A stretch of 64,000 nt of DNA. Origin: Mobula hypostoma (lineage: Eukaryota). Below the pieces are notes generated by a model. That model did not search any database, had not been told where the DNA came from, and saw only the letters and a program-made list of their open reading frames with translations. Where the stretch lies: the NCBI RefSeq assembly GCF_963921235.1, contig NC_086107.1, positions 93,498,001 through 93,562,000 on the forward strand, written 5' to 3'. Shown here piece after piece: positions 1 to 64,000 of this stretch (the first letter of the stretch is position 1; each line of letters begins with the position of its first letter). The translations under genes were made by a program, and so were the position numbers.

Positions 1-334
1 AGGATGGATGTCATCTGGCCTTTCTCATTCTCCTTACCTCCATTACCCCACCACTGGTGGGACTGAAGCTCTCAAATACCCTCACCAAAATCTGTTTGAC
101 AATCTCTCTACTCCATCAATATGATTGTTACAACCTCTGGTATTCTCCAAGGCTTGATGTAGATTTTCTTTTGCTGCTTAATAGTCTTGAGGACCTGGAG
201 CTGTCTGACTGTGTTAAAGCTACCATCTCCTTGCGTTTTTTGATTTGAGTCTCAGCTGAACTTGGATAGATTGGGCCTGGTGGCTGCCAAATCTCCAGGA
301 ACTCTCGAGCTACCTGAGGCAATTAATAACCACC

Positions 335-985
335 AGAGATTCTGCAGACGCTGGAAATCCTGAGCAACACACGCACAAAATGCTGGAGGAACTCAGCAGG
401 TCAGGCAGCATCTATGCAGGGGAATAAACAGTCGATATTTCAGGCTGAGACCCTTCGTCAGCACTGGAAAGGAAGGGGAAGAAGCCAGATTGAGAAATTG
501 GGGGGTGGGGGGGGAGGGAAAGAGTACGACCGTAGCTGACAACTGAAGGTGAGGGGAAAGTGGGTGGGGGGGAGGGAGGGAGGGAGGATGGAATAAGCAG
601 CTCTCCTTTTCTGTCTTTTGCATTCATAATTATGGCTTCTCTCTAACCCCTTCTCACCTGCCCATCACCTCCTTCTGGTGCCCCCCCTTTCCTTTCCCTC
701 CATGTTCCACTGTCCTCTTCTATCAAGTTTTTTTCCTCAGCTCTTTCCACTTATTACATCCCGGTTCTTACTTCATCCCCTCTCTCCCACCCACATTCTC
801 TCTCACCCGGTCTTGCCTATCACCTGCCAGTTCATATTCCACCCTCTCTCCCCATTTTCCTATTCCAGCTTCTGCCCCTTCTTTTCTAATGCTAATGAAG
901 GGTCTCAGCGTGAAACGACGACTGTTTGTTTCACTCTATAGATGTTGCCTGATCTGCTGAGTTCCTCCTGCATTTTGTATGTGCT
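335..985. mobile_element. Two opposed Penelope-like element (PLE) 3'-end/pLTR fragments (335-602 minus, 603-985 plus)
   Basis: Both carry the aaaatgctggaggaactcagcaggtcaggcagcatc motif or its complement plus the purine/pyrimidine tract seen after the GIY-YIG ORF at 17890-18270. Confidence 0.8.
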
Positions 986-1690
986 CTTAAGGAAATCAAT
1001 GCTCTGCCCTTGACCTCCAGCAACCCTGGAATGAAGTAATTGAAGTATCTGAATAAACAGTTGGTTTGCTTTTTAACATTAGCTCTCAGTATATTGTAGA
1101 TGATAATTAGAAGGCGGTAGCCAATTGGTAATCCAAAAAAAAACCCAGATTGCCTCGATTCTGTTCACGTTCTGTTTGGCTGTGGGAAGAAGGAGCATCA
1201 AGGAGATGATGTCAGGTGACCCAAAGTGGAGGAGTTGGGGTTAAGAGAGAGGAGACAATAATTGTGATGTTCCTTCAAGAAGACATCCCACCAAAGTTGA
1301 CAGGACACTATGGAGCCCAATTATAACTGGAATCCTTTATCCTATTACGTTCATTTTTTTTGCAAATATTTTTGATTTTTTTTAAAGCAGATTAAAGGAA
1401 AGTATAGATGGATGTCAGAGGTAAGTTCTTCACATAGAGAGTGTGGGTGCGTAGAACACTCTGCCAGGGGTAATGTTAGAGACTGGCACATTAGGAAAAT
1501 TTAAGAGATAGGTGTATGGATGTAAGAAAAATGTAGAATTGCAGGCTGTGTAGGAGGTAAGGTTAGAGTAATTGTAGAGTAGGTTTGTATAGATTGGCAC
1601 AATATCCATGATCTATGATAAGAGGCATAGATAATGTGGACAGCCAGAGACTCTTTCCCAGGATGGAAATGTGGAATACAAGAGGCCATA
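335..1690 (+). repeat. Arm A of a ~1.3 kb inverted duplication (partner 9125-10370)
   Basis: 1289-1346 (caccaaagttgacaggacactatggagcccaattataactggaatcctttatcctatt) is the reverse complement of 9438-9495. The order of PLE ends, unique core and CR1 junction is mirrored in the partner. Confidence 0.9.
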
Positions 1691-2555
1691 ATATTTACGG
1701 TGATTGGAGGAAAGTATAGGGGGAGGGGGAATCAAAGTTGTTTTAGTTTCACACAGATTAGTGGGTGCCTGGAACACACTGCTGGAGATGGTGGTAGAGG
1801 CGGATACCTTAGGGAAATTTAAAAGACTTTTGGATAGGTACATGGATGTAAGAAAAATCAGAATCAGGTTTAATATCACTAGCATATGCTGTGAAATTTG
1901 TTAAGTTTATGGCAGCAGTACAATAAAATACATGATAAGTACAGAGAAGAAAAAGACTTGAGTTACATTGAGTAGATATGTCTATTAAGTTAAAATAAGT
2001 AACACAAAATAACATTATTTTAAAGAAAAGCAGTGAGGTAGTGTTCATGGGTTCAATGTTCATTTAGAAATCCAGATGGCAGAGGGAGAGAAACTGTTCC
2101 TGAATCGTTAAGTGTGTGCCTTCAGGCTTCTGTACCTTTTTTGTGATGGTTACAGTGAGAAGAGGGCATGTCCTGGGTGGTGGGGGTCCTTGATGATGGA
2201 CGCCGCCTTCCTGAGGCACGGCTCCTTGAAGATGTCTTGGATACTATCGAGGCTGGACCCATGATGGAGCTGACTAATTTTACAAGTTACTGCAACTTCA
2301 ATCATGTGCAGTAGCCCACCACAGTCCCCCACCAACCACCCCCCCCATACCAGATGGTGATGCAGCCAGTCAGAATGCCCTCCATGGTACAGTTGTAGAA
2401 GTTTGAGTTTCTAGGTGACAAACCAAATCTCCTCAAACTCCGAATGAAACATATGGATGGTAGGAGGGAAGGGCTAGACTGATTGTGGAGTACGTTTATC
2501 TAGATTGGCACAACATCATGGGCAGAAGGGCCTGTATTATCCTACATTCTATGTT
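1395..2555 (+). mobile_element. CR1 LINE 3' fragments, interrupted by a Rex1/Babar insertion
   Basis: Encodes R.VGAWNTL..VVEADTLGKFKRLLDRYM (CR1 ORF2 C-terminus); 3' UTR ends gggcctgta...ttctatgttc at ~2555. Confidence 0.75.
1857..2450 (-). mobile_element. Rex1/Babar-type LINE 3' fragment
   Basis: Minus ORF ...IQDIFKEPCLRKAASIIKDPHHPGHALFSL; (ctgatt)n tail seen as aatcagaatcagg at 1857. Confidence 0.8.
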
Positions 2556-3444
2556 CAACTAATCAGAGTGAATCAACCAATGATCTTGACTGTCCTAGAA
2601 TGAAGGAAACGTTTGCCTTTCTTGGATTGATTTCTCAGTTGGGTCTGTCATTTTATCTCGTACATCTCAATAAAATCAATTCTTAGATTTCAAAACAATA
2701 AATCCCAACTGGTTTAGACCATGATAAATAAATGGAAATTGATCAAGGACCAGGAAACAGAGAGTTCAAACCTTGGACCATAATTACAGGGTGGATATGA
2801 GGAGAAAGGTTTTATTGCTCAGAATAGTTGATCTGAAACTTAGTGGATAAAGGGTCAAGGAATGCTTTCAAAAGTGAATTATATAGACACTTGGGAGAGA
2901 ATAATTTTCAGAAGGTATGTAGGGAGAATGATAGGATTACTATATGGTGTTCTGGCGTAGGTGATGGTGCAAATGGCCTCAATGCAGTGACAGATTTATG
3001 GTCCTATAGCCATCACTGATTCCATTGGTAAGATTCTGAGAGGAGTTGATGAGGTGAAAGTGGAGAGGCTCTCTTCTCTTCTGTGACAGCCTGGAATCAG
3101 TATCTGGATGAGGGTCTGGTTGTTTACCATGAAGATGGGGAAAAGAAAACAGTGGACCCTCAGGACACTCTGCCCCTGGGGGTTGTGTATGTTGAGTGTG
3201 TTCATGGATTAAAATCTACAGAGGTTTGGACTTAAAGAGAACAAATATTGTATTAGGCAAGGTAATGTTTTGGAGTGGAGGGTCATGCTTCCATTGAAGA
3301 ACAGGGGAAGCTCAAGACGCCCATAATCTGCATCTAATCCTATCTCCTACGGTCCTGACAGTGTAGCACATGAGGACAGCAATCAAGGGCTATCGTCCTC
3401 ACGTACTCCTTGTGTTCCCCCTCTGAGATGAAAGGCCATTCCAG

Positions 3445-3755
3445 GTGACATGATAGTGTAGCCATTAGCATAATGCTTTCTAGCACCACTGATTGGAAGA
3501 TCGAGCTTCAATTCCCAAGACTATCTGAAAGGAGTTTGTGCGTTACCCTCATGACCATTTGGATCTCCTCCGGGTGCTCTGATTTCCTCCCACATTCCAC
3601 AGGCATACGGGTTGGCGTTAGTAAGTTGTGGCCATGCTCTGTTGGTGCCAGAAGAGTGGCAACACTTGTGGGCTGCCTCCAGCACATCCTTGGATGGTGG
3701 TCATTGACACAGATGGTATATTTGTGTGCACACATGGCAAATGAAGCTAATCTTT
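3445..3755 (+). mobile_element. tRNA-derived V-SINE
   Basis: Degenerate A/B boxes, V-domain ctcctccgggtgctctgatttcctcccacattcca, tail ...aaatgaagctaatcttt. Similar copies at 7053-7325, 39337-39645, 41093-41360, 45930-46195, 60040-60250 (+) and 21270-21555, 36250-36520 (-). Confidence 0.75.
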
Positions 3756-3864
3756 CATTCGACTCATGTCCTGAAGAAGAGGAACTGTTGCCCCAAGGTT
3801 CATCAGTTTCTCTTCTTCCCTACCACCATCCAAGATGCAGCTTGACCCACTGGTTTCCTAAATC

Positions 3865-3865
<1 letters not shown>

Positions 3866-3904
<39 letters not shown>

Positions 3905-4070
3905 AGGAACTCAGCAAGCTAGGTAACATCTTTGGAAAAGAGTAAACAGTCGACGTCTCGGCCTGAAACATCAACTGTTTACTCTTTTCTCTAGATGCTG
4001 CCTGGCCTGCTAAATTCCTCCAGCATTCTGTGTGTGTTGCTTAGGATTTCCAGCATTGACAGGTTTTCTT
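3866..4070. mobile_element. Fold-back (palindromic) PLE-end derivative
   Basis: ctggaggaactcagc...gagtaaacagtcgac and its inverted partner tcaactgtttactc...ttcctccagc surround a short centre. Confidence 0.8.
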
Positions 4071-6344
4071 TTGTCAGAGTTCCTGCATCAAATTGTTTAC
4101 AATTTCAGCAAGGGCAGAAGGTAATCCTTGTCCGTGGAACCACGAGGGGAGAGTGCATACAGGGAACAGAGCCCTAGTGCAACCCCACGCCTATGCCTGG
4201 ACCAGACCTTGTACCAATGGCATCCACATATCACAATCAGGTCTATCATCACTGAAAAATGATGTGAAGTTTGTTATTTTCAAAATTCAAAGCATATTTA
4301 TCAAAGTATGTATAATCTATAGATGCAACCTGCAGATTCATCTCCTTACTGGTAGCCACTAAACAATGGAACCCATTTAAAAAAAGAAAACCGTCAACTA
4401 CCCAGTGTGCCAAAGGAAAACAAATCATGCAAACAATAAAGAGTAAGCAAAGTTCACGAAAGTGAGTTCACAGCCACAAAGCCAGTCATCACTGCAGCTG
4501 GTGCAGGAGCCTGTTAGTTGCAGGCGTCAGCAATAGTTCCGCGCAGAGACAAGTAAACCTCGCTGAGCAGTGAGCTGAACGTTGGCCCGTCCCTCGCTTC
4601 TGGCCTCAACCCCCAACCCTTTTCAATCCTTCCTGGCGTTTAAACAAGCCAAACAACGGCTCATTCCTCGCTCTCAGGCTTGGGCCCGACTGCTTTGATA
4701 GGCTCTCGGGGCCCAGGACCTGCCGCCTTGATTTGGCCCGTATCCGACTTTTCCTATCTGGCTCTGCGGTTAAATCGGTCAGCCATTCCTTCTCTGGGGC
4801 CCTGGACTCTGACTCGGCAGCAGCAGTACAGTACAACACATAACAATTACTATAAGTTCCAATAAGAAATGTAACACATTAAAAAATAGTGCAAAAGAGC
4901 ATAAAGTATTGAGGCTGTGTTCATGGGTTCAATGTCCATTCAGAAATCGGATGGCAGAGGGGAAGAAGCTGTTCCTAAAACGTTGAGAAATCTTCAGGCT
5001 CCTGAACCTTCTCCCTGAAAGTAGTAATGAGAAGAGGGCATATCCTGAATGGTGGGGGTCCACGTAGATAGAGAGACGGTCAGTAATTTTTCCCCCCAGG
5101 AGTGAAATCTTTAATACTAGAGAGAATTTATCTAATGGAAGAGGGGGGAAATGCAACAGAGATGTAAGAGGCAAGTTTTTTTTTTACACAGAAAGGGAAG
5201 CAGATACAATAGAGGTAATTAAGAGATGCTAAAATGGGCACAAGAATATGGTGAGAAGGGGTGGGGAGGGGTTCATAGTTGGTGCCTGGATGATGGATTT
5301 GATAAATTCGGAGACACTTTAATTAGTTCCACCCAACATCATGGGCTGAATGACGCGCCCTATTCTATATTCTATGTCAACGGAAGAGATGGCCATTTAA
5401 TGAAAGGATTGAATATATTCACGTGTATGATGTGTTTAAGTGCTTGCGTGTATATAATGCATGTGGGTGGCATGTTAGTGAAGTGTACGATTTGTATGAG
5501 GGGTAAGTGCATGGCATGTGGGAGAACCGCGTTTAAGCGTGAGAAATGTGCGTCTCCGTGAGAATGTAAATATTTTAGCGCAACACGTGTGAGCAGGGGT
5601 GATGTGCATTTAAGCATGTAGTGTGAATGTTTATAGTTGAGCGTGTGTGTTTGTGCAAAAAACAAATGAGAGGATGTGATTGCATTAGTGAACACGTACA
5701 GCCAAAGACTTGTTTCTCCCAGGGCAGAAGTAGTTTCTAGGTGATTGTAGGGGAGTATAGGGAGAAGTTGAGGGTTTTTTTTTACAGAGTGGTGGGTGTG
5801 TGAAACGCCCTGTCGGAGGTGGTGGTAGAGGCATATATGTTAGGGGTGTTTAAAGAAACTCTTAGGCACATGGATGAAAAATATGGACAGCTATGTGGGA
5901 GGGAAGGGTTAGATTGATCTTACAGCTGTAAGGTCGACACGACATCGTGGGCCGAAGGGCCTGTGCTGTGTTGTAGTGTTCAGAGCTTGTGTGTGTATTT
6001 GAGCACGTGTGCCCACGAGCATGAGCACAGTGGCTCAGATGCAGACGTGATGCAGCTTCAGTCACAGTGCACCCATGCAAAGACCCAGGTCTGGATCAAG
6101 ATCAGGACGATTAGAGCTTTTGGACGGGGTAATGAAGCAATGACACCCTTTGAAATTACACAGTTGCTATTGATGTGCAATTGGGGCAGGATGCAATATG
6201 GGTCTACCTTCCATGAAGCATTCATGAAATGAATAAGAGCGAAACGGATAGTGCAGGATTAAGAGCAAAGCAGGGAGAGAAAGCTGTGAACGATAAATAA
6301 CACGACTGTTGTCAGAGCAGTACCCGAATTATTTACTGGATACG

Positions 6345-6610
6345 TCACAGTACAGGCCCTTCCGCCCCAACGAGCCACACCGCCTAGCAACTCACCTATT
6401 TAACACTAGCCTAATCACAGAACAATTTACAATGACCAATTAACCTACTAACCGGTACGTCTGGGACTGTGGGAGGAAAAAAAAAATCTCACGCGGTCAC
6501 GGGGACAACCAACAAAATCCTTACAGACTGTGTCGGAATTGAACTCGCTATCTCAGACCACCCCGAGCTGTAGTGGCGCTGTGCAGACCGCTATGTTACC
6601 ATGGCGCCCA
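6345..6610 (-). mobile_element. V-SINE with CR1-like tail (HE1-like)
   Basis: Reverse-strand tRNA-like head, V-domain (gactgtgggagga), CR1-type gggcctgtactgtg tail. Similar copy at 31360-31790. Confidence 0.65.
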
Positions 6611-8140
6611 AACTAGCACGGACGGGATTCAGTCAGGAGACAAGTTCGGCAGAAGGGTGGTTCAAGGATCGAGGCCCAGTTTAAATTTCTGAGCAAGAGT
6701 TAGAGATTACAATGTGGGGGGAAAAAAAGTTACAAGGATGGTGATTATGAACAGGTATTTATTGTCTGTATTTCTTGGAAGTTAGTTACTCCCTAATTGA
6801 ATGTAAGTTGAGTAGCTTGCTAGCACATTTCAGGAACTGTTTTAAAAATCGATCACTTTGGTTGTATATAAACGAGCCTGGATAAGGATGACAGGTTACA
6901 TATCTCAATAGATTTCTTATCCCGAAGAGCAATGTATAAGGTAGAAATGTCAAACAACAGAAGACATGCTTTTAAGTTGGAAGCGGGAGGTGGGGGAATG
7001 ATTTTCTTGTACAGAGAATGGCAAGTGACAAGAATAGGTTACCAGGGGTTAGGGACAGCACAGTAGCATAGCAGTTAACCCTTAGCTATTTGGGTTCGAT
7101 TTTCCCCCTGCAGCTTGTAAGGAGTTGTCCCCAGGCACTCTGGTTTCCTCCCCCATTCCAGAGGAGTACGGTTAGGATCAGTGAGTTGAGGGTATGCTGT
7201 GCAGTTGCCAGAAGCTGGGTGCCACTCGCCCGGCACAATCCTCGCTGATTTGATTCTCCGCAAAAACAGTGCTCTTCACTGTGTATGCTTCGATGTGCAG
7301 GTGACAAATAAAGCTAATTTATCTGTCGCGGAAGTAGGCAGTTTGGTGGAGGTTAAGAAGCTTTTAGATAGACACATGGATCTGAAGGGGTTGGAGGGAT
7401 AGGGATGATACGCGGGAGGAGGACAGTTAGTATAAATTGGCATCATCGAGGGCTGAATGGCCTGTTCCGTGCTGTACTGTTCTATGTTCTAGTGAACTCG
7501 TTGAGATTCAACCACAATGTGGTGGTTGTGTGGTCAAGAATGAGTGGAACGGGATCACTCAGTCTTTTCAGTGAGAGTTAATTGGGCATAAAAGATGGAG
7601 CACAAAACGCTGGAGGAACTCAGTGAGTCAGGCAGCGTCTGTAGAGGGGAAAAATTAATTGTCCACCTTTTGGATTGGGACCCTTTGGGTAGACTGAAAG
7701 GCAAGCGGGGAGAGAGCCAGTGTAAAGTGATGAAAGGAAGGGTGTGGAGCCGTCCAACTTCTGTTGATATTTCCACTCTTCCCTCCTCCATCTGCCTATT
7801 GACCCGCATTACCTGGATCCACTCGTCAACTGACAGCATTTGCAGATTCCAAGTTTATTTATTGAGACATACAACGTTGTTTGCGTAATACCCGTCACAC
7901 CCGAAAGGTGTGCTGGGGGGGGGGGCAGCCTGCAAGAGTCGCCACACTTTCTGGTGCCAACATAGTGTGCCCACCATGTTCAGCAGAGCAACCGGCAACG
8001 CAAGCAGCAAAACAACAGCAAACAAGTCACGCTCCTCTCTTCCCTTCCACACACACATACTCAGTCCTCTTGCTCCAAGGCAGGCCATCTTCTTCAGTCT
8101 CCAGCCACAGCCTCTTCCCTCCATCTCTCTACACTAACTA

Positions 8141-8666
8141 CAGTTATGAGCAAAAGTCTGAGGCACAAATATATCACTAGGGTACCCTAAGACGTTTGTG
8201 CAGTACTGTAGTAATTTTATGTATTGCACTGTACTGCTGCTGCAAATAAAAGAATAAATTTGATGATGTATGTGAGTGATGATAAACCTGATTCTGATTT
8301 GGGTCTCTATTGTGGACTGAGAGTGGGAAGGAGGCAGGGAGAGGGGAATCATGGTTGGGAAAAGGGGAAGGGAGAGGGGAGGGAGTGGGAAGCACCGGAG
8401 AGACATTCTGTAATGATCAGTAAACCAATTGTTTGGAATGAAATGACCTCAGGGCTGGGTGTTTCTGCACCTGCGCCATCCCCCACTCTTGGCACTCCTC
8501 TGCCACCTATCCCACACCCTTGCCGCGGTACTCCACCCTCACCATTCCCGACATCGTTTGCTCCCACCAGATTTATGCACTTGCTCTCCATTCCGTGTTG
8601 ACAAATACAGTACCGTGCAAAAGTCTTAGGCACCCGAGCTAAGTATCCTGTATGTACCTAGTACTG
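8141..8666. mobile_element. Composite Tc1-type non-autonomous element, copy 1
   Basis: TA-flanked; a tiny cagtactgtgcaaaagtcttaggca...tgcctaagacttttgcacagtactg-type hairpin at each end, with a shared internal segment. Confidence 0.75.
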
Positions 8667-9124
8667 TATCACCTCATCGTCTTTCAGTCTGGATGAAGGG
8701 TGTCAACCCAAAAAAATGTAACGGTCAACTTCCCTCCACAGATGCTGCCTGACCTGCTGAGTTTCTCCAGCTGATTGGTTAGTTGCTCCAGATTCCAGCA
8801 TCTGCAGTCTCTAGTGTCTCAAGAAGAGATGGGATCAGTTGCAAGGGATGATAGGTGAATCAGGACTGGCGTGAGTTTGGTACGAGGAATTAGCGGATTG
8901 GTTATCTGTGCCGTGACGATTCCGCGATTCTCTGAAACCTGAGCAGGGAGGTGGACATCAAGAACATGATGACAACTTGAAGAGCTGATTTGACTTGGAG
9001 TCAGTGCCTCCGTTTAGCAAGATTGCGACTCCTCGATGACAAAGTCCAGAGTGACAAAATTAAATGGGTAAACAGTAACAAACTCTATACACATGAGATC
9101 CTGCAGATGCTGGAAATACAGAGC

Positions 9125-10370
9125 CCCTTTGTATGAGCCACTTCCATCCTGGGAAAGCATCTCAGGCTATCCACACTATCTGTGCCTCTTATTATAGATC
9201 ACTAATGTTATGCCAACTTCACAATCAATCTAACCCTTCCCTTCTACACAGCCCACAACCCTACAGTTTTCTTGCATTCTCCTGCACATCTAAGAGTCTC
9301 CTAAATGTCCGTGAGGTGTCAGCCTTTAACACCATTCCAGCAGGGTGTTCCCTACACCTGCCACTTTCTGTGTATTAAAAAAAACCTATCATTTCCTCCA
9401 ATCAGCTTTTTAGAAAAATCAGAAAAAAGATTAACTTAATAGGATAAAGGATTCCAGTTATAATTGGGCTCCATAGTGTCCTGTCAACTTTGGTGGAATG
9501 TTTTCTTGAAGGAACATCAGAATTATTTTCTCCTTTTGCTTAACACCCAACTCCTCCACTCTGGGTCACCTGACATCATCTCCTTGGCTTCTTCCCACAG
9601 CCAATCAGAACATGAACAGAATCAAGGCAATCAGGGTTTTTTTTTTCATTTGGCTGCCAATTGGCTACCGCCTTCTAATTATCCTCTACAATATGCTGAG
9701 AGCTAATGTTAAAAAGCAAACCAACTGTTTATTCAGATGCTTTAATTACTTTGTTCCAGGGTTGCTGGAGGTCAAGGGCAGAGCACTGATTTCCTCAGGA
9801 ACACGCATACAAAATGCTGGAGGAACTCAACAGATCAGGCAGCATCTATGGAGAGGAATAGAGACAACGTTACAGGCTCAGACCCTTCACCAGGACTGGA
9901 AAAGGAAGGGGGCAGAAGGTTGGAGTGGGAGGAGTACATATTAGCAGGTGATCAGCGGGACCAGGGGAGGGGGTATGATGTGAGGAGTTGGGAGGTGATG
10001 GGTGGAAACTAACAGGAGAGGAGAGTGGACCATGGGAGAAAGGGAAGGAGGAGGGGCACCAGAGGAACGTGATGGGCGGGTGAGAAGGTGTAAGAGGGGA
10101 GCCAGAATGAAAATGGGAAAAGGAAAACACTGAGTAGGGTGTAGCTTCTTATTTCATTCCCACCCTACCACCCACCTTTCCCCTCACCTGGTCTCCCGCA
10201 TCACCTGCCAGCCTGTAGTCCTTTCCCTACCCCATCTTATTCTGACTTCTGCCCCCCTTTTTTTTACCCAGTCCTGATGAAGGCTCTCCACCTGAAACAT
10301 CGGCTGTTTCTTCCCCTCCACAGATGCTGCCTGACCTGCTGAGTTCTTCCAGCATTTTGTGCATGCCGCT
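9125..10370 (-). repeat. Arm B of the inverted duplication (partner 335-1690)
   Basis: Reverse-complement match to arm A. ORF-track peptides HFHPGKESLAVHIIYASY (1501-1689 -) and HFHPGKASQAIHTICASY (9133-9378 +) correspond. Confidence 0.9.
10269..10306 (+). ncRNA. Minimal hammerhead ribozyme motif, near-intact
   Basis: CAGUC-CUGAUGA-AGG(cucucca)CCU-GAAA-CAUC-GGCUG; one CpG-decay mismatch in stem III. Confidence 0.6.
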
Positions 10371-11746
10371 CAGCTGTCTGTACAGCCGTGGCTGTAATAT
10401 CCATAATAATAAAGGGTGCTGAACTCAGTAACATCAGAAAAATCAGTAGCATTATCGATTACCAGAAATTCAGGAGTTAACTACTGGAGAGTATAACATT
10501 TTTAGAAGACAGAGTGGGAACAAAGGGAGGTAGAGTAGGTGTACTTATCTGTAGTAATGACAGCTGCACGTATGACTGAAATAGAATACGCGTAAATAAA
10601 GGTAAGATTTTTTTTTAAATATCATCATACTTAAAGAGATCATCGACATAATAGCGCAAGGGCAACGCACACAAAATGCTGGAAGAACTCAGCGTGTCAG
10701 TCAGCATCTACAGAAAGGAATAATGAGACACCATTTCAGGCTGAGACCCATCATCGGAACTGGAAAGAAAGGAGGCAGAAGCCAGAATAAAAAAAAGATG
10801 GGGCGGGAGGGGAAGGAGTGCAAGCTAATAGATGTTAGGTGAGATGGGAGCGGGGGGGGGGATGATGAAGTGAGAAGCTGTGAGGTGATAGGTGGAAAAG
10901 GCATAGGGCTGAAGAAGAAAGAATCTGATAGGAGAGGAGTGTAGACCACGGGAGAAATGGAAGAGAAGGGCATTTGGGAGGGGGGAGGTGATAGGCAGGT
11001 GAGGAGAAGAGACTGGGGAATGGAAAAAGAGAGAAGTGGGATAAGTGAGAAACTACAAGAAGTTGCAGAAATTGCGGTTCGTGCTATCAGGTTAGAGGCA
11101 AGAAATGTGCAAGCTTGTACAAGAAATGAATGATCAACATAAAATAATCATTGAGGATGTCCAACTGGTTCATATCAATCTGTGAATAATTGTTGGAAAA
11201 ATGGATCAAATGATAGTCTTCCTACAGTGCATCCACATTCCTTTCTATCAAGATTCAATATTGCTTATGTGTACACTGAAACACAAAGTGAAATGTGCCA
11301 TTGTGTTAACAACTGACGCACCTGAGGGTGCGCAGGGGGCAGCTCACAAGTCCCAAAGAGGAAGGACCAGCTAGATCTAGTAATGGGAAGTAAACTGGAG
11401 TAGGTAAGAGCAGGGAGCATTGAGGTAATAGTGAGCAAAACAAAATATTTTGGTCTGATGTGGAAGCCATGGAGCTAAATATTTAAAACAAAAGCAGAGT
11501 TCTCACCTGTTTCCACATAATGTATTTAAGCACTGCAAATCAGGATGGATTTTTTCAGCAACATTCTGAAAAATCAGTAACAAGCTTTAGAGAGGGTGCA
11601 GAAGAGACTTACCAGCACCAGCATGCTGCCTGGATTCGAGAGCATGTCCTGTGAGGAAAGGTTCATCGAGTTAGGGTATTTTTTCTTTGGAGTGACAGAG
11701 GTTGAGAGTTGATGTGATAGAGGTGCATGAGACTGTGAGGCTTGTT

Positions 11747-12271
11747 CTCAGTGGCCACTTTACTAGTTACACCTGTACACCTGCTTGTTAATGCAAATAT
11801 CTAACCAGCCAATCACGTAGCAACAACTCTGCATAGAAGCATCAGACGTGGTCAGGAGGCTCAGTTGTTGTTCAGACCAAACATCAAAATGGGGAAGAAA
11901 TGTGATCTAAGTGACTTTGACCATGTAATGATTGTTGGTGCCAGATGGGGTGGTTTGAGTATCTCAGAAACTGCTGATCTCCTGGGATTTTCACATAAAA
12001 CGGTCTTCAGATTTCACAGAGAATGGCACAAAAATCCAGTGCGTAGCACTTCCATTGACAAAAACGCTTCATTAATGAGCAAGGTCAGAGGAGAATGGCC
12101 AGACTGGTTCAAGTTGACAGGAAGGTGACACTAACACAAATAACCACGTGTTACAACTGTGATGTGCAGAATCTGAATGCACAGTATGTCAAACCCTGAA
12201 GTGTATGAGCCACAGCAGCAGAAGACTACATCGGGTTCCACTCCTGTATCTAGTAAAGTGGCTGCTAAGTG
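11747..12271 (+). mobile_element. Internally deleted Tc1-like DNA transposon
   Basis: TIR ctcagtggccacttta...taaagtggctgctaagtg-TA; ORF MGKKCDLSDFDHVMIVGARWGGLSISETADLLGFS is a Tc1 N-terminal HTH. Confidence 0.8.
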
Positions 12272-12513
12272 TAGATACTGTGGGCAGCCAGCACCTTTCT
12301 GGCCAACGCCAGAGTACATCCATTTAAGGTGAGTGGAGGAAGACTTTGGGAAACTGTCGGATATGAGTTTTCTACACAAAGTGGTAGGTGTCTGGAAGGC
12401 ACTGTCGGTGGTAGAGGCAGAGACTTAGATAGGCACATGGATGTAAGAAAAATAGTGTGTTTTGAGCTGTATTGGATGGAAGGGTTTGATCGATCATGGA
12501 GTAAGTTTATATA

Positions 12514-12766
12514 CAGTACTGTGCAGAACTCTTAGGCACGTATAGAATTTTGCACAGTGCTACAGTAATTTTATGTATTGCACTGTATTGCCATAAAAAA
12601 CTAATTTCATATGAGTGATGGTAAACGATTCTGATATGGGTCTCTATTGCTCCTTCCAGAATTGCAAACTCAATCTTCACTCCCCGTTGACAAATACAGT
12701 ACTGTGCAAAAATCTTGGGCATCTTGGGTGTGAATGTGTGTGCCTAAGACTTTCACACAAGTACTG
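12514..12766. mobile_element. Composite Tc1-type element, copy 2 (internally deleted)
   Basis: TA|cagtactgtgcagaactcttaggca ... tgcctaagactttcacacaagtactg|TA, inserted in a CR1 3' UTR. Confidence 0.7.
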
Positions 12767-15700
12767 TAAGTCACCTCAACATTGTGGGCCAAAGGGCCTG
12801 TACTGTTCTGTTCAAAATTCTAAAACTAAACACAAGTGAAGCACTCTGGAAGAACAGATATCAGAGGAAAACAAAGGCAATGAGTGTTGAATATGTTAAT
12901 ATGGAAAGCAAGACAAATGAGAATAGTAAGAGATAGGAGAAAATTGAAATAGATTTAGTGTGGTGAAGGGAAATTGTGGAATATTACAAGAGTAATTAGC
13001 TTTGAGAACGTGAGTTGTGGAGTTCTTGTATGTGGGTCCATAGGTTGTGGACGGTGACAGTCTTTATCCCAGGGTAGGAGAGTCCAAAAGAGAGGGGGAT
13101 AGGTTTAGATTGAAAGCACGAAGGGATCGGAGGGCAACGTCTTCATGCAAAGGAGGGTGAGTATATGAGCTGTCAGAGGAAGTGGCTGAGACAGGTATGA
13201 TACCTTGTGACCGTACATGGTGGAGTTCAAGAGACCTAAATACATGCACATTGCTCTATGACTCCATGAACGCAAAAAAATTTAAAAATGTATAATTACT
13301 TAACTTCAGTATTAATCAGGGAGATGGATCTGCTGGAAGATGAGATTAGAAATTATTCATATAAAAACAAGGGAACTATTAAATAAATGAAACTCAGTGG
13401 ATTTTACTACTAGTCCTCACAGAGTCGAGAGAAAATGATGTGGGCACTATTGTATATATTAAGTAATTCATTAAATAGAAATTAAAGTGCCAGAGGATTT
13501 TCAGAAGACCAGCTTTATTTCTCTATTTTAAAAACCTGTTCGGTGACCTACAGTTTTGTCGGCTTAATATCAATGGGGGGGGGGGGGATGTTATGCAATA
13601 CTAACTAAAGATGGAAATTAGAATAACATCGCAAAGGAAAAGTAAAGACAGGCGGGAGGTGCAGGAGTCTTGGGGCCCCGTGCCACCAGGTTCCGGAGCA
13701 GTTGTTGCCCAGCGGCTGTTGGACTGCTGGACCAGCATTACACACTTCAGCAGTGAACTGACTCTGTGGCTTTGGGCTCAGTTTCGGACACTCTGCACCT
13801 CATATTCTATGTATTATTCGTCTACATTTTTATTATTTATTATTTTTTGTTTACAATTTGTCCTCTTTTGCACATTGGATGTTTATCGGTCTCTGCAATG
13901 TGGTTCTTTTTTCTGGGTTCTGTTGTATCTTTTCATTTTCCCTGTGGGTTCCTGCAAAGAAATGAATCTCAAGATTGTATACGGTATCCATACCTTGATC
14001 ATAAATTTACTTTGAACATGAATAAACCATTTATTCCACAAAGGAAATCTTTGTTTCATCAGCCTCATTAAGTGGTTTGGAGGGGAAGGGTGGGCTAAGA
14101 TTATGGTGATGAGGGTGATATACCTAGATTTTCACAATCTACTGGTTGGATCGCTGATAACAAAGTACTGAGCAAGATCAGCTCTCTCTGTCTCTCTGTC
14201 TGTCTCTGTCTCTCCCCCCACCTTCCCACCCCCCACCCCGCTCCCTGTGTCTCTTTTGCCTTTTACTCCACTGGGCGTTTAGATCAGCAATGAAAGTCCT
14301 CTACCTGGTGGTATACACAGCTTTCTTCATTGTGTCAGTAGCTTCCAGGATCAGAGCAACTGCAGTTTAAGGAAAGGTTTCAGAATGAATATTTCCTCAC
14401 CACCCAGGACATTCCATCTCCTCAATAATACCATCAGAATACCCAAGCCGAAAGACACACACTCAATGATTCAAAAACAACTTCTTCCCCTCTACCATCA
14501 GATATCTGAATGGTCCATGAACACTATCTTGATACTCCCACTTTTCTTTGCAATACTTATTTTTATAATTTATAGCAATTTGACGTCTTAATACTGTTTT
14601 GCTGCCACAGAAAAACAAATTTCACGTTCTATAAGTCAGTGATAGTAAATCTAATTCTGGCTTAGTGAAAGATAGAAAGTGTAGGGCAGTCATAAAGATC
14701 AGTAACACAGCTCAGCAGCATTGAAAAGTAAGATAAATGATAAACGGCGATGTCACTGTTGTTCATAAGTCATAGTTATGATTTAGATGTTGGAACTAAA
14801 ATTTTCTAAATCTGTCTGCGTCATCAATATGCAAGAGAGAGTCAGCACTAGGGAAAGCAGTAACAGATTAAAAGCGATTATTAGCATAAGATTCTGAAGA
14901 TGCTGGAAATCCATAGCACAGCATACAAAATGCTGGAGAGACTCAGCAGGTCAGGTAGCATCTATAGAAAGGAATAAAGAGTCCATGTTTTAAGCTGAGA
15001 CCCTTCATTGGGACTCGGTTATTACAGCAATCATTAATTTTATTACAGCAATTATTAATCTTGTCAAGAGGGCATATGATTGGCAAGTGAGTTTCAAATC
15101 TAGCAACTGTGAAGTACAATATTCTGTAAGGAAAACTGTCTAATTTACTAAATTTAAAAAAACATGGGAGAAGGGAGGTAAGGATCTAGGAGTATAAATG
15201 TACGTTTGTATTCACCATGAAAATTTGCCACACAGGTCAAAAAAGGCAATTTGCGAAACAAATTGTGTTCCTTGTAAAAATGTGTTTTATTTTTTGTGTG
15301 AATGTTGTTTATCTGATGCTCCATGCCTGTGATGCTACTGCAAGTAAGTTTTTCAGTTTGCACTTGTACATCTGACAACTCGACTTTGACCCTGATAAAC
15401 TAAGTGCCAGGATTTATTTCTAAAAGCCAGAACTAAAGAGTAAGGATGTTGTGCTCTTGGCCTGGATTGACCACAGCTCAAGGATTGTCCACAATATTCT
15501 GAAGTGGCACTAGAACTTTACAAAGCATCATGGGAATTAGCCTCTGTTGTCGGGACATCTTTTGGTTGAGGTGCCTCAGGAGGGTGACGTCCATTGTTGG
15601 GGATCCTCGCCATCTGAACCTTTCTACAGAAACCTGTAGTAGTTTTCTTTTATGTTTTGCACTGGACTGTTGCCACAAATCAACAAATTTTATGACCTCT

Positions 15701-16524
15701 CAGTGAGAATAAACCTGATTCTGCGGCAGGTACGATAACTAATTTTAAAAGACAGTGGGACATGTAAATGGATAGGAAGTTTGTGTAAATGGATCTAGCT
15801 TGAATGGGACCCCTTGGCTGGCATGGGGCAGTTGGGCCGAAGGGCTTGTCTTCATGCTGTTTGACTCTGACTCTATGACACCAACACTCACCACAAGATG
15901 GACCCACCAGGAAAGGATGGGCAGGATGTGTAAGGCTGATTCTAGGCCTAATAGAGGTCTCTAAGATTATACTAAAAGGGTAGATGGTCCTTCCACTTGG
16001 GTGGGGGTTTAGTGTGTGTGGAGGACATCAGCAAAAGGAATAGGAGAGAGAAGCTAGGGAAAGATGAAATCTGGAACTCACTGCCACAGAGACATATAAA
16101 AACAATATCTACAGTGGAAGCTTGGCAATGTTGGGAGAAAATGATGGAGGGAAGACGCTGATAAAGTTAAAGGAAAAGTGATGGTGCAGGATTGTAACAG
16201 TTGGAGTGATGTTTCCATCCTCTGCATTTAAGGCAAATGTTCACCAGTGTTGGTGCAGGGATAATGAATCAGGATTAACTCACGTAATTCCTACGCTACA
16301 CACTCAAAAAGTGTTGAAAGAACTCAGTAGGTCAGGCAGAATCTAAGGGGAAGAATAAACTGTTGATGTTTTGGGCCAAGGCCCTTCATTATGAACAGTT
16401 GACGTTTTGGTCTCAGCCCAAAACGTCAACTGCTTGTTCCTCTACATAGATTCCATCTGACCTACTGAGTTCCTCCCAGCATTTTGTGTAGGTTGCTCTG
16501 GATTTCCAACATCTGCAGTATCTT

Positions 16525-18270
16525 AAACACAAGATTTGCAGACGCTGGAGGTCCAGAGTAACCAACTCAAAATGCTGGAGAAAATCAGCAGGTTGGGCAG
16601 TATCTATGGAAAAAAAAGGACAGTCAACGTTTTAGGCCGAACCCTTCAGCAGGACTGGAGGGAAAAAAAAGCTTGAGTAGACTTAAAAGGTAGGGGAGGG
16701 GAGAGAGAATCTCCAGGTGATAGGTGAAGCCTGGAGGGGGGGGGATGAAGTAAACAGCTGGGAATTTGATTGGTGAAAGAGACAGGAGGCCATGGAAGGA
16801 AAAAAAATAGGGGAGGAGCACTGGAGGAAGACGATGGGCAGGTAAGGAGATTAGGTGAGAGAGGTAAAAGGGGATGGGACATGGCGAAGGAGGGGGAGGT
16901 GTGGGGCCATTACCGGAAATTTGAGAACTCGATGTTCATGCCATCAGGTTGGAGGCTACCCAAACAGAATATAAGGTATTGTTCCTCCACTGTCTTTATC
17001 TCTGGAGACAGCTTACCCACTGATGTCTATTGGGAACCCACGAGCTTTCACAGCTATCTGGACTACACCTCATCCCACCTGCTACTTGTAAAAATGCCAT
17101 TTCCTTCTCTCAATTCCTCCGTCTCCACTGCATCTGCTCTCAGGATGAGGCTTTTCATTCTAGAAGGAAGGAAATGTCCCCCTTTTTCAAAGAAAGGGGC
17201 TTGCCTTCCTCCACCATCAACGCTGCCCTCAACCACATCTCTTCTATTTCACGCACGTCTGCTCTTACTCCGTCCTCCCACCACCCTACCAGGGATAGGG
17301 TTCCTCTTGCTCTCACCTATCACCCCACCATCCTCTGCATCCAGCACATAACCCTCCAAAGCTTCCGCCACCTGCAGTGGGCTCCCACCACCAAGCACAT
17401 CTTTCCCTTCCTCCTCGCTTTTGCAGGGATCGCACCCTATGCAACTCCCTTGTCCATTCGTTCCCTCCCCACTGATATCCCTCCTGGCACTTACCTTGCA
17501 AGTGGAAACAGTGCTATATCTGCTTCTACACCTCTTCCCTCACTACCATTCAGGGCCCTGAACAGTCCTTCCAGGTGAAGCGACACCTGTGAGTCTGTTG
17601 GGGTCATTTATTGTGTTCAGTGCTCCCATTGAGGCCTTCTGTATATTGGTGAGACTCAACGTAGATTGGGAGACCCCTTCACCGAGCATCTACACTCCAT
17701 CCTCCAGAACAAGCATGATCTCCCAGTGGCCACCCATTTTAATTCCACTTCCCATTCCCATTCCGATATGCCCATCCATGGCCTCCTCCACTGTCGTGAT
17801 AAGGTCACGCTTAGGTTGGAGAAACAATAGCTTATATTCCATTTGGGTAGCCTCCACCTGATGTCATGAACATTGATTTCTCAAACTTCCTGTAATGCCT
17901 CCCCTTCACCATTTCCCATCCCCCTTTCCTCTCTCACCTTATCTCCTTGCCCACCCATCGCTTCCCTCTAGTGCTCCTTGCCCCTTTTTCTTTCATCCAC
18001 GGCCTTCTGTCTCTTTCACCAATCAACTTCCCAGCTCTTTACTTCATCCCTCCCCCCTCCAGGTTTCACCCTTCATCTGGTGGTTCTCTCTCCCCTCCAC
18101 CCACCTTTTAAATCTACTCCTCAGCTTTTTATTCTCCAGTCCTGCCAAAGGGGTTTCAGCCTGAAACATCGGCTGTACCTTTTTCCACAGATGCTGCCTG
18201 ACCTGCTGAGTTCCTCCAGCATTGTGTGTGTTTTGCTCAGATTCCCAGCGTCTGCAGATTTTCTGTTGTT
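16525..18270 (+). mobile_element. 5'-truncated Penelope-like retroelement with an inverted copy of its own 3' end at the 5' side
   Basis: 16545-16990 is the reverse complement of ~17820-18265; the body between encodes PLE RT C-terminus and GIY-YIG. Confidence 0.85.
16990..17890 (+). pseudogene. Frameshifted Penelope RT thumb plus GIY-YIG endonuclease
   Basis: TDVY..PT..HSYLDYTSSH; CKNAISFSQFLRLHCICS; FFKERG; VPLALTYHP; VIYCVQCSH*GLLYIGET at ~17603-17656. Confidence 0.85.
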
Positions 18271-18816
18271 TGAGGTTAGGCAGAATCTAATGGAAGGGAA
18301 TAAATAGTCGATGTTTTGGGCTGAGACCCTTCATCATGAAGGGACCATCATCTTGACCTGAAACGTCGACTCTTTATTCCTCTCCATAGATGCTGCCTGA
18401 ACTGCGGAGTTCCTCCAGCAATTTGTGTGGATTGCTCTGGATTTCTACCATCTGCAGAATCTTTTCTGTTGATGATTCCCAAGCTATTTGAAAACACATC
18501 TTGGAGCACAGAAAGTGTTTGGCATGAGTAGAGAATGATCGGTACTCTAGACTGACAGTCACAGAACTTCAGCTGTCTTTAAAACTGCTCTCTCAACTCC
18601 TTCCTTTCTGGAAGATTTGGTGATGGTGATCCTCGTGGGTTGGCGGAGAGTTGGTAACAACTCAGTGGCAAAGGTTATAAGGGAACGCAGAATGGTGAAT
18701 GTGAAGCTGAAGAGCACGTGGAACTTCCTGTCACCATTTTGCTAAGAATATTCTGATGTGCTGTCCTGATGAAGGGTCTCAACCTGAAACGAAGACTCTA
18801 TAACCATAACTTGGAT

Positions 18817-18896
18817 CAGGGGTTCCCAACTTTTTTTGTGCCATGGACCAATACTATTAACCGAGGGGTCCATGTACCCCAGGTGGAGAACCTCTG
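18817..18896. mobile_element. Tiny hAT (Charlie/Buster-like) MITE
   Basis: caggggttcccaac...ggagaacctctg termini. Sister copies at 26185-26252 (TSD ctctaaac/ctccaaat) and 49667-49737 (TSD ctcaaaag/ctctaaag). Confidence 0.65.
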
Positions 18897-19184
18897 CCTT
18901 ACATGCTGTACTGACTTGCTGAGTTCCTCGAGCATTTTGGATTCCCAGTATCTGCATAATCTCTTGTGTTGCTAAGAATGTTACCTCCTCCGCCAGCTGT
19001 AGCATCAACAGTCAGCCCACGATCATTCCCACAAGGTGTCAACCCAGAACTGATGATGCATTAGCCCACTGCACGGACAAAATGGACCCACTTTGAATTC
19101 CATTTGTTCAATCAGGAATGATGTGTAAGCCTGACAAAGCTTTTTACCGTCTTTATAGCACATCACCAGGTAGCTGCTTTTGTG

Positions 19185-19845
19185 GGAATTTTGTTCCATG
19201 CCATAGAAATGAGCAGACAGAACTGTTGCAAAATAGAAGGAAGCCCTTGACCCTGTTGAATCCTTTCACCCCAACTGGAATAGCAGACGAATAAAGTGAA
19301 ACCGCACATCCAAAGTAGATCCTTTAGATTTTAATTTCATTCTATGCTATAGGTTTTAATTCTTTAGGTTTTTAAATTTTGTTTTTGGAACCCTTGGGTT
19401 TGGAATATTTGGGTTATAATTTTTTTTCAGCTTGGATCTGTTGGGGTTGGAACCTTTTGGTTTTAATTTTGTTTCATCCCATAGAATTGCAGAGACAGGA
19501 ATGTAATGTTGTAAGATCGAGGGAAGCCTTTCTCACTGTTGAATCCTTCCACTCCGGCAGGAATTACAGGGGACTTCAGGGAAATCACACACCCAAAGTG
19601 GATCCTTTGGATTTCAATTTCATTCTGTGCCATAGGTTTTAATCCTTTGGGTTTTAATTTCATTCAATTTGGATCCCTTGGGATTGGCACCTTTGGGTTT
19701 TAACTTAATTCCATGCCATAGAATTGCGGAGACAGAAATGTTGTAAAATAGAGGGAAGATATTCCCACTGTTGAATATTTTCACTCCAGCAGGAATTACA
19801 GGGGCAAAAAGTGAAACCACACATCCAAAATGGATCCTTTGGGGT
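19185..19845. repeat. Tandem repeat, ~2.5 units of ~240-280 bp
   Basis: ttccatgccatagaa...ctgttgaatcc...gaaaccacacatccaaa.tggatccttt recurs starting at ~19187, ~19465 and ~19703. Confidence 0.85.
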
Positions 19846-20802
19846 CATCCTATAATTCAGAGTTAATTCGTTTTGTGGGGAGATGTCGGAGGTGTTTTTA
19901 TATAATATACAGAGTGATGAGTGCCTTGGACACACCACCAGAGGTGGAAGCTGAGACGATAGGGGTAATTAAGAGACTCTTAGATAGGCACATGGATATA
20001 AGAAAAATGGAGGGTTATGAATTGTGTAGGAGGGAAGGGTTAGATTGATGGTGGAGTAGATTTATATATTGTAAGCCAGCACAACTTCGTGGGCCGAAGG
20101 GCCAGCACTGTGCTGTGGTCCTCTATATGTAATGACATCTTCAGGTCCCATAATGAGGTGATCACTTTGGAAAGGATGTTGAAACTTTAATATGAAAGAA
20201 ATAATACAGAGGTGGCAGGGCCCAGCCGGTGACTCATCCCTCCTCATATGGCTGCCCCATGCGGTTTAAATTGTTAATTTCAACTTCTTTAGTTTAGGTT
20301 GTCTACTAGGTTGATAGTTTGACTGTACAGGTCAAGCAAGTGGTACCTATTTTCCACAGGAGGAATATCTGGGATGTGGGAGACCTGAATAAGGGTCTTG
20401 GCCCGAAACATCGATCGTTTATTTCCCTGCATAGATGCTTTAGACTTGCTGAGTTCCTCCAGTGTTTTGTGTGTGTTGCTCCAGGATATGGGAACCAATT
20501 CTACATTGAATGCAGACAGGAAACCAGGAAGACACTGCACACATGAGCACAAGAAGTTCTGCAGATGCCTTGAGCAGCACATACACAATGCTGGAGGAAC
20601 TCACCGGATCAGACGGCATCTGCGGTGGGGAATGAACGTACGACGTTTCAGGCTGAGATCTTTTGTCAGGACGGGAAAGAAAGAGAGCAGAAGCCAGAAT
20701 AAAAGACACAGGGGTTCCGTAGATGCTGAAAATCTTGAGCAACACACACAAAATGGCGGAATAACTCCAGCAGGTCAGACGGCATCTATGGAGGGGAATA
20801 AA

Positions 20803-20840
20803 CAGTCAATGTTTCAGGCTCAGATCCTTCGTCAGGACTG
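20803..20840 (-). ncRNA. Minimal hammerhead ribozyme motif, near-intact
   Basis: Minus strand CAGUC-CUGACGA-AGG(aucugag)CCU-GAAA-CAUU-GACUG. Confidence 0.55.
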
Positions 20841-22434
20841 TAAAGGGAGAGGGCAGAAGCCAGAATAATAAGATGGGTTGGTCTCATCGAATGAGATGTT
20901 ACTGAACACAGAAGTCCTGGAAAATCCCAGTAGGGCGGGCAGCTTCTGTGGAAGGAGAAACAATTAATGACTTTTCGTCAACGCTGAGAGAGGGAAAACA
21001 TGTTGATTTATGAAGCAGCAGTAGCAGTGAACAGTGCACGGGAAAAACAGGCTTTGTCTGTAACAGAGTGAAATGGTGGCGACATTAAATGGATAGGAGG
21101 TTAATTAGAACTTTTACAACATCTGCAGTTGTTTTGATTTTCAAGTAACGTGCTAAACGACTCGATAAAATGGGATTTCAATTTGGCCAGCTTACTTAAA
21201 ACTGCCCCTACTTTGTGCTGTTGTAGCTATCAATTGAAAACTATATAAGAAGATAACTAGTAATTAAGATATAAGATTATCTTTACTTGTCAAATGTGCT
21301 TCCAAACGTAGTGAAATGTGTCATTTGCGTCAGTGACCAGGATGTGGGGGTGGATCTTGCAAGTGTTGCCGCGCATCAGACGCCAACACAGCATGCCCAC
21401 ACTTGCTAATTCTAACCTGTACTGTATGGCTTCGGAAAGTGTGAGCACCCAGAGGAAACCCCCGCAGTCACGGGGAGAATGTTCAAACTCCTTTCAATCG
21501 CGGGAAATGATCCTCGATGTTGCAAAGTATTACACGGACCACCAAGTGACCGTGCCTATCAGGTGCACCAAGACGCAGTGACAAGTATCATTTTGCATGT
21601 CGTCCAAACAGATCATTTCAAGCATAAGTACCTCAAGGTATTAACAGGGGACAATAAAATAATGTGCAGAACATAGTGTTAGAACTACAGAGAAAGTGAA
21701 GTGCAGACAGACAAATAAGGTCCACGATGAGGGGGATTGTGAAGTCAAGTGTCCACCTCTATCCTACGAGAGGACTGTTCAAGCGTCTGATAGCAGTGGG
21801 ATAGAAGCTGTCCAAAGCTGGTGTTCACCTCGCTGCTCAGCAAGGTTTACTTATCTCTCAGCTGAACTGATGCTGACGCCTGCAACTAACATGCTCCTGG
21901 ATTGGCTGCGGTGATGACTGGCTTCGTGGCTATGAATTTTGTTTTTCCTGAACTTTAGTACTGAATGTTATTTGCTTCCTTTTTATTGTTTGCACAATCT
22001 GCTTCTACATTGGGTGTTTGATGGCCTTTTTTTAATTGGTTCTATTGGATTTCTTGTTTTGGGGCTGCCTGTAAGGAGATGGATCTCAAAGTTGTATATA
22101 GTATACATACTTTGATAATACATGTACTTTGAACTTTGGTGTTACAATGTTCGCAATCGTGTGTATCATTTGCCGAGTGGGAGAAGAGAGGATGCAGGGC
22201 AGGAGGGGTCTTTGATAATGCTGGCTGCTTTCCTGAGGCGTTGGAATTGTAGACAGGGTCAATGGAGGGGAGGGCATTTCTGTGATGTGCTCAGCTGTGT
22301 CCACAACTCTGCAGTTTCTGGCGGTCACATATAGAGCGGTTGTCGTAGCAAGCTGCGATGTATCATGATAGGATGCCTTCTATGGTCTATCTATGAAAGT
22401 GGAGAGAGTCACTGGAGACATGCCAAATTTCCTT

Positions 22435-23025
22435 CGCCCATCAAGTCAGCTCTGTCATTCCAGCATGCCTAATTTATTATCCCTCTCAACCCCATTCTCC
22501 CGACTTCTCCCTGTAACCTTTGACGCCCTTGTTAATCAAGAACCTATCAACCTCCGTTTGAAATATACCCAATGACTTGGCCTCCGTAGCCATCTGTGGC
22601 AAGGAATTCCACAGATCCACCACTCTCTGGCTAAAGAAATTCCTCCTCATCTCTCCTCTGAAGGCACGTTCTATTCTGAGGCTGATTCTAGACTTGCCTG
22701 CTATTGGAAACATCTTCTGCATGTCCACTCTATCTAGGGCTTTCAATATTTGATAGGCTTCAAAGAGATCCCCCACTATCTTCTAAATTCCAGCGAGTAC
22801 AAGTTCAGAGCCGTTAAACACGCCTCATGTGTTAACCCTTTCATTCCCAGGTTTACGATCGTAAACTTGTAATCTTTCTCTGGACTCTCCAACGTCAACA
22901 TATCCTTTTTTTAGGTGTGGGAACCAAAACTGCTCACAATTCACCAAATGTGATCTGATTAATGCCTTATAATGTCTCAGCATTATATTCTTGGTTTTAT
23001 ATTCCGGTCCTCCCAAAATGAATGT
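22435..23025 (-). mobile_element. CR1 LINE 3' fragment
   Basis: Minus ORFs EYKTKNIMLRHYKALIRSHL..CEQFW and GDLFEAYQILKALDRVD...RRNFFSQRVVDLWNSLP. Confidence 0.85.
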
Positions 23026-23069
23026 TCCACCCCAGACGGCAACTTTGATGCTTCTTGGAAAAAAAAACC

Positions 23070-23600
23070 CTTTCTAGGCAGATGCTCTTTGTAAGTGTGC
23101 ATCTCAAATAGCCTCTGACAACCAAGTCCAGCTCCTGGCCTTTACATGTGGCTTAGCTGCTAAGCCTGATGGAACCATTTCCACTGAGAGAAAGGGCGAA
23201 GGTGGGTTACTGGTGCCTTAAAACCACTCGCTTTGGGCAGATGGGGCTTGTTAGCCACGGTTGGTGGCTCATCGAGGAGAAGAATAACTCTCATCTCAAA
23301 CCTCGGCTGCCCTGCGGCTACACCCACTCATGGGGAAGGCTTCGGGAGTGAACACCGAGGGACAGTCCTACATTGAGTTCAATGCTGACTGGCAACTCCT
23401 GCGACGCCACTGGTAACAAACTGTATCCACCTCTATCGCTCCCGTGGATTCATCAGCCGTGTGGAGCAGGGGAGCCTACTAGGTGGGCAACAGCTTGCTC
23501 TCCATATTGTACTGTATGCTAGCACGGATACTGTCTTGTGTAACATGTAGACAGCTGGGACACAACATCCGTGGTCGAACTGGACCAGTGGAAGGCCTCA
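23070..23600 (+). mobile_element. Probable RTE-derived non-autonomous element; related copies at 27915-28260 and 29390-29950 (-)
   Basis: gagttcaatgctgactggcaactcctgc is shared in inverted form with 28082-28109. The RTE assignment rests on resemblance to RTE UTRs only. Confidence 0.45.
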
Positions 23601-24074
23601 TTTGTAGGCAGATCATAAACACGAGATTCTATAAATTCTGGAAATTGGGTGCAACACACTGGAGATGTTGGAGGGACTCGGGCAACATCTGTGGAAGAAA
23701 ATAAACATAAGTAAACATTTTGGGCCCTTCATCAGCACTGGAAGGGAAGGGGTAAAAAGCCAGAATAAGAGGTGGGGGGGGGGAAGGAGAGGAGTACAAA
23801 CTGGCAGGTGAAAGGTGAGAACATGTGAGGGGGAAGGTGGGTGGGTGGGGGAATAAAGATGAAGTAAGAAGCTAGAAGGTGACGGGTGGAAAAGATAAAG
23901 GGCTGAAGAAGGAAGAATCTGATAGGAGGGGAGAGTGGACCATGGGAGAGAATGAAGCGGGGTTGCGGGAGAATACTAGAGGGAGGTGATGGGCAAGTGA
24001 AGAGAAGAGGAGAGACAATAGGGAATTGATTCTGCCTCTTCTACCTGTATCTAGACCAACAGAAAGCTGTGACA

Positions 24075-24425
24075 TAGAAACATAGAAAACCTACAGCACA
24101 ATACAGGCCCTTCCGCCCACGATGCTGTGCCGAACATGTACTTAGAAATTACCTAAGGATATCCATGGCCCTCTGTTTTTCTAAGTTCCATGTACCTATC
24201 CAGGAGTCTCTTAAAAGACCCTATTGTATCTGCCTCCACCATCGTTGCCGACAGCCCATTCCATGCACTCACCACTCTCTGAGTGTTTAAAAAAAACTTA
24301 CCCCTGACATCTCCTCTGTACCTACTTCCAAGCATCTTAAAACTGTGTCCTCTTGTGTTAGCCATTTCAGCTCTGGGAAAAATCCTCTAACTATCCACAC
24401 AATCAATGCCTCTCATCACCTTATA
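24075..24425 (-). mobile_element. CR1 LINE 3' end
   Basis: TRGHSFK...QRVVSAWNGL..VEADTIGSFKRLLDRYM; catagaaacatagaaa tail. Confidence 0.85.
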
Positions 24426-24639
24426 TGTGACAGTTTGACTTTTATCTGGATACCAAATTTCTCTGAAGTTAATTAATGACAGGCTACTAGCCCTGACGTC
24501 CAGGTATTGGTAGATCTCAGAAATTATAACTTGATAAAAATGATAATCAGATGATCTGCCAACCCTTCAATCCCCTTTGAGGATTTCCATCCATGGATGC
24601 TACTTGTCACATCTAGCAGGCAAACTTAGAAGTGCAACA

Positions 24640-25275
24640 TAAACATGAGATTCTGTAGATGCTAGAAACCCAGAGCAACACACACAAAATGCTGGAGGAA
24701 CTCAGCAGGTTAGGCAGCATCTATGGAGGAGAATAAGCAGCTGACGTTTTGGCCAAAGCCCTTCACCAGGATCGGTAAGGAAGGGGGGAGAAGCCAGAGT
24801 AAAGATATGGGGGGAGGACGAGGATGACTAGATTGGTGAAGCCAGGTGAAGGGGAGGATGGGTGGCAGAGGAGAGATGAAATGAGAAGCTGAAAGGTGAT
24901 TGGTGGGAAAGGTCAAGGGCTGAAGAAGGAGGAATCTGATAGGAGAGGAGAGTGGACATGGGAGAAAGTGAAGGAGGAGGAGCACCAGAGGGAGGTGATG
25001 GGCAGGTGAGGAGAAGAGAAAGGTTGAGAGGGTTACCAGGATGGGGAATGACACAGGACAGAAGGGGAAGGAGGGGGGGAGATATTACTAGAAATTAGAG
25101 AAATTGATGTTCTTTCCATCGGGTTGGAAGCTAGTCAGATGGAATATGAGGCGTTGCTCCTCCAGTCTGATGGTAGCCTCATTGTGACAGGAGAGAAGAC
25201 TGAGGACCAACATGTCAGAATGAAAATAGGAAGTCCAATTGAAAAGAGTGGCCACTAAGAAATCCTGCCTTTTGT
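24640..25275 (-). mobile_element. PLE 3' fragment with GIY-YIG C-terminal remnant
   Basis: Minus ORF ...RLEEQRLIFHLTSFQPDGKNINFSNF followed by the pLTR motif. Similar copies at 10660-11100, 23620-24020, 47860-48510, 56075-56580. Confidence 0.8.
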
Positions 25276-27125
25276 GGTTGCTTGACAAACGTCGGGAAAT
25301 ATGATTATATTAAATCATAAAGAATATTAAGTAAAATTTGCATACTTTCAACTCATGTGGGACAACAATAGATCCCAATTTCAAGGAGGTATGGTATTAT
25401 TTCTCTACTGTTGTGGAACTTTGGGAAGTTAAGAAAGATGTGCATTTACATAAACTCTGGCACTATCCATTTCAAGATGCCCTGAGTTGTTTGTAAATGA
25501 GGTCTTTTTCTAGTTTGGTCATTGTTGTAAAATGGGGAAAGATGGTGACCATTTGAGCACATCAAGTGGTTGTAAACTGCAATAAAAGCAAAAAAAATTA
25601 CAGAAATACTCAGCAGGTCAGGCAGCATCTGTGGAAAGATAAGCCAAGTTAACACTTTATTGACTTGAAACGCTAATTCGGTTTCTCCCTCCACAGATGT
25701 TGGCTGACCTGCCAAGTGTTTCCAGTGTTTTCTGATTTTATTTCAGATTTACAGCATCTGCAGTTTCTTTTTCCATTTTGATTCCCATGAACAGCAATGG
25801 AGTAACAACTAGACCATGGGCTGGGCTGCAACGATAACTCGTCAGTGCTCCCATGGAGACGTGAGGCAGCTTTAGTGTGTGGACCAGCACGTTCTGCAGA
25901 CTGCGTCCTGTGCGCCACAGTGCAGACATGTGAAATGTGCCGCAGACCTACAATTGACCCCTTGTTCCATGCTGAACACCGCACTCATTTTAACAGTGTT
26001 CCATGACATCCAAGGCAGAGGAGCAGGATGCATTTCGTATCTGGTCCTTCAACTTGTCCAAAACTGTCTCTTTTATGGAGCTTATGGAGTTCAGATCTCC
26101 TTCTGGCCCAACTCATCCATGCCACCAAGATGCCTCGTCCAAACTGGTCCTGTTTGCCAGTGTTTGACCCATATCCCTCTAAACCATAGGTTCCCAATCT
26201 GGGGTCTATGCTTGTATTTGTCCACGGCATTAAAAAAAGTTATGAACCACTGCTCCAAATCTTTGCAATCCTTGTACCTATCCAGGTGTCTTTTAAAAGT
26301 TGTCATTGTACCAACCTCAACCACTTCCTCTGGAAGCTTGCTCCTTTCTTCTTGTTAAATCTTTCCCTCTTAAAACTGTGTTCTCTAGTTCTTGAATCCC
26401 CAGTCTTGGGGAAAATGACTGAATGCATTCACCTCTGTCTATCTTGAATGGGATTGAAGATGGCATTAGTTATAGAGCACTACAGCACAAAAATGGGCCC
26501 TTTGGCCCATCTAATCTGTGCTGAACTGTTATTCTGTCTAGTCCAATCAACCTACACCTGGACCATAAGAAAGTAAGCTTTGCCAAGATTTTTGTCTCAG
26601 CCAATATTTATACTTTAATTAAAGTAATTTGTTATAAATAGTTTATTTTTAACCTTTTTTTAATAATTTACATTCTTTTTTTAAACAGTGATTATTCCCT
26701 GCTGGTACTAGAGCTCAGCTGTAACATCAAGAGCTCTGAATATTACTCACCTTCCGTTTGACTTTGTCGTCACTTTGCCCGCAAAGGCAAGAGGAGTGAG
26801 TGGTGGGTGGGATTATGGCCAATTAATCTTCCTTAATGATGTTCCTTGAGAGTTAAATTTGGTCAAAGTTCAAAGTAAGTTTATTGCCAATGTACGACTA
26901 TGTCGCCAACTACCCTGAGGTCTGTTTTTTTGCAGCCATTTACAGAAAATAAAAAACTACAATAGAATCGATTTTTTAAAAAACTACACACACAGATGGA
27001 CAAGTAACCAATGTGCAAAAGAAGACAAATTGTGCAAATAATAAAAAAGTAAATAAATAAATCAAAAGTTCAAAGGAAATTTGATATCTATGTATATGTC
27101 ACCATATATGGTACTATCCTGAAAT

Positions 27126-27796
27126 TTAATTTAGATTATGAGAACACTCAGCCCTCGTTTATTGTCATTTAGAATGCATACATGCATTAAGAAATGATAC
27201 AATGTTCCTCCAGAGTAATATCACAGAAAAACAGGTCAAACCAAAGACTAACACTGACAGAACCACATAATTATAACATATAGTTACAGCAGTGCAAAGC
27301 AATACCATAATTTGATAAAGAACAGACCATGGGCACGGTAAAAAAAAAGTCTCAAGTCCCAATCGACTCGCGATTCCCCGATAATGGCGGCAAAAGGGAG
27401 AAACTCCCTGCCATAAACCTCCAGGCACCGACAACTTGCCGATGCCTTGGAAGCACCCAACCACAGCCGAGACTGAGTCCGTCCATTTGAAAACTTCCAG
27501 CCTCCGATACAGCCTCCCGAGCGCCATCCTCTGCCGAGCACCTTCGACCTCGCCCCGGCCGCTGAAACAAGCAAAGCCGAGGATTCGGGGCCTTCAGCTC
27601 CGGAGATTCCGGTTACCACACAGTAGCAGCAGCGGCAAAGTGGGTATTTCAGAAGTTTTCCAGATGTTCCTCCGTACTCTCACGTCTGTCTCCATCAAAT
27701 CAGAATTGCGCACAGTACCCTACTTGACAGATTGACAGATATCATTCACCGGAGAGGCCGGGCGCGCTGCGTTGCACTGCCATCTTCTTCTCCTCC
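27126..27796 (-). mobile_element. Young CpG-rich non-autonomous retroelement (LINE-derived)
   Basis: Minus strand starts ggaggagaagaagatggc and ends tgacaataaa plus a short tail; it splits an older LINE 3' end (cctgaaat|...|tttcttgtgggcattc). Confidence 0.55.
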
Positions 27797-28741
27797 TTTT
27801 CTTGTGGGCATTCACAGTAGAACAAAGAAATACAAAGAATCAGTGACAAGCTACACACAAAGACAGACAAGCAACCCAATGTGCAAAAGAAGACAGACTG
27901 TGTAAATACAAATTGACCATGGATGTTGTGTCTCAGCTGTCTACACGATATGCAAGCCAGGGCAGTATGATATGGAAAGCAGGCTATTGCCCATGTAGCA
28001 GGCTCTCTCTGTCCATGCAGCTGATGAATGCAAAGGAACAAAGCGGAAAAGAGACCGATACAATTTGGCACCAGCAGTGTTGCAGGAGCTGCCAGTCAGC
28101 ATTGAACTCAGTGTAGGACAGCCTTAGGGATTCCAGCCGGATTTCCTCAGGATTTACTCCTGAACCATTCCCCGTGAGTGGATATAGCTGCAAGGCAGCG
28201 GTAGTTTGAGATCAGAGTTTCCCTTCCCCTAGATGAGCTACCAACCGTGGCTGAAAGCCCCATACTACGGAGAACATGAGTTCTTGAAAGTGAGTCCATA
28301 GGTTGTGTTCAGTAATCCACCCAGTTTTGGCATGAATGGACTTTGCCTGTGATTGATTGGGCTGTATCTATTACATCTGTGAATCGATGTTTCCATACCA
28401 GGCTATGATGCAAACAATTAGGATGCTCTCCACTGTAACAGCTACAGAAGTTTGTCAAAGTTTTTGGTGACATGCCAAATCTATGCAAACTTATGAGAAA
28501 GTGGAGATGCTATCGTGCTGCCTTTGTGATGGCACTTATCAGCTGGTCAGGTAATTTAGATTTGCTGATCCTTTCCACCTCCAATACCCTAACGAGGACT
28601 GGCTCACGGACCTCTGGTTCCTTCCTCCTGTAGCTCTTTAGGTTTGGTGACCTTGAATGAGAGGTTGTTGTTCTGGCACCACTCAACCAGCAGGTTAGGC
28701 AACATCTGCGCAGAGGAGAAACAGAGTTGATGTTACAATTC

Positions 28742-29128
28742 ATGCCACTTTCTTAGCTACACCTATACACCTGCTCATTAATGCAAATATCTAATCAGCC
28801 AATCACGTGGCAGCAAAATCTGCATAAATGCATGCAGACGCGGCCGAGAGGTTCAGTTGTTGTTCAGACTAAACATCAGAATGGGGAAGAAATGTGATCT
28901 AAGTGACTTAGACTGTTGATGGTTTGCGGTCAGAGGACAGCGGCCAGACCGGTTCAAGCTGACAGGAAGGAGACCGTAACTCACATAACCCAACATGTTA
29001 CAACGGTGGTGTGCAGAGGAGCATCTCTGAATGCACAACACATTAAACATGAAGTGGATGGGCTGCACAGCAGAGGACCACGATGGGCTACAGCAGCACA
29101 AGGTACCTAATAAAGTGGCCATTAAGTG
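28742..29128 (+). mobile_element. Internally deleted Tc1-like transposon
   Basis: ARPVQADRKETVTHITQ peptide; right TIR taataaagtggccattaagtg. Confidence 0.75.
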
Positions 29129-29989
29129 CATGTTCCCCAGGTCCTTAAAGAAGAGAGAAGTGGTAAAGTACTTCACAGATTGTTGCTACCACTGTCACTC
29201 TCCATTCTCCTTACCCCGCGTACTGCGTTGATTGGAGGAGGCAGTTGAGACTCAACTACATTAATCAGAATCATGTTTAATATCACTAGCATATATCGTG
29301 AAATTTGTTAACTTTACAGCAGCAGTACAATGTACATAATAAATGGACAGGAAAAAACTGAATTTCAAGTATCTGATAAATATACTTCCGTCCATCTGTC
29401 TTGAAGGACAGTGGGTGATGCTGATCATCATCACAAGCCTGGATGGAAGGTATGGAGATCCTGAGATGCCCAGTTGTCAAGATCCCCCTGTCGGCCCCAC
29501 CAGTGAGGTCCAAAGGAGAGCTTACGAAGCAATACGTTTGGCACCAGCTTGGTTCCAGGAGCTGCCAGAAGGATGTTCAGTGACATCCAGCCACCTTAGG
29601 GTCTCCACTCCGGATTTTCTGTCTGCGTTTACTCCCGTAGCCTTCGTCTCTCCCGAGGCTGCCCACGAGGCAGTGGGGCTATTTACCCATAGCTGGGGAT
29701 CTGGCTCACGAGCACCAGGGCGTGTCCACACACTGGTGGGACTGCGTGCTACGTGTGCGGGAGTCAGACCTCCTCCCTGTCCTCTGTAGTTCAGAGTCTG
29801 AAAGGAGTTCAGTTTCTGCGTGTCACTGTTAAGGAGGCACTACATGAGGCTTGGTGTTGGAGACGCTACGTACGGGCGGGGGGAGGCTTACACCTTCAGC
29901 TTTCTATTTCACAAGACCGTTAGCCAGCGTTGGAAGTTGAAAGTGAGAGCAATAAGCACTACCCACTACACTACCACAATACTACAATA

Positions 29990-30600
29990 CTACAATACAA
30001 TACAATAATATAAAACAAAAGCACAACAGTACCACAATAAATGCATCACAACAACCATTTTGACATCAACATTAAGTATACATATCTCTATTAAATAGCT
30101 AAGTTAAAAATAAGTAGTGCAAAAGAACAGAAATTTGAAGTAGTGAGGTAGTGTTCACGGGTTCAATGTCCATTTAGAAATTTAATGTCAGAGGGGAAGA
30201 AGCTGTTCCTGAATCACTGAGTGTGTGCCTTCAGGCTCCTGTACTTCCTTCCAGACAGTAGCAATGAGAAGAGGGGATGTCCTGGGTGGTGGGGGTCCTT
30301 AATCATGGACGCTGGCTTCCTAAGGCACCTCTCCTTGAAGATCTCTTGGATATTACGGAGGCTGGTATCCATGATAGAGATGACTAATTTTACAAGTTTC
30401 TGCAATTTATTTTGATCCTGTACGGTAGCCCCCCCCCACAGCCCCCCCCCCATACCAGACAGTGATGCAGCCAGTCAGAATGGTCTCCACGGTACATTTG
30501 TAGAAGTTTTCAAGTGCTTTAGTTGACAAACCAAATCTCCTCAAATTCCTAATGAAATATAGCCGCTGCCTTGCCTTCTTTGTAGCTGCATAAATATGTT
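29990..30600 (-). mobile_element. Rex1/Babar LINE 3' fragment
   Basis: KKARQRLYFIRNLRRFG...FYKCTVETILTGCITVWYGG; IKDPHHPGHPLFSLLLSGRKYRSLK. Confidence 0.85.
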
Positions 30601-33243
30601 GTGTCCACTGTGGGTATGAAATCATCTACAGGCCAAACCATGTATAAACGTCCGTCATACTTCCCAGTACAATGGAAGAAATCGAGAGTAGGTCTCGAGG
30701 CTTGAACCTTATTATCTACCTGTATTGCACTTTCTCTGTAGCTGTTACACATTATTCTACATTGTTCAGAGTAACACACACACACACACACACACAAAAT
30801 GCTGGAGGAACTCAGCCAGTCAGACAGCACCTATGGAGAGGAATAAACAGTCGACATTTTGGGCTGAGATTCTTCACCAGGACCCTTCTTCAGGTGGAGA
30901 AATCATGAGATTCAATCCCCTCAGGGTGAAGGAACTTCTTCAGGCCTGGAACATCGACTGTTTATTCCCCTGCTGAGTTCCTCCAGCATCTGCAGAATCC
31001 CTTGTGTTTAACATTCTACATTTTTATTGTTTTACCTTATTCTGCCTCAATGCACCATGTAATGATTTGATCTGTGTGAACAGTATGCAAGACAAGCTTT
31101 TCACTGTATCTCAGCACCTGTGATAATAATAAACCAATACCAATTCACGACCTCTTTTGTCTGGTCCACCATTCAGTAAGGTGATGGCTGAGCTCCACAC
31201 TGATCCATCCCTTGAATTCTGAAAATATTTAAAACTCCATCAATCCCTTTGCTTCATGTTTGGGATGTGAGTGTTGCCGGCAAGACCAGCGGTTATCGTC
31301 TTATCCTTCGTTGTCCTGAAGAAGGGGACGATGAGCGACTGCCTTAAACTGCTGCACACGTTTATTTATTTAGAGATAAAGTGTGGAACAGGCCATTCTG
31401 GCCCAACAAGCCGCACCGCCCAGCAGCCCACCTGTTTAACCCTAGAACGAACGAGAAAATCCGAGCAACACACACAAAACGCTGGAGGGTCACAGCGGGC
31501 CAGGCAGCATCCATGGAAAAAGGGATAGTCCACGTTTCAGGCCGAGACCCTTCGGCAGGACTGGAGGGAAAAAAGATGAGTCATCTTAGCCCTAGCCTAA
31601 TCACAAGGGCAATTTACATTGACCAAGTAACCTACTAACCGGTATGTCTTTGGACTGTGGGAGGAATCCAGAGCACCCGGAGGAAACCCACGCACCCATG
31701 GGAAGAACATACAAACTTCTTATAGGCAGCAATGGAATTGAACTTCAAACTCCACCGCAAGCTGTAATAGGATTGCACTCACTACGTGGCACCCATTCTA
31801 GGGAAGGTTCTCTAGGAGGGCAATGGTGGGGGAGGGGAGGATCCCCAGGAATTCGATGTAGTGGTGATAAAAGATAATATATTCCAAGTCAGCTGGAAGG
31901 GAACGCCCAAGGAGGTGGCATCCCAATGACAACTAGTGTAATGTTATTAAGTGCCAGCTACCAAGTTCAGTTCTGTAAGGATGTCTTCAGTCCTTTACCA
32001 TTTTCATCTATTACCTCCCAGCTTCTCACTTAATTCCCCTCCCCGACCCACCTACTTGCCCCCTCTCCTTGTCTCACCTATCACCTTCCCTCTGCCGACC
32101 TTCCCATTCTGGCTTCTGCCCCCTTCCTTTCCAGTCCTGGGGAAGTGTCTCGGCCCAAACCGTTAACAATTTATTCCTTTCCATCGATGCTGTCTGACCT
32201 GCGAGTTCCTCCAGCACCTTGTTCTTGTATGACTACAAGCTTCAATGGGCTGAATGGCCTAGTTCTGCTCGTATGTCTTATGGTCTTTGATCTGACCTGT
32301 TGGTTCTGAGATCTCCCAATTTATTGAGTGCTCACCGACAGAGCCCTCCGCCCTTTGGGTGGAAAATGCTGAACATGTACTCCCCTCAGTGTGAAGAATT
32401 TTCTTTTAATTCTCTGCCATACCCCATCCCAGAAACCAAACGGGTGAGCCTTTGCTGTATTCCCTCTGTTACAAGTATAGCCTTCCTTGGGCTGAGAGAC
32501 CAGAACTTTGCACCATATTTCAGCATGATGTAATCACACCAGAGCCCTATATAATTAGAATAAATTTGTGTTTCAGATGGACTTTTACAATAATCCCCAG
32601 TCTTGTGGTTAATATTGTTAGCTTTATTTTAATTCCAGTTTCACTTATATGAATTAAAATTCCCCAACTGCTACAGTCGGGATTGATCTCAGATCAGAAT
32701 CAGTATCAGGCTTATCATAGATTGTCTTAGATGGTGTGAAATTTGCTGCTGCGACATAAAATTGTAAAGACATAAAATTACTATAAAATACAAATTATAC
32801 ACTCAGTGGCCCTTTTCAGCCAAAAATGTGGCAGCAACTCAATATATAAAAACATGCAGAAATGGTCAAGAAGTTCATTTGTTGTTCAGGCCAAACATCA
32901 TATGGGGAAGGATTGTGATCTAAGTGATTTTTAACTGTGGAATAATTGTTGGTGCCAGACAGGGTGGTTTGGGTATCTCAGAAACTGATGATCTCCTGAG
33001 ATTTTCATGCACAACTAGTGAGTGGCGGTTCTGTGGGCAAAAATGCCTTGTTAATGAGAGAGGTCAGAGGAGAATGGCCAGACTAGTTCAAGCTGACAGG
33101 AAGGCGACAGTAACTCAAATAACTCATGTTACAACAGTGATGCGCAGAAGAGCACGTCTGAACATACAACACATTGAACCTTGAAGTGGATGGGCTACAG
33201 CAGCAGAAGACCATGAACATACACTCAGTATCCACTTCATTAG

Positions 33244-33889
33244 TGAATCCCCTCTCTTCCCGGGCGTCTCAAGAAACAGCTCGTTAGCCCTTGCTGGCAG
33301 TCTCCCAACTCAGCGCCGAGAAACCCACCACACACTGCATACAATTAAAGGAAGTATATTTATGAATATTAACAACTAAAGAGTTATTAAAGAAAATAAA
33401 GGGAAAAAACAAAAAAAAGCACATTATAATTAAACAGTCATGTGTGCACAGGTTGGTGCTCAAAACTTCCACAAGTCCTGACGAAGGGTCTCGGCCCGAA
33501 ACGTCGACTGTACCTCTTCCTATAGATGCTGCCTGGCCTGCTGCGTTCACCAGCATTTTTTGTGCGTGTTGTTCCAAAAGTCATATTCACCGATCCTCAG
33601 TCGACTCCCACACCTTGCTCCATCGAATCACAGTCCCCACCGGATCGAATCCTACAGCCAATTCTCTCCAGCATCTTCTCTCTTCATCTCCCACTGAACC
33701 AAGACAAAGGTTCATACTGGTGTCAGGCACAAAAAAAACCCCGCTTCCCCAGCCTTCTCTCCTGATTGGATGGCCCAGGTTCCTAAGCACCCATTATCTG
33801 TAACAATAGCCCAAATACTGCTTCTGCAGAAAGACCATTGCATGAAACACCCTACAACGTTAGCTGTGAAATCTTTATCAGGTGTTACA
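33244..33889 (-). mobile_element. Solo LTR (Gypsy- or ERV1-type)
   Basis: TG...CA termini; 4-bp TSD TTAG at 33240-33243 and 33890-33893; minus strand starts tgtaacacc and has CCAAT and a polyA-like signal followed by GT-rich sequence. Confidence 0.7.
33474..33509 (+). ncRNA. Intact minimal type I hammerhead ribozyme (PLE-associated)
   Basis: AGUC-CUGACGA-A-GGG(ucucgg)CCC-GAAA-CGUC^GACU: both core boxes, stem I AGUC/GACU, stem II GGG/CCC, palindromic ACGU stem III; predicted cleavage after C33505. Confidence 0.8.
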
Positions 33890-34307
33890 TTAGGTACAGG
33901 AGGTAGCTAATAAAGTGGCCACTAAGTGTAATTTGAAAAAGTACTTAATTTCCTAGGAAGCACTTTGAAACATCTGGAAAGGTGTGTGACAGATATTATT
34001 TAAATCCAAGTCTCTCTTCCCTTGCTGTGGTAATGAAGATACCAGCTAATTTAAAATCAACAGGGCAACATCTCCACAACCAGGATTGTTGGATACACAC
34101 TTTAAGCTCAACATCATGCTCCAGATAGAGAGCAATTATTGGCAAACTAATTGGATATATCAGCGGGGGATTGCTCCCAGCAGAAAAATTATAGAACAGG
34201 ATTGTTACTAATGCAGTGAGATTTACTCCCGTGCCAGATGTGGGATTGGCAACCACGTTCTATATCAAAGTTTCTCAGTGCCACCCAACCAAACTGTGAG
34301 AATTGTA

Positions 34308-34925
34308 CTCAGTGGCCACTTTATTAGGTACCTCCTAATCCCAGGAGATCAGCAGTTACTGAGATACTCAGACCACCCTTTCTGACACCAACTCAACCAT
34401 CAACCATCAGGCTCTTGAACCAAAGGGGATAACTTCACTTGCCCCATCATTGAAATGTTCCCACAACCAATGGATTCACTCTCAAAAACGTTTCATCTCA
34501 TGTTCTTGATATTTATAGCTTATTTATATATTTTTATTATTTCTTTGTTTTTGTATTTGCAGAGTTTGTTGTCTTCTGCACTCTGGATGAATGCCCAAGT
34601 TGGGCGGTCTTTCAGTGATTCTATAGTGGTTATTATTCTATAGATTTATTGAGTATGCCCACAAGAAAATGAATCTCAGGGTTGTATATGATGACATATC
34701 TGTACTTTGATGATAAATTTATTTTGAACTTACAGCAATCGTTCCACGGTCAAAGTCACTTAGATCGCCTTTCTCCTCCATTCTGAAGTTTGGTTTGAAC
34801 AACAACTGACCTCTTGGCCAAGTCTGCATGCTTTTATGACATGCATTTTATGCCACACGATTGGCTGATTGGATATTTGCATTAATGAGGTGTACAGGAG
34901 TACTTAATAAAGCGGCCACTGAGTG
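34308..34925 (-). mobile_element. Tc1-like deleted element with a LINE 3' end inserted (~34395-34730)
   Basis: TIRs ctcagtggccactttattaggtac / ttaataaagcggccactgagtg-TA. Confidence 0.75.
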
Positions 34926-37580
34926 TAAATTCAACACGTATGGCAATTTACACACAAAAGGAAATATATCCCTGTAAATTGTTGGATTGTCACCTAAACC
35001 CAGATGGTTCATGATGGTCTGGAAGTTGAGATCTGATCTGCGAATCTCTGTGAGTCCACTGGGAAAGTTGAAGCTCAATGTCTATGAATCTGTGTTTGCT
35101 GGAGGCCAAAGCAGCCAGTCCTGGGGTTGGCGGACTGTGTGGCTGGGCAGGAAGGTGGAACGGTGCATGTTTACCGTTGTCGTTTTGTCACTTGTTGGGT
35201 GCTCTGCTGTCCTGCTGAGCATAATACGTTGCCACTGCAATGTGTGGTGACAGTTGTGGGCTGTGACAGCAGAGCCTCGGTAAGGGGGCTCACTTGCCCA
35301 TCACCTCCCCCTGGTGTCCCCCCTCCTTCCCTTTCTCCCATGGTCCACTCTCCTCTCCTGTCAGCTTCCTTCTTCTTCAGCCCTTTCCATTTCCACCTAT
35401 TGCCACCCAGCTCCTAACTTCATCCCACCCTGCCACTAGCCCATCTGGGAGTGTACTGTTTGTCACCTCAAATGCCACATTTCACTGAGTACGTGTGATA
35501 GATAATCTAAATCTTGAAGTTAACAGAAAGAACCTAGTAACCCATACCCTAGATCCAACAAACACAAGAGTCCAATATATCATCATGATCAAAGCATTTT
35601 GATCAAATCATATTTGATTATCTGCTGTGTTGACCCCTGTAAGTGGTTTGTAAGTTTCAATCATCATCTCTCATCCTTCTACACTCCAGAGAATAAGGGC
35701 TTTACTCAATCTCTCCCCATAAGGTAAAACTCACCATCTCAGGACTCAGTCTGGATGAAGGGCTGGAGAAATGAAAGGTTTTTTTTTTAGGTCTGCCTGA
35801 TATTGAATTCTGCAGAGCACAACCTTGGTGATCTATCCAGTTTACAGCTGACATGACTGTTATTGCAATGCTAGTAAAAAGATGCCGGAATAGATTCCAT
35901 GCCATTATTGGAAGCACAAAACCCTTCAATATTGTCTCTGTAATGCCTCGATGACAATTAAATAACCAGCAGCAACAACATGTGCCATTTTTAACATAGT
36001 ATATCATCCCAAGGAGGGTTATCAGGCTAAAGGACAGATGACTAAGGGTTTGGCCAAAGAGGAAGCTTCTAGAGAGCAGTTAGATAAGATTAGATTTACT
36101 AGTCACATGCAGTGAAATGTGTTGTTTTACGTCAATGACCAACACATTATGGAGGGAAAATGAATCTGTAAATGAATTTTGTTTATTCTAACGTTTTATA
36201 CCTGGTTTACTGGTGATGTTCATAACAGGCACTGTAATCTTCTTGGCTCTGATTAGCTTCAATCTGTTTGTCACACGTACATCAAAACCTTCGGTGAAAT
36301 GCGTTGTCTGTGTCAACGACCCAGACAGTCCAAGGATGCGCTGGGGCAGCCTGCCAGTATCGCCAACAAAGCATGCCTACAGTTTACTAGCCCTAACCTG
36401 TATGTCTTTGGAATATGGGAGGAAACCAAAGCATCTAGCCAAAACCCATGTGGTCACGGGGGAGGACATGCAAAATTGAACTCCAGTCACCGACACTGTA
36501 AAAGCATTGTGCTAACTGCTGTTCTCTGGAATTCCCATCCTTAAATGTCTGCCTTTCAACTCCATCCTCTTTTCCTATACGACACCTTCAACTATGACCA
36601 AGACTTTGATCATCATTGTTCAGTTTGAACTAAACATGTTATCGAAGCCCGAAGTCCGATCGGAGGTCTGGAAGTTGAGGCCTGGTGACTGGAGCCCGAC
36701 TTGAGTCCATTGGAGGCCAACGAGGATGGCTTGCCCTGGGGTTGGAGGATTGTGCGTGTGTGTGCGTGGCTGGGTGGGAGATAGGAACGAGGCCTGTTTT
36801 TGCCGCTGCTGTGTTCTGCTGAACATTGTACGCCTGATACGTCAGCCCTGGAACGTGTGGCAACACTTGCGGGCTGCCCCCCAGCACAGCCTCGGACTGT
36901 GTTGGTCGCTGACGCAAATGGTACATTTCACCATATCTTTTGATGTACGCGTGACAAATAAAGCTAATCTTTGATTTTTTTTTCTCTCTCTCTGAAACAC
37001 CAAACAACAGAGAGCATGCTTTTAAGGATAGAGGGGTGAGGTGATGGGCATGGTTTTTAGCAGTGCCTGGAATGGGTTGTCAGGGGTGGTAGTGGAAACG
37101 GGCATTTTGGTGGAGATTAAAAGACTTTAAGATAGATACATCAATCTGAAGGAATAGAAGGGATATGGATGATACACAGGAGGATATTTCGTCTAAATTG
37201 TCATCAAGATTGGTACAATATCATAGACCAATTGGCCTGTCCAGTGCTGTACTGTTGTACAGTCCATCTCTCACATTCATCTGAAACAGCTGACAGGAAC
37301 TTGGTCAAAAGCATCATGCAAACAATGATACTTCCATTACTTCAGCACTGCACTGGTGTTTCTGACATGGGGCTTGAGCTCTTGACCTGTGACACCAAAG
37401 TGAGAGAGACTGCAAGGCCTCAGGGGTTAAAGTCAGCACTTCAGCTGAGTGAAGGTCAAGGGTGCTCACCTGCATCACAAGCGAAGTAGGGCTAATCGTA
37501 AAGGAGGGAACTGCTGTCTATAACTTGTATTACACAGGCAGAGAGAGAGACAGGGCAGCTAAACATACAGAGAGAGAGAC

Positions 37581-37745
37581 AAGCAACACCCACAAAAAAT
37601 GCTGGTGAACACAGCAGGCCAGGCAGCATCTATAGGAAGAGGTACAGTCGATGTTTCGGGCTGGGACCCAAACGTCAACTGTACCTCTTCCTATAGATGC
37701 TGCCTGGCCTGCTGTGTTCACCAGCATTTTTTGTGTGTGTTGCTT
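37581..37745. mobile_element. Near-perfect fold-back PLE-end hairpin
   Basis: aagcaacac...gctggtgaacacagcaggccaggcagcatctataggaagaggtacagt followed by its near-exact reverse complement. Confidence 0.9.
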
Positions 37746-37777
37746 GAATTTCCAGCATCTGTAGATTTCCTCATGTC

Positions 37778-38560
37778 AGAGAGAGAGAGAGAGAGAGAGA
37801 TACAATATAGAACAATCAAACATGTAGACTATAGAGGGAGAGAGAACTGGAACAATCAAGTGTGTAGAGAGAGAGAGATGAAACAATCAAACATGCATAG
37901 AGAGATAAACAGAGGAAAGGAGAGAGATAGAATCGTGTGCAGGGAGAGATGTAGAACAATCAAACGTAGACTAGAGGGAGAGAGAAATGGAACCATCAAA
38001 TGTGTAGAGAGAGAGAGATGGAACAACCGAGCATGTGCAGAGAGATAGATACTGTATAGAACAATCAAACATATAGACTAGAGGGAGAGAGAGCTGGAAC
38101 AATCAAATGTGTATAGAGAGAGTGTGAGAAATACGGAACAACCAAATGTGTGGGTAGAGAGAGGGGAGATAGAACAACCACACATGTGGAGAGAGAGAGA
38201 GATGAAACAATCAAACGTGCAGAGAGAAATATAGAATATTCATGCGCAGAGAGAGGTACAGAACAACCAAACATACATAAAGAGAGAGAAAGAGACAATC
38301 GTATGTGTGCGGAGAGAGATATAGAACAATCAAACATGTAGAGAGAGAGATGGAACCATCAAATGTGTAGAGAGAGAGAAGGAACAATCAAAAATGTGCA
38401 GAGAGATAGACAGAGAGGGAAAGAGGGAGAGAGAGAGGTAAAGAGGGAGAGAGAGAAGTAAAGGGGGAGAGAGAGAGAGGTAAAGAGATGAAGCAGTCAA
38501 ATGTACAGAGAGAGGTAGAACAAGCATTTGTGCACAAAGAGAGATGGAACAACCAAACGT
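37778..38560. repeat. Complex (AG)n-GAACAATCAAA minisatellite
   Basis: Roughly 20 diverged ~30-bp units of (ag)n-at(g/a)gaacaatcaaa(c)atgtg. Confidence 0.9.
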
Positions 38561-40439
38561 AAAGGGAAATTTATTATTAAAGCATGCATATGTTATCATA
38601 TACTACCTTGAGATTCATTTTCTTGCAGGCGTTTACAGGAAATAAAGAAATACAATAGAATTTATGAACAAAGACAGTCAAACAACCAGCAACCAAATGT
38701 GCAGATAGATAGAGAGCGAGAGCGAGAGAGAGAGATAGAATAACTATACATGCTACGTACATAATGGAACACAAAGGAATTTTCTCCCATCTGACAAATT
38801 TATAATATGATCTGGAAACACAGACGGTGCAATAAAAACTGCTCCTCTCATCTAACAGCATAATATATTAAAGCTAATTTGCTTTTCTATTCAACAATGA
38901 AAGAATCCCACCATTGCACCATATCGATATATACTTGTAAATGTTTTATACAGTACATGTCATGGATGTCAGTCCTACAGTGACTGAGTAATAGGCATCC
39001 CTCCGGTTCTTTGAGATGTACAAACAGATGACAAAAGAAAGCAAGTATTCACTGCAACATGGTGGTGCAGTGGGGGGGCCTTTGTTCTTGGAAGTTGTAG
39101 GTAATCTGTGTGGGTGAGAGATGTATAGAATTGTTTCCAAATCAAAATGAATGCAATAACAAGCACTAGAAGAAGAGTTGCTGGTATTTAGTGAAAATAT
39201 GATAAATCTGGCAACTACCGCTTCCCTATTCATTGTTGCTACACTGTTGGCAACAGACCCTAAAGTGTCTCAATCCCAACCTTGGGAATTCTTTGTTCAG
39301 GTTTCTTTCTGTATTTCTTACTCCCCCTTTAAAATGTGGCATGGTACCGTAACAGTTGGCATAACGCTTTACAGCACTAGTGATTCCATGTTCAATTCCT
39401 GCCCCTATCTGTAAGGAGTTGCACATTCTCCAGTGACCACAAAGTTTCCTCCAAGTGCTCCAGTTTCCTCCCACTTTGCAAAGACGTAGGGGTGAGGGTT
39501 GGAGAGTTGTGAACAGGCTATGCGGGCACCTGAAACACGGCTACGCTTGCGGGCTGCCGCCAGCACATCTTCAAACTGTGTCGGTCATTGGCGTAGATGA
39601 CGCATTTCACTCTATATTTCTATGTACCTGTGACAGAAAAATAAAAGATCATCGGAGCCAAGAACATGACAGTTCCAGATATGAACATCACCACTAGACC
39701 AAATTCATTTTCAGATTCATTTTCCCTCCTAGCCTGCTGAATTCCTCCAGCATTTTGTGTGTTGCTCCAGATTTCCAGCACCGGCTGTCTCTCTTGTGTT
39801 GCCGGATTTAGAAGAGCAGAGATCCTTTGGAAGGTTATTGGGTTGAAGGTATTTCCAGAGTAGAGAGAGCTAAGGCCGTGGAGAGATGCGAACAACAAGA
39901 ACTTTAAAAATCAAACCTGTCAGGGGGGGCCAAAGTCAGCCAGTGAGTGCAGGGATGAATGTTGGGTAAAGGATGGGATGTCATCAGCAGAGGACTGGGA
40001 GATGAGAGGATGGCCTGGAGAATATCGGAACAATCCAATATCAGAGTGGAAATTTATCATCAGTCCTTTGAGGGTTTCTGCTTTGAGAACGGGGCTATAA
40101 TAAGCTGCCGAGGATAGTCTGGGAAATGCTTCATCTGGCACAAACCTGATGCCAAACCAGATGAAGTCCTTGAAGTAACACTGCTGTATTTGTGCTAAGC
40201 CTCCGCTGTGCTCAACCTGAAGCATACTCAATTCCAACACGGGGAAAGGAGGAAACAACAGGAATTCTGCAGATGCTGGAAATTCAAGCAACACACATCA
40301 AAGTTGCTGGTGAACGCAGCAGGCCAGGCAACATCTCTAGGAAGAGGTGTAGTCGACGTTTCAGGCCGAGACCCTTCGTCAGAAGTCCTGTTAATATTGT
40401 TTAAAATTTTGCAAGGCATGGCGGCGTGAAGATGGTACA

Positions 40440-40610
40440 GGTGTTTATTAGCATGCAAGAAAGGATTTGTGCAGTGCAGGCGTTTCTATCCTTCTCAGGA
40501 GTTCCCACAGCATTTCACAAATAATGAGTCACTTTGAAGTGCTGTCATTGTAATGCTGGTGGGCACGCAAGTAGGACAGGATGCAATTCGTGGATAAAAC
40601 TGTGATTTTT
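40440..40610. mobile_element. Degenerate Deu-SINE (AmnSINE/SacSINE-like) relic; others at ~37300-37420, 47205-47310, 48900-48990
   Basis: Resembles ...cccaaagcgctttaca..aatgaagtacttttgaagtg.agtca; recognised from memory only. Confidence 0.35.
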
Positions 40611-41784
40611 AAGGGGGGCTGTCTTCATGAAAGAGTGCTTGATCAAAGGCCGTTTTAAAGGTGGGAGGGGTGGGGATGGGAAGATGAAAGACCAAACGCG
40701 CTCTCATCTCATGCACCACATGGTGATCACCTAATGCAGTGCCTCAGAGCACAGTGCCCTGTTTATAAAACCATCCATCACCAACTCTGCATCATGGACG
40801 CCTGCCTGGCTTGGAAAAAGACTGACACTTTCATGTTTAAATGCTCTAATAATATGTTAGGTTTGGTGAGTGTGGATCAAGGTGGCACCTGGGCTGCCAA
40901 TTCCCGTAAATTATACAGAGATTTAATGGGGCAGTTGGAGTAGTGCTAGCAAGATCAGGGTTTACTTCCCATGGTGAAAGAGGAAAGTTGAGAGAGTGTT
41001 TGTAGATTGTCCAGAAATCTGGCAGCGGACGGGAAGAAACTGTTCCTAAAATGTTACATGTGCGTCTTCAGGCTCCAGTACCCCCTCACAACAGGGGCGG
41101 CTCTGTATTAACAGTGCTGGTAATCCGGGTTCGACTCTGCAACTGTCTGTAAGGAGAGACTACCTTCTTCCTGCCTCCCACGTTCCAAAGACGTACAGGT
41201 TAGGGTTAGTGAGCTGTGGGTGTGCCACGTCGGCGCCAGAAATGCGGCGACACTTGCGGGCTGCCCAGTGCAACTCTCGCTGATTTGATTCGACGCAAAC
41301 GATGCATTTCACCATATATTTTGATGTTTGTGCGACAAGTGAAGACAATCTCTAATCTCATTTCACCCCACAAAGAAGATTAAGGGGTAATCTGATTGAA
41401 AATTGTACAATAGTTTCAGGATGTACTGCATTAATAGAGACAGCCCGTTTCTAGAAAGAGTGACAAGAGCAAGGGCAACTTACCGTAAAACATGAGGTGA
41501 CCACTGCCAAGTCCCCCGCAGTCAACATCTGGAGGTCACCCAATTAACTGGACCAGATACATACACACCACAGCCAATACAGCAAAGTGTCCTCAACACC
41601 CCAAGGTCCTCCCAGCATCTACAAGTCACTTAAGAGGGACACCAGATCTCCTTTTCTCCCTTCTGGCATCTTTTTATACCGCTACCTGTCCTCTAACTTT
41701 TAGTCCAGATGAAGGGTTTCAATCTGAAACAGCGACTGTCCTACCATAGACGCTGCCTGACCTGTTGAGTTCCTCCAGTATCTC

Positions 41785-42529
41785 CGAATCAGAATCAGAA
41801 TCCTTTATTATCGTCAAGTCTGTGGACACATACAGGGAATTTCATGCTGGTTTCCCTGAGCTCCCGCTGTTCGGAATCAAAAAACAAACAAAACAATAGT
41901 GAAAATAATCGTGAACTATATACAATGAGGTATACCTGTGTATGTACAGGTGGACTTGGTTTATAATAGACTAAAATTCAAGTGTTCATAAGACTGATGG
42001 CATACTGAAAGAAACTGTTCTTGTACCTATTTGTCCTGGCATACAGTGATCTAAAGCGCCTCCCAGAAGGAAGAAGTTGGAACAGGTGATGTCCGGGGTG
42101 TGATGGGTCTACAATAATACCGCTTGCTCGCTTCCTGAATGTAGATGCATATAAGTCCTGGATCGAGGGCAGCTTCACACCAATAATCCTCTCCGCAGCC
42201 CTGATGGTTCTTTGGAGTCTATTCTTGTCTTCTTTGGTAGCCGTTCCAAACCAGACAGTGATGGATGAACAGAGAACAGACTGGATTATTCCTGAATAGA
42301 ATTGAATCAGCAGCTCCTGAGGCAGGTTGTACTTCCCGAGTTGACGTAGGAAATACAACCTCTGCTGAGCCTTTTTGATAAGAGTGTCCGCGTTGGGTGT
42401 CCACTTCAGGTCCTGGGAGATTGTGACACCCAGAAACTTGAAGTTCTCCACAGTAGACACAATACTGTTGAGTATAGTGAGTGGGGGGAATATTAGGGGG
42501 CTCCTCCTGAAAATCCACTGTCATCTCCA
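41785..42529 (-). mobile_element. Young 5'-truncated Rex1/Babar LINE
   Basis: Uninterrupted 160-aa ORF (VENFKFLGVTI...KKAQQRLYFLRQL...LLPSGRRFRS...KNSFF), (ctgatt)n tail, 9-bp TSD cagtatctc at 41776-41784 and 42530-42538. Confidence 0.9.
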
Positions 42530-44170
42530 CAGTATCTCACTAATCTCTTCAGATTCCAGCATTTGACATCTCTTGTGTCTACATCTGAAGTTTGATGGAA
42601 TGCTTAGCCAGGCAAGTATGGTACAAACTCTCGAGGAAAGCTTAACATTCATTTTTTATTTAGAGATACGGCACAGTAACAACCCCTCTTTGGCCCATTG
42701 AGCCTGTGCTGCCAAATTACAACCCACGTGACCAACTAACCAAACCATTGCATCATTGAAATGTAGGAAGAAACAGGCAGCCCACCACTGCCTCCAACAC
42801 CAACTCACCGGAGCTGCGGTGTGGACCATTGCAGATCACACACTGTAAACCGAGCTTTTGTCATATGCACAAAAGTGCAATGAAACTCTTATATGAACCT
42901 AACATCAGATACACAACATTCACAAGAAAATGCTATTGGAACTGAAAAAAAAGTCCAAAAAAACTTATACCCTTCAGAAAGATGAGAGCTCTGTCAGCTT
43001 AGCATCCATTTTGTACGGCACTGGACACATCAACATAAGCACTTGTGTCCCACGATGCTCTCCCTTTGACCCAGGGGAGAAATGCCAGACCCCAGAGGAT
43101 GTGCCTTTGAGGTGAGTTGGTAGAGATTTGTATGCAGAGAGCGGCAGGTCCCCGGAATGGGTCACCAGAGTTTGTGGTGGAAGCAGGCAATTTTGGTGGA
43201 ATTTAAAAAGCTTTTGGATAGACACACCACCAAGTTCAGGAACAATTACTACCCAACAACCATCAGGCTCCTGAATTAGCATAGACAGCTTCAATCACCA
43301 CTACTCTGAACTGATTCCACAACCTATAGACTCAATTTCAAGGACTCTACAACTCAAGTTCTCAGTATTAATTATTTTATGTTATTTGCACAATTTTTCT
43401 TCAGTTGCATATTACTTGTTTATCAGTCTTTATGTATACTTGTTCATAAATTCTATTGCATTTCTTTATTTTCCTGCAAATGCCTGCAAGAAACTGAATC
43501 TCCAGATAGTATATGATGACATATACATATGTACTTTGATAATAAATTTGCTTTGAAGTGAATGTAAGGGAATGGAGGGATGAGGATGATAAACATGAGA
43601 AGGACACTTAAGAGAAATTGGCCACAACACCGTGGCCAAATGTCCTGTCCAGTGTCGTACTGTTCTATGATCTGCATGCTCAGCGGTGAGACTTAAACCT
43701 ATTGAGAGGTGAGAAAGCTGCCAACTAAGATAAGGACCCATCCTAAGCGAATGTTTCAGAATTACCCTTAACCCAGCCACCATCCAGACAAACTTGCACT
43801 GTGTCCTGAGTTCTGACAGCCCTGTTTCTCTTCACCAATTGTTTTACTTACATCCGTGTGATCACCCTTTAACTTCAAAAGGTGTGAGAATAAACACCTT
43901 AATGGACTCTGGCTTAGTCTATAAACTGTCAAACAGATTTATTAAGCTGCAAATGGATGTGCACAATAGCAATGCTTGGCTGTGCACTTTACAGCAATAA
44001 TGGGCTTAACTATTTCCCCAGGAGTTAGTAGAAAATAACTAACTGCTCTGTCTACTGCACTCTACTGAAAATCAAGTAGTTTATCACCACTATGTGGTAG
44101 TTACTTTAGTTAGCAATCCATTTCTTCCTGATCAGAGTCAAAATAAATTGATTATCAAATTACGTTTGTA

Positions 44171-44672
44171 CTCAGTGGCCACTTTATTAGGTGCATGAAG
44201 TACCTAATAGAGAGACCAATGAGTGTTATGTTTGTGGTCTTCTGCTGCTGTAGCCCATCCACTTCAAGGTTCAACTTGCTGTGCATTCAGAGATGCTCTT
44301 CTGCATGCCACCGTTATAACGTGTGGTTATTTGAGTTCCTGTCTCCTTCCTGTCAGCTTGACCCAGTCTGGCCATTCTCCTCTCAATAGCAAGGCATTTT
44401 TTTTCACACCGTTTTCTGTAAACTCCAGAGACTGTTGTTTGTGAAAATCCCAGGAGACCAACAGTTTCGGAGATACTCAAGTAATCATTCCATGGCCCAA
44501 ATCACTTGGCTCACATTTCTTCCCCATTCCGATGTTTAGTCTGAACAACAGCTGAACCGCTTGACCATGTCTGCATGCTTTTATACACTGAGTTGCTGCC
44601 AAATAATTGGCTGTTTAGGTATTTGCATTAACAAGCAAGTACACAGGTGTACCAAATAAAGTGGCCACTCTG
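44171..44672 (-). mobile_element. Internally deleted Tc1-like transposon
   Basis: TA|ctcagtggccactttattagg ... aataaagtggccactctg|TA; ORF SISETVGLLGFSQTTVS...MARLGQADRK. Confidence 0.85.
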
Positions 44673-44895
44673 TATGTGTCACCATATACTACCTTGAAGT
44701 TCTTTTTTTTTGCAGGCATTGCAGGAAAATAAAGAAATACAATATTTATAAAAAATTATGCATGAACAAAGCCTGGCAGACAACAAATGTGCAAAGAAGA
44801 CAAATTGTGCAAACGAATGATTACAAACAAACTTTTAAAAGATAGCAAGGGGTCTAATTTTCAGAGTCGAAGTCCACCTTTTGGTTAAACTCAAA

Positions 44896-45810
44896 ACAAA
44901 AGATAGGAGGCATTGTGGATAATGAAGTAGGTTTTCAAAGCTTGCAGAGAGATTTAGGCCAGTTAGAAGAGTGGGCTGAAAGATGGCAGATGGAGTTTAA
45001 TGCTGAAAAATGTGAGGTGCTACATTTTGGTAGGACTAATCAAAATAGGACATACGTGGTAAATGGTAGGGCATTGAAGAATGCAGTAGAACAGAGGGAT
45101 CTGGGAATAATGGTGCATAGTTCCCTGAAGGTGGAATTTCATGTGGATAGGGTGGTGAAGAAAGCTTTTGGTATGCTGGCCTTTAATAATCAGAGCATTG
45201 AGTATAGGAGTTGGGATGTAATGCTGAAACTGTATAAGGCATTGGTAAGGCCAAATTTGGAGTATTGTGTACAGTTCTGGTCACCGAATTATGGGAAAGA
45301 TGTCAACAAAATTGAGAGAGTACAAAGGAGGTTTACTAAAATGTTGCCTGGGTTTCATCACCTAAGTTACAGAGAAAGGTTGAACAAGTTAGATCTTTAT
45401 TCTTTGGAGCGTAGAAGGTTGAGAGGGGAGTTGATAGAGGTATTTAAAATTATGAGGGGGATTGATAGAGTTGACGTGGATAGGCTTTTTGCATTGAGAG
45501 TGGAGGAGATTCAAACAAGAGGACATGAATTGAGAGGTAAAGGGCAAAAGTTTAGGGGTAACATGAGGGGGAACTTCTTTACTCAGAGAGTGGTGGCTGT
45601 GTGGAACGAGCTTCCAGCAGAAGTAGTTGAGGCAGGTTTGATGTTGTCGTTTAAAGTTAAATTGGATAGATATATGGACAGGAAGGGAATGGAGGGTTAT
45701 GGACCGAGTGCAGGTTGGTGGGACTAGGTGAGAGTAGGAGTTCGGCAGGGGCTAGAAGGGCCGGGATGGCCTGTTTCCGTGCTGTAATTGTTGTATGGTT
45801 ATATATGGTT
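44896..45810 (+). mobile_element. Young 5'-truncated CR1 LINE (uninterrupted 270-aa ORF2 C-terminus, 44915-45727)
   Basis: LQRDL..LEEWAERWQMEFNAEKCEVLHFG...LYKALVRPNLEYCVQFWSP...FFTQRVVAVWNELP; (tatggtt)-type tail. Confidence 0.92.
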
Positions 45811-46286
45811 AAAATGGCGTACATACAATGCAGATGTAAAAATTGTATTCAGTTGAATCATGTGGCCTGCCTTGCTGAAACAAAGCCCATTCACAACCTT
45901 AAACACTGACATAGAATCGTAGAGAAGAGGTTGGCGTAACGCTTTCCAGCGTCGGCAATCCAGGTTCAATTCCTACCACTGTCTGTAAGGAGTTTTTAAC
46001 TTTCTACCTATGACCATGTGGGATTCCTCTCACATGACAAAGATGCACGGGTTAGGGTTGGTAAAAAGTTGGCATGCTATGTTGGCACTGGAAGCATAGT
46101 GACACTGGCAGGCTGCCCCAGCACACCCTCAACACCAACAACACATTTCACTGCAAGCTTTGATACCTTGATGTGACAAATGAAGCTAATCTTTAAAAAA
46201 TCTTTAACCACAGAATCAGACCCGATGGCCACACCGGTCATCGAGTGCTCACATACGTTAATGCTGCACTAATCCCACTTTTCTTG

Positions 46287-46482
46287 TGCCGGTGGTGCAG
46301 TGGCATCCACACTAGACTTCGGAGCAAGGGGACTCAGGTTCAAATCCGGCTGGCTCCTTGCACAAGCACTACTTGTGCTGGGTTGAGCGTCAAATTAGTA
46401 AATCGGCCTCGTAAAACAGACAAACGTTAAAGAAGAGGCAAGGTTGCAGGCCAAGGCGCCAAACTGGCGTGGGGAGGAACAG
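46287..46482 (+). mobile_element. tRNA-derived SINE
   Basis: A box tggtgcagtgg, B box ggttcaaatcc, followed by a non-tRNA body. Confidence 0.6.
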
Positions 46483-49155
46483 CAATTATTCCTCACTGGG
46501 AACAAAGAAAAATCCCAATTTATTCTCCCCAAGTTGCCATCAGCTCCTTCCAAATTCTAACACTCACCAATATATTTTGGAAAATTTACAGAGGCCAATT
46601 AATCTATCAATTTGCACGTGTTTGATATGTGGTGGAGGGGAGCTGGAGCAACCGGAGTGAAATCTTTAAAGGCACAAGGAGAACAGGCAAACTCCACACA
46701 GGCAGTACCAAATATCAGGGACAAAACCAATTCACTGGAGCCCTGAGGTGGAATTTCTACCCAGTTTTCTGAAATTATTTATTATTGTCTCATGTACTGA
46801 GATACAGTGAAAAGCTTGTCCTTCAATGGCCATTGACTTACCTTCTCTAACGTGTGTGGATGGGAACAAGTATATGATGCTTATTCCCATCTCTGTAAGT
46901 CACATTGTAGAATACTATTGGCCAGTTATTGAAGATTATAAATGAAGTTCAAACATGAGAAAATCCGCAGATGCTGGAAATCCAAGCAACACACACAAAA
47001 TGCTGGAGGAACTCTGTATCTGTGGAAACGAGCAAACTGTTAACTCTTTTCCAGGGATGCTGCCTGGCCTGCTGAGCTCCTCCTGCATTTTGTGTGTGTG
47101 GTTCTAAATGAAGTTATTTGCAAGCTACAACCAAACCACTCTATTACAAACTGCACCACATCCATTTAGGGAAATTGTTACAGGGTTCCATTCCCAGAGG
47201 GAAAAAAAAATCATATTTATATGGAGCCATTTGCAACCTGATGATTTTCCAAAGCACTTTGTAACCATTGAGGTATTCCTGAAGTGTATTCACAGTTGAT
47301 GCAAACATAGAACATTATGACATAGCACACGGCCTTTGGCCCATGATGTCGTGCTGACCTTTTAACCTACTCTAAGATCATTCTAATGTTTCCTTCCCAC
47401 ACAACTCTTTATTTTTCATTCACAGACCATAGAATGTACAGCAGAGAACAGGCTCTTCGACCTACAATGTTGTGCCGACATTTGAACCTACTCCAATGTC
47501 AATCTATCCCTTCCCTCCAAAATAGCCCTCCATTTTTTTTCATCCATGTGTTTATCTAAGAGTTTCTTAAATGTCCCCCAACCACCACCCCGGCAGCATG
47601 TTCCACACACCCACCACTCACAGTAGCCTCCCTATACCTCCCTTCAACCACCTTAAAATTGTGCCCCTCATGTTAGCCATTTCTGTACGGAGAAAAGCCT
47701 CTGGCTGTTGATTTAATCTGTGCCTGTTATCCTCTTGTACATCTCCATCAAGTCACCTCTCATTCTCCTTCACTCCAGAATGAAACCCTCCTACACTGCT
47801 CAACCTATCCTCATAAGGAATACTCTCGAATCCAGGCAATATGACACAGAAAAGAAACAAACAAAGGAAAACCTGCAGATGCTGGAAATCCAGGCAACAC
47901 ACACAAAATGCTGGAGGAACTCAGCAGGCCAGGCAGCATCTATGGTAAAGAGTACAGTCGATGTTTCAGGCCGAGACCCTTCGGCAGGACTGGAGAAAAA
48001 AAGATGAGGAATAAATTTTAAAGCTGGGGGAAGGGAGAGAGAAACACAAGGTGATGGGAGAAACCGGAAGGGGGAGGAATGAAGTAAAGAGTTGAGAAGT
48101 TGATAGGTGAAAGAGATACAGGGCTAGAGAAGGGGGACTCTATTAGGAGAACACAGAAGGCCATGGAAGAAAGAAAAGGGGGAGGAGCACCAGAGGGAGG
48201 CAGGCAAGGAGATAAAGTGAGGGAGGGAAAAGGGGATGGGGAATGGTGAAGGAGGTGGGGGCATTACCAGAAGTTTGAGAAATCGATGTTCATGCCATCA
48301 GGTTGGAAGCTACTCAGACGGAATCTAAGGTGTTGTTCCTCGCACGTGAGCATGGCCTCATCACAACAGATTGGGAATGGGAAGTGGAATTAAAAAGGCT
48401 GGCCACTGGGAGATCCCGTTTTTTTCTGGCAGACAGAGCGTAGGTGCTTGGCGAAGCGGTCTCTCAATCTATGTTGGGTCTCACTGATATACAGGAGCCC
48501 ACACCAGGATATGACACATAAGTTAATTTTAAAGTTCAAAGTAAATTTATTATCAAAATACATATAGACCCATGAGATTCAATAAATCCATAACTGAATG
48601 AAAGCCATAATAGAATTAATGAAAGACCGCACCCACTTGCTCATTCAACCAGAGTGCAAAAGATAACAAACTTCGCAAGTACAAGAAGAAAGAATAATAA
48701 TAAATAAATAAGCAATAAATATTGAAAACATGAAACAGAGTCCTTGAAACTAAGTCCATTGGTTGTGGGAACAGTTCAATGATGGGGGAGTTGAAGTTGA
48801 GTGAAGTTATCCCATTTGGTACAAGCGCCTGAAGGTTTACTTTGCAAGATTCTGTAAACATTAATGTTAAAATGCCAATCTGTTTGAAGGTACTGGCCAT
48901 GGAATAAATGGAGGCCAGCACACTGGGGATAATTCCTCAACCCTTCTGAGATATGGTGCCAGTTCTATTATGTCCAGCCTAGATAGCTGCTAACCCAGAT
49001 GAATGGGCTGCCATTCATAGTTGAGTGGGTTGCTCATTGCTTGTGAACGGCCTTGTTTCAAACCTTAAATCACTACCACGTGCAGATTCCCCTTAAGTTC
49101 CCTCCACTGCATTTCCCACATTATATTCCATCTGCCTACTCTTTAAGCCCATCTA

Positions 49156-49651
49156 CAGTACTGTGCAAAAGTCTTAGGCATGTATTATATCTATAGGTAG
49201 AGCTTGGGCATCTAAGACTTTTGCACAGAACTGTAATAATTTTATGTATTGTACTGTATGCTGCCACAAAAAAGAACAAATTTCATGACATGTGAGTGAA
49301 CCTGATTCTGATGTGGGTCTCTATTATGGACTGCGAGTGGGAAAGGGTATAGGGAGAGGGGGCTCATGGTTGGGAAGAGGGGAGGGAGTGAGAAACACCG
49401 CAGAGACATTCTATAATAACCAATAAACCGATTGTTTGTAGTCATATGACCTTGCCTGGTGTCTCAGGGCTGGGTGTGTCGGCTCCTGCTCCACTCCCCG
49501 CCCGAGACACTCCTTCATTGCCACCTGTCCCACACCCCTCCCATGGTCCTCCACCCTCGCCCTCTGCATCATGTCAGCAAACACAGTCCTGTGCAAAAGT
49601 CTTAGGCACCCTAGATAAATATATAATCCCTAAGACTTTTACACAGTAGTG
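49156..49651. mobile_element. Composite Tc1-type element, copy 3
   Basis: TA|cagtactgtgcaaaagtcttaggca hairpin (49156-49233), shared core, second hairpin (~49584-49651)|TA. Confidence 0.8.
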
Positions 49652-50728
49652 TATGTCCCTCAAAAGCAGAAGTTCCCAATTTTTTTTCATACCATGGACC
49701 CCTATCATTAACAGAGGGGTCCAGTTGGGAACCCCTGCTCTAAAGTCTCTCTGCATCCTCTGCGACCACATCATGTATCATCAGCAAACACGCTCAGTAA
49801 AGGATAGTTCCTTATCCAAGTCACTGATGTAAATTGTGAGCACAGAGAGGCCTCAGCATCAGTCCCCGCAGCATCGCACTAGTCACAGTCTCCTAAACCA
49901 GAAATGTTTCTTTTTGTGGATTTCTGTCCCTTAGCCAGTTCTCAGTCCACACCAGTGCATTATTCCCAATGCTATACATTTTAGTTCTGTTTAATAGTTT
50001 CTTGTTTGGCACACACAAAACCTCCCAAACATCTGAATACAACCCATCAATTCAATCACCTGCTAGCTACAACATCAAAAATACCCTTACCGTGATTTTC
50101 ATTTGATACGTCTGGAATGGGCACTGGAACTTGGCCTTCTGAGCGATGCCCATTTGCCATAAATAAGCTGGAAGAGTTAATTTGGTTTCTGAATATTCTC
50201 AACTTGAGCTTAACAGCCTGTTGGTACAACACACACCAATTACCCCACACAAATCTCCGACTTATACAATCTTCATTACGTATTGAGACAGTGTTTACTC
50301 ATTCGCAATATTCTGATGTGCACAAGTATTTTTAATCCTTATGGTTGATGCAGGAAGCTCAGACGTGCCTCTCCATATGTTTACATTTCCTATGTGAATA
50401 GCAAGCATCAAAAGATGCGCACATTGCAATACATCCCAAGAGTTATCCCTTTACCTGCCAAGTGATTGCTGGATTTGCCTCTTTTTGCTTATATAATCAG
50501 TTATGCAGTTGTGTGGTGTTAATCCAATTGCTGCGGCAGCCTGCCATCCAAGGACGAGAGGTCCCAGTAAGTCGTGATCCTTCTAAGAATGTTGCAGCTA
50601 TGGGGAGAGAGGTATTGATTTACACCTAGCCTTTCTGTCTCAGTCAGATTTATTGCTTTTGAATCCATTTTAGTTTTTACATGAAAAGTATGAAATAATG
50701 TAGTGAATGATGGGCAGACTGGTTAGAC

Positions 50729-53644
50729 CAGTGTTTCCCAACCTCCTGTAGCCCAAAGTCCCCCTAAAGCACTTTCATATTTGCCAACACCCACCCCCCA
50801 GAGCACCTTCATGCTTGCCAACGCCCCTCTTAGACACAATATACTTTCTGGCACCCCCATAGTGTAAAAACATGTCTACCGTATGCTAGCGTGAGAAAAA
50901 TGATTCCGCTTTAAATTCTTATTTGTCTTTAAACTGAGCTTACACAGGACGCACCGATGCGCTGTACAGCCGTTTCAATATCAATGTGATCCTTAAGCTT
51001 GATGGCTTTTAGCAAGAGTTGAAATATCTGGTTCAAGTTGTGACAACAAAAGCCTTAAGTCCCCATGCGTAACAATGGCCAAGCGGTTTCTGTTTTTCTT
51101 AAGTATGTGGCTCACTGCACTGAAGCCTCTTTCAACAAGGTAGGAAGATGGAAATACAATGAAGAGCAGTTTGGCTCTTCTCCAAAGACCAAGAAACTTC
51201 ATAGCCACATATCACAAAAGCAAATATTTCTGAAAAGCATTTTTGCTTCTTCATCATTCTGAATTTTGATAACCTTTTTCTTGCAAGCTTTCTTCCTGTT
51301 CTTCCACCTTGCAAAGAAATGGGTTAATTGCCCAGTCTGGAATTTTCAAATTGTTCAAATCTTTGAATCGATTCTGAAAATCCTTCTTCAGTGACTGCAG
51401 GTGTAAGCTGTAGTCTTGCAAATCACCTTCTGTGAAAGAGAGTGCCATACTTTCCATGCAGGGAAACCATGAGAACATCATTCTCCCAATGTTTTGCTTA
51501 TATATTTCCAATTTTTGATAAAAGTTGACACTGCACTTTTTGCCTACATTAAGTTGAAATTCTCAACCTGCAGTTTCTTATGTAGAATGTTCATTTTGTC
51601 ATACAGATCAGTCAGGTACGCCACATCTCCACAAGAAGTTCAATCTTGTTTCCCAGAACTTGTAGACCTTGAGCAAAAATTGAACCACAGTGTCAAAAAG
51701 ATCAAAGAAACATTTTAAGCAGCAGCCTTTTGACAGCCAAAGCACTACAGTGTGAAGAAGCAAATGTTCAAACTCTTCATCGTTGTCTTGGCATAACTGG
51801 CGAAATATTCTGCCATTTATTGGATGAGCTTTAATTTTGTTTATAGCAGATATTACAAGAGTCATGCTTGAAAAAATACACTGGCTGAGGTTTTTGGTTG
51901 CGAGATGTTAACGATGAATTACATAATTGATTACAAACAGACTTGGAATTTCTTTTTTCATAAATGCTACTAAACCAGCGAGGCGACCTGTCATATGTGG
52001 TGCTCCATCTGTTGTAGAAGAAATCATGTTCCTAATCAGAATACTTTTATCTTCAATATACATTTTGTGCTTTTTGTAGATTGAAATTTGTTTTTAACAT
52101 TTTACCAAAGAGAATTTTTTCATAGACTTTTCCATTTTTGATAAACTGTACATATGCCATTAGCAATTCCTTGTTGTCTCACACAGTTGACTTATCCAGT
52201 TGTATCCCAAATTCTGTTTTTTGTAACTCTGTGTATAGTTGATACTCAGTGTCTTCACTCATTTCATCAATATGACAAGCTATTGAGTTATTACTCAGAG
52301 GAATTGATTTTAAAATACTGGAATCCATTTTGAGAACAGTGGTGAGCACTTCTGATACAGAAGGCATTATTACTCTTTCACCAGATGTATGAGATTTTCC
52401 ACACCTTGCTGTCATTTTGGAAATGTTATAAGAAGCAATGAGACCACTGTCAAGGTCATTTTCAGCTTTCTTAACAAATGACTCGAATGTGCAATGCTTT
52501 TCAAATGCTGCTTTCATCTTCTGGAACTGAGTAATACCATAAGTAGTCTTTTCAGGGTATCTTTTATGGAAGTGTTCCTGCAATCTGGATGGTTTCATGG
52601 CTTCATTAGACAGTACAGTATTACAAATTACACACATGGGGTGTCGCTGATCTGATAGGAATGGAATAAAACCATACTCCATGAATGTAACATTGTATTG
52701 ATGCACTTTCTGCAGTTTCTGTTTCTTAACAGGATTAGAATTCAAGACTTCACTGCCTTCAGACTCATAGAAATCACATCATACAGCTTTATCCATCATT
52801 AACGGGGCTAAATTAAAATTAAAAATTAACTCAAACTGGGAATGCCTATCAGATATTGATGACAGCAGCGAGTTGACACGAATGGAACGATGGTAGCAAC
52901 ACACAAAGGTACGGCGAGGCGAAGATGAAGGCGATCACAACAGCGAAAATTACATTGACAAGGATTCAGACTGAAATCTGAATGTTAGTCAAGATAGAGC
53001 TGGTGTTCAGCAAGCTTCCTTTATACTCTTCTGGCTAGCACAATTGACCAATCACATAAGAGTCTCATAGTCCCAAAGATGGTTCTTGACTGCATATATG
53101 AAGCCCGGGTTACTTTGAACATCTCGAAAGGAATCCTCGGGGTTAGCTGGTTCACTGAGTGGCTCTATTTTACCGTTTGGTTCTGGCCAGCGCTGTATCT
53201 GTTTGTGTGACCTGTTTTCCATAGATCTGTGGAGAAAGTTGAGAGGGTGTACTTGATTTACCAACTGTTAAATTGCATGAACTCGTTCCGTGCCGCGACT
53301 CAAGGGGAACTGTTGGGCACCATGGCGGCTAATTTATGCATCCCAATAATATCTGCTTGGTTGGTAAGGTCAGATGAGATTACCGCGTTTCAGACGCATT
53401 GTGACGAGTGCTCACCGATTGTAGAGCTATGGTTCTTCCTGTGTTCCAGTGCCTCATCCTTCTTTTTGGACGTGACTGCTCTACTAACAGTCGGTCAATT
53501 CTCGTGCCTCAAGTTAGGATGCCACTTACCGCCCCCCTCCAGGAATCGAACACACCCCTGATGACTTCTACTTCCCCTAACTCCCCCTTAGGACACATAA
53601 CCACCCCCTTGGGGGTGCGATACCACCCCCATTGGGAATCACTG
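50729..53644 (-). mobile_element. Full-length decayed hAT-Buster/Charlie DNA transposon
   Basis: TIRs cagtgtttcccaa / ttgggaatcactg; 8-bp TSD ggttagac (50721-50728) / ggttcgac (53645-53652) with central TA. Confidence 0.9.
50993..52799 (-). pseudogene. Disrupted Buster-type (ZBED5/SCAND3-like) hAT transposase
   Basis: BED finger YGFI..PMCVICNTVLSNEAMKPSRLQEH; FGIQLDKST catalytic region; LLLHTVVLWLSKG; C-terminal FPSSYLVERGFS...DLRLLLSQLEPDI; several stops and frameshifts. Confidence 0.9.
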
Positions 53645-53651
53645 GGTTCGA

Positions 53652-54330
53652 CCATAAGACAGGAGCAGAATAATGCTATTCAGCCAATTGAGTCTGCTCC
53701 ATCATTCCATTATGGCTGATTTGTTATCCCCCTCAACCCCATTCTCCTGCCTTCTCCCCATAACCTTTGATGCTCTGGCTAATTAAGAACTATCAACCTC
53801 CTCTTTAAATATACCCAATGACTTGGCTTCCACAGACGTCCATGACAATAAATTCCACACATCCACCACCCATGGCTAAAGAAATTCCATCTTATCTCTG
53901 TCCTAAAGGGATGTCCGTCTATTCTAAGGCTGTGTCCTCTGGTCCTACCCCCACTATAGCAAATATCCAATAAGACTACTCTACCAATAAGAGCTTTCCT
54001 CATTCTTCTAAACTCCAGTCAGAACAGGCCCAGAGCCACCAAATGCTCCTCACACATTAATCTTTTCATTCCCAGAATCATTCTCATGAGCCTCCAGCAC
54101 ATTCTGTCTTAGATAAAGGGCCCCAAACTGCTCACAATACTCCAAGTGCAGTCTGACTAATGCCTTATACACCTTCAGCTTTTGTATTCTAGTCCACTCA
54201 AAATTAATGCTGACATTGCATTTGCCTCCCTTACCACTGACTCATTCTGCAAGATAACATTTAGCAAATCCTGCACAAGAACTCCCAGGTACTTTGAAAC
54301 TCTGATTTCAGAATCTTCTCCCCATTTAGA
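53652..54330 (-). mobile_element. CR1 LINE 3' fragment
   Basis: Minus peptides LGVLVQD.L...ANAMSALILSGLEYKS and RTRGHSLRIDGHPFRTEIRWNFFS. Related copy at 57930-58345. Confidence 0.8.
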
Positions 54331-54369
54331 AAACGGCCCACACCTATAGAAGGATATGGATCTAATGTA

Positions 54370-54722
54370 GGCAAATTTAAAATTATGAGGGGGATAGGCT
54401 TTTTCCACTGAGAGTAGGGGAGATTCAAACAAGAGGACATGAGCTGAGAGTTAGGGGGCAAAAGTTTAGGGGTAACACGAGGGGGAACTTCTTTTCTCAG
54501 AGAGTGGTAGCTGTGTGGAACGAGCTTCCAGTAGAAGTGGTAGAGGCAGGTTCGATATTGTCATTTAAAGAAAAATTGGATAGGTGTATGGATAGGAACG
54601 GAATGGAGGGTCATGGGCTGAGTGCAGGTTGGTGGGACTAGGTAAGATTAAGCGTTCGGCACGGACTAGAAGGGCCGAGATGGCCTGTTTCCGTGCTGTA
54701 ATTGTTATATGGTTATATGGTT
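54370..54722 (+). mobile_element. Young CR1 3' end, same subfamily as 44896-45810
   Basis: Near-identical gagattcaaacaagaggacatga...gatggcctgtttccgtgctgtaattgtt and tatggtt tail. Confidence 0.85.
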
Positions 54723-56780
54723 TAAAATGTGATTAATGTAGATGGGCAAAAATGTCAGCATGGAGGTGATGGGCTGAAGGGCCTGTTTCTGTGCAGGACA
54801 ACTTCAGTCTTCACAATCAGGTGGGAGCGAGGCCAGCGGCTCCTGTCTGTATCATTCAGAGTTGTGAGTGAAATACTCCAGGACACGGTTTCTGTGTGAA
54901 TGATAAACACAATTTAGTCTGCAGATCACAAAATACTGGAGGAGCTCAGCAAGTCAGGCAGCATTTGTGAAGGTGAATAAATATCTGATGCTTTGGACTG
55001 AGACCGTTCTTCAGGACTCAGTTTGAGTGAGCTTGATGAAAGCATAGGCACAGAGTCAGCGGAGGTTACAAACTTCTCCCTCAACTTGTTGGTAAGTACC
55101 TCCACACACATAACACAGCACAGAATCTAGGCATCTGTCCAGCACGCTAAGAGGGTGCTGCTCTGTTATCAGTGAGATGATAAACAAATGGACCTACTGC
55201 CCCTAGTCAAGGTCAACTTTATTGTCGCACGGGCACAACAAAAAACTTACAGCGACATCACAGGCACAAAGCGCCAGAGACACAGCGTTCACGAGTAGCA
55301 TGAACATAAATTACGCAAAGCTAGATACGAAAAAAATGCAATCAGAACAAAAGTAAAACACACACTGTAGTGCAAGGTGTCTTAGTGTTCATCTACTTAG
55401 GTAGCGATTGGGGTTGTGCTGGTTCGCTCAAGAACCAAATGGTTAAAGGGAAGTAGCTGTTGCCTGAACTTGGTTCTGAACCTGAATAAGCAGCATTCAC
55501 AAGGGAAAAAAAACATAGACAAATTATATATCCTTTTTACATGAAAGAAAACAAGAAGACCAAATAAAGTCTGTTTTAGTGCAAAATAGTCACAGTGATC
55601 AGAGCTCTGCCAGTTGGTTCAGGAACCAGATGGTTGAAGGGAAGCAGCTGGTCCCATGGGAATTCAGGCTCAGTTCCTCCTGCCCAGTGGTAGCCGTGAG
55701 AAGATGGCATGGCCTGGATGGTGGGCCCTGATTCCTTCCTGCCTTCACATGGTCCATATCCCCCCATTCCTGATATATTCATGAGTCTGTCTGAAAGCCT
55801 CGTATGTGCCACTATCATATCTGCTTCCACCACCACCGCTGACAACCCGTTCCAGGCATCTACCACTCTCTGTGTAAAACAACTGGTCTCACGCATCTCT
55901 GTTAAACTTTCTCCCCAATTCTAAATGCATGTCCTCTGGTATTTGATGTCTCTACCCTGGGAAATACGTTCTGTCTATTCTATCTACATTTCTCATTAAC
56001 TTCATCAAATCTCCCGTCAGCCTCCAGATTAAACAAAGCCAAGTTTCTCCAACCTCTCTTTATTGTTCATTTCTTTTAAATGGAAAGGACGGGGGCAGAA
56101 GCCAGAATAACAAGGTGTGGGAGCGGTGGGGGAGGTGGAACACCAGCTGGCAGGTGATAAGTGAGACCAGGTGGGGGAGGGAATGAAGTAAGAAGTTGGG
56201 AGGTGATAGGTGGAAGGGGCTGAAGAAGAAGGTACGTGATAGGAGAAGAGAGTGGACCATGGGAGAAAAGGAAGGAGGAGGGGGCACCAGAGGGAAGGGA
56301 TGAGCAGGCGAGGAGAAGAGAAGGGGTGGGAGGGGAATCAGAATGGGGAATGGAAGGAGAGAAGGAGGAGGGTCGAGAAATTACCAGAGGTTAGCAGAAT
56401 CAAAGTTCATGCCATCAGGTTGGAGGCTACGCAGACAGAATGTAAGATTTGTCCCCATACTGTGGCCTCATCATGGCGGTAGAGGTGATTATGGACCAAC
56501 ATGTCAGAAGGGGAATGGAACATTGAATTGAAGTGGGTGGACACCAGGAGATCTTGAGGCGGATGGAGCAGAGATGCTCTGTCCCCCTCCATCTTCTTAT
56601 TCTGGACTTCTGTCTTCTTCCTTTCTGGTCCAGATGACGGGTCTCAACCGGAAATGTCAACTGTTCATACCCCTCCTTAGATGCTGCTTGACCTGCTGAG
56701 CTCCTCCAGGATTTCGTCTGTGTTGCTCAAGATTTCCAGCATCTGGAGAATCTCTTGTGTTGAAAGTTTTACGTAGCTGT

Positions 56781-57500
56781 AATCAGAATCAGAATCAGGT
56801 ATTATCACCGGCATGTGACATGAAATTTGTTAACTTAGCAGCAGCAGTTCAATGCAATACATAATCTAGCAGAGAGAGAGAGAAAAAATAATAAATAAAA
56901 TAAAACAATAATAAATAAACAAGTAAACCAATTATGTATATTGAATAGATTATTAAAAATATGCAAAAATAGAAATACTGTATATTAAAAAAAAGTGAGG
57001 TAGTGTCCAAAGCTTCAAAGTCCATTTAGTAATCGTATGGCAGAGGGGAAGAGTCTGTTCCTGAATCACTGAGTGTGTGCCTTCAGGCTTCTGTACCTTC
57101 TACCTGATGGTAACAGTGAGAAAAGGGCACACCCTGGGTGCTGGGGGTTCTTAATAATGGACGCTGCCTTTCTGAGACACTGCTTCCTGAAGATGCCCTG
57201 GGTACTTTGTAGGCTAGTGCCCAAGATGGAGCTGACTAGATTTACAACCTTCTGCAGCTTCTTTCGGTCCTGTGCAGTAGCCCCTCCATACCAGACAGTG
57301 ATGCATCCTGTCAGAATGCTCTCCACAGTACAACTATAGAAGTTTTTTAGTGTATTTGCTGACATGCCAAATCGCTTCAAACTCCTATTAAAGTATAGCT
57401 GCTGTCTTGCCTTCTTTATGTTGGGACCAGGTTAGATCCTCAGAGATCTTGACACCCAGGAACTTAAAGCTGCTCACACTCTTCACTCCTGATCCCTTTA
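56781..57500 (-). mobile_element. Rex1/Babar LINE 3' fragment
   Basis: RFGMSANTLKNFYSCTVESILTGCITVWYGG...LLPSGRRYRSLKAHTQ; aatcagaatcagaatcag tail. Confidence 0.88.
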
Positions 57501-58609
57501 TGTAACATGACAACCTTATTCTTAAACTCAGTGCCGTGACCAATGAAGGCAAGCATGCCAAATACCCAAACGTGTATTTCCTTTAGTATTTACAGTTCAC
57601 ACTGAAGAGAATCTATGCTTGTTTTATGTATGCCATTGCACTCCACAAATCCTCCTCAGTAAAACTGGTTTCTATCATTCCCTGACCCATTTTGATTATG
57701 GAGAAATGAATTAAAGTTCTTTTGCCTCAAGTGGAGCTTATTAAATTTAAAGCTTCTCTTGTTGATCTTCCGGTAATTGTTATCCTCTTTCATTTGAATC
57801 TCTGTCCAATAAATGTTAGCTTTTAATTCCATTTTCCCTTTCCTTTGCCCTCGAGAGCATTATAAATTGAGTATCAAGAGCCAAGGACTTTGCTATTTGT
57901 GTCTTGTTTGCACCTTTGTGAAGATTACCATGAGGCTTTGGAGCAGTGTTAGGGCATTCAGTCCATCTTGGCTGATTTATTTTCCTTCTCAACTCCATTC
58001 TCCTACCTTCTCCCCTATCCTTTGATGCCCTTCCAAGTCAATAACCTATCAGTCTCTAGATATACCCGATGACTTGGCCTCTGCAGTGTCTGTGGCAGTG
58101 AATCCCACAGATGCCCTTTCAATATTCGGTAGGTTCGATGAGATTCCCCCTCATTCTTCTGAACTCCAGTGAGGCATCAAACTCTCCTCATATGTTAACC
58201 CTTTCAATTAGAGTGTCATTCTCATAAACCTTCTTTCCCATGCCAGAACATCCTTTTATAGATATGGGGCTCAAAATGGCTCACAGTACTCCAAATGTGT
58301 TCTGACCAATGTCTTATAAACCCTCAGTATTACATTGTTGCTTTTATTATGTAGGAGTACATAGGATGCAATGCTTCAAGCAGACCTCAAACAATTTTCT
58401 CAAGGGAAAATTGGCTTGGATGGCTGTTGTTGCTATGCCAACACCCATATTCTGGGAATGATGATAGATCCTTGACCATGCTGAGTCTGCTAGCAAATAA
58501 GCCAGAAGCAAATGTACAATGGGAAGGACGTGGAAGCTTTAGAGAGGGTGCTGAGGACATTTGCCTGGATTCGAAAACATACAGTATCTTTTGATAGGTA
58601 GGGTGGCAG

Positions 58610-59010
58610 GCTGGAGATCCATCTCTACCAAGGGAGAGGTAAGGTGCTCCTTCCCTCCGCAAGCCTTGCGTAAGGTGTAGCACCTGCTTAACTCCCTGAT
58701 CAGAGTCATGTGAAGCCATGAGAACAGGTGGTGGATGGTTGTATGAGCAGCTGGTGCATATCACAAGTCCTGGTTATGTGACCATTGACACCAGGCAGAC
58801 AGTCTCTGAAGGGTATTGATAATGGCTGGGGATCATCCGTCTTGTAAAGACACTGTCCAGAAGGAGGCAATGGCAAACTACTTCTGTAGAAAAATTTGCC
58901 AAAAGCAATCATGGTCATGAAGACGTGATCGCCCACATCGTACGACATGGCGCATGATAATGATGTCACACAACACGGCACCTGATGATGATGATGATGA
59001 TGATGATGAT
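58610..59010 (+). mobile_element. RTE-derived non-autonomous element with (GAT)n tail
   Basis: ggaggcaatggcaaactacttctg...ttgcc resembles the RTE/Bov-A end motif; (gat)n run at 58984-59010. Confidence 0.55.
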
Positions 59011-61779
59011 GGTCTCATGAGGAAAGTTTGAGTGAGCCGGGACTTTGCTCTTTGGGTCAAAGGAGAATGAGAAGTGACTTGATACAGGTGTACATGATGA
59101 GAGTCATAGATGGAGTGGACAGCCAGAATGGAAATGGCTAATACAAGCAGCCATATTTATGCTTTTAAGATGATCAGAGGAAAGTATAGGTGGGCGATAT
59201 CAGATGTCTTTTTTTTTACACAGAGAGTGGAGAATGCATGGAACGAGCTGATCGAGGTGGTGATAGAGACAGGTACATGAGAGACATTAAAGAGACTCTT
59301 AGAAAAGCACATAGATGATAGAAAAATGGAGGGCTATGTGGGATGGAAGGGTTAGATTGATCTTGGAGTAGGTTTAACTTTTGGCACAAAATTGTGGGCC
59401 GAAGGGCCTGTACTGTGCTGCAATGTTCCATGTTCTGTATACAGGGCCATTCTTTTGAGGCTTATTTCACAATCTATAACTTGGTCAATGATATGCTCAG
59501 GATGACTTATCTAAACTTTAGCGGCCACATCTTTAGCCACCAAGTCCCCAATTGTTTTAAATCTCTATATCTCTTTATCCTTTTACAATCCTCCTGAAAG
59601 CCCCTTATTAACTCGCTGAAAAAGTTTTAAATATCTGAATCTTGGCATAAAATTATGCTTCATACCACTCCATGTTGTTATGTAAGGCAATATATAAATT
59701 GTGTTTTGCAGTTAACCCCTCCCAGGCAGCACAGACAAAATGCTGGAGGAACTCAGCAGGCCAGGACTGATAAAGGGTCCTGGCCCGAAATGTCGACTAT
59801 ACTCTTTTTCCATAGATGTTGCCCGTCCTGCTGAGCTCCTGCAGCATTTTGTGTGTGTTGTCTTGGATTTCCAGCCTCTTCAGGTTTGCTCGTGTTTGGT
59901 CCGAACCCCTCCCACCCTCACAGCAAGATTCAACCTTCATGGTGAAGATTCAAGCTTATTTTTTCACATGCATATCAAAAACACACAGTGAAATGAGTCA
60001 CTGGTGTGAGCAACTAACACATTGGGGGTGGGGGGGAGGGGGTCAACGCGATAGCGTAACACTTTAAGCACCAGCGATCTGGGTTCAATTCCCGCCACTG
60101 CCTGTGAGGAGTTTACACATCCTCCCAGTGACCGCATGGGATTCCTCCCACATTCCAAAGACGTACGGGTTAGCAGGTTAATTGGTCATATGAGTGTAAC
60201 AGGTTGGCACAGGCTGGCTGGGCAAGGAGAGCCTGTTCCCATGCTGTGTTTCCCAAGGGTGTACTGAGGGCAGTCTGCAAGTGTCGCCGGTGCTAGTGGG
60301 AGAAGGGGGCTTTAATTGACTCAATTTCTTCAACTGTTTGATTTTGTTGAAATACCTATTAATAAACCTTAGCATTCTGGGTAGTAATCACAATTCAGTT
60401 AAATTTAAAGTCAATTTTGTTGTGATGTGGAAAGTACAGTGAGGTACAGGTACAGTGAAAAAAACTGTTCGCAGCAGCATCAGAGGCACCTCGGTGCAGA
60501 CAATGTGCTGGATTTAAATTATACATAATTATACAAGACAGTGAAGAGAAAAGATGATGCAAAACAATCCTCAGTCCATGGGAGTGGACCAGCTGATCTG
60601 TGGTATTTTGTTGCTGGTTTAGTGTGAGGGTCGTGCAGGTCATTTCAAGAACCTGATGGTTTATAGGAAGGTAGCTGTTCCTAAAACTGGTGGATTTAAT
60701 TGAACACTAATTACAATCTGTCTAAAATTTACCATCTGCCAAGAGGTTGTTATTTTCCTATGTTACAGTAATTGCACTTGAAAATAATTCATTTTATGCA
60801 AAGTGGTTTGGAACACAAATTAAAGTTATTTCTCTCTTTGAATTCAATCTGTTCTGTCCTCTCCAGCATTTGTATCATTTTCCTCGTTGATTCCAATGCC
60901 CTCTCTTTCCCAAATTGTCACTCTTTACACAGTTTTTATTGTGAAGTCCTCTCTATAGACTCTACACTCTGACATTGTGAACTCTCAGTCAGTCCCATAG
61001 TTCATTATAACACTGTTACCGTGCTAACTGTAATTTCCCTTCAAGAATCCAATCACGTAAATTTATTTTGCATGTACTTAGTGTAAGAATAGAGGCCAAG
61101 TCATTGAGTATATTTAAAGTGGAGGTTGATAGTCAGGACGTCAAAGGTTATGTGGAGAGAGTGGAAGAATAGGGTTGAGAGAGATGATGTTGGCCAGGAT
61201 GGAATGACAGAGCAGACTCAATGAGCCAAATGGCCTAATACTGCTCTTATGGTCTTAGCATCTAAATAATAATTAACATTTCCACTCTGTTATGTTTATA
61301 TCTTTCCATTTTATTTCCCAGGCAAGTTGACTTCTATTTGCCTTACAGACCAGGTATATGCCTTTCGCAGTGACAGGAGCATGTTAACCTATGTTAAGAA
61401 ACAATGGTGTTTCACAGGACTTCTTTCAAAGAAAAATTGATGGCAAGTTGCTGAGGAGTTGGTAGTTGTCCATTGTGCCCAATGAAAACAGGAAACTTGT
61501 GCAGGAAAAGCCCTTGAATTGGGTCAGTTCCTGTCTCTCGACCTCAGAAATCCGGGTTCCCTGGTCACAAACTGGGGTCTTTCTTGGTTGCAGTGGATGG
61601 CCATGATGCCTTCACTCTCCAAAGAGCGTTATAGTACCGTCTTCCTAGCCATTGGATCTCACTGTAGATCTCATCCACCAGTTGGCCAGAGCTGACTTTG
61701 CGTGCTAGGACTTGCATGTCCCTTTTTCACCGGGGTCTGAGGGCACCGGCTGAGGAGATACAACACAACCAAAAACTTG

Positions 61780-62630
61780 GCTGAAAGTGTAAATCCTCAG
61801 GTGTATCCATTGAGTGCAATTTCTCCCCAGTTTTTAGATGTGATGTTGAACTTCTTCTGGCTGATTTTGATGTTATCTTTGAAGTGTTTTCTTTGACCTC
61901 CAGGGGCTCACTGACCTTCCTTCAACTGGAAGTAAAGGATCTGTTTGGTGAGATGTGAGATAGGCATCTGAATGACGTGACCTATCCATCACAGCTGGTG
62001 TTGTTTTATTGTGGTGGAGAAGTTGTTCATACTGATCCTCTCCAGTATGCTGGAGTTAGTGTGTCTGTCCTTCCAACTGATCCTCAAGATCTCTCGTAAG
62101 GATCTTTGGTAATATTATTCCATGGTTTTCAGGTGTCTACTGTAGGTGGTCCATGATTTAGCACCATACAGTAACGTAGGAAGAACAACTGCTCTATAGA
62201 CTAAAAGTTTTGTTTGGACTTGTAGGTCGCAAATCTTCAAAGAATATTTCCCTTAATCTTGCATAGGCACTACTTGCTGTGATTGAATTTTGTGCCGCTA
62301 TCTGCTTTTGAGGAGAAAGTGCTGGAGAAAGTGCTTTACATTTTCAAGGGCAATATCATCAACTTTTCTGAGGAGACACAACACAGCCAAAAGCTTAGTC
62401 GAAGCAGTAGGTGTGAATTCAACACTGTTGGCCAGCTCATTATCCAACGCATCTGTTCCAGATAAGATAAAGTTACTCTCGATTCAGGATCCAGCGTTGA
62501 GGGAAATAAGAGTTTGCACAATAATGTTAAAATAATAGTTAATTTATTCAGTGCTTGATAGAACCTAAGCAATACAGTGTGAAAGAAATACTCGCAGGCC
62601 CTGAGTCTGCTGCAGAGCATCTTCATTCCC
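61780..62630 (-). mobile_element. RTE-clade LINE ORF C-terminal remnant
   Basis: Minus peptide ...ILRISWKDRHTNSSILERI...WIGHVIQMP...KQILYFQLKEG..PGGQRKHFKDNIK. Confidence 0.75.
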
Positions 62631-62959
62631 TCTTATGTCCCCAACACCGCTCACAATGCAGTCCAATGGCAAAGCCCCTCTGTACGTTGTGAAGCGGTTG
62701 TGTTCAGCCCCAATAATACTTCTTCTAGGAGGAAGTGATACCGTGCCCTGGCAGAGTTCAGCTTAAGTTAAGCAAGACAAGCGACTTCCGCAATACAGTA
62801 AATTCAGCGTAGCATGTTTAACCATGTTCTACAATTCATATTTAGAAATGTTTCAACAAGCTCAGCTACTCCTCGCTCAATTTAGCACAGCAGCTGCTCA
62901 GAAGTTTGTCCATTGTTCAGCTTTATATATTATCCTACCATACAAATCATCATCCCCAA

Positions 62960-63395
62960 TGTCAAAGTTCAAAGTAAATTTATTATTGAAGTATATATAT
63001 GTCACCATTTACAACCCTGAGATTCATTGTCTTGTGGGTATACTCAATAAATCCATAATTGAATCATAACCATAATAGAATCAATGGAAGACCGGACCAA
63101 CTTGGGTGTTCAACCAGAATGCAAACGACAACAAACTGTGCAAATACAAAAAGAAAGAAAGAAAAATAATAAACAAATAAGCAATAAATATTGAGAACAT
63201 GAGATGATGAGTCCTTGAAAGTGAGTCCATGGGTTGTGGGAACAGTTCAGTGATAGGGCGAGTGAATTTATCCCCTCTGTTTCAAGAGCCTGATGGTTGA
63301 GGGGTAACTGTTTTGAACCTGGTGGTGGGAGTCCTGAGGCTCCTGTACCTTTCTTCCTGATGTCAGCAGCGAGAAGAGAGCATGTCCTGGGTGGT
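62960..63395 (-). mobile_element. Rex1/Babar-type 3' end with (ctttgaa)n tail; many copies (e.g. 13690-14018, 21900-22135, 43230-43557, 48530-48830)
   Basis: caaagttcaaagtaaatttatt tail; upstream ctcctgtacct...gagaagagagcatgtcctgggtgg matches the end of the Rex ORF. Confidence 0.7.
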
Positions 63396-64000
63396 TCTAG
63401 AAAAGCATAGAAAATGACAGCACACTACAGGCCCTTTGGTCCACAATGTTATGCCAATCTTTTAAACTACTTTATCATCAATCCCTCCAACATATTTCTC
63501 CATTATTCTATCATCCATTTGTCTAGATTGGTGAGATTGGTGTTTTCCTTGGAACAGAAGAGAATGGAAGAATGAACAATGTATAAAGTTATGAGGGATC
63601 TGAAAAGTATGGATGGGATAGACGTTGTCTTCAACAGTAACATCACTAATTGGGCAGAACAGATAGAAGGATATTGGAGACCTCAGAGAGGAATTGAGTA
63701 ACTATTTTGTTTTCACCTGGAGGGTGGTGGAGAATTGGAGATCATAGACCAAAAGGGAAGGCAGGAATCCTCAGATTTAAACCTCATCCACAACTTTTGT
63801 TCAGAAAGATATGGGCCAAATGCAGTTGGATGGGCATCTTGGTCAGTGTGGACCAGTTGCTTCAAAGGGCTGTATGAATATCTAGATGAGTACTATACAA
63901 GGCAAGATCTGGGGATTGGGATTAGGCCAGCAAGCTCCAATCTGCTGGCATGGTCACAATGGACCAAATAGACTTCATCTGCACCATACGTTTGTAAGAC

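What the first reader, a model, noticed from the sequence alone, without database searches (positions are those of the whole stretch)
33474..33509. The dominant repeat carries a minimal hammerhead ribozyme; one copy is intact
Seen: AGUC CUGACGA A GGG-ucucgg-CCC GAAA CGUC GACU. It has both catalytic boxes, a 4-bp stem I (5-bp CAGUC/GACUG in the family consensus), a 3-bp stem II, an extra A after A9 and a loop-less palindromic ACGU stem III. Decayed versions recur through the window (429-466, 10269-10306, 20803-20840, 40351-40386 and more), and the motif follows the GIY-YIG ORF at 18137. Established: Penelope-like elements carry minimal hammerheads that are thought to cleave as dimers. Inference: this genome is seeded with very many potentially self-cleaving motifs that could cut intronic or lncRNA transcripts if two copies pair.
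Basis: partly seen in the sequence, partly recalled or inferred. Interest (0 to 1): 0.7.

Follow-up and report, generated by a model that had tools for sequence, protein, structure and literature searches.

The report
Penelope-element minimal hammerhead relic
This is a real, intact-looking copy of the small self-cutting RNA motif that Penelope-like jumping genes are already known to carry, sitting in a short dead fragment of such an element; the other copies nearby are decaying like ordinary junk DNA and nothing here shows that they cut host RNAs.

Summary
The motif is there as written (33474-33509, cut site after C33505). It is the only loop-less hit of a hammerhead descriptor in the window (shuffle mean 0.02). 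It lies in a 94-bp, 5'-truncated fragment of the 3' pseudo-LTR of a Penelope-like element (Neptune-type linker; relatives in rays). An 11-bp target-site duplication flanks it and includes the 5' arm of stem I. The family has 46 copies in the window (7.3% of bases), with PLE hallmarks: GIY-YIG remnants upstream, head-to-head inversions and an optional 3' tail. Copies decay like unselected DNA. Core non-CpG sites diverge 13.5% against 11.4% downstream (p=0.26), CpG sites 36-47%, and 2 copies keep core plus CG palindrome where 1.35 are expected. The host-RNA-cleavage idea is unsupported. The monomer misfolds, the nearest same-strand partner is about 15 kb away, antisense copies 2-7 kb away would pair far more strongly, and no host exon was found. 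The kind is described (PMC4209133; PMC11167929), and this scan already logged it in this genome and others. Side finding: the copies attached to three of the ORF remnants belong to an A6C-core subfamily.

The parts
33474..33509 (+). Minimal type I hammerhead motif: stem I 33474-77/33506-09, CUGACGA 33478-84, extra A 33485, stem II 33486-89/33494-97, GAAA 33498-501, palindrome ACGU 33501-04, C17 33505
33478..33571 (+). 94-bp insertion: 5'-truncated 3' pLTR fragment of a Penelope-like element, short 3'-end class (no tail)
33467..33477 (+). Left copy of an 11-bp target-site duplication (1 mismatch); its last 4 nt are the 5' arm of stem I and also match the element's own sequence (microhomology)
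   Evidence: empty paralogous host-repeat sites
33572..33582 (+). Right copy of the target-site duplication
17078..17893 (+). Decayed C-terminal part of the PLE ORF (C-terminal RT region, CX4CxxC linker, GIY-YIG endonuclease), with stops and frameshifts
   Evidence: 60% identity to P0002, E 3e-94
18135..18275 (+). 3' pLTR copy about 250 nt after the ORF remnant; A6C-subfamily hammerhead, damaged; carries the tail
16526..16990 (-). Inverted, more truncated arm of the same insertion (ORF end, UTR, A6C hammerhead, tail)
47858..48509 (-). Independent truncated PLE copy: endonuclease remnant plus A6C hammerhead plus tail, 13-bp TSD-like repeat
24640..25276 (-). Truncated PLE copy of a second subfamily: endonuclease remnant plus decayed hammerhead plus tail
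37581..37770 (.). Head-to-head inverted unit of the same young subfamily as 33474 (92-94% identical); its minus arm is antisense to the intact copy, 4.1 kb away
40255..40384 (-). Same-subfamily copy with core and palindrome intact but the stem I 5' arm lost; opposite strand
335..469 (-). Copy with 12/12 core and an AUAU palindrome (double CpG decay) but a G-G mismatch at the first stem I pair

Best explanation
The motif is the minimal hammerhead of a ray-lineage Penelope-like retroelement (probably Neptune clade). It was copied passively into this site as part of a 94-bp, 5'-truncated insertion with an 11-bp target-site duplication. SHOWN by sequence: hammerhead anatomy, position about 250 nt behind the GIY-YIG ORF end in longer copies, TSD, inverted units, two 3'-end classes, CpG-driven decay without core conservation. 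INFERRED from the literature: in an active element the motif sits at the pLTR-ORF junction and can cut after GUC only as a double hammerhead (two ACGU palindromes pair) and/or with help from the element's own RT-endonuclease protein. Reverse transcription starts a short way downstream of it, at two sites (hence the optional tail), and usually aborts within a few hundred nt, so the genome fills with short hammerhead-bearing fragments. Once inserted they are dead. This copy is complete because it is young, and as an isolated monomer it is most likely silent.
For: Descriptor hit beyond chance. PLE protein relatives and 5 ORF remnants, 4 of them 240-290 nt upstream of a same-strand family copy. 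3' ends are bimodal, 18 of 46 at model position 93-115 and 23 of 46 at 133-145 with none between, matching the 30-40 bp PLE tail (PMC8557442, PMC11167929 passages). Short head-to-head units. Core non-CpG divergence 44/326 vs 204/1796 downstream, p=0.26. Core CpG 60/166 vs loop CpG 32/73, p=0.31. Expected 1.35 copies with intact core plus CG palindrome, 2 seen. Pair fates in 278 cells: 164 same, 40 wobble, 6 compensatory, 68 broken. 36 of 46 copies start upstream of the cleavage site and only 1 of 46 at position 35-39, so templates were mostly uncut, as for PAc (PMC11167929). The monomer folds with G5-G8 paired to C15.2-C17 (P about 0.98-1.0). In other animals' DNA the same core is flanked by covarying stem I arms: 53 of 90 with at least 4 bp, against 10.6 under permutation.
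Against: No cleavage assay. Nearest-neighbour energies ignore tertiary and protein stabilisation. The neutrality test rests on 46 copies in one window and mixes subfamilies, so it would miss selection on a small minority of copies. Pfam GIY-YIG scores are below the curated cut-off. No full-length element or RT core is in the window, so the clade call rests on one linker motif.
Confidence: 0.87

Rival explanations
1. One reading: the many copies act as a genome-wide set of ribozymes that cut host intronic or lncRNA transcripts whenever two copies pair, in cis or in trans.
For: The family is very abundant: 46 copies in 64 kb, and 54,029 contig records of one DNA run lay on the 661-nt stretch. 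About 1 in 30 copies is complete. Half-competent 'substrate' partners exist (6 other copies). Dimer cleavage of this class is published, though low (PMC4209133).
Against: No selection on the core. The nearest same-strand partners are 14.7-15.0 kb away. The double hammerhead scores -14.7 kcal/mol, against 2 x -11.9 for misfolded monomers and -32.1 for a non-catalytic cofold. Antisense copies within 1.9-6.8 kb give -124 to -177 kcal/mol duplexes. No host exon was found. The Anolis PLE hammerhead cut only with protein and left no RNA-seq ends (PMC11167929).
Confidence: 0.06
2. The short copies are a self-propagating non-autonomous family (retrozyme- or SINE-like) that is processed by its own hammerhead and mobilised in trans.
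For: A young subfamily of short copies (33474, 37581-37770, 40384) has no ORF-bearing member in the window. Retrozymes derive from PLE pLTRs and were found in one chondrichthyan (bioRxiv 10.64898/2026.07.22.740005, passages).
Against: 5' ends are scattered from about -265 to +100, not fixed, and do not pile up at the cleavage site. No tandem array of intact units was seen; the one head-to-tail pair (20552-20842) is damaged. Longer copies run into the ORF.
Confidence: 0.06
3. Chance resemblance to a hammerhead.
For: No Rfam match. The folding z-score of the 36-mer is only -0.96. Few compensatory changes inside the window family.
Against: Shuffle mean 0.02. All published min-HHR traits are present in the family majority state. 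The expected position behind GIY-YIG remnants. Stem I covariation in other animals' PLE-linked copies of the same core.
Confidence: 0.01

Closest known systems
Minimal hammerheads (min-HHR) in the pLTRs of metazoan Penelope-like elements (Cervera and De la Pena 2014, PMC4209133; parts 1-2 of 4 read, 2 supplementary files searched, 1 not searchable)
   Same: Type I core, 4-5 bp helix I, unpaired nucleotide between 9 and 10.1, G10.1-C11.1 pair, palindromic 15.2-16.2 with no loop III; mostly single motifs in truncated copies; pairs on opposite strands close together; thousands per genome (about 4,000 in coelacanth, about 9,000 in Xenopus).
   Different: Helix II is short here (3-4 bp, against 7-8 in the Schistosoma families). 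The host is a cartilaginous fish, which the parts and supplements seen do not name. Density is very high (46 relics per 64 kb). An A6C-core subfamily is present; the parts read describe a U3-A8 variant.
PAc (Poseidon from Anolis carolinensis) hammerhead (Frangieh et al. 2024, PMC11167929; parts 1-2 of 4 read)
   Same: Hammerhead near the 3' end of inserted copies; two reverse-transcription start sites giving an optional 30-40 bp tail; uncut RNA is the main template.
   Different: PAc is Penelope/Poseidon clade; this element has the CX2-5CxxC linker of Neptune/Nematis. The ORF start relative to the hammerhead was not determined here.
Non-LTR retrozymes (PMC7229834, passages; bioRxiv 10.64898/2026.07.22.740005, part 1 and passages)
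   Same: Type I hammerhead in a short non-coding repeat related to PLE pLTRs.
   Different: Retrozymes are defined by tandem units that each hold a complete hammerhead; here copies are dispersed, variably truncated and inverted.

Membership tests
PLE minimal hammerhead (min-HHR) | Core CUGANGA / GAAA / UH | tested here: met
   (12/12 at 33474)
PLE minimal hammerhead (min-HHR) | Helix I 4-5 bp, helix II with G10.1-C11.1, extra nucleotide after A9 | tested here: met
PLE minimal hammerhead (min-HHR) | Palindromic 15.2-16.2, no loop III | tested here: met
   ACGU at 33501-33504
PLE minimal hammerhead (min-HHR) | Located in the pLTR of a PLE | tested here: met
   Family copies follow GIY-YIG remnants at 17078-17893, 16886-16990, 25058-25276 and 48258-48509; the 33474 copy itself is a solo fragment
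PLE minimal hammerhead (min-HHR) | Covariation of stems within the family | tested here: inconclusive
   6 compensatory of 278 cells in the window (dead copies of few sources). Covariation is clear only across other animals' families, which are related to each other and were selected by the core pattern
PLE minimal hammerhead (min-HHR) | Self-cleavage as a dimer or with protein | not testable with these tools
   needs a bench assay
EN+ Penelope-like element | C-terminal GIY-YIG endonuclease behind RT | tested here: met
   GVIYC...LYIGET; 70-78% identity to ray proteins; Pfam GIY-YIG matched but below cut-off
EN+ Penelope-like element | 5' truncation, inverted arms, optional 30-40 bp tail | tested here: met
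EN+ Penelope-like element | Telomerase-like RT core and full pLTR-ORF-pLTR unit | tested here: inconclusive
   Not in the window; only the C-terminal ~290 aa align; no genome held
Neptune/Nematis clade | CX2-5CxxC linker between RT and EN (PMC8557442) | tested here: met
   CX4CxxC in P0002-P0003 and in the window remnant
Neptune/Nematis clade | RT phylogeny | not tested
   no RT core available
Non-LTR retrozyme | At least two consecutive tandem units with complete hammerheads | tested here: not met
   none in this window

The most novel reading that the evidence does not exclude
If about one complete copy per 64 kb is typical, a ray genome holds tens of thousands of cleavage-competent half-sites plus far more 'substrate-only' copies. 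Transcripts could then be cut in trans, by RNA dimerisation or with help from the element's own protein when it is expressed, giving a retroelement-coupled RNA decay or 3'-end-forming route at genome scale. A smaller and likelier novelty (about 0.35): one source lineage kept transposing with an A6C catalytic core, and the ribozyme's own self-complementary arms act as the hotspot where insertions truncate or fold back.
Probability: 0.06. Interest if true: 0.65.

Novelty: new member of a known kind. Interest (0 to 1): 0.17.

Why it matters
As it stands it is a correct catch of a known motif in a lineage (rays) for which my searches found no paper, at unusually high density. Its modest value is as a fossil record. 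So many insertions let one ask whether PLE templates are cut before reverse transcription (here mostly not) and whether the catalytic core is needed for mobility (an A6C lineage suggests it may not be); both are open questions in PLE biology. It would matter much more if intact copies were shown to cut host RNA in vivo, for which there is no evidence here.

Tried and rejected
Rfam at gathering score: 0 matches. No whole genome is held, so no genome-wide count or consensus could be made. Viral contigs: 0 matches to the core pattern. Sequencing runs: no RNA holder listed, which is no evidence on expression. All four laid runs are contigs, so they cannot show RNA ends; no listed piece spans the whole stretch, and the variant table was cut before the hammerhead positions. 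The 4,104 records of the 'RNA?' run are not taken as evidence of transcription. Host gene: 25 long ORFs plus all 235 unmasked stop-free segments of 45 aa or more were scanned against Pfam. A sub-threshold nicastrin hit at 2999-3208 was rejected because it found no support in the protein or PDB searches. Short exons or exons without a Pfam domain would be missed. The idea that copies begin at the cleavage site (fossil of cut templates) was rejected: 1 of 46 by alignment, or one inverted unit by eye. Folding z-score was uninformative. Lunse et al. (PMC5785218) is not held, so it is known only through the review passage in PMC6765202; it, and file 1 of the PMC4209133 supplement, may already list elasmobranch or A6C examples. 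An earlier-findings search by sequence returned nothing. The TSD search had no formal null; 6-9 bp matches appear at most units and are treated as chance.

Full report
Observation. A descriptor for type I hammerheads run on both strands gave two hits, and this is the only one with a loop-less stem III; 100 dinucleotide shuffles gave 0.02 such hits on average. Stem II is three G-C pairs plus a U-G pair closing a four-base loop. Rfam has no model that reaches its threshold anywhere in the window. An iterated profile search finds 46 copies of the repeat, 21 on + and 25 on -, covering about 7.3% of the window.

What it belongs to. A decayed ORF at about 17078-17893 encodes a C-terminal RT region, a CX4CxxC linker and a GIY-YIG domain, with four stops in the last 100 codons examined and frameshifts. 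Its three database relatives are proteins from Mobula hypostoma and Hypanus sabinus, 70-78% identical, so the host is probably a ray (inference). With these as queries, further remnants appear at 16886-16990, 25058-25276, 48258-48509 and 56399-56604; four of the five remnants are followed 240-290 nt downstream by a same-strand family copy. The linker is the mark of Neptune/Nematis as opposed to Penelope/Poseidon (PMC8557442, passages); Pfam's GIY-YIG model matches only below its cut-off. The repeat has the other PLE hallmarks named in that paper. 5' ends are variable. There are head-to-head inverted units. And there are two 3'-end classes about 35 nt apart: 18 of 46 copies end at model position 93-115, 23 at 133-145, none between, and 5 earlier. 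That is the optional tail, which Frangieh et al. trace to two internal RT start sites (PMC11167929).

Anatomy of the intact copy. The insertion is 33478-33571 (94 bp), between two 11-bp repeats with one mismatch at 33467-33477 and 33572-33582. Contigs of two DNA runs show other copies of the host repeat running from about 33440-33448 straight into 33572, without the insert. Repeats of 10-18 bp flank 9 of 29 units examined, three of them explained by tail, tandem or microsatellite similarity; no formal null was run. The 5' arm of stem I is thus the end of the duplicated target, which happens to match the element's own sequence; microhomology at the truncation point is the likely cause (inference). 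The copy is 89-94% identical to those at 37581-37770 and 40255-40384 and only about 72% identical to the median copy, so it belongs to a young subfamily.

Are the copies selected? Not detectably. Non-CpG core positions differ from the family reference in 44 of 326 cells (13.5%), against 204 of 1796 (11.4%) in the downstream body (p=0.26; three subfamily-diagnostic columns left out, 12.0% with them). The hammerhead has four CpGs in or next to the core and loop. These differ in 36-47% of cells, with core CpGs (60/166) no better kept than the loop CpG (32/73, p=0.31). Independent decay predicts 1.35 copies with intact core and CG palindrome; 2 are seen. Of 278 pair cells, 68 are broken and 6 compensated. 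The window's CpG observed/expected ratio is 0.34, in line with methylation-driven decay. The motif class itself is real. Among 90 distinct matches of the same core in other animals' DNA, 53 have at least 4 bp of stem I, which the pattern did not ask for, against 10.6 with permuted partners (maximum 23 in 2000). 35 of the 122 loci also match the PLE protein. Those sequences are related to each other, so this is not a probability.

Could it cut a host transcript? As a monomer the RNA folds stems I and II but pairs G5-A6-C7-G8 with C15.2-G16.2-U16.1-C17, closing the core (-11.9 kcal/mol, pair probabilities 0.98-1.0). The double hammerhead of two such copies scores -14.7, worse than two misfolded monomers or a non-catalytic cofold (-32.1); these energies ignore tertiary and protein effects. 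The nearest same-strand copies that could serve as substrate or enzyme half lie 15.0 and 14.7 kb away. Four opposite-strand copies within 1.9-6.8 kb would give duplexes of -124 to -177 kcal/mol in the same transcript. No host exon was identified, and the run search gave no usable evidence on expression. 36 of 46 copies begin upstream of the cleavage site and 1 at it, so most templates were uncut there. This agrees with the Anolis element, where uncut RNA is the dominant template, the ribozyme cuts only with the element's protein, and RNA-seq showed no ends at the site (PMC11167929). Cervera and De la Pena saw no monomer cleavage and low dimer cleavage (PMC4209133).

Comparison and novelty. Every sequence trait listed for min-HHRs in PMC4209133 is met, and that paper already reports thousands of mostly solitary motifs in vertebrate genomes. 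Searches combining Penelope, hammerhead and shark, ray, cartilaginous fish or elasmobranch found no paper on this lineage. Lunse et al. and one supplement file could not be seen, and a 2026 preprint reports retrozymes in one chondrichthyan. The scan's earlier notes describe the same family three times in this genome and similar ones elsewhere; one gives a genome-wide count above 150,000, which I could not check. The verdict is a new member of a known kind. Two side observations deserve a genome-wide look: the A6C-core subfamily attached to ORF remnants (A6C strongly lowers Mg2+ activity in another hammerhead, PMC7151607), and the clustering of truncation and inversion points inside the motif. 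Both rest on few copies.

Verdict. Observation confirmed; identification right; the host-RNA-cleavage inference unsupported but not bench-tested. Interest 0.17.

Noticed in passing
window 16652 (-), 18142 (+), 47987 (-), 31558 (-): Four copies from three independent insertions read CUGC at positions 3-6 (A6C) and share a distinct upstream sequence, so the source element carried a variant core. In a different hammerhead, A6C cut the Mg2+ rate more than 10,000-fold relative to Mn2+ (PMC7151607, passages). None of the 3 papers found by the A6C search concerns PLEs by its title and abstract start; passages were read for 2 of them.
   Followed up: partly
window 9893, 24769, 30884, 30923, 32137: Five copies have G at position 6. 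They do not separate clearly from A6 copies by upstream sequence, so this may be a second variant lineage or recurrent transitions.
   Followed up: partly
window 3955/3969, 16391/16409, 18335/18339, 25658/25662, 30884/30923, 37658/37682, 47026/47048, 59761/59765: Short head-to-head units whose junctions mostly fall inside the hammerhead, by eye at its palindrome or stem arms. In each, only one arm carries the tail. 5' starts: 12 in positions 9-39 against 8 in 40-100 (binomial p=0.014; arms are not independent and detection is length-biased).
   Followed up: partly
window 650, 10087, 11012, 24009, 35289: Several copies of the second subfamily begin at nearly the same point, about 240 nt upstream of the hammerhead. 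This could be a pLTR transcription start, or only an alignment edge in pyrimidine-rich sequence.
   Followed up: no
window 33515-33535 and equivalent positions: About 20 nt after the cut site the family has a pyrimidine run, then YAG, then ATG, like a 3' splice site followed by a start codon. PLEs carry pLTR introns (PMC4209133); whether this is the ORF start is untested.
   Followed up: no
window 33244-33860: The flanks are themselves a moderately repeated element; other copies in two DNA runs lack the 94-bp insert.
   Followed up: partly
window 44858-45724 (+), 41981-42520 (-), 51257-52778 (-): Remnants of other transposons: CR1-like LINE C-terminus, a second LINE C-terminus (Pfam ALKBH8_N hit) and a hAT-like transposase. 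The labels CR1 and hAT are recalled from the translations, not from a call.
   Followed up: no
L003 / L004 (one metagenome contig): Two hammerhead motifs 2,522 bp apart with a PLE-like protein match between them (47% identity to P0002), i.e. a probable pLTR-ORF-pLTR unit from another animal.
   Followed up: no
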